Shown: piece by piece, positions 1 through 64,000 of the stretch
How the letters are laid out: the number at the start of each line of letters is the position of its first letter
Position numbering within the stretch: the stretch's first letter is position 1
Translations under genes and position numbers: made by a program
From: Octopus sinensis
Lineage: Eukaryota
DNA: 64,000 nt
Assembly (NCBI RefSeq): GCF_006345805.1
Contig: NC_042998.1
Span: 188,790,001-188,854,000, forward strand
Direction of reading: 5' to 3'
The notes under the pieces: model-generated
Seen by the model: the letters and a program-made list of their open reading frames with translations, nothing else
What the model was told of the DNA's origin: nothing
The model's database searches: none

Positions 1-1380
1 CATCTGTAGCCATATTTCTGGAGAAAATGGTCGCAAACATTTACAAATAATGTATGTTCAAGCATTGCACATTCCGTTGACACACAGACACGCCGACAGA
101 CGCACATTGAAATCATCTCACACAAAACCATTCAAACTTACATGAATGTAACCCAGTCTAATATACTACTCGAACATTTGCACAAATTCACACATGTAAA
201 ACACATAGAATCCTTTTACAATAAACCTTTTACTTTATTTGCTCTCAATTCTTGTGGTTCTTTATAATTCTATTATGGTTATCATTGACGTCTAGTTTTT
301 GAATGCTATTGGTTCATGTTAATTTCCTGATTAGTAAAACCAAGATTAGGCTGTTAATTATTTGGTCATCATAAAAATGATGATTTTGTTATATATATTT
401 TTTTTTCATTGTTACATGGGGCAAATAAATCGATGAATATTTTCATCAGCGTTATACAGTTTAATATTCTGACCTACTAACAGTTTTATTATCATTACCA
501 TTTAAACTTCATCAGCAACACGAGAAACAAAACTCAAACAGGATTACCCATGTTTCTATTAAATTAATTGCTTTTTTCTATTTCAGATATTTGTTATATT
601 TCATTGCAACATTTCGATTTTTTTACGTTACTCCTATTAATTTCTCAATATTAATGCATTACTGGGAAATTAGAAGATAGGTAATAATGAGTTGTTAACC
701 AGATGGTTATTTACTGAATCGGTAGACGAATAGGCAGATGAAAGAGATTAAGTCAAATATAATATACAAAGTTTTTAGATTCTTGTTTTTGTTTCAAATT
801 CACGTGGTATTACAAATGACTTCAAAGTTTCAAGACTGATTCTGATAAACACCGAAAACTATGTAGACAGGTTCAGAGAGAGTACAGCAACTGGACAAAG
901 GGTTGATGATTCAAATATATTCACCGATAATATTAGGTGAGTATCTAATTTCTCTGAATGAGCATATACTCATAGGTTAGGTATAGCTTTCTGCAATGAA
1001 CAGTAAATATGTTGTACAACGAATAGACCACCTGTAATAATGATGCATACTTCAGAATTTTTGCTATGAAACATGCGTAGATTTTATGCAATACTCGTTT
1101 ACAGTCTTCAGAAGATTTATAATGGTGCACTTTTTGATGGGTTGGTCAAAGAAAGAATGGCAGTGCTCGTGATATTTTTCAAAACCTTGAAGACCTGTAG
1201 AGAAAAGAAGGAAGTTCTCCCTGGGTCAGAATTCTGTCTGAATGCTTACAACCAAGAGTAATCCTTCAAAATTATCCAAAGCCCAGATGATGATGTGTAG
1301 CCGAGTAACGGGATCAAACTACATCACAAAACGATGGTAGCTACACGTCTACATACACTCACTACTCAAGTCTACCAGGT

Positions 1381-1857
1381 ACGTCTAATTTTTATCTGGG
1401 ATCTGTGCAGAGCCATCCTTTGACGTAGAGTGTTTTTTGTTTGGCCTATGTATTGCTCTTGACACCCAGAGTTGGTTAGTACGTATATCAGGTTCTCCGA
1501 AGCACATGTGAAGCTGCTTTTCCCTGTGAAACATTGTCCCTGTTTGAAGAAGAACTCTGACCCCGCAATTAAATTAACACATATCCCACAGTTGGGTCTT
1601 CCGCATTTTTTTTTTTTTTGCTGACGGCTTCTGTGTTGGTGAGTGTATTCGGGCTTGTGTTAGGAGACTTTTCCGAGATTTGGGTTATCTCTTGCTTTTT
1701 TGATGGTGTGTGTATGGAGGATTAAGTTCATTCTGTGGTCCTTTTTTAGCGGGGGAATGTTTTGAAGGATGGTGTCGAAGGCTTCATTGTTAAGAGGGTT
1801 GTGTGTGGAGATGTATGGTAGGGCTTTTGGTTGCAAATCTTTCTTAAATTTGGAATG
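1381..1857 (-). mobile_element. Penelope-like element (PLE) fragment: linker plus GIY-YIG endonuclease, disrupted
   Basis: Manual minus-strand translation of 1605-1381 gives CGRPNCGICVNLIAGSEFFFKQGQCFTGKSSFTCASENLIYVLTNSGCQEQYIGQTKNTLRQRMALHRSQIK, i.e. a Cys-rich linker followed by LIY...YIGQT...R...H, the GIY-YIG motif of PLEs. Upstream sequence reads LPYISTHNP...KSKR*PKS, with a stop and a poly-T break. Missed by the ORF track. Confidence 0.88.
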
Positions 1858-1975
1858 TCATACATACACACACACAAATATATAAATATATATATATGTA
1901 CCAGAGTATGCACATAAATGTGAAACGAGGTGGAAAAGTAGTGCTCGAATACCGGAGCTAGAGTAATATGCTTTA

Positions 1976-1977
<2 letters not shown>

Positions 1978-2031
<54 letters not shown>

Positions 2032-2053
2032 ATGTATATGTATATATATATAT

Positions 2054-2084
<31 letters not shown>

Positions 2085-2099
2085 TATTATTATTATTAT

Positions 2100-2142
<43 letters not shown>
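1978..2142. repeat. Compound microsatellite (TG)n/(TA)n/(ATT)n/(ACT)n
   Basis: Read directly from the sequence. Confidence 0.95.
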
Positions 2143-2273
2143 GTATAAATATATATATATAGTAATATTCATTTTTATGTTATAATAAAAAGAATTTTAC
2201 ATTAACTTGAAGGAATTCTCAGTATCTTTGGTAGAGTACAAATTTATCATTCTTTAACAAGAATAGTACTGAG

Positions 2274-2314
2274 AGCGACTTCGAAATTTCGGCCAGTAAA
2301 GTCATCATCGGACT
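2274..2314 (-). ncRNA. Degenerate minimal hammerhead-like motif
   Basis: Minus strand reads AGT-CCGATGA-T-GACT ttact GGCC-GAAA-TTTCGAAG-TC-GCT: variant core, stem II with one mismatch, near-palindromic stem III, GUC triplet, and only a 3-bp stem I. Confidence 0.4.
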
Positions 2315-2407
2315 GTAATTCACTTAAGTTCATCTTGGTTTTATATAGTTTCGGAGAAGTTTAAAAGTTTCTAGTGCAACCTGAGGTCTGTTGAATGGTT
2401 ATATATA

Positions 2408-2736
2408 TATAAAATATACATTAGAGATAAAACCACTATTATGCAACTCAAACAGTGATAGACATAAACCAAAACATAAATAACAAATAAAATATATTCG
2501 TAGTTTTTTTTTTACTTATTATATATTGATTATTCATTTCTATACTTTTTGAGATCTAGTTATATGTTTTATAAAAATATATTTTATTTGTTGTTTATGT
2601 TTTGGTTTATATCTATCACTGCTTGAGTTGCATAATAGTGGTTTTATCTCTAATTTATATTTTATATATTTATATTGCGAAATTTTATTTAATACTAAAT
2701 TGATTTTTTCCCTGTAAGTTTGGAGTTATACTCCCT
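2408..2736 (+). mobile_element. Fold-back repeat family F, copy 1 (inverted arms ~2408-2498 and ~2576-2668, then a conserved 3' end)
   Basis: The arms are reverse complements. The 3' end tttttccctgtaagtttggag..atactccc is shared with 18673-19047 and 34905-34950 and is followed by (ATT)n. Confidence 0.8.
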
Positions 2737-2763
2737 ATTATTATTATCATTATTATTATTATT

Positions 2764-2822
<59 letters not shown>

Positions 2823-2899
2823 TATTATTATTATTATTATTATCATCATCATCATCATCTTCATTATTATCGTTATTATCATTATTATTATTATTATTA

Positions 2900-2931
<32 letters not shown>
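2737..2931. repeat. (ATT)n/(ATC)n trinucleotide microsatellite
   Basis: Read directly from the sequence. Confidence 0.95.
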
Positions 2932-2933
<2 letters not shown>

Positions 2934-3880
2934 CATACATACATATATACGAGTATCATGCAGGGAAGACGTTATTGTCTTAAAAAGTTAAATGCTTGAA
3001 CTGATAAATGCATATTTAATAATAAAACCAAAACCAAGCATTATCAGTTCGTCCGCTCTTCTTGTCACATAACAAAAACAGTTTCTCTTTAATTCAGAAT
3101 AGATAATGTTTTCGATTCAGGTGTCAGAAAATAAATTACATCTCAACTTGGACAAAAATCTCGAAACCCATTAGCCATTGAATTCATTTAATACAGAAGA
3201 CTGTGTTTGCATATTAATTAGTATTATTATATACTTTTTAGTATAATATCAAGATAGGTTTTCATAAACCTCACGTTATTATATGCGTTGTTTTACGAAA
3301 AAGTGGAGGTTGCATTCAAGAATATTTACACAATTTCCGATAGGTATTAACAAAAGGAAATGCTACAGTGGTATCACATACTTAAATGAAAAGCTTCGTT
3401 GTTATGTTTGACAGAACAACTTTAGACTTAAATTATAGCAGAAACATGAGAATTATGAGAATAAAGACAATTGGAGCAGCTAACTGGAGTAGACGATATA
3501 TTATTGCACACACAAAAAAAACTAGTGTGTATCAGTGTGAGTTTCTAATATAGGCCAGGCTTCAAAGTAGAAGGAAATGGTATAAACTATTATACCGACC
3601 CATCTGTCTCAACTGATCCAATCCCTTTCTTCAGTTAACGAAAGAGAATTATGACAAAGGTTTGTCTTTTTGTATTAATAAGCAGCTTTTCAAAAATTCT
3701 GATTTTGTATAGAATTAACATGCAATAAAAGACGCTGTCAGAACATATTATTTCACCAAAGCTCACTTTGTATTACGGGAAGTGTTGTTTCTTATATTGA
3801 CTTATTTTCAATCACAAAAATTGTCATTTTAATCAAAATTTTAAGTAAATGATCAACATTACCACCGACAATTCAATACC

Positions 3881-4114
3881 TATTTCTTTACTACCCACAA
3901 GGAGCTAAACACAGAGACGATAAACAAGGACAGACAAACGGATTAAGTCGGATATATCGACCCCAGTGCGTAGCTGGTACTTATTTAATCGACCCCGAAA
4001 GAATGAAAGGCAAAGTCGACCACGGCGGAATTTTAACTCAGAACTTAACGGCAGACAAAATATGGCTACGTATTTCGCCTGGTGGTGCTAACGTTTCTGC
4101 CAGCTCGCCGCCTT
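3881..4114 (-). mobile_element. SINE family A (tRNA-derived head), full length
   Basis: Reverse complement of the family A consensus (ggcggcgagctggcagaaacgttagc...gagttcaaattcc...tttcatcctttcggggtcgataaattaagtaccag...aaagaaata). 11-bp TSD aattcaatacc at 3870-3880 and 4115-4125. Confidence 0.93.
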
Positions 4115-6189
4115 AATTCAATACCATTAACACAATAGGTTGAATATGGAGGCGAAATTATCTTTGTTCTATTATATACATTGTCTATCCAATGAAAACA
4201 TTTGCGAAAGTCTTCTGAAGATTAGCCTTCCTGCGAAGAAATATGAATGATCGTTAATAAATCCAGAGTTAACATCTTGGGAACTTTGATTTTGAGTCTA
4301 TATAAAGTTGAACCACATTCAAGAAGGCCAGCAAACCTGAACCACACACAAAGGAAATTGCTTTAATCCTCTCTTTATTAATCATATACACAAAGAATAA
4401 TACACTCTCATATGTATTATCATAATCAAAATGCTCTCCAGTTTTTAAGTTACCCCCAATTACATGCTGACTTTAAACGCACCAAATTTCAGCTTACACC
4501 TGAGTATGTAATTTATGATATTAATGGCTGGTTGTGCGTTATGATATCGGTTCGTGATGGTGTAGTAGACTGTGTAATGTTTTTATTGACTTTGGTGCGC
4601 TGCATTTATTGCGTTATGTTGTCTGGTGATAATTTAGGTTTGTGTCATATCAGTTATCCTATTTTATTGGATTATGATAGGCTGGCTTGCATGGAGACAA
4701 TGCTCTCTGAAATTGAGCTATTGAAATGAAGGTGTCTTGTGTAGGATAAGGATTGTGTCTAGCGGAGAGGAGCTGTGTCTAGCAGAGAGGCTGCGACTTG
4801 AACTCTGACATGCTTTTTATATTTTTGTTCATATATTTTACTCGTACCCAGAAATCGAATCATATACTCTTTTAGTTTTATATCCAACATTTTAATGTTT
4901 CAGTGTCAATATCCTTGGCATTATTCTAAGTTTCCGAGCGATTATTTTGTCGGAAAGGAAGAGGATGTCTCTGAGGTTACAGAAATATTTGTTCCAGGCC
5001 TTGATAATTATACCTGAATATTTTCCTTTCAGCTCTTTGTCAGTCTTATATAACACACTTTCACTGCACTATTGAGCACAACTCTCTGCGTACTTTGGGA
5101 AAGTGAAATGTGTCGTTTTCGATTTCGATTTTCTATTGTAATCGGCGTAATATGCATATAATGCTTATAAGTACTCTGTATTTTCTATATACTCTGCATA
5201 TTTTATGTCTGGTTATTTTAATTATGTATTAGTCGCCATGGTATTTAAAATCATTCCCAGGAAACATGTTATCATAAGGATCGCTTTAGTTTTCTTTTCC
5301 CCATTCTGGTTATCTTTGTATTAGCATCGCATTCCGTGGACACATTTAAGCTTAATTTTTCTTCGTATTTTGAAATATCTATGGCTACATTATCCAAAGT
5401 ATCTTTTCTTCTCTAAAACAGAAGGGTATGATATAAGTGAGATTTGGTTGCTGTTTCCAGCATGTCTACCTGCTGCATATTATTGTGGTACATATACATG
5501 CGATGCAGTGATACTAATGATGATGATTATGCTATGAAAGAAGGAATGCTTTGATGATTACTTTACTGGAGGTAGTGTTATAATGCGTTTAGAGTGGATG
5601 TTCACAACAATTTTAATTTTAAGTGTTCCTGTTGCTTATCTTGGCACAACTTTCAAAACCTTAATCAATATTTCTTAATTAATTTGGCACATATATGGTC
5701 AACAAATAGACCATACTAAACAATATACAGCATTTATAGACAGTGAGCGTTTTAATTCAATAGTACAACATATACTCTCTGCACACAACACATATACTAT
5801 ACAATAAAACCCAGTAAAAGAATATAGTTCTCGAGTCCTATGGAATCAGTACCATACAATATAAAACACACACACACAGTACATATCTACGTAATCACTA
5901 TTCAATAAAATAGCAATGCATACAATTAATCGATACTCTATATTATCGCACCTGCTAACACAACACAAAGCTTACACAACTGCTTTAATATGCCACAACC
6001 GACGTATCACATAAGCTGCACAATTACTATCCGGCACCAAAATACCTCACACTAATTACTCAGTAAACACGAAACCCAAACAACACCCAACAAAAAAAAA
6101 ACAGTTCGTACTGCACGTATTAATTACGCACCTGATGAAACCGTAAAATATTACCAGAAACATTAAAAGAAATCACAAACAAAAGCAAA

Positions 6190-6590
6190 CCCGATGAAGA
6201 CGCTCGACCTTTATTCTCTAGAAAAACGACGACGCCGTGGTGATCTTATTCTTGCTCACAACATCATAAGCGGAAAGTGTAACCTCTCGAAAGAGCTGTT
6301 CTTCACTCCTGCTCCAGAGCGTCGGCTGCGGGGTCACTCCGAAAAGCCCTATCTGCGACGATTTCATCTCAATCGAAGGAGAGGGGCTTTCTCCGTCCGG
6401 GTTGCGGATCCGTGGAATAAGCTGCCGGACGAGATAGTGAAGATGCCGACGACCGCTCGGTTCAAAGTCTCTCTTGACCAGAAATGACCTGAACTCTTTG
6501 TATGACCACCCTCCTTGTACATAACTCCCTGTCCCCCTACATGGCCTTGCTTTTTGCTTTTTGAGCCGAAAAATTAACTAACTAACTAAC
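6190..6590 (+). mobile_element. CR1-like LINE, 5'-truncated 3' end
   Basis: ORF 6194-6487 reads LDLYSLEKRRRRGDLI...RGHS...FSVRVADPWNKLP...FKVSLD, a typical CR1-group ORF2 C-terminus. Short 3' UTR ends in an (ACTA)n tail. Confidence 0.9.
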
Positions 6591-7453
6591 AATGTTACAA
6601 TACTGCACCCGCCTCTGGAAGACAGATGTACATCTGTAATACAGTAGAAAGCCGCAATAGCATTATTGAAATCCTGATAATAATCGACTCTAACATAAGC
6701 TCTAAACAGCTAATTTTAAAGGAAGTATTACTCGTTAAGGGTTTGAGCCACTGAGGCTGGGAAGACAGTAAGCGGGCTTGCGGGTGACAAAGACTGGACG
6801 ACGATGACCTTTCCGAACACCTGTTCAAAATTCTAGGGGTCGTGTTTACCAGACGAAGATATTTTATTGCACCTGCAGTGAATAGTCACAATATGTGACA
6901 AAATGGCAGTATTTCTTCCATCCGAATGTTTGTAAACATCTGATTATGTATGGGAGAAGATGAGAGCGGATCTAATTCTTGTGAAGGGTGCCAAACGGCG
7001 AAAACGGCAATATTTTGGCCTGGTTATATGAGGGTAGATCTGTTGGGGCTCGGCGGGAGAATTACAGGCTCATGGGCGACGAAGACGAAGGCAAAGCAGT
7101 GACATCAAATACTGATCGCCAAAAACCTTGGCAGTGTGCGGTGCAGCACGAACACATACTGTTTGGCAGAGAATGGCGGATGTGTCTCGGATTTGAGAAT
7201 GAAAATATTCATTCATTCAATTATGGGTGTGTACGTGTGTGTGTTCATTTGTATGAATGTATGCATTAGCGACAGCAGCCATCATTTATTAACACGGGAA
7301 TCCTGGAATTGTGCACCGACAGCAACGTAAATTTTAATATAGAGATAGAATGAGAGAAAGCTGGAGAGAGAAAAAAGACAGCGACAATGAGAGGCACTGA
7401 GAAGGATGCAAAGAAACAAACGCATTTATATAAAATATGTTTTTGTATATTTC

Positions 7454-7712
<259 letters not shown>

Positions 7713-8384
7713 GATTCATACATACAGATTGCCATACATATATACATAGATATATTTTTTTAAATGATAGAAGGGTAATCTCCAAATAAGCGTAAAATGA
7801 GAATGTCATTGTTTTAAGATATTTTAGTCTGGTTAATGTCGGCCGTATGAATAAATTAATCCCTTCCACAACATCACTTTAAGTTTTAAGGTCATATTCA
7901 TAGAGACACTAATATTTGCCTCTGCTGCAGATATATGTTCGAATGTCAAAATCTAGTCAGCTTTGAGATGGGCGATTTAACAAACTTATCCAGCATTTGT
8001 GCTTTGTTTATCAATAAGGCAAATTTGAATAGTAACTTGGCGATCAATGCAAACAGACTGCAGACGTAGGTATCAAAATTGAAGAAATATTATAAAAGGA
8101 TGATACAGAACGACAGGAAAGGAACGGTAATCTATAAAATATAACAAAGAAACAGAAAAGCAAAAAAATGGGAGGATTTTTACTGATTTTTAAAACATAC
8201 CGTTATTTATATGCATTCAGTAAGTTTGAATTATACGTATATTTCCACCAGTACACCAATAATATTAAACGTTTTGCTGTCTTTCCTATATGTGATATGT
8301 ACGTGCGCGTGTGTGTATATATACATACATACACAGGTATACACATGCATACACACACACACATACACATATATTTATACATAC

Positions 8385-8429
<45 letters not shown>

Positions 8430-8433
<4 letters not shown>

Positions 8434-8544
8434 CCTGCTCGCTTAGCCAGCGGGGGGTGGCGTCATTTGAAGGCTAAAACAATGCGAAGCGCATTGTGAC
8501 CAGCGATGTGTAGCAACATCTGATAGCCTGGTCGGTCACGTGAT

Positions 8545-8551
<7 letters not shown>
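8430..8551 (+). mobile_element. ~120 bp structured repeat embedded in (TA)n, probably the isolated 3' tail of a SINE (family C)
   Basis: Near-identical reverse-complement copy at 28320-28441, and both are flanked by (TA)n. Assignment as a SINE tail is from memory of octopus repeats, not shown in this window. Confidence 0.75.
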
Positions 8552-8596
<45 letters not shown>

Positions 8597-8608
8597 TAAT
8601 TTTCTCTC

Positions 8609-9170
8609 ACTAAACAAATTGAAGGCATGGCTGCTCTCGACTATTGGGATCGCCTTAAAGCCTTAAAACTTTACTCCCTCCAGCGTCGCCGTGAGCGGTA
8701 CATCATTTGTACAATGTGGAAAATATACCGCCAACTTTGCCCAACGACCTAAACATTAGCTTCAAGGTTCATCCGAGACTTGGACCACGGGCTATACGTC
8801 CCCTGCCAAATTCAAGATCACAACATACATGTACACTGCAACATAATTTCTTTTCCTCAACAGGCCCTGCCCTATTTAACATTGTCCCGAGGGAGATCAA
8901 AGAGGAAAAGGATCCCATCAACTTCAAACAGAGTCTGGATAGATTCCTTCAAAGAATACCAGATAAGCCACCCATAGTTGGATACAACTCACCCAACAAG
9001 AACTCACTACTTGAACAAAACTGGATACAACTCACCCAACAAGAACTCACTACTTGAACAAAACTTGACTTAAACAGGATTCGAATAATCCTATCAGGTG
9101 GTGCTATTAAGTTAGACATGGCCTGGACCAATCTCTGGTCGAAACATATCTAAGTTTTATCTAAGTTTTA
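8609..9170 (+). mobile_element. CR1-like LINE 3' end (second family), frameshifted
   Basis: Translates as TKQIEGMAALDYWDRLKALKLYSLQRRRERYIICTMWKI, then (frameshift) ...GPALFNIVPREIK...FKQSLDRFLQRIPDKP. Tail (tatctaagttt)x2; flanked by (TA)n. Contains a 43-bp tandem duplication at 8979-9064. Confidence 0.88.
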
Positions 9171-9181
9171 TATATATATAT

Positions 9182-9214
<33 letters not shown>

Positions 9215-9217
<3 letters not shown>

Positions 9218-9243
9218 TACCGTGCAAAAGTCTTCGGTCACTT
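9215..9243 (+). mobile_element. Tc1-like terminal inverted repeat, single end
   Basis: TA followed by ctaccgtgcaaaagtcttcggtcactt resembles Tc1-family TIRs. No partner end found. Confidence 0.4.
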
Positions 9244-9600
9244 TAACATATTGCAAATTTCCACCTTATAAGTGGAGGTTTCGCATAGCGTTTTTTACAG
9301 ATGAAACATTGGCCCTGTTATTATATTTTGTAGTAGGGGTTCTGAATGAGAGGGGATGACACGAGACGACCCCCCCCCCACCGCCAAAGTGCCCGTGCGA
9401 ATGTTTTCGACCACCTCACATAAACCAATCAAGATATGGTGTTTTAGAACAGAAAGATGTTTATAATGAAAATTTATTACATAATTTTCATCTCAAGAAA
9501 TTATACACACACACACACATATACATATATATACACACATGCCCCCACACACACATACACAACTCGATATGTAGATGGATAACCAGACAGACTGACAGAG

Positions 9601-9667
<67 letters not shown>

Positions 9668-10709
9668 TCCTTAGTTTTCAGCAATATGTACATTTGTATG
9701 TTATCTTGTGCTTTATCCATCCGCAGACATACGTAGGGAAATTTCACGGGTATATATTTAAGTAGAGGCTACATACTTTCACTAGATTAAAAATAATCCT
9801 GTACTCATTACCTCAAGTGCGTTATCCTGAACTTAACTATATGATGTACATGCAGAAGGAAACGGTGGGACATTTTAGGATTTTTTAAAATTACCTAATC
9901 AGTGAATAAGCTTTACACCAAAATTATACGCTATCCAACGCGTTCTCTAATGAAGTCACTCTAATGTTAAATATACTGTAATAAGAAGATCGAAACGTGA
10001 CTGGAGTTGTCCCCATAGCTGCCAATGATCAGATTGACCAAACCTTTCCATATCTCAATTTGATTTTTGATGAATTTCCTGATATCTCTCTATGAGAGTA
10101 ATTTTCATTAACGATAATTAATATTTTTCTCATTACGGTTATAATGTAATTAGATTTAAAATCATTTTCCGCTCTTCGCACCAAGTATATTAGCCTGTGT
10201 TTTTGCTGTATGTATAGAAACCCACTCCTATAAGCGCACACGCCATATGTACGTGTGAAGGAGTTCCTAGGACAAACAGGAGAGAGAGTACTCATTATCA
10301 GAGGGAAGAGTATGCATAATTTTCCATTATGTAGATTATAATAACATTCAGCAACCCATCCAATGCCTTGCATTTTCTGCAAGTAGAGCAAATTTACAAG
10401 CATTCTTTAGTCGTTTGAGGAATTGATGGCTCTCAATCAGTTCTCAAAATAATTAAAGAATGCCTGTAAAATTGCTCTACGAGCAGTAAACGCAAAATAT
10501 TAGATGGGTAGCTGACTATAACTTGAATAATGAAAAATTGCCTGCATCGGGAGTAATATTGCTGCAAAATAGGTGGGATATATAACTGTATGCTTGAAAC
10601 ATAGTGTAGAAATGTAGAAAACATTTGCCCAAGGGGCCATGTAGGATGTTTGAACCCGAGATTGTGAAGCTAACTTCTTAATTACACCACAATGACTGAT
10701 AAAACAGGG

Positions 10710-10860
10710 GACAACTGATGAAGGGATTGTTCTTTATGTTGACTGTCTCGTTTCTTTATTTATTTATTTCGTTTTTCGAAAAAAAGTTCGCTTTTTTTTT
10801 ATGTTCACGTTTTTCCTTTTGTTTACGTTTTTTACGTCCTGTACCAATATATGCATGATA
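10710..10860 (+). mobile_element. Short repeat related to the family E arm (probable PLE terminal fragment)
   Basis: Starts gacaactgatgaagggattgttctttatgtt, similar to 12836-12866; T-rich body ends in TA-rich sequence. Confidence 0.5.
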
Positions 10861-10979
10861 TATATACATATATATGTAGGTATGTACATATATGTATGTA
10901 TATATGTATACATATATATATTATTTATATTATTACATGATCGAACGCCACGCATCCATTTCCAAGTAAGTTTTATCTT

Positions 10980-11084
<105 letters not shown>

Positions 11085-11459
11085 AATTAAAAGATATTTG
11101 TTATTTTATGCACTTCTCTACTTCCTCACAGTTCCGCGGTACATAAACACACTTAATAAATCAATGGTTTTAGGCCAGCAATAATCTTTATTTTTCTGGT
11201 AAATTTACTGCCATACAATCGCTGATTGCAATCAGTTTATCATGTAAACGAGAAAATTGAGGAAGGGTACCAATTATGTTGATACTTCTCCTGCAGATAC
11301 AGACTCATAAGCGTGAATACGTTTCCTAAACGTGGGTGGTTGAAAATGTGAGCTGTTGATATATCTGCTAAGTTGCAACTGGTAACAAACTTTCACAATC
11401 ATCTTCACTCGATTGGTTAAACACACACACACGACACATACATATGCATGTATGAGTAG

Positions 11460-12140
11460 ATATGTATGCATGTATGTGTGTATGTGTGTATGTATGTATG
11501 TATGTATGTATGTATGTATGTATGTATGTATGTATGTATGTATGTTTGTATGTATGTATGTATGTATGTATGTATGTATATATGTATGTCTGTATGTATG
11601 TATGTATGTATGTATGTATGTATGAATTGTATGTATGTATGTACGTACGTATGTATGTACGTATGTATGTATGTATGTATGTATGTATGTATGTATGTAT
11701 GTATGTATGGGTATGTATACGTACGTATGTTGTCTGTATGTATGTATGTAGTATGTATGTATGTACGTACGTATGTATGTATGTGTAATTATATATGTAT
11801 GATGTACGTACGTATGTTGTATGTAATGTATGTACGTATGTATGTATGTATGTATGTAGGTTGTAATGTAATGTATGTATGTATGTATGTAGTATGTATG
11901 TATGTATGTATGTACATACGTATGTTGTAATGTGGTATGTATGTATGTAGGTATGTATGTACGTATGTATGTATGTATGTATGTATGTACGTACGTATGT
12001 ATGTATGTATGTATGTATGTACGTACGTATGTATGTATGTATGTATGTATGTATGTACGTACGTACGTATGTATGTATGTATGTATGTATGTATGTATGT
12101 ACGTTTGTATGTACGTTTGTATGTACGTTTGTATGTATGT
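11460..12140. repeat. Long degenerate (ATGT)n array, ~680 bp
   Basis: Read directly; source of the MYVC/HTYI pseudo-ORFs. Confidence 0.95.
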
Positions 12141-12322
12141 ATTATTTGCATGTGTGTGCGTGTGAGTGTGTGTAAGAGAGTGGCAGAAAGAGCTTTATTT
12201 ACATTTTGAGATAATGTTCAAGTATTGCATAATGCATTATAATTAATGCGCAATAATGCAAACACACCCACAAGTGGACACACGCAGATGTATACACATG
12301 CATAATACACAAACACGTTCAA

Positions 12323-12358
<36 letters not shown>

Positions 12359-12449
12359 ATATATATATAAAAGATACATATGCATATATACATACATATA
12401 TATATATATATACATACATATATATGTATATATATATATATATATGTGT

Positions 12450-12593
12450 GTTACGTAGCGGTTCGGCAAAAGAGACCGATAGAATAAGTACTGGGCTTAC
12501 AAAAAGAATAAGTCCCGGGGTCGAGTTGTTCGATTAAAGGCGGTGCTCCAGCATGGCCGCAGTCAAATGACTGAAACAAGTAAAAGAGTAAAA

Positions 12594-12594
<1 letters not shown>
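12450..12594 (+). mobile_element. SINE family B, 3' half
   Basis: agcggttcggcaaaagagaccgatagaataagtact...aaaggcggtgctccagcatggccgcagtcaaatgactgaaacaagtaaaagag matches the full copies (e.g. 43745-44130). Confidence 0.9.
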
Positions 12595-12645
<51 letters not shown>

Positions 12646-12660
12646 TGTGTGTGTGTGTGT

Positions 12661-13069
12661 GCAAACAACGACAGAAACAAATGGAAAACAACGCAAGTAA
12701 CATAAAGTAACATAAAGAATGACCTCTCATCAGTTGTCCGCAAATCCCAAATTTTATTTTGGTTTGCGGGAGCAACTGCCTTTCGAAGCCTCATATTGTC
12801 GTTAAATGCTCGAAATGAGGAGTAGATGGACAGCCGACAACTGATGAGGGGTCGTTCATTATGTTACTTGCGTTGCTTTCCATTTGTTTCTCTCCTTTTT
12901 TCTCTCCTTGTTTCTCTCCTCGTTTTTTTTTTCTGTGTCCCTTTCTATAGAAGAGCGTAGGCTGGAAACGTAAGAGACTTTTTCTATTTTTGAGCGTTAT
13001 ACTAATACATCTGTTTGTTTTGTACACCACCTATCTTCGTCTTTTATTTTTTTTTTCGTAACTCTCCCT
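12661..13069 (+). mobile_element. Repeat family E: PLE-like terminal repeat with 5' inverted segment and hammerhead-like motif
   Basis: Inverted arms at 12673-12738 and 12836-12891; hammerhead-like motif at 12941-12976. The 3' part is repeated in reverse at 60684-60870 and ends in (TA)n. Confidence 0.75.
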
Positions 13070-13117
13070 ATATATATATATTATGTGGCTGCACATGTGT
13101 ATATGTGTATATATAAT

Positions 13118-13153
<36 letters not shown>

Positions 13154-13182
13154 GGTATGTACATATATGTATGTATATATGC

Positions 13183-13214
<32 letters not shown>

Positions 13215-13297
13215 TATATAGTATATACTATATATATGATTGAATGCCACTATCCATTTCCAGCAAGTTTATCTTTTATATACATACATATATAACA

Positions 13298-13330
<33 letters not shown>

Positions 13331-14561
13331 GCACACATATTGATTATGTTTCATCGCTGTGTATTCCATGCATATCTTCAATTTCCGGTAAAATTTGCAT
13401 GTGGTGCAACAAGCATATGAGTTATTGCGGTAATGTGCACGTTGAGTGTTGATCTGATATGCAATGAAGTCTTTTACATCATCATTAGATCCAGTAGATT
13501 GACTGCAATAGCAAATGATTATTAATTATTTACAGCCAAGAACAGCAAAAAAAACAAAAAACAGAAGAGGACTCTCTTATATAAAACCTCCGTGTTGTCA
13601 TTTATGGCTTTGTTTTTATTGAACTTTAATAGTAGCGGTCCGTGTTCAGTATGGAATAAGTAGATTATGACCACGATGATAATACGAGGACGAAAAGCAA
13701 AAACACAATCTCCATACTCCGGATGATAGGATAAACACATATGCATACATCTTCATACACACGCACACCCACATATGCACACACACACACACACCTACAC
13801 ACACACGCACACATACAAGTAATCTGTTAATGTAGGTGTTCTACAAAATCAGATCCGATCTCCTCCTCCTCAAAACATTGCAACTCTATCTTTCTTCAAA
13901 TGGTTTGATTAACAGTCCTTTCAATTCATTGTTTATTTTGTGATACACAGTAAAATTTCATTTCGATGCTGAGCGAGATGAGCTTCGTCTCTTCACATTT
14001 CTTGTTTGCCTTCTCTTTTCCACTCTTCCACTACTCATGCTGAAACTTCGTGCATCCAAAAGCACTCGTAAGCAGTTTTTCTCTTTTTATTTTTCAGGAT
14101 TGGACATGGCTGATACCGCCCGCATCTTCAGGGTAAAAGAGAGTTAGTTGTTTTCTTAGATACTTTATCATCAATACTTTTTCTCATCTTATTTAAGCCT
14201 AAGCAACTCCCTCATCATTTTCTTTGAAGTTTTCTATGAGCATCGCGCAAATGCTTAAAACGCATACTAAGGTAAACGTTTTATTCGCACGTTCACCAGG
14301 GACAACAAAACAAAGTCCCAAATAACAAAATAGATATGACATATAAATGCAATTTAAACAATACTAAAAGTCGATATTGCCCACCCGTCCAGAACGCAGA
14401 CTGCCCCTTATTGTTTTGTAGAAACTTGTGTCTGTTGAAGATATGTCCATGATCATAACAATAATGATAACAACCAGCCTCGCACATTCTAAAGATCGTT
14501 TTCTAAGATAGTTCTCGTTCTTCTATTACGAAAGGAAAATGATGATGTACTTTCAAAACAC

Positions 14562-14588
14562 TAATAATAATAATAATTAATAATAATA

Positions 14589-14648
<60 letters not shown>

Positions 14649-14662
14649 TAATAATAATAATT
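14562..14662. repeat. (AAT)n microsatellite
   Basis: Read directly from the sequence. Confidence 0.95.
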
Positions 14663-15157
14663 GTTTCTAAAGTCGGCCATTATTTTCGGAACAACCGAAT
14701 AATAATAATAACAGTTTATGAATTAGGGATAACGTCACAATTCTGTAACGAAGGTTGAAAAGGTTGATTCAAACGACCTCCAGTACTATTTTACCGACTC
14801 CAGAATGAGGAAGTATAAAGTTGAAAAACATAACACAAAAAATATACCTTACATGTGATGTAATAACATAATTACAGCTGAATATTTTAAGCCTAGTCAT
14901 CCAGCTATTACAATAACATGACACGGAAACACAAACAGATGTTATCTTGATGATATTGTGATATGCTATATTCATTATAACTACTGATGTTGCTTGTGTG
15001 TAGGATTTCTTTTGCTTCTGCTTTATTGCAGGGAAATATCAGAAGCTACTACACATGATAATGTTATATAAACTATTATATACACATAAGCTGCAGAGAA
15101 TTGCTCACACTTCCCAATTGTCGATTGAAATAATATTTATAAAATCTTTCGCCGTAT

Positions 15158-15542
15158 GGCGGCGAGCTGGCAGAATCGTTAGCACGCCGGGCGAAATGCC
15201 TAGCGGTATTTCGTCTGCCGTTGCATTCTGAGTTCAAATTCCGCCGAGGTCGACTTTGCCTTTCATTCTTTCGGGGTCGACATAATCGACTTAATCCGTT
15301 TTTTCTGTCCTTGTTTGTCCCTTCTGCGTTTAGCCCCTTGTAGGTAGTAAAGAAATAGGTATTTCGTCTGCTGCTACGTTCTGAGTTCAAATTCCGCCGA
15401 GGTCGACTTTGCCTTTCATCCTTCTGGGATCGATAAAAATAAGTACCACTTACGCACTGAAGTCGATGTAACCGACTTAATCCCGTTGTCTGTCCTTGTT
15501 TGTCCCCTCTATGTTTAGCTCCTTGTGGGCAATAAAGAAATA
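15158..15542 (+). mobile_element. SINE family A, dimeric (body and tail duplicated)
   Basis: A full monomer is followed by a restart at ggtatttcgtctg (~15358). A ~27-bp TSD aatatttataaaatctttc(g/a)ccgtatg at 15132-15158 and 15543-15569 flanks the whole dimer. Confidence 0.92.
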
Positions 15543-16377
15543 AATATTTATAAAATCTTTCACCGTATGAACTTTGTATGTATTTCTTCCATTATAAATC
15601 GGGAGATTTGAGAAATCAGAAGAATGGAGAGGTTGAGATATATTTCCCTATATCTTGTCACTAGATTTATGTCGAGGATGAACCTGAACTCTTAAGCAAG
15701 ACATTTTAGTACATGCACATTCATGTTGTAACTGAACAAAACATCTGCACCTCTCACTGCCAGCTAGGATGATTCCCTCCCGTCTTTTCTCCTTTGCTCT
15801 GGTCTTCTGACATTTCTTACATTAAGGAAGCAAGGTTTGTTAATGACACCCGACTGCCCATCTAAGAGGCGTTTCAACAGCGATCTTTTTTTCCCCTGTG
15901 ATCGAGGACTCATAAGACCATTTACTCACCTCCATAACATATAAGTGACCGAGAATTTCACATCCACATGCAATCATACAAACATGTCTACGCGTACAGA
16001 TACACACATACACTTATGTATTTTTCTATAGATACTTTTGAATGCACCAAAAATGTAAAAATCTTATTTATGAAACGCTTATGTAATTGAGTCCTCTTGC
16101 ATTTACGTATCTACAATATTTAGACCGTTTGTACTTAACTGCTTCATATTTTAAGATTTTTCCTTGTTTTTTTCATACATTCTGAATAAATGCACAAAAT
16201 AAAAATACTGTATGAAAATATTTTGCTATATTTGCTTATAAATACTTATTTACCCTTTGTCCAGACAATGTATGACGTGGAAACATAGTAACAACTTAGA
16301 TTTCTTTATTTAACAATGGTAAGATACGTTCTTCTAAGAAACTCTCTAGTATCAAATATCACCCTGTTGCTTTCATG

Positions 16378-17160
16378 TAAGAGGTACCCAAAAGTAACCG
16401 GAAACGTTTTCTGTGGGACAAGCGCGTTGGAGTTCAGGCGTCTGCCACTAGAGCTCACTTGATGCAACTCTCAAACATCAGTATACCGATCGGCATCATC
16501 GAGTGAAGTCGTGCTGCCACTTAGAGCGTCTTTGTTTTGCAGTGCTTCTCCCCTGTTTATGGCTGAAACGAAAGAACAGCGTGCTTCCGTGAAATTCTGT
16601 TATTTGCTGGAGAAAACAGCGGCCGAAACAGTTGTCATGCTTCAAACAGCTTACAAGGACGTTGCAATGAACAAAACAGAAGTTTCACTTTTCTCTTGAA
16701 GACCAGCTTCGTTCAGGGCGTCAGTTGAACTCCCGAAAGAATGAAAACATCATGAAAATTCACGAACTGACCTTGGAAGACCATCAGCGATCAGTTGACG
16801 AACTTGATATGATTGGTGTGTCCTGGAGTTTTTCCGAATGAAAAAAAGTTGCAGCAAAATTCGTGCCTCGCTTGCCCATGGAAGATCAAAAGCAGTCACG
16901 ACTGAATGCATGTCGTGAACTGAAAGAACGGTTGGAAATTGATCCGGACCTTTTTTTTTTTTTTGAAGGTCATCAATAGTGATGAAAGGTGGTGCTACGG
17001 TATTTGCAGATGTGGAAGGGGTGAAGAAAAAGACGACGGAGGCGTTAAAAGGCATCATTTCACAAGAGTTCCAGCAGTGCTTCGAACAGGGGAAACGCAT
17101 CTGGCCCGATGCATTGCTTCAAATGGAGAATACTTTGAAGTGTAACATGTAATACTAAGT
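16378..17160 (+). mobile_element. Internally deleted mariner transposon
   Basis: N-terminus MAETKEQRASVKFCYLLEKTAAETVVMLQTAY; then VAAKFVPRL (WVPHEL-like) and KVINSDERWCYG (first catalytic D region) joined directly to the C-terminal FADVEGVKKKTTEALKGI...FQQCFEQ. Multiple frameshifts. Confidence 0.88.
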
Positions 17161-17238
17161 AAATAAAATAATATAACCTACTTTGCACTATGGTTATAGA
17201 TGAAAGAAACTAAATGGACATATATATATATATACATA

Positions 17239-17310
<72 letters not shown>

Positions 17311-17317
17311 CATACAT

Positions 17318-17370
<53 letters not shown>

Positions 17371-17415
17371 GCTTGCCTTACTTTTAATCTACAGAAAATT
17401 ATAATACTAACTCGG

Positions 17416-17481
17416 GCAGGCGGGGGCGAGTTTCGTTCATGGCACCTATTGAGTGCTGTGTACGAAACTCTCACTCGCTGT
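17416..17481 (+). other. GC-rich 66-nt imperfect hairpin
   Basis: About 26 base pairs including gagtttcgt/acgaaactc and catggcac/gtgctgtg, with a 7-nt loop. Confidence 0.7.
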
Positions 17482-18058
17482 ACGTATGAAGAGAATGAAA
17501 TGGTAATGATTATCGAGGTTCAGCAGCAGGAAATGTCTATCTGTTACATAAAACATTCATTTGGCTAGTAAAAAGAAATAAGATTATTTTATCTACGTAC
17601 TATATACGGGATGTTTTTTTGTCGTTTATTACTGATATGTTACTCTTTTTTATTTTTTGTTTCCTAGAAGTGGCCTCACTATGTCGTGCTGTATCTAAAT
17701 TGCTGATAAAATAATAAATGCATTCAACTGTTTGAATAAGGCGTCCTTAGTAACATCTTACATTATTCGAAAATAACACTCATAAATATTTTATTTTCGC
17801 GGTGATTATTGCATAGAGATAGTTGGACGATCTTAGCAAAAGTGTGCTCATAATAGCATTTCGATTGTTCAAATATAGCATCACATTTACCTTAATTAGC
17901 CATGGTTTTAAGATACAAAAATAGATCTACCATACATAATAAAAAAGATTCAAATGAGGGGAATAAACTGCCTTGTAAATCTACAAGCTCTTTACTTTCT
18001 GGATTTAAATCCCGCCGAGGTCAACGATGTTGATAGAATGAAGTACCTTTTAAATACT

Positions 18059-18290
18059 TATTTCTTTATTACCCACAAGGGGCTAAACACAGAGGGGACA
18101 AACAAGGACAGACATAGGTATTAAGTCGATTACAACGACCTCAGTACGTAACTGGTACTTAATTTATCGACCCCGAAAGGATGAAAGGCAAAGTCGACCC
18201 CGGCGGAATTTGAACTCACAACGTAACGGCAGACGAAATACCGCTAAGCATTTTGCCCGGCGCGCTTACGTTTCTGCCAGCTCGCCGTCT
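18059..18290 (-). mobile_element. SINE family A, full length, nested in an older family A remnant
   Basis: Matches the consensus; TSD cttttaaatact at 18047-18058 and 18289-18300. A decayed plus-strand family A sequence lies at ~17990-18046. Confidence 0.93.
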
Positions 18291-18672
18291 TTTAAATACT
18301 GCTGCCCTTGTACCTAGATGATAAGCAATTATTATTGTATTCTATTCTTTCCTCATCTTAACTACTATATTCATTGAACCCTCTTACGGCCCTCTAATAC
18401 GCAATAAACATTCTAGGTACCCTTTTCGTCTCTAATCGTCTGAAAAGACACGTATACACGAAGGAAAAATAACGTTACTGTATCAAAAGATCGATTGCAG
18501 TGAAAATAGATGAAAATAGACGATGCACGCATAAAGTGATATATATATAGATATTATATATTATATATATATAGATATATATATATATATCTATATATTA
18601 TATCTATTATATATATATATAGATGTATGTATATTATATATATATGTATGTATATAATAATATATATATATA

Positions 18673-19047
18673 ATTAAGATAACCACTATTAGGCAACTCA
18701 CAGTGATAGACATAAACCAATACATTAAATAACAAATATAAATATAATTACTATATATATAATTTACTTAGTACTGATTATATTATACTTATTATATTAT
18801 AATTTACTTTTACTATCTTATATTTATCATTATTTTTATACTTTTTGGAAAACAAAATTATATATAATTATATATTATATAAATTATCTTTATATTATTT
18901 GTTATTTATGTATTGGTTTATGTCTATCCCTGTTTGAGTTGCCTAATAGTAGTTTTATCTCTAATTCATATTTTATATTTTCATACTGTGAAATTTGATT
19001 TAATACTAAATCAAATTTTTCCCTGTAAGTTTGGAGCCATACTCCCT
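18673..19047 (+). mobile_element. Fold-back repeat family F, copy 2
   Basis: Inverted arms at ~18673-18745 and ~18890-18966; same 3' end as copy 1, followed by (ATT)n. Confidence 0.8.
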
Positions 19048-19049
19048 AA

Positions 19050-19110
<61 letters not shown>

Positions 19111-19444
19111 TATATATATATGTACATACAACAACAGCTGAAAGCGAAATGCCTCCCAAAGCCCCAAACCTTTGCATCCATTGCTAGTCTGTTTGATACG
19201 AAGAGAGTTACCTATATCTGTGTGTTAATGAAATTAAATTATGCTAAGACTGTTGTCAACAAAGATAGACTGGCTAAAGAATATTTTACCAAGACTAAAA
19301 TAAACTGCATCCGGCGCTTTGTTCTTACAATAAGGTAATATCTTACAATATATTCGAAATACCAGTACTGATGCCAACATTTGGAATACTCGACTGCTTT
19401 GTTGAGGACATCTGATCCATAGACATTTGTTTCGTATTTTGACA

Positions 19445-19592
19445 CAAGACCGGCAATTCTGAGGATGGGGTAAGTCGATTGCTCAACAGGTACTTATTTT
19501 ATCGACCTAGAAAGGATGAAAGGCAAAGTCGACCTCTGCGGGATTTGAACTTGGAACGTAAAGTCAGACGAAATGCTGCTAAGCTCGCCACC
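19445..19592 (-). mobile_element. Old, degenerate SINE family A copy
   Basis: ggtacttattttatcgacctagaaaggatgaaaggcaaagtcgacctc...gacgaaatgctgctaagc. Confidence 0.8.
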
Positions 19593-20789
19593 TCCTCCAA
19601 TTCACATATATTAAAACTTTGACATCTTTCATAAAAAACTTCCACGGAAACAATGATTTTAATAGGCTTAATCTTAGAAGGAGAGAGGTGAAAGAAGGTT
19701 TAATATTATTGCAGACAGACTTAGAATGTTGTATCTGATAAATAACAATAATAATGTATAAAAAATTGAAAAGGATAATAGCCAATGAGCCAGTAGTGAA
19801 CCACTTAAGGAATACTCGCTTCGTATTATAATCCTCAATATTGCTGAAATAGCGTAACTAAATGAAGATTTGGAAAATAAACTCAGCATGTTATAGAAAA
19901 GTTATACTTGAGTATGTTTCTGTAAACTTAAAGATTATGATCCACATGTTGTGTAGCGTCTCTTGGACTTGTGATCATACATCACGTCACTTTTGAAAGG
20001 TTTTGTGGGGAACGCCTGTAAACGCCAAGACGCAACCGAAAATGTGTTATTTTTCACTAAGTGATGCTACATATGTGATTCACAACTGCTTCAAAATTAC
20101 ATCAAGGTACATCCCATTGTGGAATGATGTTGTTCCTAAAACATTATGCAATATCATCCGTTAAAAAGACTGCATTTGGATAAATATAGGCATTGTCCCT
20201 ATTGCTGAATGCATGCATACCTACCTACCTACCTACCTACCTACCTACCTACTTACACACATACATGCAGATAGGCACACTGACAGAGACAGATAGATAG
20301 ACAGACAGGCACACATACATACATACATACATACATACATACATACATTCTGTCAAGTGAAATTATGGTAATCATCTACATTTTGGCCACCAAGAATCAG
20401 TTCCGACGAAGTATTGGTGGAATCAAATAAGCCTTCATTCTTCACGGTGTATTTTTATACACGCCGATCGCTTTTGTTAAATGAACAAAAATTCTGTAGA
20501 GAGGGAATGCTTGCTTTGTCCTCTTCTTTTACGCTAAATATCATATTTGTGGCGCCTTTACCGGGTCTAAATACATATTGAGGCTCTAGACATTTGCACA
20601 ACAATGGAGATAATATTTGCAGACGGTTCAGTAAAAAGCTTTAGATGTCAGCCCCCTTGTAAATGTAAACATTTCTTCCAAACCAACAGGAGAATATTTT
20701 CAAACAGCTGCTTCGAAACCTTTTAGTTTTCTATTTTCAATGCTTATTTATGTGCCCAGATATAACTAAGATATATCTTATATAATAGA

Positions 20790-21030
20790 ACTAATGAAGT
20801 GGACTCTTTTGCGTATCTCGGAAGCAATACCGGTCAGATAAGGGTTCAAAGCTTTAGCGCCAAGCGTTACTTCCGTGATGTTTGCGTCATCACAACCCTG
20901 CTGTTCCCGTCTGAGACATAGACTCCTTTTATTGATAACACATCAAATCACTCGAATCATTTCACGAGAAGTATGTAGGATGTAAAAACGAACGTCAATT
21001 GGAAATATTTTTAACCTGATACTGAAATGC
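20790..21030 (+). mobile_element. Highly decayed RTE-like LINE fragment
   Basis: Fragmentary translation EVDSFAYLGS ... VCVITTLLFPSET*TP ... HIKSLESFHEK resembles the RTE ORF2 region downstream of the RT core. Confidence 0.55.
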
Positions 21031-21066
21031 TGCTGGGATCGAAACGAATAGCGGGTGTGTTGACTC

Positions 21067-21145
21067 TGTGTTTGTGTGTGTGTGGTGTGTGTGTGTGTGT
21101 GTGTGTGTGTTGTGTGTGTTGTGTGTGTGTTTGTGTGTGTGTGTT

Positions 21146-21198
<53 letters not shown>

Positions 21199-21214
21199 TT
21201 TGTGTGTGTGTGTT

Positions 21215-21265
<51 letters not shown>
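21067..21265. repeat. (TG)n array
   Basis: Read directly from the sequence. Confidence 0.95.
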
Positions 21266-21267
<2 letters not shown>

Positions 21268-22347
21268 ACATGTTCAAATAATATATATAGATGGCAAAAG
21301 AAAGGTAAAAAAAGAAAAAAACATATATTTGCACAGAAACACGGCACTCATTTACGCAATTGTTGGAGTGTGTATTCAACAAAGAAGCAGAGTCCTCAAC
21401 ACTTGACGTGCAGGCTATTTAATCATTTAATTTCCTTAGATGCATACGCATGCTTTGGATAAGCTCAGATGTGTGCTAAAATTGTCAGCAGTTCAAATGA
21501 TAACGACATGTTTAAAAATAAAACTAAAAGGCGGGGGAGTCTGATTTGTTTGTTCAACTTCTTTTAAGCTTGATAACATGTGATTATACATTTGATATTT
21601 GTTATCTAAAAGATTGCAATATTAATTTCTGATTGTTGCTTCAATGTATTGTAGTTGATAGGACGGTATCCTATTACAAACGGTGCTAGAATTATAACGA
21701 ACGTAGGCGGCAGATTTTTCTTTGCAGAATAATATCGACATTATTCCTATCGTCAATGTTGATTTAGTTGTGGCTACAGTGCTTAACACTTGTTGTTTCT
21801 ATGATAAATACACAGATCACTAAACATACACAAACAATTTTGTATTGACAATAAAGGTGCAGTTGGATTTTATTCTCTTCTTTTGAAATTATATGGTTGA
21901 TTAATGAACAACAAAAAGCTTTTCATGTTGAAAGAGGAAGATGGAAGGGCTCTACATCCATGGAAGTGTAAACTAAAAAAAAAATGAACTCGAAAATAAA
22001 GGGTACTTTAAAAATGGGGGAAATGGGACCAGAAAATCTGATGTAGGAAAATGGAATTGAACAAATAAAATCAACAGCAAATAGAAAGTGCTTTTTGTGA
22101 AAATAATTGAAATTAGATCACAGAGACTGAATCCTATTGCTAATTTCCGCGTTAGCGATATTTATTCATAAGCTCTCTTCACATAAAATTCTGAGAGGGT
22201 ACATATAGTATGATTGGAACAATTCCTGAACACTTGTTTGTTGGTCACTTAAGCAGTTTAAATAGAATTGGAAGAATTGTCTCTTTATTTGTGTGACTCG
22301 TTATTTACATTTATTTCATCACCCCTCTCTATCTTTCTGTCTTTTCT

Positions 22348-22397
<50 letters not shown>

Positions 22398-22425
22398 TAG
22401 TAGTGGTGGTGGTGGTAGTAGTATT

Positions 22426-22501
<76 letters not shown>
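22348..22501. repeat. (AGT)n/(GGT)n/(ATT)n compound microsatellite
   Basis: Read directly from the sequence. Confidence 0.95.
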
Positions 22502-22502
<1 letters not shown>

Positions 22503-22866
22503 ATTATACTATATTATACATGTGTATATAATATCACAATGACCTTTTTGTGTGCATAGTTTGTGGCTGACCATGCCTTTCTTTTGCCGGGCTCATATCT
22601 CATTTGCGAACCCATAGAAAACGAACCTCCACCAACTATTCTGCCTATATGTCTGCACGCACCTTTCAATACCGTGCATGCCAGAAGGTCAGCAAATCTA
22701 ACATTTTAAGATCCACAAAGATCAGGACTTAATTGCTGCTCTTGGTGGTCGAAATGGGATCTGCAATCTATGTGGGTGTCTTTTAAAAAGCCACATCAGA
22801 TGTCATGATTGTTTTAAGGCGTAAGCACAAGAGGTGGTCTAACTCTGCATAAGGAGTAGACAACCA

Positions 22867-22929
<63 letters not shown>

Positions 22930-23659
22930 GGTGTGTGTGGTGTGTGTGGTGGTGTGTGTGTGTGTATGTGTGTGTGTGTGTGTATTTGTATGTATGCATT
23001 ATGTATACGTGTACAAGACATAATGTTGCAGTGATATTGATATAAAACATTAAAGAATTTCTCTCGAAGATACATGCATATTTACTTCATATAGTGCTGA
23101 AGTTTGACATGGTAATTCCAACGTGTCATCGGAAAAGCTGAATGTATATAATTATTAAAGAATTAAGTATATACATAAATTATTTTATGATGTTAGGATA
23201 ATAATTTCTGCACTAAATATTCGTGTTACACATGGTTACTATTGATAAGTTACTTTGAATAAAATATAAAGCAACTCTGATATTCAGTGATCGGTAGGGT
23301 GAGATGCGGAAAACAAAAGGCATAAGCAAAATTTGAAGTATCTAAAACTATAAGATAAGAAAATACAATCATAGCTTATACAACAGCCTAGACAAAAGAG
23401 ACAGATAGTAGGTAAGAGGTTTGAAATATTCAGAGAAAAATGCGTGCTTGGTTTGCGTGTTAGTAAGAGGTAATGCACGGAATTTAGGTTCGATTGGAGT
23501 CTACAAATGTCAGAGAGGATGAGGGATTGTCCAGTGGGTTTTAGCGGGTTTTAGAGGACTGTGGGGCTTATGAATACGTAGATGGTGCAAAATCGAGTGT
23601 CGTGGTGCATTTACTACCCTACACAAAACAGAATAACTTACTTCGCTATATTGTTACTA

Positions 23660-23789
23660 TATGTGTGTGTCTATCTTTGTCCTCCCATAACTTAGTGGTT
23701 CGGCAAAAGATACCGATAAAATAAGTACTAGGCTTACAAAGAGTAAGTCCTGGGGTCGATGTGCTCGACTAAAGGCGGTGCTCCAGCAT
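23660..23789 (+). mobile_element. SINE family B, partial 3' half
   Basis: cttagtggttcggcaaaagataccgataaaataagtact...aaggcggtgctccagcat; truncated at a short catagttcttgt tandem repeat. Confidence 0.85.
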
Positions 23790-24006
23790 AGTTCTTGTGA
23801 CATAGTTCTTGTTACATAGCTCTGGGCAATCCTTGACTGAACAAAACTTGTATTTGAAGCATATCTGCCACGACAACCTTATTTGCTTTTGAGCATTGCT
23901 TATCTAACTGCTCAATGTGTCCTTTGACGTTCAAGATGTTACTATAAAATTTAAAGAACTTTGACTAGTTTCAGTAGGTTGAGCGACTACGTAGCGATTT
24001 TTCAAA

Positions 24007-24236
24007 GGCGGCGAGCTGGCAGAAACGTTAGCACGCCGGGCGAAATGCTTAGCAGTATTTCGTCTGCGTTACGTTGTGAGTTCAAATTCCGCCGAGGTCG
24101 ACTTTGCCTTTCATCCTTTCGGGGTCGATAAATTAAGTACCAGTTACGCACTGGCGTCGATCTAATCGACTTAATACCTATGTCTGTCCTTGTTTGTCTC
24201 CTCTGTGTTTAGCCCCTTGTGGGTAATAAAGAAATA
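24007..24236 (+). mobile_element. SINE family A, full length
   Basis: Matches the consensus; imperfect TSD gattt(c)ttcaaag. Confidence 0.93.
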
Positions 24237-24330
24237 GATTTCTTCAAAGAATTACAATAAACACAGTTTTATGATAGGTTCAGTCTCCTAATCTGAGCAT
24301 TTCAATTTTAATCTTCACATCTTAAGTATA

Positions 24331-24385
<55 letters not shown>

Positions 24386-24474
24386 GCTGTATATATACAT
24401 ACATACATACATACATACATACATACATACATACATACATACATACATACATGTGTATCGTTATACATATATAT

Positions 24475-24690
24475 TACTCTTTACTCTTTTACTCATTTCA
24501 GTCATTTGACTGTGACCATGCTAGAGCACCGCCTTTAGTCGAGCGCATCGACCCCAGGACTTATTCTTTGTAAGCCTATCGGTCTCTTTTGCCGAACCGC
24601 TACGTTACGGGGACGTAAACACTCCAGCATCGGTTGTCAAGCGATGTTGGGGAGACAAACACAGATATACAAACCACACACACACACACA

Positions 24691-24724
<34 letters not shown>

Positions 24725-24903
24725 CTATATATTATATATACGACGAGCTTCTTTCAGTTTCCGTCTATCAAATCTACTCACAAGGTTCTGGTTGGCCCGA
24801 GGCTATAGTAGAAGAGACTTGCCCAAGGTGCCACGCAGTGGGACTGAACCCCGAACCATGTAGTTCGTAAGCAAGCTACTTACCACACAGCCACTCCTAC
24901 GCC
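24475..24903 (-). mobile_element. SINE family B, full length, with internal (TA)n(TG)n
   Basis: tRNA-like head with A-box (tggctgtgtggt) and B-box (ggttcagtccc), a CORE-like ccttgggcaagt motif, an internal microsatellite and a (gtaaaaga)n tail. Confidence 0.92.
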
Positions 24904-24948
<45 letters not shown>

Positions 24949-25443
24949 GTATATATATATATTACATATCAGTCTATTGATAAAGAGACAGAAAGACAGA
25001 CATACGGACAGACAGATATGTTGTGAGCGTGCATGTACATGAATGTATGCAACACTTTCGTTGCTTACAGAATTTCATGAACAAATGTCTAAATTCATTT
25101 TTGTCATTCATCCGTTCAAATGTTTTTACATACATATAATTTGAACCCTTTCAAACAGCTTAAATGTATACATCATATATGTTCGCATGTATGTGTATAC
25201 CTTTATATGTGTAAAGTATGTGCTCTGCCATATCTAACCAGTAAATCGGTACATTCATGCAAATTCAAGAACTCATGAATCACGTACTTTTGTACAATAA
25301 AACACACCCACACATCTAAACACACCAAAACATACACCCACACATCTAAACACACCAAAACATACACCCACACCAATACACCCCAACGCAAACACACCGA
25401 CGCAGACACACATATGTGTATGTGTGTTGTGTATGTTTTAGAA

Positions 25444-25479
<36 letters not shown>

Positions 25480-25869
25480 TGTATGTATGTATGTATGTAT
25501 GTATGTATGTATGTATATATGTATGTATGTATGTATATATGTATGTATACACACATTAATGAACACACAACTTTGATACATAAATCATTCATCAAGAAAC
25601 ATCAAAAAGCAATTAATACAGTTTTAAGCAAGAATGTTTACTACGGGCTGTTTATCGTCGAAGCAGTCGCATATTGTGATAAATTCAGAAAACTTATTGA
25701 CCTATTTCTATCGATTTATTTCTCAAAGCAAACTCCTACACTTGTAAACCCAACAGCATTGACACTACAACTTGAAATATACTATATTGATAACATACGA
25801 ATACACACGCACATGCACAGACACAGAATATAGATTTATTTGTAGAGTGAGAGAGAGGTTCATAAGTAT

Positions 25870-26099
25870 ATATGTCCGTTTTTCTGTCCTTGTTTCGTAC
25901 ACATTCGATCCTTTTTCCGAGGAATCGAATGCTCTTAGCTTAGTTTTTCCTTGGGGCTGGCCAGATTGGAGCCATCTCAAGATTAATCAGCCGAAATTGC
26001 GAGGATGATCCGGTTCTTGACTGAAGATTAAAGGCTTCGAATGACCCGTCCGTGTTTTTGTATCGTCTATTTGGATGTTTTGCGTTCTTGTCCAATTTG

Positions 26100-26102
<3 letters not shown>
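25870..26102 (+). mobile_element. Unclassified ~230 bp element ending in (TA)n (possible PLE terminal repeat)
   Basis: Relatively GC-rich core with a T-rich 3' end abutting (TA)n, the same layout as families D and E. Single copy in this window. Confidence 0.4.
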
Positions 26103-26143
<41 letters not shown>

Positions 26144-26146
26144 GTA

Positions 26147-26205
<59 letters not shown>

Positions 26206-26287
26206 GCATATATATATTGATAGATAGATAGATAGATATATTAGATACGTACATACATACATACATACATACATACATACACATACA

Positions 26288-26321
<34 letters not shown>

Positions 26322-26798
26322 GATGCGTGTGTTTGTATGTACGAATGTATTCACTTGAAAAGTATAAATGAAGATACTTGTCTAAGGTAGCATAAGATGA
26401 AACTGAATACTCCTACGTATGTGTGTGTGTGTGTGTTGTAATTTTACACACACTCAGGCACACACAGTAACCAGACCCTGTTTTTCATCCCTCATAATTC
26501 AATTTTTCATTATATTAATAAGCAATTTAATATACTTAAACATTAAGCATGTATCTTTTCTGCGCAAAAAATCTCTGTTAACTAGAAGAACGCACCCACA
26601 AACGCACATACACAGGCACACACATATATTCATGCATGCACAAAGGAATGCACACACACACACATACACACACACACATTCACCATATATATTAAGAGAT
26701 AAGTCCAAATATAGGCAGAAAGTAAATCCCGCTTCGCTAAAACTCCTCTTCACCTCAGACACATGCCAAATCAAACCATAACTATTTCTCAATCCTTG

Positions 26799-27053
26799 AC
26801 TCTCTCTTTACTCTTTTTATTCTTTTTACTTGTTTCAGTCATTTGACTGCGGCCATGCTGGAGCACCGCCTTTAGTCGAGCAAATCGACCCCGGGACTTA
26901 TTCTTTGTAAGCCCAGTACTTATTCTATCGGTCTCTTTGGCCGAACCGCTAAGTGACGGGGACGTAAACACACCAGCATCGGTTGTCAAGCAATGCTAGG
27001 GGGACAAACACAAACACAAACACACAAACATATACATACACACACATACACAC

Positions 27054-27107
<54 letters not shown>

Positions 27108-27262
27108 TACGACAGGCTTCTTCCAGTTTCCGTCTACCAAATCCACTCACAAGGCATTGGTTGGCCCAGGGCTATAGCAGAAGACACTTGCTCAAGATGC
27201 CACGCAGTGGGACTGAACCCGGAACCATGTGGTTGGTAAGCAAGCTACTTACCACGCAGCCA
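26799..27262 (-). mobile_element. SINE family B, full length
   Basis: Matches the family B consensus over its full length. Confidence 0.92.
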
Positions 27263-27817
27263 GACTCATTTAGTCTATCAACTACATAATTCCAAGAGAG
27301 CAATTTTAATGGATGAAAGGTAAAGTCCATGTCTCCGGTCGTGATTTGAACTCAGAGCGCAGATAGCCGGAATGAAATCCACAAAGTATTTTGTTCCAAT
27401 TTTTCCGCCAATAAAAGCTCGACATATATATGAGCGCATGCGCGTGTGCATGTGTGTTTGTGTGTACATACATAAATATGTGTGTATATGTGTGTAGGAG
27501 TGTTCACGCTTGTGTAATAGATACACTTAAATGTGAATGTAAGACATTACGCTTATTAAAAAAATATAAACTAATTACACTTGAAATAAAAAACTGAACC
27601 AAAAGGACACTCGCTGCAAAATCGTAACCAAATATCTCGTTAAGCAGCATATAATATGCATTGCACACAAATACAATCTAACAATAAAAATATACTACAA
27701 AAACTACTTGACTTAGTAAACTTATGCATAATAAACCACAAGTTCAGTTCCATTTATACATTATTATAGTATGATATTTTTTTATTATATATTTTGATAT
27801 TATAATAAATTATTAAG

Positions 27818-27990
27818 TTGGGCGAGGTGGCAGAAACGTCAGCGCGCCGGCATTTCGTTCGATTTTATGTTCTGAGTTCTAATACCACCTTCCGGGGTCG
27901 ATAGAACAAGTACAAGCTGAACACGTGGACCGATGTAATCGACTTAGGCCCTCACTCGAAAATGTTGCTCCTGTGCCAAAATCTGAAGCC
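27818..27990 (+). mobile_element. Old, degenerate SINE family A copy (tail type 2)
   Basis: ggcgaggtggcagaaacgtcagc...cttccggggtcgatagaacaagtac...gatgtaatcgact...ctgtgccaaaatctgaa. Confidence 0.75.
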
Positions 27991-28090
27991 AATGCAATAT
28001 ATAGAGTACCTATTTCATTTTTTGGCCGAAACAGTCAACAATATTTTTGTATAAGGCGATGCCCCAGTATGGTCACAGCCTTAAGGTTGA

Positions 28091-28290
28091 ACCTCGTGTG
28101 TACCGTTGGAGATTTTTTTCCTCTGTCTTCCCTTCTCTGGATCTTTGCTTCTCCTATGTTTCCGACGAAGAGTTCCGCTCGAAACGTTAAACACTCCTTC
28201 TTTCCTTCTTTCCTGAGCGTCCAATAATACTATATTTGTTCCACGTCCTCGCGTTGTTGTGATATTTTGTGCTTTCTTGTTTGGATTAAC
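28091..28290 (+). mobile_element. Repeat family D, copy 1: ~200 bp, hammerhead-like motif at 28158-28192
   Basis: Highly similar to 35376-35580; ends ggattaac followed by (TA)n. Confidence 0.82.
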
Positions 28291-28319
28291 TATATATATA
28301 TATATATATATAATATATA

Positions 28320-28441
28320 TCACTGTGATCACCGTGACAGACCAGGCTATCAGATGCTGCTACACATCGCTGATCACAATGCGCTTCAAATTGTTTTAGC
28401 CTTCAAATGACGCCACCCTGCTGGCTAAGCGAGCAGGCCAA
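28320..28441 (-). mobile_element. Second copy of the ~120 bp structured repeat (see 8430-8551)
   Basis: Reverse complement of 8430-8551, embedded in (TA)n. Confidence 0.75.
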
Positions 28442-29029
28442 TATATATATATATATAGTATATATATATATATATATATATACGTATATGTATACAGATA
28501 TACATACATACGAAAACTTCATGTACACAGATGTAGTAATACATTGTGTATAAACTAATATAAATCTTAATTTTACAGCAGTATATACGTAATTATGTAA
28601 AACCAATAAAATATAGTCAATAGGGTAAAAAAAAATATTATCTGAAAATATCTATTGCAATTTAGAAACTCAGGCGTAAACATATATGAAAAATATGAAA
28701 TATATTATTATGTACATATTGTAAGCAAACTGGCATTCATAAGTACATCGTAAAAATATTCTAGGAAGTTACATGTATCCAGATTATAATCATGGACACA
28801 GGCACATATACGCACACACATACACGCAACGATAGTATCTTACATGTATGCATCGATATATATGCGTGCATATCCTCACATATATATATATGGGGCATAC
28901 ATGTACGATAGTATAAAACATATGGCATACATCCCACATTGCACAGATAAACAATTATGAAAGATACATGAAATAATCAATCATTGAAACACGCAAACAC
29001 ACACACATATATATATGTATATATATTTG

Positions 29030-29094
<65 letters not shown>

Positions 29095-29120
29095 ATACAT
29101 ATACATATACATATACATAT

Positions 29121-29170
<50 letters not shown>

Positions 29171-30584
29171 TAAATATTTATATATATATATATATTTACT
29201 ATGTATGAAGCAAAATATAAACTACTTACGCACAACACATCCTATAAAACAAATATCACACATATACACTTATACCTAACCTCACACAATACAATGGGAC
29301 AATAAAACTTCACGTACTAAACACATAAAAATTGTAACGTTGTCAAACGCATAAAGATTTTCACGCACGCACTCATTTACACAGATACACACATACAACA
29401 TATACTCCCATACGCATACACACACATGTACAAATGCACAAACACATACACTAGCAAACAATATTTTATTAAATGTTGTGTAGCTTAGTGCTAGAGATAA
29501 TCATACACAGACACATACAGAATTATACACATCTACTCTCACAAATATATATACACACACACACATACGCGTGCACGCTCACACACCACGCGTGCTCATG
29601 AACACACACATACACATACATACACACACAAATACATACACAATGGTACTTGTAATCTAGCAAACAAACAAACAGCCAGTGTTTAACTAATTAATCACAT
29701 GCTCTGACAATGATTGATTTGTATTTGTTTTAGTTATCAGCAAATTTTGGTGAAAGAACAAAAATAACATTAAAATATAAACTAAAAGAAATGGTCACCC
29801 ATAGTGGTGAGCAGAGGTGGAATGGTTCTGGGAATTTCTGTGTGTAAATAGAGGAATAGATTATGCCACATAAACGAAGGAATGAGTAATGGGGAAAAGA
29901 GCTGAAACAGTCATAACAAGATACATATATTTAAGATATTGGGCATGCAATCTCTCGCCCTTCTACAAACATAATTTGAGCTTGCACTATATGCAAGACA
30001 TATTTATGCTTACACACTTGCATACAAACACACACACACACGTACGCACATACACATAAACACACATACAGTTGTAATAACGAAGTCAAACCAAAGAGTG
30101 ATATCTTGAAATCATTTAATACGTACGTTTCAGATTTTGCGTAATATACAATAGGAAATGATCCATTACGTAAACCTTTCTCAGTTTAAACATTTCAAAA
30201 ATATGAATCGTACATGAAATGATTTAAATTATTTCAAAATAACACTATTTCACTTAACTTCATTATTACAACTAATATGACTCGGTGCCAGTCAAAACGA
30301 AGCGGTATTGACTCCACTTATACGGAGTAGTTTGTTATGTTTGACTAGAGTCGAAAATTCTGGTACCGTGCACCACCTCTTAGAGTAACACGAAATATAT
30401 ATGTAGTTACATATATGTAAGATACCGTCCAAAAATTGTATGTATTCGTATGTGTGAAAGAGAGAGACAGACAGACAGAGAGACAGGGACAGAGAAAAAA
30501 CTTTTTATCATTGAAATTATACATAAAATAAAATTAAACCAAAGGATTGCTCAATACGTTTTTACATCAGAATACGTATTCATT

Positions 30585-30703
30585 TTAGTTTTACAAGGAA
30601 AAGTTGATACTGGCCTCGAGGTTTCGGCTGTTATCAGACTGCTTGATGCTTGCGAGAAAGCCAAGCATCAAGGCCACTGCCAACTTTTACCTTGTAAAAT
30701 TAA
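30585..30703. other. Long imperfect inverted repeat/hairpin, ~45-bp arms
   Basis: 5' arm agttttacaagg-aaaagttgatactggcctcgaggtttcggct versus reverse complement of the 3' arm aattttacaaggtaaaagttggcagtggccttgatgctt-ggct. Confidence 0.75.
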
Positions 30704-31309
30704 CCCCCTACCATCCACGCACAAACTCACTCATATACACACACAGATACACAAGCACATACACACACAAACTATCCATTTTATATATGCATCTATTTAG
30801 CTATTTCCTTTTCTATCTGTCAGCGCGCACACAGATACATGCAGATATGCACACAAATACACCTTTACTGACACCTGTCTGTATCTGTCAATATATGCAT
30901 GGGCGTATATGCATAATACATAATAAATGACTTCCCCACGCTCTTTTTAAGTGAGCATATGTATGACGGTTTATAAAATATACCAATAACAATTCAACAA
31001 CCCTACAATGAAAGAAACTTAAACAAAAGTATGTAATAGTATCAATGATGCAGCGCGGAATTTTGTCAGTGAACAGGTCGCGGTCTCAAAGCGACGAAAA
31101 TATTTTGACAAATTAAATTTAAATGTTGAAGTGAATCTAACGGTTTTTGTGTTTCTTAAATGGCTTATAAACACCTTCCACGCTGCAATTGTTGTTGTAT
31201 CAATAGAGTCATTTATTTATTGTTCCAGTTGCTGATAATATTAATACTAGATATTTCTACATTTTAATTTAAATAATATCAATTTCTCGTTCTTGTAGTG
31301 ATTAAACCA

Positions 31310-32165
31310 AACGTCATAACAATCTTGCCTTGATCTTGTTCACCAAATGGTGATGGATGACAGGCTACTGACTATAAATCAAATAGCCAATGCTATGAGC
31401 ATATTCCGTGAGAAATTTGAGAATATTTTGCACAATGAACTTCGCATGATGAAGGTTTTTGTTCGGTGTGGACCATGTCTTCTGGTAACTGGGAAAATCT
31501 GATATTCAGGCAGATCCAGCCGGTTCCCATGAACGTTTCCAAACTCAGGATGAATGTTGGCTACATCACTTTGAACCAGAGACAAAGTGATAATCCATGC
31601 AGTGGAAACATTCCTCCTCATTGTCGATTCCGAAGAAGGCCAAAAATATTTCATCTGTAGGGAAGGTAATGGCCTCAGGTTTTTGGAATGCAAAAGGCAT
31701 TGTGTTTATTGACTTCTTCAAAAGGGATACACCATGAATGGAGAGTATTGTGACAACTTGCTGAGGTAGTTACGAAAGGCTGTTAAAGACAAAAGCACAG
31801 GAAAGCTGATGAAAGGGGTCTTGTTTCATTAGGACAATGCTCCAGTACACAAAAACCTTGGTTCCAGTTGATGTGCGTGACTGTGGTTTTGAACTGGTTG
31901 ACTACCCTCCCTATTCTCTTGATTTGGTCCTACCTAACTATCATCTGACCCCCAGCATGGAAAAATACTTAGCTGAGAACCAGTGTTACAGTGATAATGG
32001 CGTCATAACTGCTGTTGACTTTTATATAACAGCCGGATGAAAGCTTCTTCCGGCGGAAGACGTGTGTGAACCGCAACGGTGATTGTGTTGAAAACTAAGC
32101 CTCATTTGGTCACATTCCATAAGAGTATTTTGATCAGCCTATTAAATTTTCAGCCGATCCTCGTA
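31310..32165 (+). mobile_element. Decayed mariner transposase plus 3' TIR
   Basis: Fragments DLVHQMVMDDRLLTINQIA..., TQDECWLHHFEPETK, GKVMASGFWNAKGIVFID, VLFH*DNAPVH and DYPPYSLDLVLPNYHL (YSPDLAPSD-like). Ends ttttcagccgatcctcg-TA. Confidence 0.9.
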
Positions 32166-32864
32166 AGCACAAAATAACTTGATGTCGCAAAACTAACAAA
32201 TTTTGACAAGAACTGACGTTAACAGCAATTTTAGTTTAACACTTCAAATACACGTAATATCCACTTTTACGTATTGCTTTCACAGATATATGGTCATAAA
32301 TTACAGTTTCCAGTGAAGCGTCTTCAGTGACTGCTTCCAAAATCAAATACTTTATTCAAGGCTATATCATCCTTTACAGAAGAGAAGTGATTCAAAGACA
32401 AGCAATCGACATCCACCCACAAGGCAGAAGTTTTAGAAAAAGCGGAAATCGTTTGCTCTCTGCGTACTTCAGAATATTAAGGTAGAAAATATTTGCCATC
32501 TTTTTCAATCGAAATAAGCACCTAACAGTATTTTTTTTAATCCTTGTTAATAATTAGTTTACGGTGAATGCATGTTCAGCTGCAATTGTCATTAAATGAA
32601 AATAATGTATAGGCTCTGATTCAAATGTGTAGGTTTGGTTTGTTACCTAATTTACATCTCTTATTCACTTTATATAATTAGGAATGTCACAACCTCTTCT
32701 TCTAAACATACATCAAACCCATACATTTTGGATAGTCAACACCTTAGAGTTGGATCTACTTTATTAGATTGACTATACTGTTACGAAGCGTTAGTATTTT
32801 GGCACATAATACTCGAAACTATTACAATGCTATCCGTATATCAGTAAGATATTTGAAAACTTAA

Positions 32865-33255
32865 GGCGGCGAGCTGGCAGAAACGTTAGCACGCCGGGCG
32901 AAATGCTTAGCGGTATTTCGTCTGCCGCTACATTCTGAGTTCAAATTCCGCCGAAGTCGACTTTGGCCTTCATCCTTTCGGGGTCGATTAAATATGTACC
33001 AGTTACGCACTGGGGTCGATATAATCGACTTCATCCGTTTGTCTGTCCTTGTTTCTCCCTTCTATGTGTAACCCCTTGTGGGCAGTAAAGAAATAGGTAT
33101 TTCATCTGTCTACGTTCTGAGTTCAAATTCCGCCGAGGTCGACTTTGCCTTTCATCCTTTCGGGGTCGATAAATTAAGTACTAGTTTCGTACTGGGGTCG
33201 ATCTAATCGACAGGCCCCTTCCCCCAAAATTTCGGGCCTTGTGCCTAAAGTAGAA
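32865..33255 (+). mobile_element. SINE family A, dimeric, second unit with an alternative tail
   Basis: Same junction (aaagaaataggtatttc) as the 15158 dimer. 17-bp TSD aagatatttgaaaactt at 32846-32862 and 33256-33272. Confidence 0.92.
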
Positions 33256-33569
33256 AAGATATTTGAAAACTTTATTAGCTGTCTGGTTCCACTTTTTATG
33301 CTTAAACAAAAGATAACTCGGAATATAAATGATAACCGTAGCGATATATAAAGAAAGAATGACTTCGCAAGTAAACAATAACCGTTCTTTGAAGTCGGTA
33401 TTTTTCCTTCAAAATACATTTGCTCAAAAATGCTTTGTGAAACTGTATCACGTGATTCAAATAATTTCAAATGACCTAGAGATTGCTATATTTTACTATA
33501 GGCATAGGAAAGACAGTTGATGGCTTGACTTTGGAAAAAAATCTCTGAAACACACACACGCACGCACGT

Positions 33570-33619
<50 letters not shown>

Positions 33620-34728
33620 CACACACACACATAGACACACACATGCACAAGTCCATTTTTTATTCGTGTGCTTATAGTATACAATGTTTCTGTATTCTTC
33701 CAATTAATAGGATAAACTAAATCTGATTCATGACCTATCGTGGTCAGGTGTATATATATATATATTTATCAGACAATCAACGCTATTGACTCAAAATGAA
33801 GAGTTGATTGTAAGTTGTGTTCATATAATTATTAAAACATCAGTGTTGCAACGAACATAAAGTGGCTACCTATAACAATCAATACCGCATCGCAAGTACG
33901 ATTAAATAAAAGCACAAGTCGCACCACATTAACACCCGAGTAATCGATTAATACTTACACACATATACACATGCATTTATGCATATAGGCGCACGTACTT
34001 ATGTAGTGCTTGTTTCTGTGCGTATGAGATATTTGTCCCTACCAAATAATATATATACTATAGTGTATGTGGAGACGTATCCGTGCGCGTAGCTGTATAT
34101 ATAACAATATATGATGTTTAAGAAGATATTGAGGGGATTAATTGGTGGCTTAGGGGATTAATCTGGATGTAATGATTAGACAATTTTCTTTCAAATATAT
34201 TTATTTCCATTATCTTTCATTAATAATTGATTGTGAAGAACAACTTCATCCCTGTTAGCTTATCCTTTGACAAATGATATTAATTGGTTAAATACAATCG
34301 CTTAAAATATACTAGACTGTGTCATACGTTTCACTGACATTACATAGAAGGAAAAAGATGCAGAAAGTGAAATAGTAACAAGACAGGACATTTACACTTC
34401 ACAGTGAATGACATCAGTTAACTGATTGCTTAAATAGAAAAACCTATGCATTACGAAGTTTAGTTTTATAGGTGGATATAGAAATTATGCGGGTTTATAC
34501 GGAACTTACATTCTCACTGAACATAGATGCAGGCACACACTTATATGCATGTATGTATGTGTGTGTGTTATTTGTGTCAATGTGTATCAAAGCAGGTATT
34601 ATTTATTCACCATTACACATGTTTCATTTGCTAACAGGACTTACAAAACTATACATGTAGGCGAAACATATATCTTCCTACTACAAAGTCTTCAGACAGA
34701 GAATAAGATAATATAATAGGACACACAC

Positions 34729-34794
<66 letters not shown>

Positions 34795-34796
34795 GC

Positions 34797-34836
<40 letters not shown>

Positions 34837-34904
34837 ATGTGTGTGTGTGTGTGTATGCATGTATGTATGTATATATATATATGTATATATTATATATATA
34901 TATA

Positions 34905-34947
34905 TAAAATTGAATTTTTCCCTGTAAGTTTGGAATAATATTCCTTC

Positions 34948-34950
<3 letters not shown>
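34905..34950 (+). mobile_element. Family F 3'-terminal fragment within (TA)n
   Basis: aaattgaatttttccctgtaagtttggaataatattcc matches the ends of copies 1 and 2. Confidence 0.65.
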
Positions 34951-34981
<31 letters not shown>

Positions 34982-35375
34982 GAGATCCGCGAAGCAAAGT
35001 TATACATACTCGAGGGAGAATGAAAGGTGCTTCACGATTAAGGGGTCGATTGAAAAAAGATTAAATAGATGATTCTTCTCTGTATGCGACGCAGTTTGTG
35101 TATGCATGTGTGCACTGAGAAGTTTGTATGTCTGTTATGGTTTGTTGTGTTGCATGAGCATTTGTACGTATGTATTCAAGCATGAATATTTGTAGAAAGA
35201 ATTATGTATGTGCAGTGTCATATATGTGTGTGTGTGTGTGTGTTGTGTGCGTATCTGTCTGTAACCTATTCTCTCCCGTCCCGGTTAAAACGCGAATAGC
35301 TTATTACGACGCACCTCGAAATATCACAACCATCTAAGCCAACCCGACTTATCTATCTTGTGACATCATTCAAAA

Positions 35376-35580
35376 TGTGACCGCGTGTGTACCGTTGGCG
35401 ATTTTTTTCCTCTGTCTTCCCTTCTCTGGATCTTTCCTTCTCCTATGTTTCCGACAAAGAGCTCCGCTCGAAACGTTAAACCCTCCTTCTCTTCTTCTTT
35501 CCTGAGCGTCCAATAATAATATATTTGTTCCACGTCCTCGCGTTGTTGCGTTTTTTTGTGCTTTCATGTTTGGATTAACT
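35376..35580 (+). mobile_element. Repeat family D, copy 2; hammerhead-like motif at 35447-35481
   Basis: Highly similar to 28091-28290. Confidence 0.82.
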
Positions 35581-36010
35581 TTATATACATACATATATAT
35601 ATCCACAGCACACGCACTAAGACACACGTGTCAATGTGCACATACCTAGATCCAACAATACACACCAGGCACACAGACATGTACTAAATTCTTCCATTTA
35701 TAACGACTATACACATTACAGCCACGTTTCACTCCGTACACCACACAATAACACTATTCACTCTACATATTACACACGCACACATTCATGCATGCACGCA
35801 TCACATTACACATACCGCACAATAAACCCACAGAACCGGGGACACACACTTCGACGAGACATGCGCATACATACAGAATACCGGATACCATACTCACTGA
35901 CACACACGAGCATCTAATCTGCATACACACAGGCAACATATACTCACAATATACACAAAACATTCATGCAAAGGACATATACATAACGTTTTTCATACAC
36001 AATGCATACA

Positions 36011-36168
36011 AGGAGTGGCTGTGTGGTAAGTAGCTTGCTAACCAACCACATGGTTCCGGGTTCAGTCCCACTGCGTGGCATCTTGGGCAAGTGTCTTCTG
36101 CTATAGCCCCGGGCCGACCAATGCCTTGTGAGTGGATTTGGTAGACGGAAAGTGAAAGAAGCCTGTCG

Positions 36169-36172
<4 letters not shown>
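36011..36172 (+). mobile_element. SINE family B, 5' half of an interrupted copy
   Basis: Runs from the head to gaagcctgtcgtatata, then (TA)n. Confidence 0.9.
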
Positions 36173-36219
<47 letters not shown>

Positions 36220-36220
<1 letters not shown>

Positions 36221-36553
36221 GAACTTATATATGACTTTAGAAATCTGTTTAATTATCTACATTACTTCATGAGTATAGCCTCAAACACTAGGATGTCTAG
36301 AGAACTTACATGTATTTTAGCTGATGAGTACGGGACTCGTTTATATGCTGTAATCTTTGCAACTTTTAATAAAACCTGTCCTTGTATGAAACGATCGTAC
36401 TAAAAACCTATCCATTCTTGTTGCTTCTTTCTCGCTTATAATCACCCCACATTACTGTATTGTTAAATCAGTATAGTTTTTTTTGGTGCATCTAAGTTAG
36501 GTACCATATTCAAGTAAATTTTTTAAATTAACTTGAATCTTTATTGCTCTTTT
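36220..36553 (+). mobile_element. ~330 bp hammerhead-containing insertion in the (TA)n tract of a SINE B
   Basis: Unique sequence bounded by (TA)n on both sides, between the collinear 5' and 3' halves of a family B SINE. Intact copies have only microsatellite here. Confidence 0.7.
36315..36405 (+). ncRNA. Type I hammerhead ribozyme, canonical core
   Basis: Stem I TTTTAG(36315-20)/CTAAAA(36400-05); core CTGATGA 36321-27; stem II GTACGGGAC(36328-36)/GTCCTTGTAT(36378-87); GAAA 36388-91; palindromic stem III ACGATCGT; GUA cleavage triplet at 36397-99. Confidence 0.85.
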
Positions 36554-36574
<21 letters not shown>

Positions 36575-36584
<10 letters not shown>

Positions 36585-36799
36585 GTGTTTGTTTGTCTGT
36601 GTTTGTCCCCCTAGCATTGCTTGACAACCGATGCTGGTGTGTTTACGTCCCCATCATTTAGCGATTCGGCAAAAGAGACCGATAGAATAAGTACTGGGCT
36701 TACAAAGAATAAGTTCCGGGGTCGATTTGCTCAACTAAAGGCGGTGCTCCAGCATGGCCGCAGTCAAATGACTGAAACAAGTAAAAGAGTAAAAGAGTA
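36575..36799 (+). mobile_element. SINE family B, 3' half of an interrupted copy
   Basis: Resumes at the (TG)-rich segment, then tttgtccccctagcattgcttgacaaccgatgctgg through to the tail. Confidence 0.9.
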
Positions 36800-37988
36800 T
36801 ACGTATACAAGCTCACCATATACACACACGCGCGCATTTACTCAATATACGCACACATCGCGTCCCGCATATACGCAAGATTCGCTCACCTATTGTCCCC
36901 TTTGCCATCGATCTTTAAGCTATGAAACATCTTTTCTTCTCTCTAAGTCTTTTCATCACCACTCATTTAAATTAACACCATCACATGGAGCTACATGTGC
37001 AATCGTATTCCATGGAATATTTTCGCTTTTTTTCTTCCCTACGTTTTCTTTGGTTTGTAATGAAGAAGAAACACAGTACGAAACATAGAACACTTCATTC
37101 GTCTGTCATCTAGCGTTAAAATATTATAAAATTTATACATCTGTTCTTTGTTTTGTGGTGGACACATCCACAAATACAATATATAAGTATGGGCGTGTGT
37201 GTTTTATAGAAGTGTGTGTGTATGAGTACGTGCGTGTGTGCGTGCGAGAAATTTTATTGATGTTTATTGAAATAGTATAAAAACAAAAAAAGTGTTAGTA
37301 ACAGAAATAAATTTTAAAAATTGGCCCAAAAGAACAAGGAAGTCATCTGTGAAAACAATGGTACCCATATATTTGACCAACACTCAAACAACTCACTAAC
37401 GGAAACATGAGTATGTGGAGAATTGTTACACAATGGAGTGTCTCTACCCTTTAGTTTTTCGAATCTGACAGTTTGTTCGTAATTGGTTCTTCCCAGCCCA
37501 GACCGGTGGAATAATATTTACAAGGGTAACAACACTGAATAATTATCGCCCAAAACATTCCTTATTGCACCAAACATACATGCATATATATATATACGTA
37601 AACTCGCACACATATATACATTTAAACACATAAATCTCACTTGCTCACTCTAATTATCTGTCTCGTGGTATATTTATATGTATGTGTATGTATATGTATA
37701 TACGCGTATATATACTAAATATATAAAGAGAGAGAGAGAGGTATAGCGAGAGTATGTATGTGAAGAAGATAGACAGAAAATTAAATAGCAATACAGACGA
37801 AGAATCTCATGAAATTTCCTTTGAAATAATCTACAAGAATATTAAATGTAATGATAAATTGTGCGATATCTTTTCGAAATAAAGAGTATAGTAATTGATC
37901 TGGCTTAAAAGGAAAATATCAAGTTTCCGCTAAACACATATAGATAAATGCAAATTCACCCTCATATAGCATGATAGGCTACATACCA

Positions 37989-38025
<37 letters not shown>

Positions 38026-38306
38026 TCACACACACAGACACACACGCACACACACACCACACACACACATAAATACACATATAAATATGTGTTATACATT
38101 ATACGTGTACTTGTGTGTGTGTGTGTGTAGGTAAATAAACATAAATATACTAAAACGAATACCCTCATATATACATACATATATATAATATGAACATGTA
38201 CATATATATATACATTACTATATATAGATATATATATATATATATATATATATCATATATACATACATATACATCTACGAACATATATATATATATTCAC
38301 ATATAC

Positions 38307-38338
<32 letters not shown>

Positions 38339-38365
38339 TCACATATACATACATACATAATATAT

Positions 38366-38431
<66 letters not shown>

Positions 38432-38830
38432 CGAAAATATACATATATTATATATATTCACATATACATACATATACATGTGTGTGTATATGTATATATA
38501 TATATATATATATTTATATACGTACACTGTACAAACACATTTATGCGCTACAATAATCAATAACCACATACGAAGTTATCCTTTCCACTCACACATAAAC
38601 ACATACACGCCACAATCGTTGAACCAACCATAATCTCGCAATCGTTGCCATCGTTTGTTCCTTCCATTTTACCACATGTTAAGTATAACCATATTCCAGC
38701 CGCTTCCATTTGGTCGTTTTCTATTTTTTTTTGACGTTTTCATTTATTTTTCGATTGTCCCAGTCCACCATTACAGTAAATATGTTCCACCATCAATGTC
38801 TCTTAAATGTATTTACACAACTAATACCAT

Positions 38831-38844
38831 GTAGTAGTAGTAGT

Positions 38845-38892
<48 letters not shown>

Positions 38893-39159
38893 CAGCAGCA
38901 GCAGTAGTAGTAGTAGTAGCAGTTAGTAGTAGTAGTAGTAGTAGTAGAAGTAGTGGTGGTAGTTGTGGTGGTTTTGGTGGTGGTGGTGGAGGTGGTGTTG
39001 GTAGTAGTAGTAGTAGTATTAGTAGTAGTTGTGGTAGTTGTGGTGGTTTTGGTGGTGGTGGTGGTGGTGGAGGTGGTGTTGGTGGTAGTAGTAGTAGTGG
39101 TAGTGGTGGTGGTGGTAGTAGTAGTAGTAGTAGTGGTAGTGGTGGTGGTTTTGGTGGTG

Positions 39160-39199
<40 letters not shown>

Positions 39200-39211
39200 C
39201 AGCAGCAGCAG
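38831..39211. repeat. (AGT)n/(GGT)n/(AGC)n compound trinucleotide tract
   Basis: Read directly from the sequence. Confidence 0.93.
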
Positions 39212-39454
39212 CTGCCACTTGTTGGACATTTCCTATTACTCCTGGTGGATGACGCCTTTGCATCACTCAGGCAACAACCCTCCAACCCATGGGACTATTT
39301 GGGTTGTCGTTACTAGTGAGGGGTCTTTTTTTTGGGGGGGGGGGTTACGAGTTCGCAGGGAAAATCCCACCTCAAATTCTTTTACGACACGCTGATTCTA
39401 TTTTTTTTATCCCGGTCCTCACACAGCACTAGAAGAACCTGAAATAGTGTTTTA

Positions 39455-39514
<60 letters not shown>

Positions 39515-39801
39515 CATTATTATTTTGTGTGTGTATATGTGTTGCTCAAAAGCCGGTCCGAAAAATCGAGCCCACGTCTTTTCACAACACCGAGTGCTAC
39601 GAAATAATTTGAGAGCCGTCCTGGGCGAAACTTCGCTATCGCTTAGGCTGTTCAAATGTGTGTGTGTGTGTGTGTGTGCCGATGTATATGTACATTAACG
39701 GCGGAACTTTCCACCCTGCTTCTGTGTAATAATTCGTTTAGTCTCTACTTTGATATTGGATTTTTTCCCTCAATGTTTTTGTTGTTTTTAATTTTTGCGT
39801 A

Positions 39802-39838
<37 letters not shown>

Positions 39839-40169
39839 TCGTGTTTGCGCGTATCTATGGGTTTATGTGTGTACATGTGTGCGTGTGTGTGTGCGCGCGC
39901 ATAATGTATGTAGCTGCACACATGCACAAACACCCCCCCACACACACACACTCACTTACATACACACACACACACTCACACTCACTTACACACACACACA
40001 CACAAATTATTTTTGTTTATGTGTGTCTTCGTGTATATATTCGAGTATTTACATACATCATAAAACAATCTGAAAACACTTTCCAACATTAAATCTTTAC
40101 CATATTGCAGTTATATAAATCAATAGAAGGACATTGTGACAACAGCAGTAACAATCATAATAATGATAA

Positions 40170-40349
40170 TCGTTTCAGATTTTGTCCCAAGGATACCAAT
40201 TTTGGGGAGGGGATGAGTCGATTACAACGACCTCAGTGTTCATGAAAGACAAAGTCGACCTCTGCTGAATTTGAACTCAGAAGGTAAAGACGGACGAAAT
40301 ACCGCTAAGCATATTTCCCGGAGTGTTAACGATTTTACCGGCTCGCCTC
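40170..40349 (-). mobile_element. Old, degenerate SINE family A copy (tail type 2)
   Basis: ggggaggggatgagtcgattacaacgacc...aaagtcgacctctgctgaatttgaactcagaa...gacgaaataccgctaagc. Confidence 0.8.
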
Positions 40350-40351
40350 TC

Positions 40352-40397
<46 letters not shown>

Positions 40398-40640
40398 AGT
40401 GATACCAGTAGTGATCGGATACCAGTGGTGATCCCATTGAAACTTCAAGACTTCTTAAGGCAACTAGAAATCCCATGCAAGATTGATGTCTTGCAAAAAG
40501 CAGCCTTATTAAACACACCTCACATCCTAAGGAAAGTATTATCAGTCTGAGGCCTTTGTTGTGACTTGACATATGACTAAAGGATCCGATGCATTTTTAC
40601 CTACGCTGTGTTACGAAGGAATACTGATGATGATGATGAT
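40398..40640 (+). mobile_element. R4/Dong-like (RLE) non-LTR retrotransposon, extreme 3' end
   Basis: IPVVI...LEIPCKIDVLQKAALLNTPHILRKVLSV*, then a short UTR and a (TGA)n tail. Immediately follows an (AAT)n tract. Confidence 0.8.
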
Positions 40641-41165
40641 ACGATGGCAAGAAAAGCCCCCTCATGGCAAATACTGGGTAAAACTAAGCGCAAAAGTAAT
40701 AGACAAAGCAAAATCCCAAGGGCTGAGAAGCTCAGGACTCAAAGCAGAGACTGAAGGATTTTTAATTGCAGCACAAGACCAAAACCTCCCCACCAGAAAT
40801 CACCAAAAACATATAATGAAAAGAAACATAACAAGTAACTGCAGAATATGTGGAGATGAACAAGAAACAACAAATCATATTGTCCCTGGCTGCCCAGTCC
40901 TGGCTAAGAAGGAATATATTCACAGACACGAAAAAGTTGGACCTACATACACTGGAAGCTATGCCAACACTATGGAATAACAACAGGAAAAAGATGATAT
41001 AGGCACACCCCAGAAAAGGTCACAGAAAATGAGAAAGCAACAATACTATAGGATAAGAAATTAAGGCCAATAGGCCAAATATAAGTTGTCATGAAGAAAA
41101 TAAATGCTTTCTAATTGATGTGTCAATACCAACAGATGACAGCGTTTGTCTATAAGAGAGACTTA
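40641..41165 (+). mobile_element. R4/Dong-like fragment: zinc knuckle and start of the restriction-like endonuclease
   Basis: WQEKPPHGKY...LKAETEGFLIAAQDQNLPTRN...CRICGDEQETTNHIVPGC (CCHC), then with frameshifts HWKLCQHYG...ANRPN...CFLIDVSIP. Confidence 0.88.
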
Positions 41166-41486
41166 GAAATTTTAATATTTGTATTTTTGAAAACCAGTGG
41201 AAGTATTCCACTGAATTTAGGTAAATAATCCTTGGAACAGACGGTTAGTAGCGACGCCTGCTGGGTTCGGCTGCTCTGCATTGATAAAGGGCATATACCC
41301 TGGAACTAGTCTGCAGCTGCCTGACCAGCCAGGGGAAGCGGCTGACCTCCCCTGTTCGAAGGTTATAATGGACACAGGTTCGTATGTCATATAGCTAGCT
41401 AAAGGCGATGACCTCTTGGAGCTAAAGGAGACTATGGTCAGCGGTACTGGATATTAATAGTCATTGCCAAGCTAATATGGCAGTGG

Positions 41487-41900
41487 GACTGATATCCGCT
41501 AACTTGCTTTCGTCCATATATAGTATGCTGTCGGGTTCTCCATATTTGATAAGTGTGTGCGATGTGTTTCTCCTCAGGCAGCCTACTTAATGCATTGTAA
41601 TAGGCGTACATTACTCCTGTATACTCTTCTCAGGTCCATTTCCTCTTACATTTTTCTCTCTGTGATGGGTGTGGTGGTGGACTTGGAGGGCTCGAGTTGG
41701 GGGAAGTTCCCGTTCAAGTGACCATCCAGGTTCGTATTCAGAGAAGAGTTTGTAGCAGTGGATAACTTTTCGACCCCGGGCTGGCTCTCTCCTAGGGGAC
41801 GCGCTTCCATATTAATCATAGGACATGCGCTTTGTTCCGTTAGACATATTTGTGCTACATTAAAATTATTAGTGTTCAGCCCCGTATTGTGGCAGATGTA
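41487..41900 (-). mobile_element. R4/Dong-like ORF N-terminal fragment, opposite strand
   Basis: Manual translation gives KRKWT*EEYTGVMYAYYNAL...TYQIWR, then (frameshift) PDSILYMDESKLADI, resembling the N-terminal domain of R4/Dong ORFs as I recall it. Upstream boundary approximate. Confidence 0.6.
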
Positions 41901-42139
41901 GACACGAGTGAACAGTTCAACCGAATGATGTCTAGAACTTCGCATGAGCTACAAATGTAAACAAGATTTCTGTTTTTCATTAGGGCGTCTTCCAGCTCTC
42001 ATGAGTTAGAAGGATAAGTGAAGTGAAATTGCTAATAAAGAATTGAAGTAGAAACACAAGCACAGCACACCGGAGGTTGTCGTCAACTTTTTTCTTACCT
42101 TTACAAAAGTAACAATTTATTATACGGCGGTTTCGGAGG

Positions 42140-42481
42140 CGGCGGGGGAAAGGAGGGGAGGGGAGGCGGAGGCTGATGGGGGAGGGGAGGAGGAGAGGAA
42201 GAAGAAGAAGAAGAAGAAGAAGAAGAAGAAGAAGAAGAAGAAGAGGGGAGGAGGAGGAGGAGGATAAAGCAGCAATGTTATAGGACAAAAAATGAGGACA
42301 GCAATAATGATGATGACGAATATGTGCAGGTGGTGGTGGTGGTGGTGGTGGTGGCGTTGGCGGTAGTTGTGGCGGTGGTGGCTGTGGCGGTGCTAGTACT
42401 GGTGTTGGTGATGGTGGCGTTGCTGGTGCTGATGGTGGTGGTTGTAGTGGTAGTGGTGGTGGTGGTGCTGATGGTGGTGGT
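42140..42481. repeat. Purine-rich (GAA)n/(GGA)n and (GGT)n tracts
   Basis: Read directly from the sequence. Confidence 0.9.
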
Positions 42482-43744
42482 AAAAGGAAAAAAATGTAGT
42501 GCAGCCGGCGGAGGGAGTGGGTGGAGGATGTGGGGGAAAATAGAAAGTTCCATTGCTCATGCATTTCCAAAGAATATCATATCTGTAAGGAGTAGTATAT
42601 ACGTGAGCTGAAAGTATTCGCACGGAATCCAAAATGTTTGGCAAATACCTAGAAATAACGCAACGGTATCTTGTGGGGAAACAAACAAAACTAGGCAATT
42701 TTTTTTTTTAATGTTAAAGGAGAGCAATCGATTAATTGGTTTATATTGTACTGTAGGTACTTATTTTAATGTATCCTTATGGGCTGAACACAAAATCAAT
42801 GTCTGCTTAGTGTAAACATAGACTAATAGGCTCATACCTAGATGCCTCTTGGACAGCTCTTTACTATCACATCATCACAATGATTGCCCGGCCTAAAATT
42901 AATGATAATACAGTTAAATTCCTATTCGCTACAGACCCAAATATCCATTTTATACATTCGGTAAGACATACTGGCGCAGGAGTGAGTGTATATGTTGGTC
43001 GTGTGTGTGTGTCTACATGTGGAAGTATGTAAAGCTAGTTATGTGTTTGAAGCAAAGACTACGAAACAAATAAAAGGCAAATAATGATAACCTAAGTTTT
43101 TGGAAGATAAATACTTCCGAGTAATAGAATTAGACTGGCTTGGATACACAAATACACACACATAAACATACACACAAGCACACACACACGTACACATACA
43201 CACATACATACATGCACACGAATGCATACACATACATACATACATGCATACATACATACATACATACATACATACATACATACATACATACATGCATACA
43301 TACATACACGAGCACGCGTTCATATATGTAAGATACAGAGAGTTTGGGGCAACAGACAGGATATAGACTCACTGGAGTGGCGTAGAGATGCGAATTGTCG
43401 CTGTGATAATGAGATGCATTAGGGAAACAATGAATCAAAAATGGCTGAGACCGGATATGTTAATGTTTGGCCATGATAGTACAGGGAATAATGCTGTTCC
43501 CTTTATTCTAGCCAAATGGCTTTTTCTGTATTAAGTCATCAAACTGAAACGCAAGTTAAACAAACGTGCTGAAGTATTATTATTATCCACTGTAGAGTGC
43601 TCTACAACAACGAACATATTTTCTTCTATGCATGCCTACATATATGGATACATATAGTCACTCAGCTGATCCCTTCACACGAACATTCATTCGTACGTTC
43701 ATATGTCATAATTCATTTATACATACATACGTATATACATGCAT

Positions 43745-44130
43745 GGAGTGGCTGTGTGGTAAGTAGCTTGCTAACCAACCACATGGTTTTGGGTTCAATC
43801 CCACTGCGTGGCATCTTGGGCAAGTGTCTTCTGCTATAGCCCCGGGCCGACCAATGCCTTGTGAGTGGATTTGGTAGACGGAAACTGAAAGAAGCCTGTC
43901 GTATATATGTATATATATATATATATGCATGTGTGTGTGTTTGTGTGTCTGTGTTTGTTCCCCTAGCATTGCTTGACAACCGATGCTGGTGTGTTTACGT
44001 CCCCGTCACTTAGCTGTATAAGTACTGGGCTTACAAAAATAATAAGTCCCGGGTCGAGTTGCTCGACTAAAGGCGGTGCTCCAGCATGGCCGCTGTCAAA
44101 TGACTGAAACAAGTAAAAGAGTAAAAGAGT
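43745..44130 (+). mobile_element. SINE family B, near full length
   Basis: Head, internal (TA)(TG) tract and tail present; small internal deletion near 44015. Confidence 0.92.
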
Positions 44131-47100
44131 ATATGTTGATAACGAAATGATTACTAGTAACCTAGCTATGCAGCTATAGAGTTATGCAGAACTCAATCCA
44201 GACTCATTCAATGAGAATCACAGTAGTTACTAAAACATTGAATCCACGACAAGCACATATTTGAGTTTATAAGGTGTGCATATAATTGCGTACAAGAAGT
44301 TACATGCAATATGCTACTTAGAGCTACATTGACGGGAAATGCTATTTCCTACTGATCTTTCCGAGATAGCTGAAAAGATGATTGAAAACCTCTTCTGAGA
44401 TACGCCGTACGTCGCTCTGTCACCTCCATACAAACAAATCCACACCCTCAACTCACAACCAGTACGTGAATCTCGAGCAATTGTGATGCAATGTTACAGT
44501 TACCAATCACTAATTGCACCACCCGGCGAAAATCTACCAACATCACTTACACATATACACAAACAAAAACACAGACACACATTCACACACAGTTATACAC
44601 TATACACTCACTTACACATATATGTTTGTACATTTATGCGTGTATTTAAGATTTTTGAGAATTTGCATGCGCGACTCTCAGAGACCAAGTTCGCCTTGAG
44701 TATATTTCTGAATAACATCTGCTAACTTAATAGAAATATCAAAATGTTTAAGTCTCTCTAAAGGAGACTACGGTTAGCGGTACTGGATATTATTAGTTAT
44801 CGCCAAGCTAATATGGCAGTCCAGAAATATAGGACGAATGCACTACCCGTACGTAGATATAGATGTAGATATGAATGATATATTTTTTTATAAGATTGTT
44901 CGTGGGAAATAACAAAGGCACCTTATATGATAAGGCAGGAGTAAATACTTGTGGATAGGTAACTGATACGTACGATATGTAGAATTTGACTGGAAGGATC
45001 CCAGTTAACTAAGATCGATATGTTTATTGAATCTTTGTAGAATGATGTCTTCACTAAACCTAAAGAACAAAATAATGACGTGTTTGTGAACTAACGGTTG
45101 TGTGCTGGCATCCTGATGATCTTCGCTTTTTTATCTGGATTTCAATATTTCACGTAAGAAGTGCACTGTTACGAGCGCACATGTGGTTTCTAGAGGGTAG
45201 CAACTTATCAGAATGAAATGTTGTCTAACCATCAAAAAGTTTAATATCTATGTTATAGTTTTTGCAGGCTTTACAAATTTTAGATGTGTTCACCATCAAA
45301 AATTCATAGAGATTCTGAAACCGTGTATACCGTACACAAATATTTTAGGTTTTCGTTATTTCATCATTTTTTAATCGGTTAGTCAAAAAAAGAAATGCAT
45401 CGCCCATACCCTTTGTAAATGTATTAAAGGATGGTAAGAGGGAGATAATTTGTTCTTAGACTGGAGAACCAACCAGATTACTTGCAAAAGCGGATTTCGT
45501 AAAATTGCAACATGGCCAGGTTTATAACACCCAAGAAGAGAAACGGTCCCAACCACGGACTCGACAGTTTTTTGGTACACCAACTTTTACTCAAAGTTTT
45601 TGGTCGACCCAAGGCTATGGTATAAAATGCCCCACAGTACGATCAAAACTGAAACAATGTAGCATCTTTTAAACTACACATCTAAGCTTGTGTCTAAATG
45701 GAAAGGTCCATACGTTGTTTTCTTGACATGTATAGTAATTATGTATTAGGGATTGTGAACGAAATTGAGTCGTCATATCTTATTTGATAACGATTATGAA
45801 ATTTCTATTAATGAACTGAAGCATTACGTATCAAGTCTGAGTATGGATAGTAGCTGCCTGTTGAAAGTAAAGAAGGTATGAATTGGGGAAATGATCTTCA
45901 TAAAATCGCAAGGGATTTAACTAAAAAAGCGAGTAACTGATCAACACAGAGAAGTAAATGTTCGTAAGATCATTGGAAAATGCTCAGAGACAAAATATAT
46001 TCCTTATTTTACAGTATGCATTCAATAAATCTATTTCACACTGAAGGCATCTGTTATGTAAAATGCACCTATAAAATTATTTAATTCATATTTTCTCTCT
46101 TCTATTGTCTAACCGATATAACCACCCATTAAGAATGACTAGCAGTATTTATCAGATTATCAGATATAATAGAGCACCGTCCTAAGTTAGTACAAGACTT
46201 TGGGATGATGAGCAGATTTTTAGTTCATATATATATATATATATATATATATGCGTGTGTGTGTGTGTCCGTGACTTCGTCAACTTGTGAAGACTGGAGA
46301 AATTTCGAAATCACAGTCCACTGGCATTTATTTTGAATAAACTATTTAGATTCTTCGCCTTTATTGAGTCTTTTGCTAGTTTTATGTTAGCCAATATTTT
46401 AAGTCTACTTATAAACATACAATCCAAATGCATGTGTGTGTATGTATGCGCTCGGAATGTGAGTTCATATAATGGCTTCCAAATATATTACAATATACAA
46501 GCATGTCTTTTGTGAGCTTATTTGCGTTAAGATTACAAAATATAATGTAGTGACAAATGGAAGCTATGTGTAAGACCCCAGAACATTTACAATACGATAC
46601 TTAATGTGTAACATCGATATAATCACATTGACATAAGATAAATACCACTTTACCTTCTGCAATCGAATTGTATTCTATTGAAATATCGGCTTTATTCGTA
46701 TTTCGACAGTGTATTGCAGGCCAGGTGTTAAATCCCAACCTTTAAAGTACTTATATAAATTATGGACCATTTCTTTACAGAAACGATTGACAAAATAAAT
46801 AAACGATTGAGCAAATATATGATTAATATAAAAGATAAGGAAGAAAACGAGAGAAATTAAATATAAACAAACGATTGTAGTAATCTCAAGAATTGCTGTT
46901 ATAACACATATTATTCTACTTAAATCTTTATCTTCTTATAAGAGCTGCCGTAACAATACAAACATCTAATGAGGAGCAATAAATTTCAAATTAATGCATT
47001 CAGTTAAGTTAGGCAATGTGATTAAAGGCAGAAATTGTTTCTTGTTTTCTCTTTTCCTGTCAACAAAATAGAACTGAACCCCCCCCCCCAAAAAAAAAAT

Positions 47101-47634
47101 CATAGATTTGGAATGTTTAAAAAATTATTGTAGAAAAGTAAGTTTTCTTAACACTGTTTTTAGGATTATTTTGTTGACAGTGATCATTCTACAAATAGAA
47201 TGGCGTCGCCCATGCTCCAATAATTCTTCTAGTTTAAATAAAATAATCTTTACTTTGTTGGTTAATATTTACTGAGTGGGTGTTGAAAAAATGGTCGATT
47301 CATGTGCGGTGAAAAATTAATTAATTAATCAACTAATTAATTAATTAAATTAAACGTGTCTGAAAATGTGGAAATCTTCAGACAAAGCCAAAATATATCT
47401 CTTAATTAACTGTGCACATTCAGTGAATCTATGTCACACTGAAGGTAACTGAACCTAATGTTATGTAAAATGAGGCGCTGTTAAATTCTTCGTCTTATAT
47501 TTCTCCGGCTTCCATTTTCTTACTGGTATGATCATCTATCAACAATGGGTAGCAATATTACTTCCCAGGGAGAAGTCAATTAGCAGGTAAAATAGAACAT
47601 TGTACCAATTTCCAAAGACTATTTAGTTATGCCT

Positions 47635-47780
47635 CTTTACATTCTGAGTTCAGATCCCTCTGGATTCGACTTTACCTTTCATTCTTTCAGGGTCAATAAA
47701 GATAAAATAGCAATCAAGTAGGTGGGTCGATTTGATCGCCTGTTCCATCCTTCAAAAAGTGAAGCTTGCAACAAAGTTAT
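47635..47780 (+). mobile_element. Old, degenerate SINE family A copy
   Basis: ttacattctgagttcagatcc...cgactttacctttcattctttcagggtcaataaa. Confidence 0.75.
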
Positions 47781-48992
47781 AAATATTTATTACCTATGTA
47801 AGAGGGGTTAAGTAACAAAAGTGAAAGGGTACCGAACCTGCTTGCAAATTCAATAAAGAACTCACAAAATAGTGAAATTCTCCATCTTATTAGAATTTGT
47901 GTCCGTGTAACTAACCTTCTCCGTTGTGAAGTTGAATAAGAATAAAATATTTAAAATCCTCCAATTTTATAGAACATGGTAACTTATCCGCCCTTATTTT
48001 TTAATCGTCACAATTACCACCCCTATGAGAAACATTGTGCTAATAAATAATAACGTTCCTGTAGGGTTATAAAACATTTGCCTTCTGAGTTCAAATCCTT
48101 CCACACACTACGTTACCACCTGCGCATGTATGTACAGACAGTTGCCCCTGCATGGAAGCTGTCCATTTTCACACCACCGATGTTTATCCAATGCTACCGT
48201 CTTACGCTGATACAACCTGGCACCAGTGGCACTGCAGGCTTTGCAGTCAGAACGTAAAGAACCGGAACACATACCGCAAGATATCTTACCCGACCTTGTA
48301 ACTGTTCTATTAATCCACTACCCTGAATTGGTACTTTTTTTATCGATCTCGAAAGAATGAAAGGCAAAGTTGATCGCGATCCAGTGTTAATAAAACATAT
48401 TCTAGTTATAAATTGACCTCGATTCAGTCGATTGTAATTTTCGCCTTATGCCAAAACGAAAAGACAAACAAAATATAATGTAGTTAATTATTGATTGTAT
48501 AACACCCGGAAAGAAGCACGTCAACTTGATAGTTGCTTAATACAACCAGAAATTCAAAATAGAGTCGAATAATATAAATTATTATTCACCTGATATATTT
48601 TTTTTAACATAAAATTCCTAGGCTTTAACATTGTTTGCTTGTTTGGAGTCTTTTCTTGTTAAAAATTGATAAAAAATTTTAAATTTATAAAATTCAAGCA
48701 TATTACAAACTTTTAAACATATGTGTAAATAATAATTTACTGTTTTCGCTTGTGAATTATAGAAATGTCTCAGACTTAATCAATCTATATCTAATATTGT
48801 TGAGTATTTTATTTCTAATAACCTAAGTTATCAACTATATCCTTTGAGTTTTTAATTCCAAGATTTAAACTCAACATTTGAAGGAAATTTTTACGTCTAC
48901 CATCCCTGATATTTGGGGTTCTACAAACATTACACTGACATAGAAAAACAAAATAACTTCTCCAGCCGAAAATAGCTTTATCGACGAATATA

Positions 48993-49180
48993 CAGTAATA
49001 CCCCGCCATTTAAGCTTACGTCGATTCATCCGTGATGTTGTTTTGCAGTTATGACAAAATATATATAAATTATAAAGATATTTTTTTAAAATACAGTACA
49101 GTACTGTTTGAACTTCGCGGATTTTCAACTATTGCGTGGACTTTTGGAACGTAACACCCGCGATAGTCGAGGGATTACTG
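48993..49180 (-). mobile_element. pogo/Tigger-type MITE, short copy
   Basis: Ends cagtaataccccg and cgagggattactg, flanked by TA on both sides. The right end is the reverse complement of the left end of 61923-62652. Confidence 0.75.
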
Positions 49181-50507
49181 TATATGTGACTGATATATAT
49201 TAAATATTACACTTGCAACCTTGAAATGAGATGAAGCTTTATGATTAAAGGGGATGTGGTATAAGTGATATCAGTTTAGTGATAAACCCTTCCATGAACT
49301 ATAGGGTCAATACAGTTGAATACAGAAAGCGTCGAACAGCAACCCTTCACATTTTTTAATCAAATATGGTCGAAATCAGTTTTGCATTATACGCTGAAAT
49401 AATGTAGAAGTCAATTCTTGACTACTACGTTAGATAAGTTAAAAATAGATAAGACATTGGTGGATACTCAGTGTGATTCAGCCTGCTTCAACCTGAGGGA
49501 GGATAACCAACTTTCCTTCTTTAATATATTTTTTGCTACGTTAAATTGTAATGTAGTATATATAAATTCAGGGCAAACTGTTTTGTGAGAAGCATTTCTG
49601 ATCATTCGGAGAATATCTAATCAGTTGGTACGATATCACGTTAGTGTACAGCACCACCTTCATACAACCGTCACTTCCATCCAAGACTTACAATAATAAA
49701 AACACTACCTATCTTTTCTATTTATTTGATTCGTTGATTGCTAACTTGTTATCCTAGAAACTGCAGAAATTACTTAAACAAAACATATTGTTGATTTTTT
49801 TTCCATTTAATTTTTACCAACTTATTTGGTTATTATGTGAATGGGACAACTCCAACTCTATCTAGTATGTTACATACTACGGCTTTCACAAAAAATTACA
49901 ACAGTTGTAAATAAATAATATGCAGAATAAATATGCTTATACACATTGGAATGTAGCAAAACAATTTCTTCCAAATATTAGAAGGGTAGTTACAGAAGAA
50001 ATATTCAAGTACTGAAGTTAATTAACACTTTAAGTATTGAATTTAATTAATGCCTTTTTTGTTTATTAACTTTTTGACTAATATTCGATTAAATGTTTTA
50101 ATTATGTAAGAAAATATTGTATATTATATATATAAGAGACAATATAGAATAAAGACTAAATAGTTCATAGGAATGTTACTTTCTAGTATATATATCTAGT
50201 CTTTACAAAAATAGTATTTAGTTAATTAGGGCCCTGAACCAAGAATCTTTGCCGATATGCTTCAATTTTATCTTGAAATGAACTTACCTCACTTAGTATC
50301 TTTGATTATTTGTAATAAAACTGAAATGCAATAATTTCGTCTGAACCGAAACTGAATATCGAACTCGATTCCTCGAGAACTTTCGGCCGTTTTATGTTCG
50401 CACCACATGCATCAAGTGAAATCATGATTAATTACATTGGGCATTCAGTTTACAGGAGCGGGCATCGAATTTCGTGATATCCATAACTTCTTCGGTAGTT
50501 GCCACAA

Positions 50508-50534
50508 ACATACATACGTACATACATACATACA

Positions 50535-50568
<34 letters not shown>

Positions 50569-50852
50569 CATACATACATACATATATACATACATACATA
50601 TATACATACATACATACATATATACATACATACATACATACATATACATACATACATACATACATATATACATACATACATACATACATATATACATACA
50701 TACATACATACATACATACATGCATGCATACATACATATATACATACATACATACATATATACATACATGCATACATACATACATACATACATGCATGCA
50801 TACATACATACATACATACATACATACATACATACATACATACATACATACA
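50508..50852. repeat. (CATA)n array
   Basis: Read directly from the sequence. Confidence 0.95.
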
Positions 50853-51756
50853 CATACGCCTTCACGCACATGCATACATAAACACACATATATATATACA
50901 CGTTCACACAAATGGTTTATTACAAATAATCAACGCTACTTGTAGTACTAAAATGAGATTATGTAACGATCAGAATACAAGTCAATCACAGCAGTTTTAA
51001 AAAGTTCACCAGAAGTTTATTACAGTAATCAATGCATTTCCATCAGAAACCATTTACCGATATTTTATTGAGACTTGGCCAAGAGTACTGATCTCGAAAC
51101 GCTGATCCTGCGGTCAGTAGATCTGCTCTGTAACAACTCAACTTTCAGCGATTCTTTACATGCTAACACTAATGGAGAAATCGATAGTCCTTAATAAATA
51201 TTCAAGCTAATAGTATCTAGCAGGAAAATAGCCTAAATCCTAACACTAATGCAAATGTTAATAGTCCAGGCCAATGTCTAGCAAGCCACCTAGTATTTTG
51301 AAATTCCACTGTGTTATTGATTCATCGATTAAATAAATAGTAAGAAGGTCATAGTTATTAGCCTTCATTTCGTCCGTTAACAGAATGGAGCAAACCATTA
51401 TCAATAATGGATGTACTGTTCGTTTTATAAATAGAATGATAAGTATTCTAAAGAAAATTATAAACATAAACAACAAACAAATAGAACAAATAGAAAGGAA
51501 ACAGAAATGCAGTCAAATTTATATGGTTGTGCTGATGAAAAATTAATTGAATATTTTAAAATGCTGACTTGTTTTTGACTAGGTAAAATGCCTTCAGATT
51601 TTAACGAGAGAATAAGAGGGAAAAGTGATGTCCATAACTGTCCCATGTAGTATTGACAATATGAATTAAGAAGAATAAAAACGAATTGCTAATCGAAAAC
51701 CTACTCTGCACAGCTCGTTTGCAATGAATAATACAGAGAAGTAATAAAGAAGACGA

Positions 51757-51759
51757 GGA

Positions 51760-51791
<32 letters not shown>

Positions 51792-51948
51792 AGGAAGGAA
51801 GGGAGGAAGGAAGGGAGGAAGGAAGGAAGAAAGAAAGGAACGAACGAACGAACGAACGAAGAAAGGAAGAAAGAAAGGAAGAAAGGAAGAAAGAAAGAAA
51901 GGAAGAAAGAAAGGAAGAATGAAAGAAAAAAGAAAGAAAGAAAGAGAA
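51757..51948. repeat. (GAAA)n/(GGAA)n/(CGAA)n polypurine tract
   Basis: Read directly from the sequence. Confidence 0.95.
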
Positions 51949-52515
51949 GCTAAGATTTTGCTATTGATGAAGAAAATTCCACCACACTGAAAAAATTAAC
52001 TTTTTTTTAATCAGCAGTAATTAGTTGTTGTCGTTGCTATTGATGTTGCTGTTGCTGCTGCTGTTGTTGTTGTTGTTGTTGTTGTTGTCCTTATGCTTGT
52101 TTTAATGGTTCAGAGGTAGAAAGACAGCTGCCATGACCCTTTCCAGCTACATTCATCATATTATCTTCCAGGCTTCTGCATTATCTAATATAAAACCACT
52201 TTTAAAGACAACAGGTTATGATTTGAAAATATTTAGCTGCTATTTCAAACCAGGCAGCAAATCAGAGGTTCCGTCATTAGTTAGTCGCCAGTAGTGAAAA
52301 TAAATGCTCACAAGCAGTAGTTATTTGCTGTAAAATTTCAGGCGTTTGACGTTTTTGACGTAGTGAAAAACGTAAGATTTTGGCCAGGGTAAATCTATTT
52401 TTACAACAGAAGCCATCAATATGTTTGAGAAAGGAATAATCATCTATTTTCTTTCCCCTTAAGAAACTATAATGTCGATAAAAAAGAGTACAATATGATA
52501 GTGCTACGAACCATA

Positions 52516-52731
52516 CGAGGGTGTGCTGAAATGTTCCTAGCTTTGGGTAAAAGAAAATACAGGAGCATCAGTTAATTATAATTTTATTCAAAATATTCTC
52601 CTCTCAGATTCACACTCTTATTGCAACGATCGTCCAGTTTTTCTAAACCTCGTAAAAGACTGGGAAAATTGGGCCTCCAACCAAGCCTTTCACGAAACTC
52701 TTAAAGCCAGGAACTTTTCAGAACCATCTCG
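52516..52731. mobile_element. mariner-type MITE, 216 bp
   Basis: Imperfect ~29-bp TIRs cgagggtgtgctgaaatgttcctagcttt and aaagccaggaacttttcagaaccatctcg; TA duplication at 52514-15 and 52732-33. Confidence 0.82.
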
Positions 52732-52880
52732 TATATTGGTTCTTCATGTCATAAATAGATTCAAGTACGCTAGATCCCGGCTAAAAGAGAAATCTCATTC
52801 AAGTGAAGTAGTCTTCTGGTTATATCATGTTCTAAAACATAGTGTTTCTCTTTTCAATATTCATTTTTATCTAAGAGTGT

Positions 52881-53001
52881 TGAGTCCCACTGGGTTCAGT
52901 CCCACTGGGTGGCACCTTGGGCAAGTGTCTTCTACTATAGCCTCGGGCCGACCAAAGTCTTGTGAGTGGATTTGGTAGACGGAAACTGAAAGAAGCCCGT
53001 C

Positions 53002-53042
<41 letters not shown>

Positions 53043-53228
53043 TATGCGTGTGTGTATTTGTGTGTCTGTGTTTGTCCTCGTTACTTAGCGGTTCGGCAAA
53101 AGAGACCTATAGAATACGTACTGGGCTTACAAAAGAATAAGTCCCGGGGTCTTGTTGCTCGATTAAAGGCGATGCCCAGCATGGCCGCAGTCAAATGACT
53201 GAAACAAGTAAAAGAGTAAAGAGTAAAG
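52881..53228 (+). mobile_element. SINE family B, 5'-truncated with an internal deletion
   Basis: Starts at a duplicated B-box segment (agtcccactgggt x2); has the internal TA tract and the tail. Confidence 0.9.
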
Positions 53229-54495
53229 AGAGTGTTAGTAAGCAGTGTAAATATGGCCTGAGGTTTGTTGAATTTTAGTTTCATGAGGAAAAAGTATTTC
53301 TGAGGAAGATTATATGGCTAATGTACTGTTTCAAAATATTTATTGTAGTACGTTATTAGCTCGTGAATAAAGTCCACGAACCTATTTCTGTTCCCTGTAA
53401 ATTTCAATTTACAAATGTTCCTCAGAGAAGAGAAGCACAACAATCTCCCATTCCTATTATTTCTTTTTCTTCATAATTGTAAAAATGTTATTCCAAGTCA
53501 AAAGAAGCCACTATTTCCATTAAAGGAAATAACTCTGCATAATCATTACGGTGATAGTTTCTTTAAGCTGGAGGACATGTCTTTCGCCGAATCATTAGGC
53601 TACTGAATACCCTGATGAGTTGATAATTCTAAGTGTGTCTCAATGATTGAGTTATATCTGTAATCAAGACAATTAGCCCTTGCGGCCGAATCTACTTAAT
53701 TCCTGTAATAAACAATAGTATCAGAGGTAACTAGTGATGTTCTGCGTCAGCATTCAGTGTACGTTGTTCAATAGTGGAATGAATACGTTTTTTATCTTTC
53801 TCACAGCAAACTAATTAATTGTGTTTGAACAACCAAATGACCTAATATGGTCGCCGTCTACGTCGTCGTCGCTGCTGCCGCCGCCGCCGTCGTCGACGTC
53901 GTTGTTATCGTTGTTGTCTTCGCCATCATTATCGTGGTTATCATTGTCGTTGTTGTTTAGCTCCTGGTCAGCTTTGATGGAGATGTGTGATCAAATGTAT
54001 TGTGACCTAACTACCATTTTGCATCAGGGACTAATCTTTCTAAATGGCTTTCCCATTTAATAATAGTTGAGGGTGAATCGAGGGAAATTCGGTTTATATT
54101 TCTAGCAGGTTGAGAGATCAAGTAAAGATGTTTTCATTGATTTTAAGTTATTGCTTTTGCTTCATCTGCTCTAAACAATTAAATCTCTGATCAAAAACAT
54201 TTCTTCTTGCTTTCAAAAATATTGTATCCCGAACCACATGATCAGATGTGTTATTCTACTTTTCAAAACGTCAGAGGTCGATTTGGGTACTATTTCTTGA
54301 GGATAAAACTATCACATATGGGTTGCATCATTACCTATAAATGGATACATTTGGCAGTATAAGTCACCCTGCTAAACTCTTGAAGCATTTTGGAATTGAC
54401 GAATAGTTCGTATAGAGACTACTTGCATGGCGAAAATTTTATCCTTCTGCTACGATTGCATGTAATTTGCAAATATATATATACATATTTTTTTT

Positions 54496-54707
54496 TTGTT
54501 CTTGTTTCAGTCATTTGACTGCGGCCATGCTGGAGCACCGCCTTTTAGAGTGGTGAAAGAGTACAGCAGGGATCACCACCATCCCCTGCCGGAGCCTCGT
54601 GGAGCTTTTAGGTGTTTTCGCTCAATAAACACACACAACGCCCGGTCTGGGAATCGAAACCGCGATCCTCCGACCGCAAGTCCGCTGCCCTAACCACTGG
54701 GCCATTG
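54496..54707 (-). mobile_element. Chimeric SINE: family C tRNA-like head joined to the family B tail
   Basis: Minus strand: caatggcccagtggttagggcagcggacttgcggtc...ggtttcgattccc (A/B boxes)...gtactctttcaccactct joined to aaaaggcggtgctccagcatggccgcagtcaaatgactgaaacaag. Confidence 0.85.
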
Positions 54708-55501
54708 GTTCTTTATAAAATTCTTTTCGCGGTTTCTTTAAATTGTATGACTCTTAATATATACTAAATGAAACTACTGTAAAGCAATTAATTTCATTTC
54801 AGTTATGTTACTTAGTACAATGGAAGAAAATGCAGAAAGTCATTGCTGTCCGCCTATAAATTTTAATACTTGTGCTTTTGTAACAAGTCAATATAAATCA
54901 ACCAGCTAATCTAAATCACAAGTTCAGGTAATAATTTCACGAGGGATGTGTTCGTCTTTAGAGTAAGCCTTTGAAGTAGAGGAAATAACCGGAAATATTA
55001 ATTTCTTCCACCGACAACGAGTTGAAAGTGGGCGGAGTGTTAAATATTGAGTCTTGACTATTTCAAGAAACAGCGGGAATGAAATAGATTCAATCGGGAA
55101 GGAAAAAAAATCAATTTTCGTTAAGAGAATTCTTCCCCCATTGATCTCTACGTACATATTGATTGGCTAAGATGAAAACTAATAATTTATGAAATTTGTT
55201 TTCATTTTTAAAAAGTCAATTACATAGAGTTTTAATAGAATTAACGAGAAATCAACGTCATTCAATGTAAAATCTTGATAGCTGAGTACATAACGTATTA
55301 TAACTACCTAATCATGGGTCATAAATTTAAAAGCGCTGGCGATGGTTCATTGAATCTAAACTGGACATTTTCCGCTATGCAGCATCAATTCATCTGACTA
55401 TCAACAATTTGTATCCTATCATCTGACAATGTTGCCTTGGATCAAGTCAATGAACATACACAAAACACAGACATGCATATGTGTGTGTGTAAATATACAC
55501 A

Positions 55502-55533
<32 letters not shown>

Positions 55534-55561
55534 ACTATATATATATATATATATATGCATG

Positions 55562-55646
<85 letters not shown>

Positions 55647-55984
55647 CATCTGTCCTATCTCCCTATCTATCTTTATTGACAGATAACTAGAGAAAGAGGG
55701 AAACAGAGAGACAGAGATAGAGAGATTTATATACATACATGTGCGTGAGTATGTGTGTGTGTGTGTGTGAGTGTGTGAGTGTGTGCGCGTGCGTGCATGT
55801 GTGCGTGCGTGCGCACGTGTGTGTATTATCAAAGCAGTGTGCAGATTCTAGCATTCGTTATGGTATTTTCAGTTTTCGAAATTACAAGAAAGCAATGTCT
55901 TATGAGAAACATAATCACACGAAAAAAGTTTAAATTATTTCCATTTATTCAAAAACTAATGAATACTAATCAATAGTATGTCCG

Positions 55985-57020
55985 TTGAGAAGATACTAGG
56001 GTCGGACGGCATTCCACAAAAGGTCATCAGGTGTGCAAAGGAGTTCTACTCAGCCACTTGTTGAAACTACTCTATCAGAGCTGGGAGAAGGGAACAGTCC
56101 CGCAAGACATTAGGGACTGCAACGTTTCCTCCCTTAATAAGAACGAGATGGACAAAAGAGACTACAATAGCTACCAATGCATCTCACTGCTAAGCATCGT
56201 CGGGAAGGTCTTTGCCCGCTTGGTCCTGAAAAGACTACAGAAAATCTTTGAGAGAATATACTCTGGATTTCAGTGTGATTTCAAGTCAGAATGCTCCACC
56301 ATCGGTATGATCTTTCTTCGACAGCTACAGAAGTGCTAGCAGCAAAGGCAACCACTCTGTATCACCTTTATTGACCTAACGCTGGCTTTCGACCTAGTTA
56401 GTAGAACGGCTTGTTCAAAACGCCAGCCAAGATTGGCTGTCTTCCAAGATTTATCAGGGTAGTCTATTCCAGACAGGATCAGCATCTCAACGTCTCCTGC
56501 CTTTGTAGCCTGAGATGCATTTTGGATATCAAGTGGACCGACCTAGTCACCAATACTGTAGTTTTCAACCACGCCAATGCACTCATCATATTCACAGCTG
56601 CCTGCGCTGGCTCACTTGCGTATCGTATGCCGGACGAGACCCCAAGCGACTTCCTCTATGGGGAACTGGCCACCGACACAAGAGCATGAGGACGACCCTC
56701 ATCTTCGTCTCAAGGGCATCTGCAAGAGAGATATGAAGTCAACGGATCTGGACATCCTGAGATGGAAAGAGGTCGCTAATGATCACCCATACTGGGGACA
56801 AGAACCACACAGAGGGATGGAGCGAGAGAAAAAAACTGAAGCTCAAAGAAAGGAAAATGCAATAGCGCCAGTGGAGAACATCTTCGAATCCAGTCACTGC
56901 ACGCAAGATTGCCACTCCCGAGTGGGCCTGTACAACCACAGCAGATAATGCACCACCATCAGCAACTAACACAAATTCTCCAGGTACAGACCTGTGATCT
57001 TTCGAGACCGGCGGATGCTG
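55985..57020 (+). mobile_element. RTE-clade LINE, decayed, RT core deleted
   Basis: GSDGIP...WEKGTVPQDIRD...ISLLSIVGKVFAR...FIDLTLAFDLVSR...KIGCLPRFI jumps to LRCILDIKWTDLVTN...LYGELA...GRP.LR.K...CKRDMK and a C-terminal C..DCHSRVGLYNHSR zinc finger. RTE-like 3' end tctttcgagaccggcggatgc. Confidence 0.92.
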
Positions 57021-58477
57021 TAGAGATACTTATATGTACATTATATATACACAGGCATAAATGCACATACATATACCTATACACATACACATATGGATAT
57101 ACACACACACATACACGCACAAATATAAGAAACAGTGTTTCTAATATAAAAACAGGGTCGGAAATATGGATGGACAGGGTTAGCTGAGTAAATCGTCCTC
57201 TGTAATTTACCCATATTTTACTTTATCGGCCCCAAAGAGATGAAAAGCAAAACTAACCTCGGCAGGATTTGAACACATTATGCAATTTTCTTTCGATGAT
57301 CTAAAAATTTCTGTCTGTCCGCTGCTGTATATGATTAAAGTTTATTGTGATGCGACTGAGCCTAGTTAAAAGTTACAATTCTAAACTGCTGACATTTTCC
57401 CTATACTTACATCCCTAATATATTTACGAAGACTTGAACGCCATAACGCGTTTGACTTGTGTGTAATGTAACTAAATCTAGAAGATGGTTTAAACCTATG
57501 ATTGTCTTCCTTAGATCAAATTGCAGACCGACAGATAATGCAAACGCAATGCTCAATAAACTGGCAAACCAACTGTAAAAGTAGCAATTCTAATCATCTT
57601 TTAATATATGATAACTGACTGCAACACTGAAGAAAGAAGGAATATGTGGGGTGGAAGTGGCAAAGGACAAAATCTGATAGTTTATTTTAGAAGAGCAGAA
57701 CAGCAAATACGATTACTCATTCAAACAACGATTTAAAATGACTGATTATTATGAAATTATTTCTATTTCAGAATACGTACGATTATCTTTAATGTAACAA
57801 TGATATTTGTTTCTGAAATGCATGCAGAATTCATATCAGGAAAAAAAAATGGCTTTAGTTCAAGAAAAATAGCTTAAGAATAACAAAAAAATGTGTAATT
57901 TAATATCAAAACTACTTGACAGTTGCCAGTTTTATCTTATTTCCTTCGTCGCTAAAATTTACATTGATTTTAGCTTTTAGCCACAATAGGGGCGACAGTT
58001 ATTTTTACACTTCCATCATGGTTCAACACTAATCATGATAGACAAATATTATTATCAAATTTTTAAACTATCAGAAAATATGAATTTAAAAAGCTACAGC
58101 TAAACATCAGTCTGTATATGCAGATGTATGCATATGTGAATTTGTATGTATATACGGTATAAAATTATCAAATAAACAAAGCTGATGCACAAAAACATTA
58201 TATAAAAATGTAATTGCATTGGTTGCTCTAAATATATAATGAAGAATGAAACAATTTGTGCAGAAAATATACCCAAGTAAATATGCCACCTAAGGCGCTT
58301 ATGCTACTAAAAATGTATGTATGATTTGCATGTAAAGTATAAATTTTGATACAGTCCAAAATCAATACAAACATATTTAGATATAAAATCAATATGCATA
58401 CTTGTATGTGTGTGTAAATCACACACAAACACATACACACACATACATACATATCTATATAATATTTTGCCTAGATG

Positions 58478-58567
<90 letters not shown>

Positions 58568-58616
58568 ATTTTGTATGTATATATATATATATAATATATA
58601 TATATATTTATGTATG

Positions 58617-58649
<33 letters not shown>

Positions 58650-58769
58650 GGGAGAGTTATACATATGTATATGTGCACACACATGCGCACACGCGCACCA
58701 CTATGTGTGTCTGTACGTATGTATATATATGTATGAATGTATATGTATATATATATGTATATGTATATG

Positions 58770-58816
<47 letters not shown>
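58478..58816. repeat. (TA)n-rich tracts
   Basis: Read directly from the sequence. Confidence 0.9.
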
Positions 58817-58817
<1 letters not shown>

Positions 58818-60646
58818 GTTTTTAGTAGTTGGGGGTTATTTAAGCTTATTTAAGTATGTATCATGCTGTCGTTAATAATTTTAAGTGACCCATATAATAA
58901 GGAGCAGGTACCGGTAGCCTTTGGACCCTGCTATATTTGACCAACTGTAACACTTATGTACGATATGTATAATATTATATGATATTGTATGTTGCATATA
59001 AAGTGAGTGGGAACTAAACAAGAACTGTTTGAAAATCTGTTGGGCTATATTGTACTTGCTTCACGCTTATTTCACCTGAGAAGCGCGTTGAGTACAAAAA
59101 TTATCAATATTAAGAAATTACCAATATTAAGAAATAGATCTATTATCAATATTAAGAAATAGATCTATTACAACTGTTTATATTGCCCAAACCTTGCTGA
59201 ACAACAAAATGAGATATGGATAGTGAGCCCGTCTTAGAGTAAACGTACTTTCGATTCACACGAGTTTCGGGAAAAGTGTAACAATAATATTACTTGTAAC
59301 AAACATAAGGTAATGGACTATTCCCACTGGTCAATCATCAGAGAGTTCTAAAATGGGTATAACAGCATCCATTTGCTTTGTTTATCTGCTAAAAAGAAGC
59401 AACCATTAATATTTTGTCACGGACATAACGAACTACAGAGACGTCTTATTATGACAGGCGACAAATGGCAACTGCTTCTGTGCTATGCAGAATTGATTTA
59501 GAGCTTTGGTAATTAAACCTTCTCCTGTTCAGCTTTATGGCATTTATTTATCGATGAAAAAAGAAATGGGTAAACGATGTTTATGATTTTAAAATAAAGA
59601 TGCTCTGCGCAATACAAAAAGGTCTTACGCGTGATATACACTATTTAAAAGTATCCCACGGGTCACAAATCAAAATATTTCCATACAGATACGATTGTAT
59701 GTGATGGTTAGAAATTGAGCATTAAGAAATGGTGTCATTGCGCCATTGCATTCGTAGATATGTGAGTAATTAAGAACAGTTGTTTGAATAATGTACGTTT
59801 ATTGTGAATGTATTTATGAATTGCAAACGTTTTCACTTGAAAAATGACAAAATGTTTTGCTAACAATCAGTCGGCATTTATGTATTTAAAAATCTAAATA
59901 TTGCTAATTCAAAGGCTGATTCAATTTCATTTATTTCTATTTAATATCTATTAATGTTTCACGTTCCGAATCAACTGTTCTAGACACAGATGTTAACAGC
60001 CAGAAACATAATGGTCGTTATAATTACAATTATTTATCGTAATTAAGGTTATAATTAAACTAAAAACCATACTAAAAACTCATACGCGCATACACATTAT
60101 ATGCAGAAGTGCACACCTAGAACATACGTAATGTCACACACACACACGTATCTCTCTCTCTCTCTCTCTCTGACGCAAATATATGCGTATGCAGAGATCA
60201 GCTTTCCTTTATTGAAAACACAACTGCGTTACGAGTTTAATTTTACTCATTAATGAGGTTTATTTTTATGTAACTGCATTTACTTTTTTAATTTTAGTTT
60301 TAGACAATGACGTTCCTAAATAAATAACAATTCCTAAAATCTAGATCATTCTTACTGCTATTTTATGAATGAATTGAATGTTAGTGAGATTTTATACTGT
60401 TCCGTTTTTGTTGTATGTAACAACGACCTTGTAAATAATTTCGAACTAACAAAACCCACGTCGCTGGATTTCAATTTTTTAATCCGTTACCTCGAATTAC
60501 TTTTCACCTCTGTACTTATTTTTATTATGTATGCTACTTTTAATGAAACTTTCATAGCAACTCTTAGTTGTTTGTATAAAATATCTCTTTGTCTCTCTCA
60601 CTCTCTCTCTCTCTCTCTCTCGCTCTCTCTTTCTCTCCTCTCTCTC

Positions 60647-60683
<37 letters not shown>

Positions 60684-60687
<4 letters not shown>

Positions 60688-60870
60688 CGAATTCACGAAA
60701 AAAACAAAAGACGAAGACAGGTGGTGTAGAAAACAAACAGATGTATTAATATAACGCTCGGGAATTGAAAAAGTCTTTTACATTTCGAGCCTACGCTCTT
60801 CTACAGAAAGGGACACAGCAAAAAAAACAAAAAAAAAAAACAAGGAGAGAAACAAGGAGAGAAAAAAATG
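60684..60870 (-). mobile_element. Repeat family E, copy 2; hammerhead-like motif at 60775-60810
   Basis: Reverse complement of ~12885-13069; its 3' end abuts (TA)n. Confidence 0.8.
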
Positions 60871-61922
60871 TGTGAAGTGGCTATGTACGAGTGTGTATTC
60901 TTATATGAATTCCCACATACGCCTATAGATACACACACATGCACACATCTATACATACATAAACAGAGAGAGAAATAAAGAGAGAAGGTGAAAGAGTTTA
61001 AAGAGAACAGTATGTTTATTTGCGCAGCAAATTAAGTTGAAAGTCTATTCCTTATCAGAAAATATTATGTCTACAGTAATATATTTTTGTCTGATTTGCA
61101 TATATTTGACGCATTGTAAATAGGGTCTACTCCATAACGTTTAGGAAACTTCATGAATTAAATGTCTATGCAAAGTATTTATTCTGGCGGAGGAAAGTCC
61201 AAGCTGAATTGTGTTGGATTTACATTAAGAATGCAGCAATCTGAAGCTTTCAGACGATATTGCAATTTCGTGACCGAATCAACAAAATCAATGGAAGGAC
61301 ACGTCTAAAGGATTAATTGCTACTTCACGCTTCATTGAAGCGTATAATTTCTAATTAACACCGACGGGCACGATAAAATTGTGAAACTAGATTTGACAAG
61401 TACTCGCTCTGACTTTAGAACTGTCAATTGTTCACAATTCCATCTATAAGAGATACAACTCCTGACATATAGTATGACATGCTAAACAGCTTAACATACA
61501 AGCATTGATCACTCGGCGACAATATAGATAAGACTAAACTTGTGTTGTGGTTGCAACCAATAGATTTCGGTTTCAAAGCACAGCATGACTATCAATTTAT
61601 AATTGGTCATATGAAATGTAGAATTGGATTAACTACGACGAAATTGTATGCCAGTCTCACTTTTCTACCTTGTATAATGTGTACAATGCTTGTGATAGCA
61701 TTCTCTCTTCACAAAGGTAGATATTTAGATGCATATGAGTATTTATTTGCATATATATTGTATGTGTCTGTGTGAAGGTTTATATACTGTGTGTATGTGT
61801 GTGTGAGAGAGTGTGTGTATTCGTTAGTGAGTGAGTGAATGAGTGCATGTGCTAAGTGGATATAAGAACGCAAATAAAACGATATAGAATATGAAGTAAA
61901 GGAGAGGATCACAAATGATATA

Positions 61923-62652
61923 GAGTAATCCCTCGACTATCGCGGGTGTTACGTTCCAAAACAACCCGCGATGGGTGAAAATCTGCGAAGTAGAAACTGT
62001 ACTGTTCTGTATATAGTCTTTTATTATTTTCATAATTTGTATATATTTATTTTATTATAAATGCAAGACAACACCACACACTCGCCTCCTGACTTTCGTT
62101 TTCCATACAATATGTGCAATTCTTTGTTTACTCATCTACGGTACAAGGCGGCGAGCTGACAGAACCGTTAGTACGCCGGACGAAATGCGTAGCTGCATTT
62201 CGTTTGCCGTTACGTTCTGAGTTCAAATTTCGCCGAGGTCGACTTAGCCTTTCATCCTTTCGGGGTCGATAAATTAAGTACCAGTTACGCACTGGGGTCG
62301 ATATAATCGACTTAATACCTATGTCTGTCCTTGTTTGTCCCCTCTATGTTTAGCCCCTTGTGGGTAATAAAGAAATAGGTACACTACGTATTTTCTTTTA
62401 ATATATTTAAATTAATGTGTTATACAGTACAGTACTGTACTGTATTTTTATTTATTAATTTTTTTAATTTTTAGGCGTGAAAGTGCTTACTTTACCACAA
62501 AAATAATTAAAATCTAAAGAAATATAAATAGCTATCAGCCGGAGAAACCCACGATACACTGAGGAATCCGCGAGATAAATTTACATATATTAGTCTGAAA
62601 AATCCGCGATGTACTGAGGATAGGTGAACCTCGGTATGGCGAGTGATTACTG
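61923..62652 (+). mobile_element. pogo/Tigger-type non-autonomous DNA transposon containing a SINE A insertion
   Basis: TA-gagtaatccctcgactatcgcgggtgttacg ... cctcggtatggcgagtgattactg-TA. Confidence 0.8.
62147..62377 (+). mobile_element. SINE family A, full length, nested in the MITE
   Basis: Matches the consensus; 6-bp candidate TSD ggtaca at 62140-45 and 62378-83. Confidence 0.93.
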
Positions 62653-63309
62653 TACGAAGTTAGACAAATGAAATACTTGATGGAAAAAGGCGTGAAAATA
62701 TGAAACGAAATAACAATCAAAGAATTAGTGTAGTGAAAAGAATTATAGAGAATTTACCGTTTCAAGTCGTACCCTTTATCAAAGGAAAGGAAAAGAAATA
62801 AGAGAGGTTAAGAAAGGAAACAGAAAGGATGCCAAATTTATGACGCCTGTTTACATCACAAGCATAAAATTATTTATAAAAAGGCAATTGGAGTGCTGCG
62901 TAATAGGACGGAAAGAGCAAGCATGATCTTGTTATGCCGAGAGTAAGTGGGAGAAGAGAAGGAGAGGGAGCGTGATAGAACGAATGAGATTAAGTGGAGA
63001 GAGCAGGAGGAAAATGAGCAAGAAAGAGAGGAAAAAAGAAGTAGAAATAAGGTAGTGAATAAGGAAGGGGGAGAACGAGCGAGGGAGAAAATTGAGAGAG
63101 AATAGGAGAGGTCAAAATATCGGTTTGTATACGGTGTAGTTAAATGTTGAATGCGTCATCAATGTAGGTGTTTAAAGACATCTAATACTGACAAGAAATA
63201 TAAAGGTCGTACATTTATGTAACAGGCATTCATACAATCTCAGTCTTCCAGCTCGAATGTGAATACATATACATATATATATAAATACACACATACATCT
63301 ACGAAGTGT

Positions 63310-63745
63310 GTTAGATAGACCGTTGAAGAGATGAGATATTAAAGTGGAAGGTGAGAGGGAACGGTTGTGTGGTGGGGGTGCAATGCACAGAGGTGGACAT
63401 TTTTATTTGCCACGGCGTACAAACTGAAGGACCATCAATTGAGATTGGGTCTCATATTTGTGATCATGACTACAGAAGAGGCGAAGGCAGAAGAATAGAG
63501 AGTATGGGATGGGAAGTCTTGAGTGACTGAATGGAAGAGGCGAAATTGAGTTAAGACAGGGAGTTTGGTTTATAGAAGAAATCAGAGAAGGAGATGGTTA
63601 AGAAGTCAATAGTGACTGAGAAGTTAAGGAAACTGACAGAGGAGAGCGACAGATGATGGAGGTGAACTCAATGAAAGGGTAGAAATGTGTCGATGTACAG
63701 TACAGGTTTATGATCAGACCAGTAAATGTACCTAACAAAAAACAT
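63310..63745 (-). mobile_element. Penelope-like element RT thumb/linker fragment, decayed
   Basis: Manual translation gives FYPFIEFTS..., FYKPN and SHSRLPIPYSLFFCLRLFCSHDHKYETQSQLMVLQFVRRG, matching the PLE pattern YxKPT...IPYSQFLRLRRxCS...FxxRGY. Confidence 0.78.
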
Positions 63746-63779
63746 GTTAGCACAGCTAGGGACCGTTTTGATACAGCTG

Positions 63780-63945
63780 AGATGGCTTTGATAATAAGAA
63801 TATCTCGGAAAGAGCTGAAGGAGCTCTTTCAAGCTCATTTTCGGTCAATTCTGTTGTGCCCCAGGGTTCTGTTTTGTTCCCATCCAACAACGTCACATTC
63901 TTATGCACACGGTACGATCTTTCATTCGAACTATGCATCAACCAT
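63780..63945 (+). mobile_element. LINE reverse transcriptase fragment (CR1/Jockey-like), decayed
   Basis: Plus strand reads ISERAEGALSSSFSVNSVVPQGSVLFP, then (deletion/frameshift) HSYAHGTIFHS, a degenerate YADD region. Confidence 0.7.
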
Positions 63946-64000
63946 AACAAAGTCTGGACACCTCACGCCAAACTTACACAGATTCCGTAAAAAAAAAAGA

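Follow-up and report, generated by a model that had tools for sequence, protein, structure and literature searches.

Which kind of mobile element carries the hammerhead motif that lies between the two halves of a SINE in the genome of Octopus sinensis? The window, by which we mean the whole 64,000-nucleotide stretch of DNA that was analysed, had been read from its letters as holding a complete type I hammerhead in a ~330-bp non-coding unit, and the original prediction took this unit for a non-autonomous element, derived from a retrozyme or from a Penelope-like element (PLE), that targets TA microsatellites. We find that the stretch is very probably the 5'-truncated 3' end of a young coding PLE with Hydra-clade features, inserted in the (TA)n of a SINE, with a pLTR hammerhead that would work as a dimer only and with paired internal priming as its proposed mode of insertion.

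The SINE, which we take to be a tRNA-type octopus SINE, was split by the insertion, as had been proposed. Its halves are collinear and lie 408 nt apart here, compared to 28-78 nt in four other copies in the window, where the same halves are joined by native (TA)n/(TG)n. The apparent target of the element is the SINE's own internal (TA)n. Both SINE halves flank the element at 2 of 60 other insertion sites and the left half is adjacent at 5 of 60, so the SINE is merely one supplier of (TA)n. Sequence on both outer flanks was TA-rich at 55 of the 60 sites, as were 30 of 30 3' flanks, in line with the predicted insertion into (TA)n; target-site duplications are unreadable inside such arrays.

All hammerhead parts named by the original prediction were found in the window copy, in order and in place (Table 1). 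CUGANGA, GAAA and UH occur in sequence with stems I and II, as in a type I hammerhead; stem I of this copy is open-ended and its stem II bears a long arm. Both stems form in a local fold of the 92-nt monomer, with pair probabilities of 0.61-0.86 for stem I and 0.43-0.94 for stem II, while the two intramolecular stem III pairs have a probability of 0.00. Stem III is present as a palindromic dimer only, not as a monomer: with a second copy, the palindrome gives a computed 8-bp duplex of -10.0 kcal/mol. The hammerhead is predicted from these folds to cleave only as a dimer. The canonical G10.1-C11.1 pair at the base of stem II is absent, with G.U instead. A search with Rfam hammerhead models, suggested earlier as a check, returned no hammerhead match at E<=5 or E<=10, and a global fold of positions 36220-36553 (334 nt) was no better than shuffles (z -0.64, 25 of 100 shuffles equal) and lacked the hammerhead. 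The motif is more than chance because it is conserved and covaries in sister subfamilies, and, judged by its sequence, it is evidently real.

Table 1. Features of the element copy and its host SINE, in window coordinates; positions with a plus or minus sign count from the predicted cleavage site.
Feature	Position	Strand	Basis
5' half of host SINE	36006..36168	+	89-96% to four other window copies, all with the same last base ahead of (TA)n
(TA)n, left part of the SINE's native internal microsatellite; apparent insertion target	36169..36219	.	TRF array; uninterrupted SINE copies carry (TA)n here
5'-truncated Hydra-clade-like Penelope copy: 3' end of 3' pLTR, from -178 to long end	36221..36552	+	L161, genome copies
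Type I hammerhead motif	36315..36405	+	sequence, local fold, core kept in sister subfamilies
Hammerhead stem I	36315-36320 / 36400-36405	+	sequence
Hammerhead core CUGAUGA	36321-36327	+	sequence
Stem II region of the hammerhead (60 nt, core to GAAA), with a basal G.U and a long apical arm	36328..36387	+	
Stem II strands	36328-36336 / 36378-36387	+	9 bp, G.U at base, one bulged U
GAAA of hammerhead	36388-36391	+	sequence
Palindromic stem III ACGAUCGU	36391-36398	+	predicted pairing between two ribozyme copies
GUA site of hammerhead	predicted cut after 36399	+	sequence
Short 3' end of the family (~+35 to +41); likely inner start of reverse transcription	36434..36440	+	3' end of 56/111 arms (60 sites), next to (TA)n
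~115-nt tail with three hairpins, to long 3' end	36437..36552	+	fold; 55/111 arms end at long 3' end
Tail hairpins	36454-36477, 36484-36506, 36508-36538	+	fold
(TA)n then (TATG/TG), right part of SINE microsatellite	36553..36575	.	sequence
3' half of host SINE	36576..36800	+	83-94% to other window copies

The element is abundant in its own genome. The 330-nt stretch gave 1351 first-look candidates in 2.72 Gb, and the 40 copies scored were 98-100% identical; assembly error may account for much of the ~1% spread among copies. Exact matches to a 31-mer spanning the ribozyme numbered 812, dispersed and with 406 per strand, against 0 for a control, which bears out the predicted multi-copy nature of the element and disposes of a single-copy origin. 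The matches listed (100 of 812) make up 65 sites: 31 single, 33 diverging pairs and one partial tandem with an inverted arm. If this ratio holds, we estimate that the youngest subfamily has ~500 sites. Neither converging pairs nor short tandems were found among the matches listed, so the search for tandem arrays that had been suggested came out negative at this scope.

The copies show what the stretch belongs to. In an alignment with the 3' end of a coding copy (L161), 330 of 337 columns were identical and the differences were all gaps. All 29 other top copies fetched continue upstream, into element sequence or an inverted arm; ten longer copy stretches lead into reverse transcriptase (RT) and endonuclease frames, and copies reach up to 4.3 kb upstream of the cleavage site. 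The frame of L161 (3998-6838) is open for 947 codons, with only the first codons missing, at an inversion joint. Three loci (L040, L112 and L164) have a pLTR-frame-pLTR arrangement, which in L040 reads 5' pLTR, 55-nt leader, frame, 3' region and 3' pLTR. Two same-strand motifs in L112 set the unit length at 4,552 bp, made up of the leader, a frame of ~950 codons and a 1.66-kb 3' region that ends in the pLTR. The long 3' end of the family lies 55 nt before the ATG, so that the ribozyme and the putative start sites are upstream of the frame. The original prediction was therefore right about a mobile, multi-copy, PLE-derived element and wrong about its being a non-autonomous, retrozyme-like one, as the ~330 bp are the truncated pLTR end of a coding PLE.

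The protein agrees with this assignment. The best fold matches of the L161 protein model (mean pLDDT 75.9, with two Asn-rich stretches disordered) were telomerase RTs (E 1e-8, ranks 1-7), and a TERT-like fold is expected for a PLE. Twenty-four protein relatives at 28-38% identity share DKT-like, YRDD, CxC-C and Y(I/V)G motifs. The element protein has DKT in place of DKG (ADKTG at residues ~123-127) and a CxCX5C linker (CKCRIKSKC), and by eye we saw an endonuclease motif VIY...YIG-R-H with no CxxC between VIY and YIG, i.e. no CCHH. A Pfam search matched neither the RT nor the endonuclease of the element protein to any domain model and found GIY-YIG in one of 25 protein relatives (E 0.001). Since the fold matches shown for the model likewise included no endonuclease structure, the GIY-YIG assignment is drawn from motifs. 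A PDB sequence search gave no match naming the protein, and an Atlas search with it led to unnamed eukaryotic clusters, some with RVT_1 on 16-48% of their members. The only named relative is a predicted ankyrin-repeat protein record of O. sinensis, one piece of which matches 21% of the element protein at 68% identity; this is either a gene-model artefact or a captured exon.

Hydra-clade PLEs are described, in the accessible text of bioRxiv 2021.04.23.441226, by DKT, a CxCX5C linker, no CCHH, (TA)n targets and a pLTR hammerhead. Based on these shared features, we consider the family Hydra-clade-like. As far as the available parts of Craig et al. (2021; PMC8557442) go, it also resembles that clade in its single RT frame with a putative C-terminal endonuclease, in 5' truncation, in partial tandem and inverted copies and in a tail on one end only. 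It departs from the clade in several ways. At ~4.55 kb it is longer than the described Hydra families (1.1-3.0 kb) and lacks their generally short (<3 kb) size; it has Asn-rich inserts and the 1.66-kb 3' region. Its ~950-residue protein with two disordered Asn-rich inserts differs from those of Hydra families, the core and GAAA are 60 nt apart compared to at most 26 in the 25 Hydra hammerheads of the PMC8557442 supplement, and its tail spans ~115-120 nt where 30-40 is usual in the clade. The element had been called possibly uncharacterised in cephalopods. This does not hold for the clade, as the same supplement contains Hydra-1_Obim of Octopus bimaculoides, a hammerhead-bearing element of 2,507 bp that inserts into (TA)n; Hydra-1_Obim differs from the window family in length and hammerhead sequence (PMC8557442). 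Our literature search found no description of the window family in the text available to it, and Repbase, Dfam or the curated O. vulgaris library, which has 31 recently active Penelope-like families without names (PMC13282606), may hold it.

We then examined how the copies end. Arms were analysed at the first 60 of the 65 sites, taken consecutively on contigs C1-C2, with L161 as the reference for positions, counted from the cleavage site. Because these sites were chosen by exact match to the youngest subfamily, the shortest arms are under-represented among them. The 111 arms had two 3' ends only, a short one (~+35..+41, 56 arms) and a long one (~+158, 55 arms), fixed ~115-120 nt apart; two short-class arms and one long-class arm align a few letters short of their class end. 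The tail between the ends holds three hairpins, including the terminal one that had been noted before. Diverging inverted arms occupy 50 of the 60 sites, and each of the 50 pairs combines one long and one short end, in one order in 25+1 cases and in the other in 24. All 55 diverging pairs in other loci, about three of which overlap the first set, were also long plus short. Solo arms occur at 10 sites (six short, four long), each with a different 5' end. Overall, the outermost 5' ends are at -4343 and +124, and 21 of the 111 lie within -200..-160, an interval that holds the only 10-bp palindrome of the last 740 nt. This palindrome is the simpler cause of the hotspot near -180, which may alternatively reflect a transcription start. 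Since 5' ends vary and that of the window copy lies at -178, what was read as a 330-bp element is a single solo long arm truncated at the common hotspot, and ~330 bp do not constitute a unit.

Two fixed ends around three hairpins are most simply explained by two internal start sites of reverse transcription, and the inverted pairs likely record paired internal priming from both ends of a cut. The long end would be an internal RNA position with a few TA-like letters, because full-length copies run on into the leader as GAATATAT. We propose that the GIY-YIG domain, as its motifs suggest, would cut both strands of (TA)n, after which both free DNA ends would act as primers within the element RNA: from one of them reverse transcription would begin at the outer border of the hairpin tail (+158), and from the other at the inner border (+37). 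The two cDNAs would grow towards each other and join, often at short palindromes, to give a diverging long and short pair, and a solo truncated copy such as that in the window would be left when only one arm survives. The 10-bp palindrome TCTTTAAAGA is the truncation hotspot of the family, and the window arm would have ended at its edge, at -178. The strict one-of-each pairing would imply that each DNA end has its own start site, an arrangement that a dimer on one tail would produce. The ribozyme may act on transcripts with two pLTRs, trimming them to unit length, and would likely be uncut or re-ligated in most template RNAs.

How inverted and tandem PLE insertions form, and what the hammerhead does, are named as open questions in the accessible text of three studies (bioRxiv 2021.04.23.441226, PMC11167929, PMC4209133). 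The nearest biochemical counterpart is the purified Poseidon PLE of Anolis carolinensis (PAc; Frangieh et al. 2024, PMC11167929), which, according to the available portion of that paper, cuts and extends both strands and begins synthesis at two sites within the RNA, which delimit the genomic tail; its ribozyme cleavage is protein-assisted and dispensable for priming in vitro. The two start sites, cutting of both strands and AT-rich targets of PAc fit the two fixed ends and diverging arms found here. PAc is from a different PLE clade, and its ribozyme and start sites overlap the frame start, whereas in the window family they lie upstream of the frame (PMC11167929). The strict long and short pairing counted here is, in the part of PMC11167929 available, not quantified for PAc.

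To see how the ribozyme has evolved, we compared subfamilies. Sister subfamilies with as little as ~66% identity in the endonuclease region came from a protein search; 20 regions were fetched, and 14 tail-bearing arms, which are related rows, formed the alignment. The hammerhead core was invariant in all 14; a further copy in L164 has T-to-C at a free core position, and one copy each in L169 and L179 is damaged. The G.U at 10.1-11.1 had been explained as CpG decay of the window copy. We reject this, because the pair is lineage-wide: it is present in 100 of 100 matches listed (of 812) and in 14 of 14 aligned rows. Genome-wide, five matches had a letter other than U at 11.1 (three of them C), all in old subfamilies. 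A literature search on a G10.1.U11.1 pair found nothing. The core and GAAA were 60 nt apart in 15 of 16 motif rows and 59 nt in one, and one-sided changes keep stem II paired across the subfamily rows.

Stem III changed in steps. One of its pairs is A-U, G.U and G-C in 7, 5 and 2 of the 14 rows, respectively, and the palindrome accordingly runs from CAATTG over CGATTG to CGATCG, with dimer pairing kept. Arm-to-arm divergence was 3.63% (10 pairs), 1.57% (16) and 1.14% (62) for these three forms, which orders the series by age, and the CGATCG clade nests in the CGATTG group. The path from A-U through G.U to G-C is the one that would be expected if dimer pairing were selected, and it concerns one base pair only. 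Taken as a whole, the structure is paired in 97.8% of cells, and its covariation score was above 500 of 500 shuffles (14 related rows). Two-sided changes occur in only 4 of 49 pairs, a number that 111 of 500 shuffles reach; stem III contributes one base pair changed twice, and there are others in the first and last tail hairpins. The RNAalifold consensus recovered stem II and two tail hairpins and did not recover stems I and III.

We also looked for a footprint of cleavage in the 5' ends of arms. We examined all 25 matches for the cut site and classed them by eye: 12 had such an end there (0 to -2), compared to 6 loci among 23 matches, all examined, at a same-context control at -13 (one-sided binomial p 0.12), and at least 7 among 43 examined of 127 matches at a control at +11. 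The cleavage site shows no significant excess of arm 5' ends versus the two control sites, with patterns that miss junctions where three or more letters match. Since the majority of arms continue past the cleavage site, templates were uncut or re-ligated. Contigs of four runs guessed as RNA cover 13-29 of 30 bins, contigs being unable to show strand, level, ends or circles.

With the ends and subfamilies in hand, other explanations can be weighed against that of a truncated coding PLE. A non-autonomous ~330-bp retrozyme-like element spreading via small circular RNAs would account for the type I hammerhead with palindromic stem III, for a size like that of animal retrozymes and for the clustering of 5' ends near -180, through which copies of similar size recur. 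Metazoan non-LTR retrozymes (Cervera and de la Pena 2020, PMC7229834), in the text available, share with our family the type I hammerhead, a weak palindromic stem III and a PLE pLTR link. Yet they are 150-450-bp non-coding tandem repeats, each with a hammerhead, that are expressed as circles (PMC7229834; bioRxiv 10.64898/2026.07.22.740005), whereas the window family is dispersed, coding and of variable length. Against a retrozyme also stand the spread of 5' ends from -4343 to +124, the upstream continuation of 29 of 29 other top copies, the rarity of solo arms (10 of 60 sites, 5' ends all different) and the spacing of copies: the matches listed have no short same-strand tandem, and their one same-strand neighbour is 4,552 bp away, which is one unit length. 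Neither a fixed non-coding unit length nor, among the matches listed, short tandems with a hammerhead per unit were found, which largely refutes retrozyme identity, and we consider it extremely improbable. Circles of ~330 nt are unexpected because short tandems are lacking among the matches listed (100 of 812). A different view accepts the PLE and takes the hammerhead for a catalytically dead relic that persists only for its role in a protein-binding or promoter structure. The non-canonical G.U, the 60-nt stem II region, the lack of a monomer stem III and the lack of a significant 5'-end pile-up at the cut site would be consistent with this, as would the low, dimer-dependent activity in vitro of PLE hammerheads, for which circles have been proposed (PMC4209133, available text). 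However, the core letters stay the same between subfamilies with as much as ~1/3 difference in the endonuclease region, and the palindrome was restored after its wobble step. Moreover, most published Hydra hammerheads also have U before GAA (by eye, 17 of 25 families in the part of PMC8557442 available, with 3 as G.U), and, according to the accessible text of PMC7229834, an axolotl hammerhead with U.U at the place of 10.1-11.1 cleaves, and better as a dimer. We therefore regard a dead relic as unlikely.

The origin of the short arm also allows for another explanation, in which it is not primed on RNA: the first cDNA would fold back, copy itself and land on (TA)n by TATA microhomology (+37..+41). 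The short end does coincide with a TATA in the element, and both 5' ends lie within 10 nt of each other at 16 of 49 two-arm sites, several at palindromes. Folding back may explain some of these symmetric cases only. It fails as the sole mechanism because short arms often carry kilobases that are absent from their long partner (e.g., -3296 versus +45 in L099 and -2960 versus -65 in L102). In L099, L100, L081, L102 and L118 some sequence is found in one arm only, which means that neither end is merely a fold-back copy of the other. Six solo arms carry the short end, and 33 of 57 short junctions read CTCGCG/TATA where the element has CTCGCT/TATA, i.e. with a G absent from the template. As a general account of short arms, we judge fold-back copying improbable, and favour priming of both arms on element RNA.

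Paired internal priming could be linked to the ribozyme as follows. The two pLTR hammerheads of a full-length transcript would pair via the palindrome and cut out a 4.55-kb unit that becomes a circle, on which a dimeric RT-endonuclease would prime both tail edges from the cut (TA)n ends, one each. This is a speculative extension to which we give a small chance. If true, it would explain cDNA read-through, partial tandems and the universal long and short inverted insertions, and a young family with a nearly whole open frame would be a direct test system for PLE ribozyme function. A ribozyme is an expected part of PLEs, and the value of the locus lies in the family: it is young, numbers hundreds of insertions that are almost identical, retains a nearly whole open frame and has a very clean signature, a long and a short end in 50/50 and 55/55 inverted pairs. 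The family offers a countable in vivo record fitting paired internal priming and a natural covariation series for the dimer stem, which together make precise predictions for an in vitro assay.

Several smaller observations concern the junctions and variants of the family. The G at short junctions (L071-L130) is recurrent, and is non-templated or slipped; most long ends also finish in G before TATA. Speculatively, the window 5' junction, (TA)n-CG, is the remnant of an aborted short arm. The long arm at L099:3827-3936 is the tail alone (+45..+158) and ends where the short arm starts, as though a single RNA had served both primings. L077, L081, L084 and others represent a variant of the young subfamily whose pLTR region carries a ~29-nt insert, at about -316 relative to the cleavage site; contigs of run X1 show this variant too. 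Near element copies, and outside them, we found a ~558-bp tandem with an inverted part (L037:1-2929) and a ~1.7-kb tandem duplication (L033:462-3847).

Hammerhead-like motifs also occur in other repeats. A second, unrelated (TA)n-ended repeat in L164 (minus strand, near 745) and L180 (6178-6220) bears a compact type I hammerhead motif that is nearly identical at both loci, with stem I CCAC/GTGG, CTGAAGA, a 5-bp stem II and a palindrome-like CGATTG; it is likely another PLE family. In the window, positions 35445-35485 and 12939-12980 contain decayed minimal-hammerhead-like motifs (…GAGC-loop-GCTC-GAAACGT) in two other microsatellite-bounded repeats. An intact CTGACGA core was seen in one locus copy among 13 counted, and these motifs are likely remnants of old PLE pLTRs. 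Positions 12661-12745 and 12830-12900 of the window form an inverted pair.
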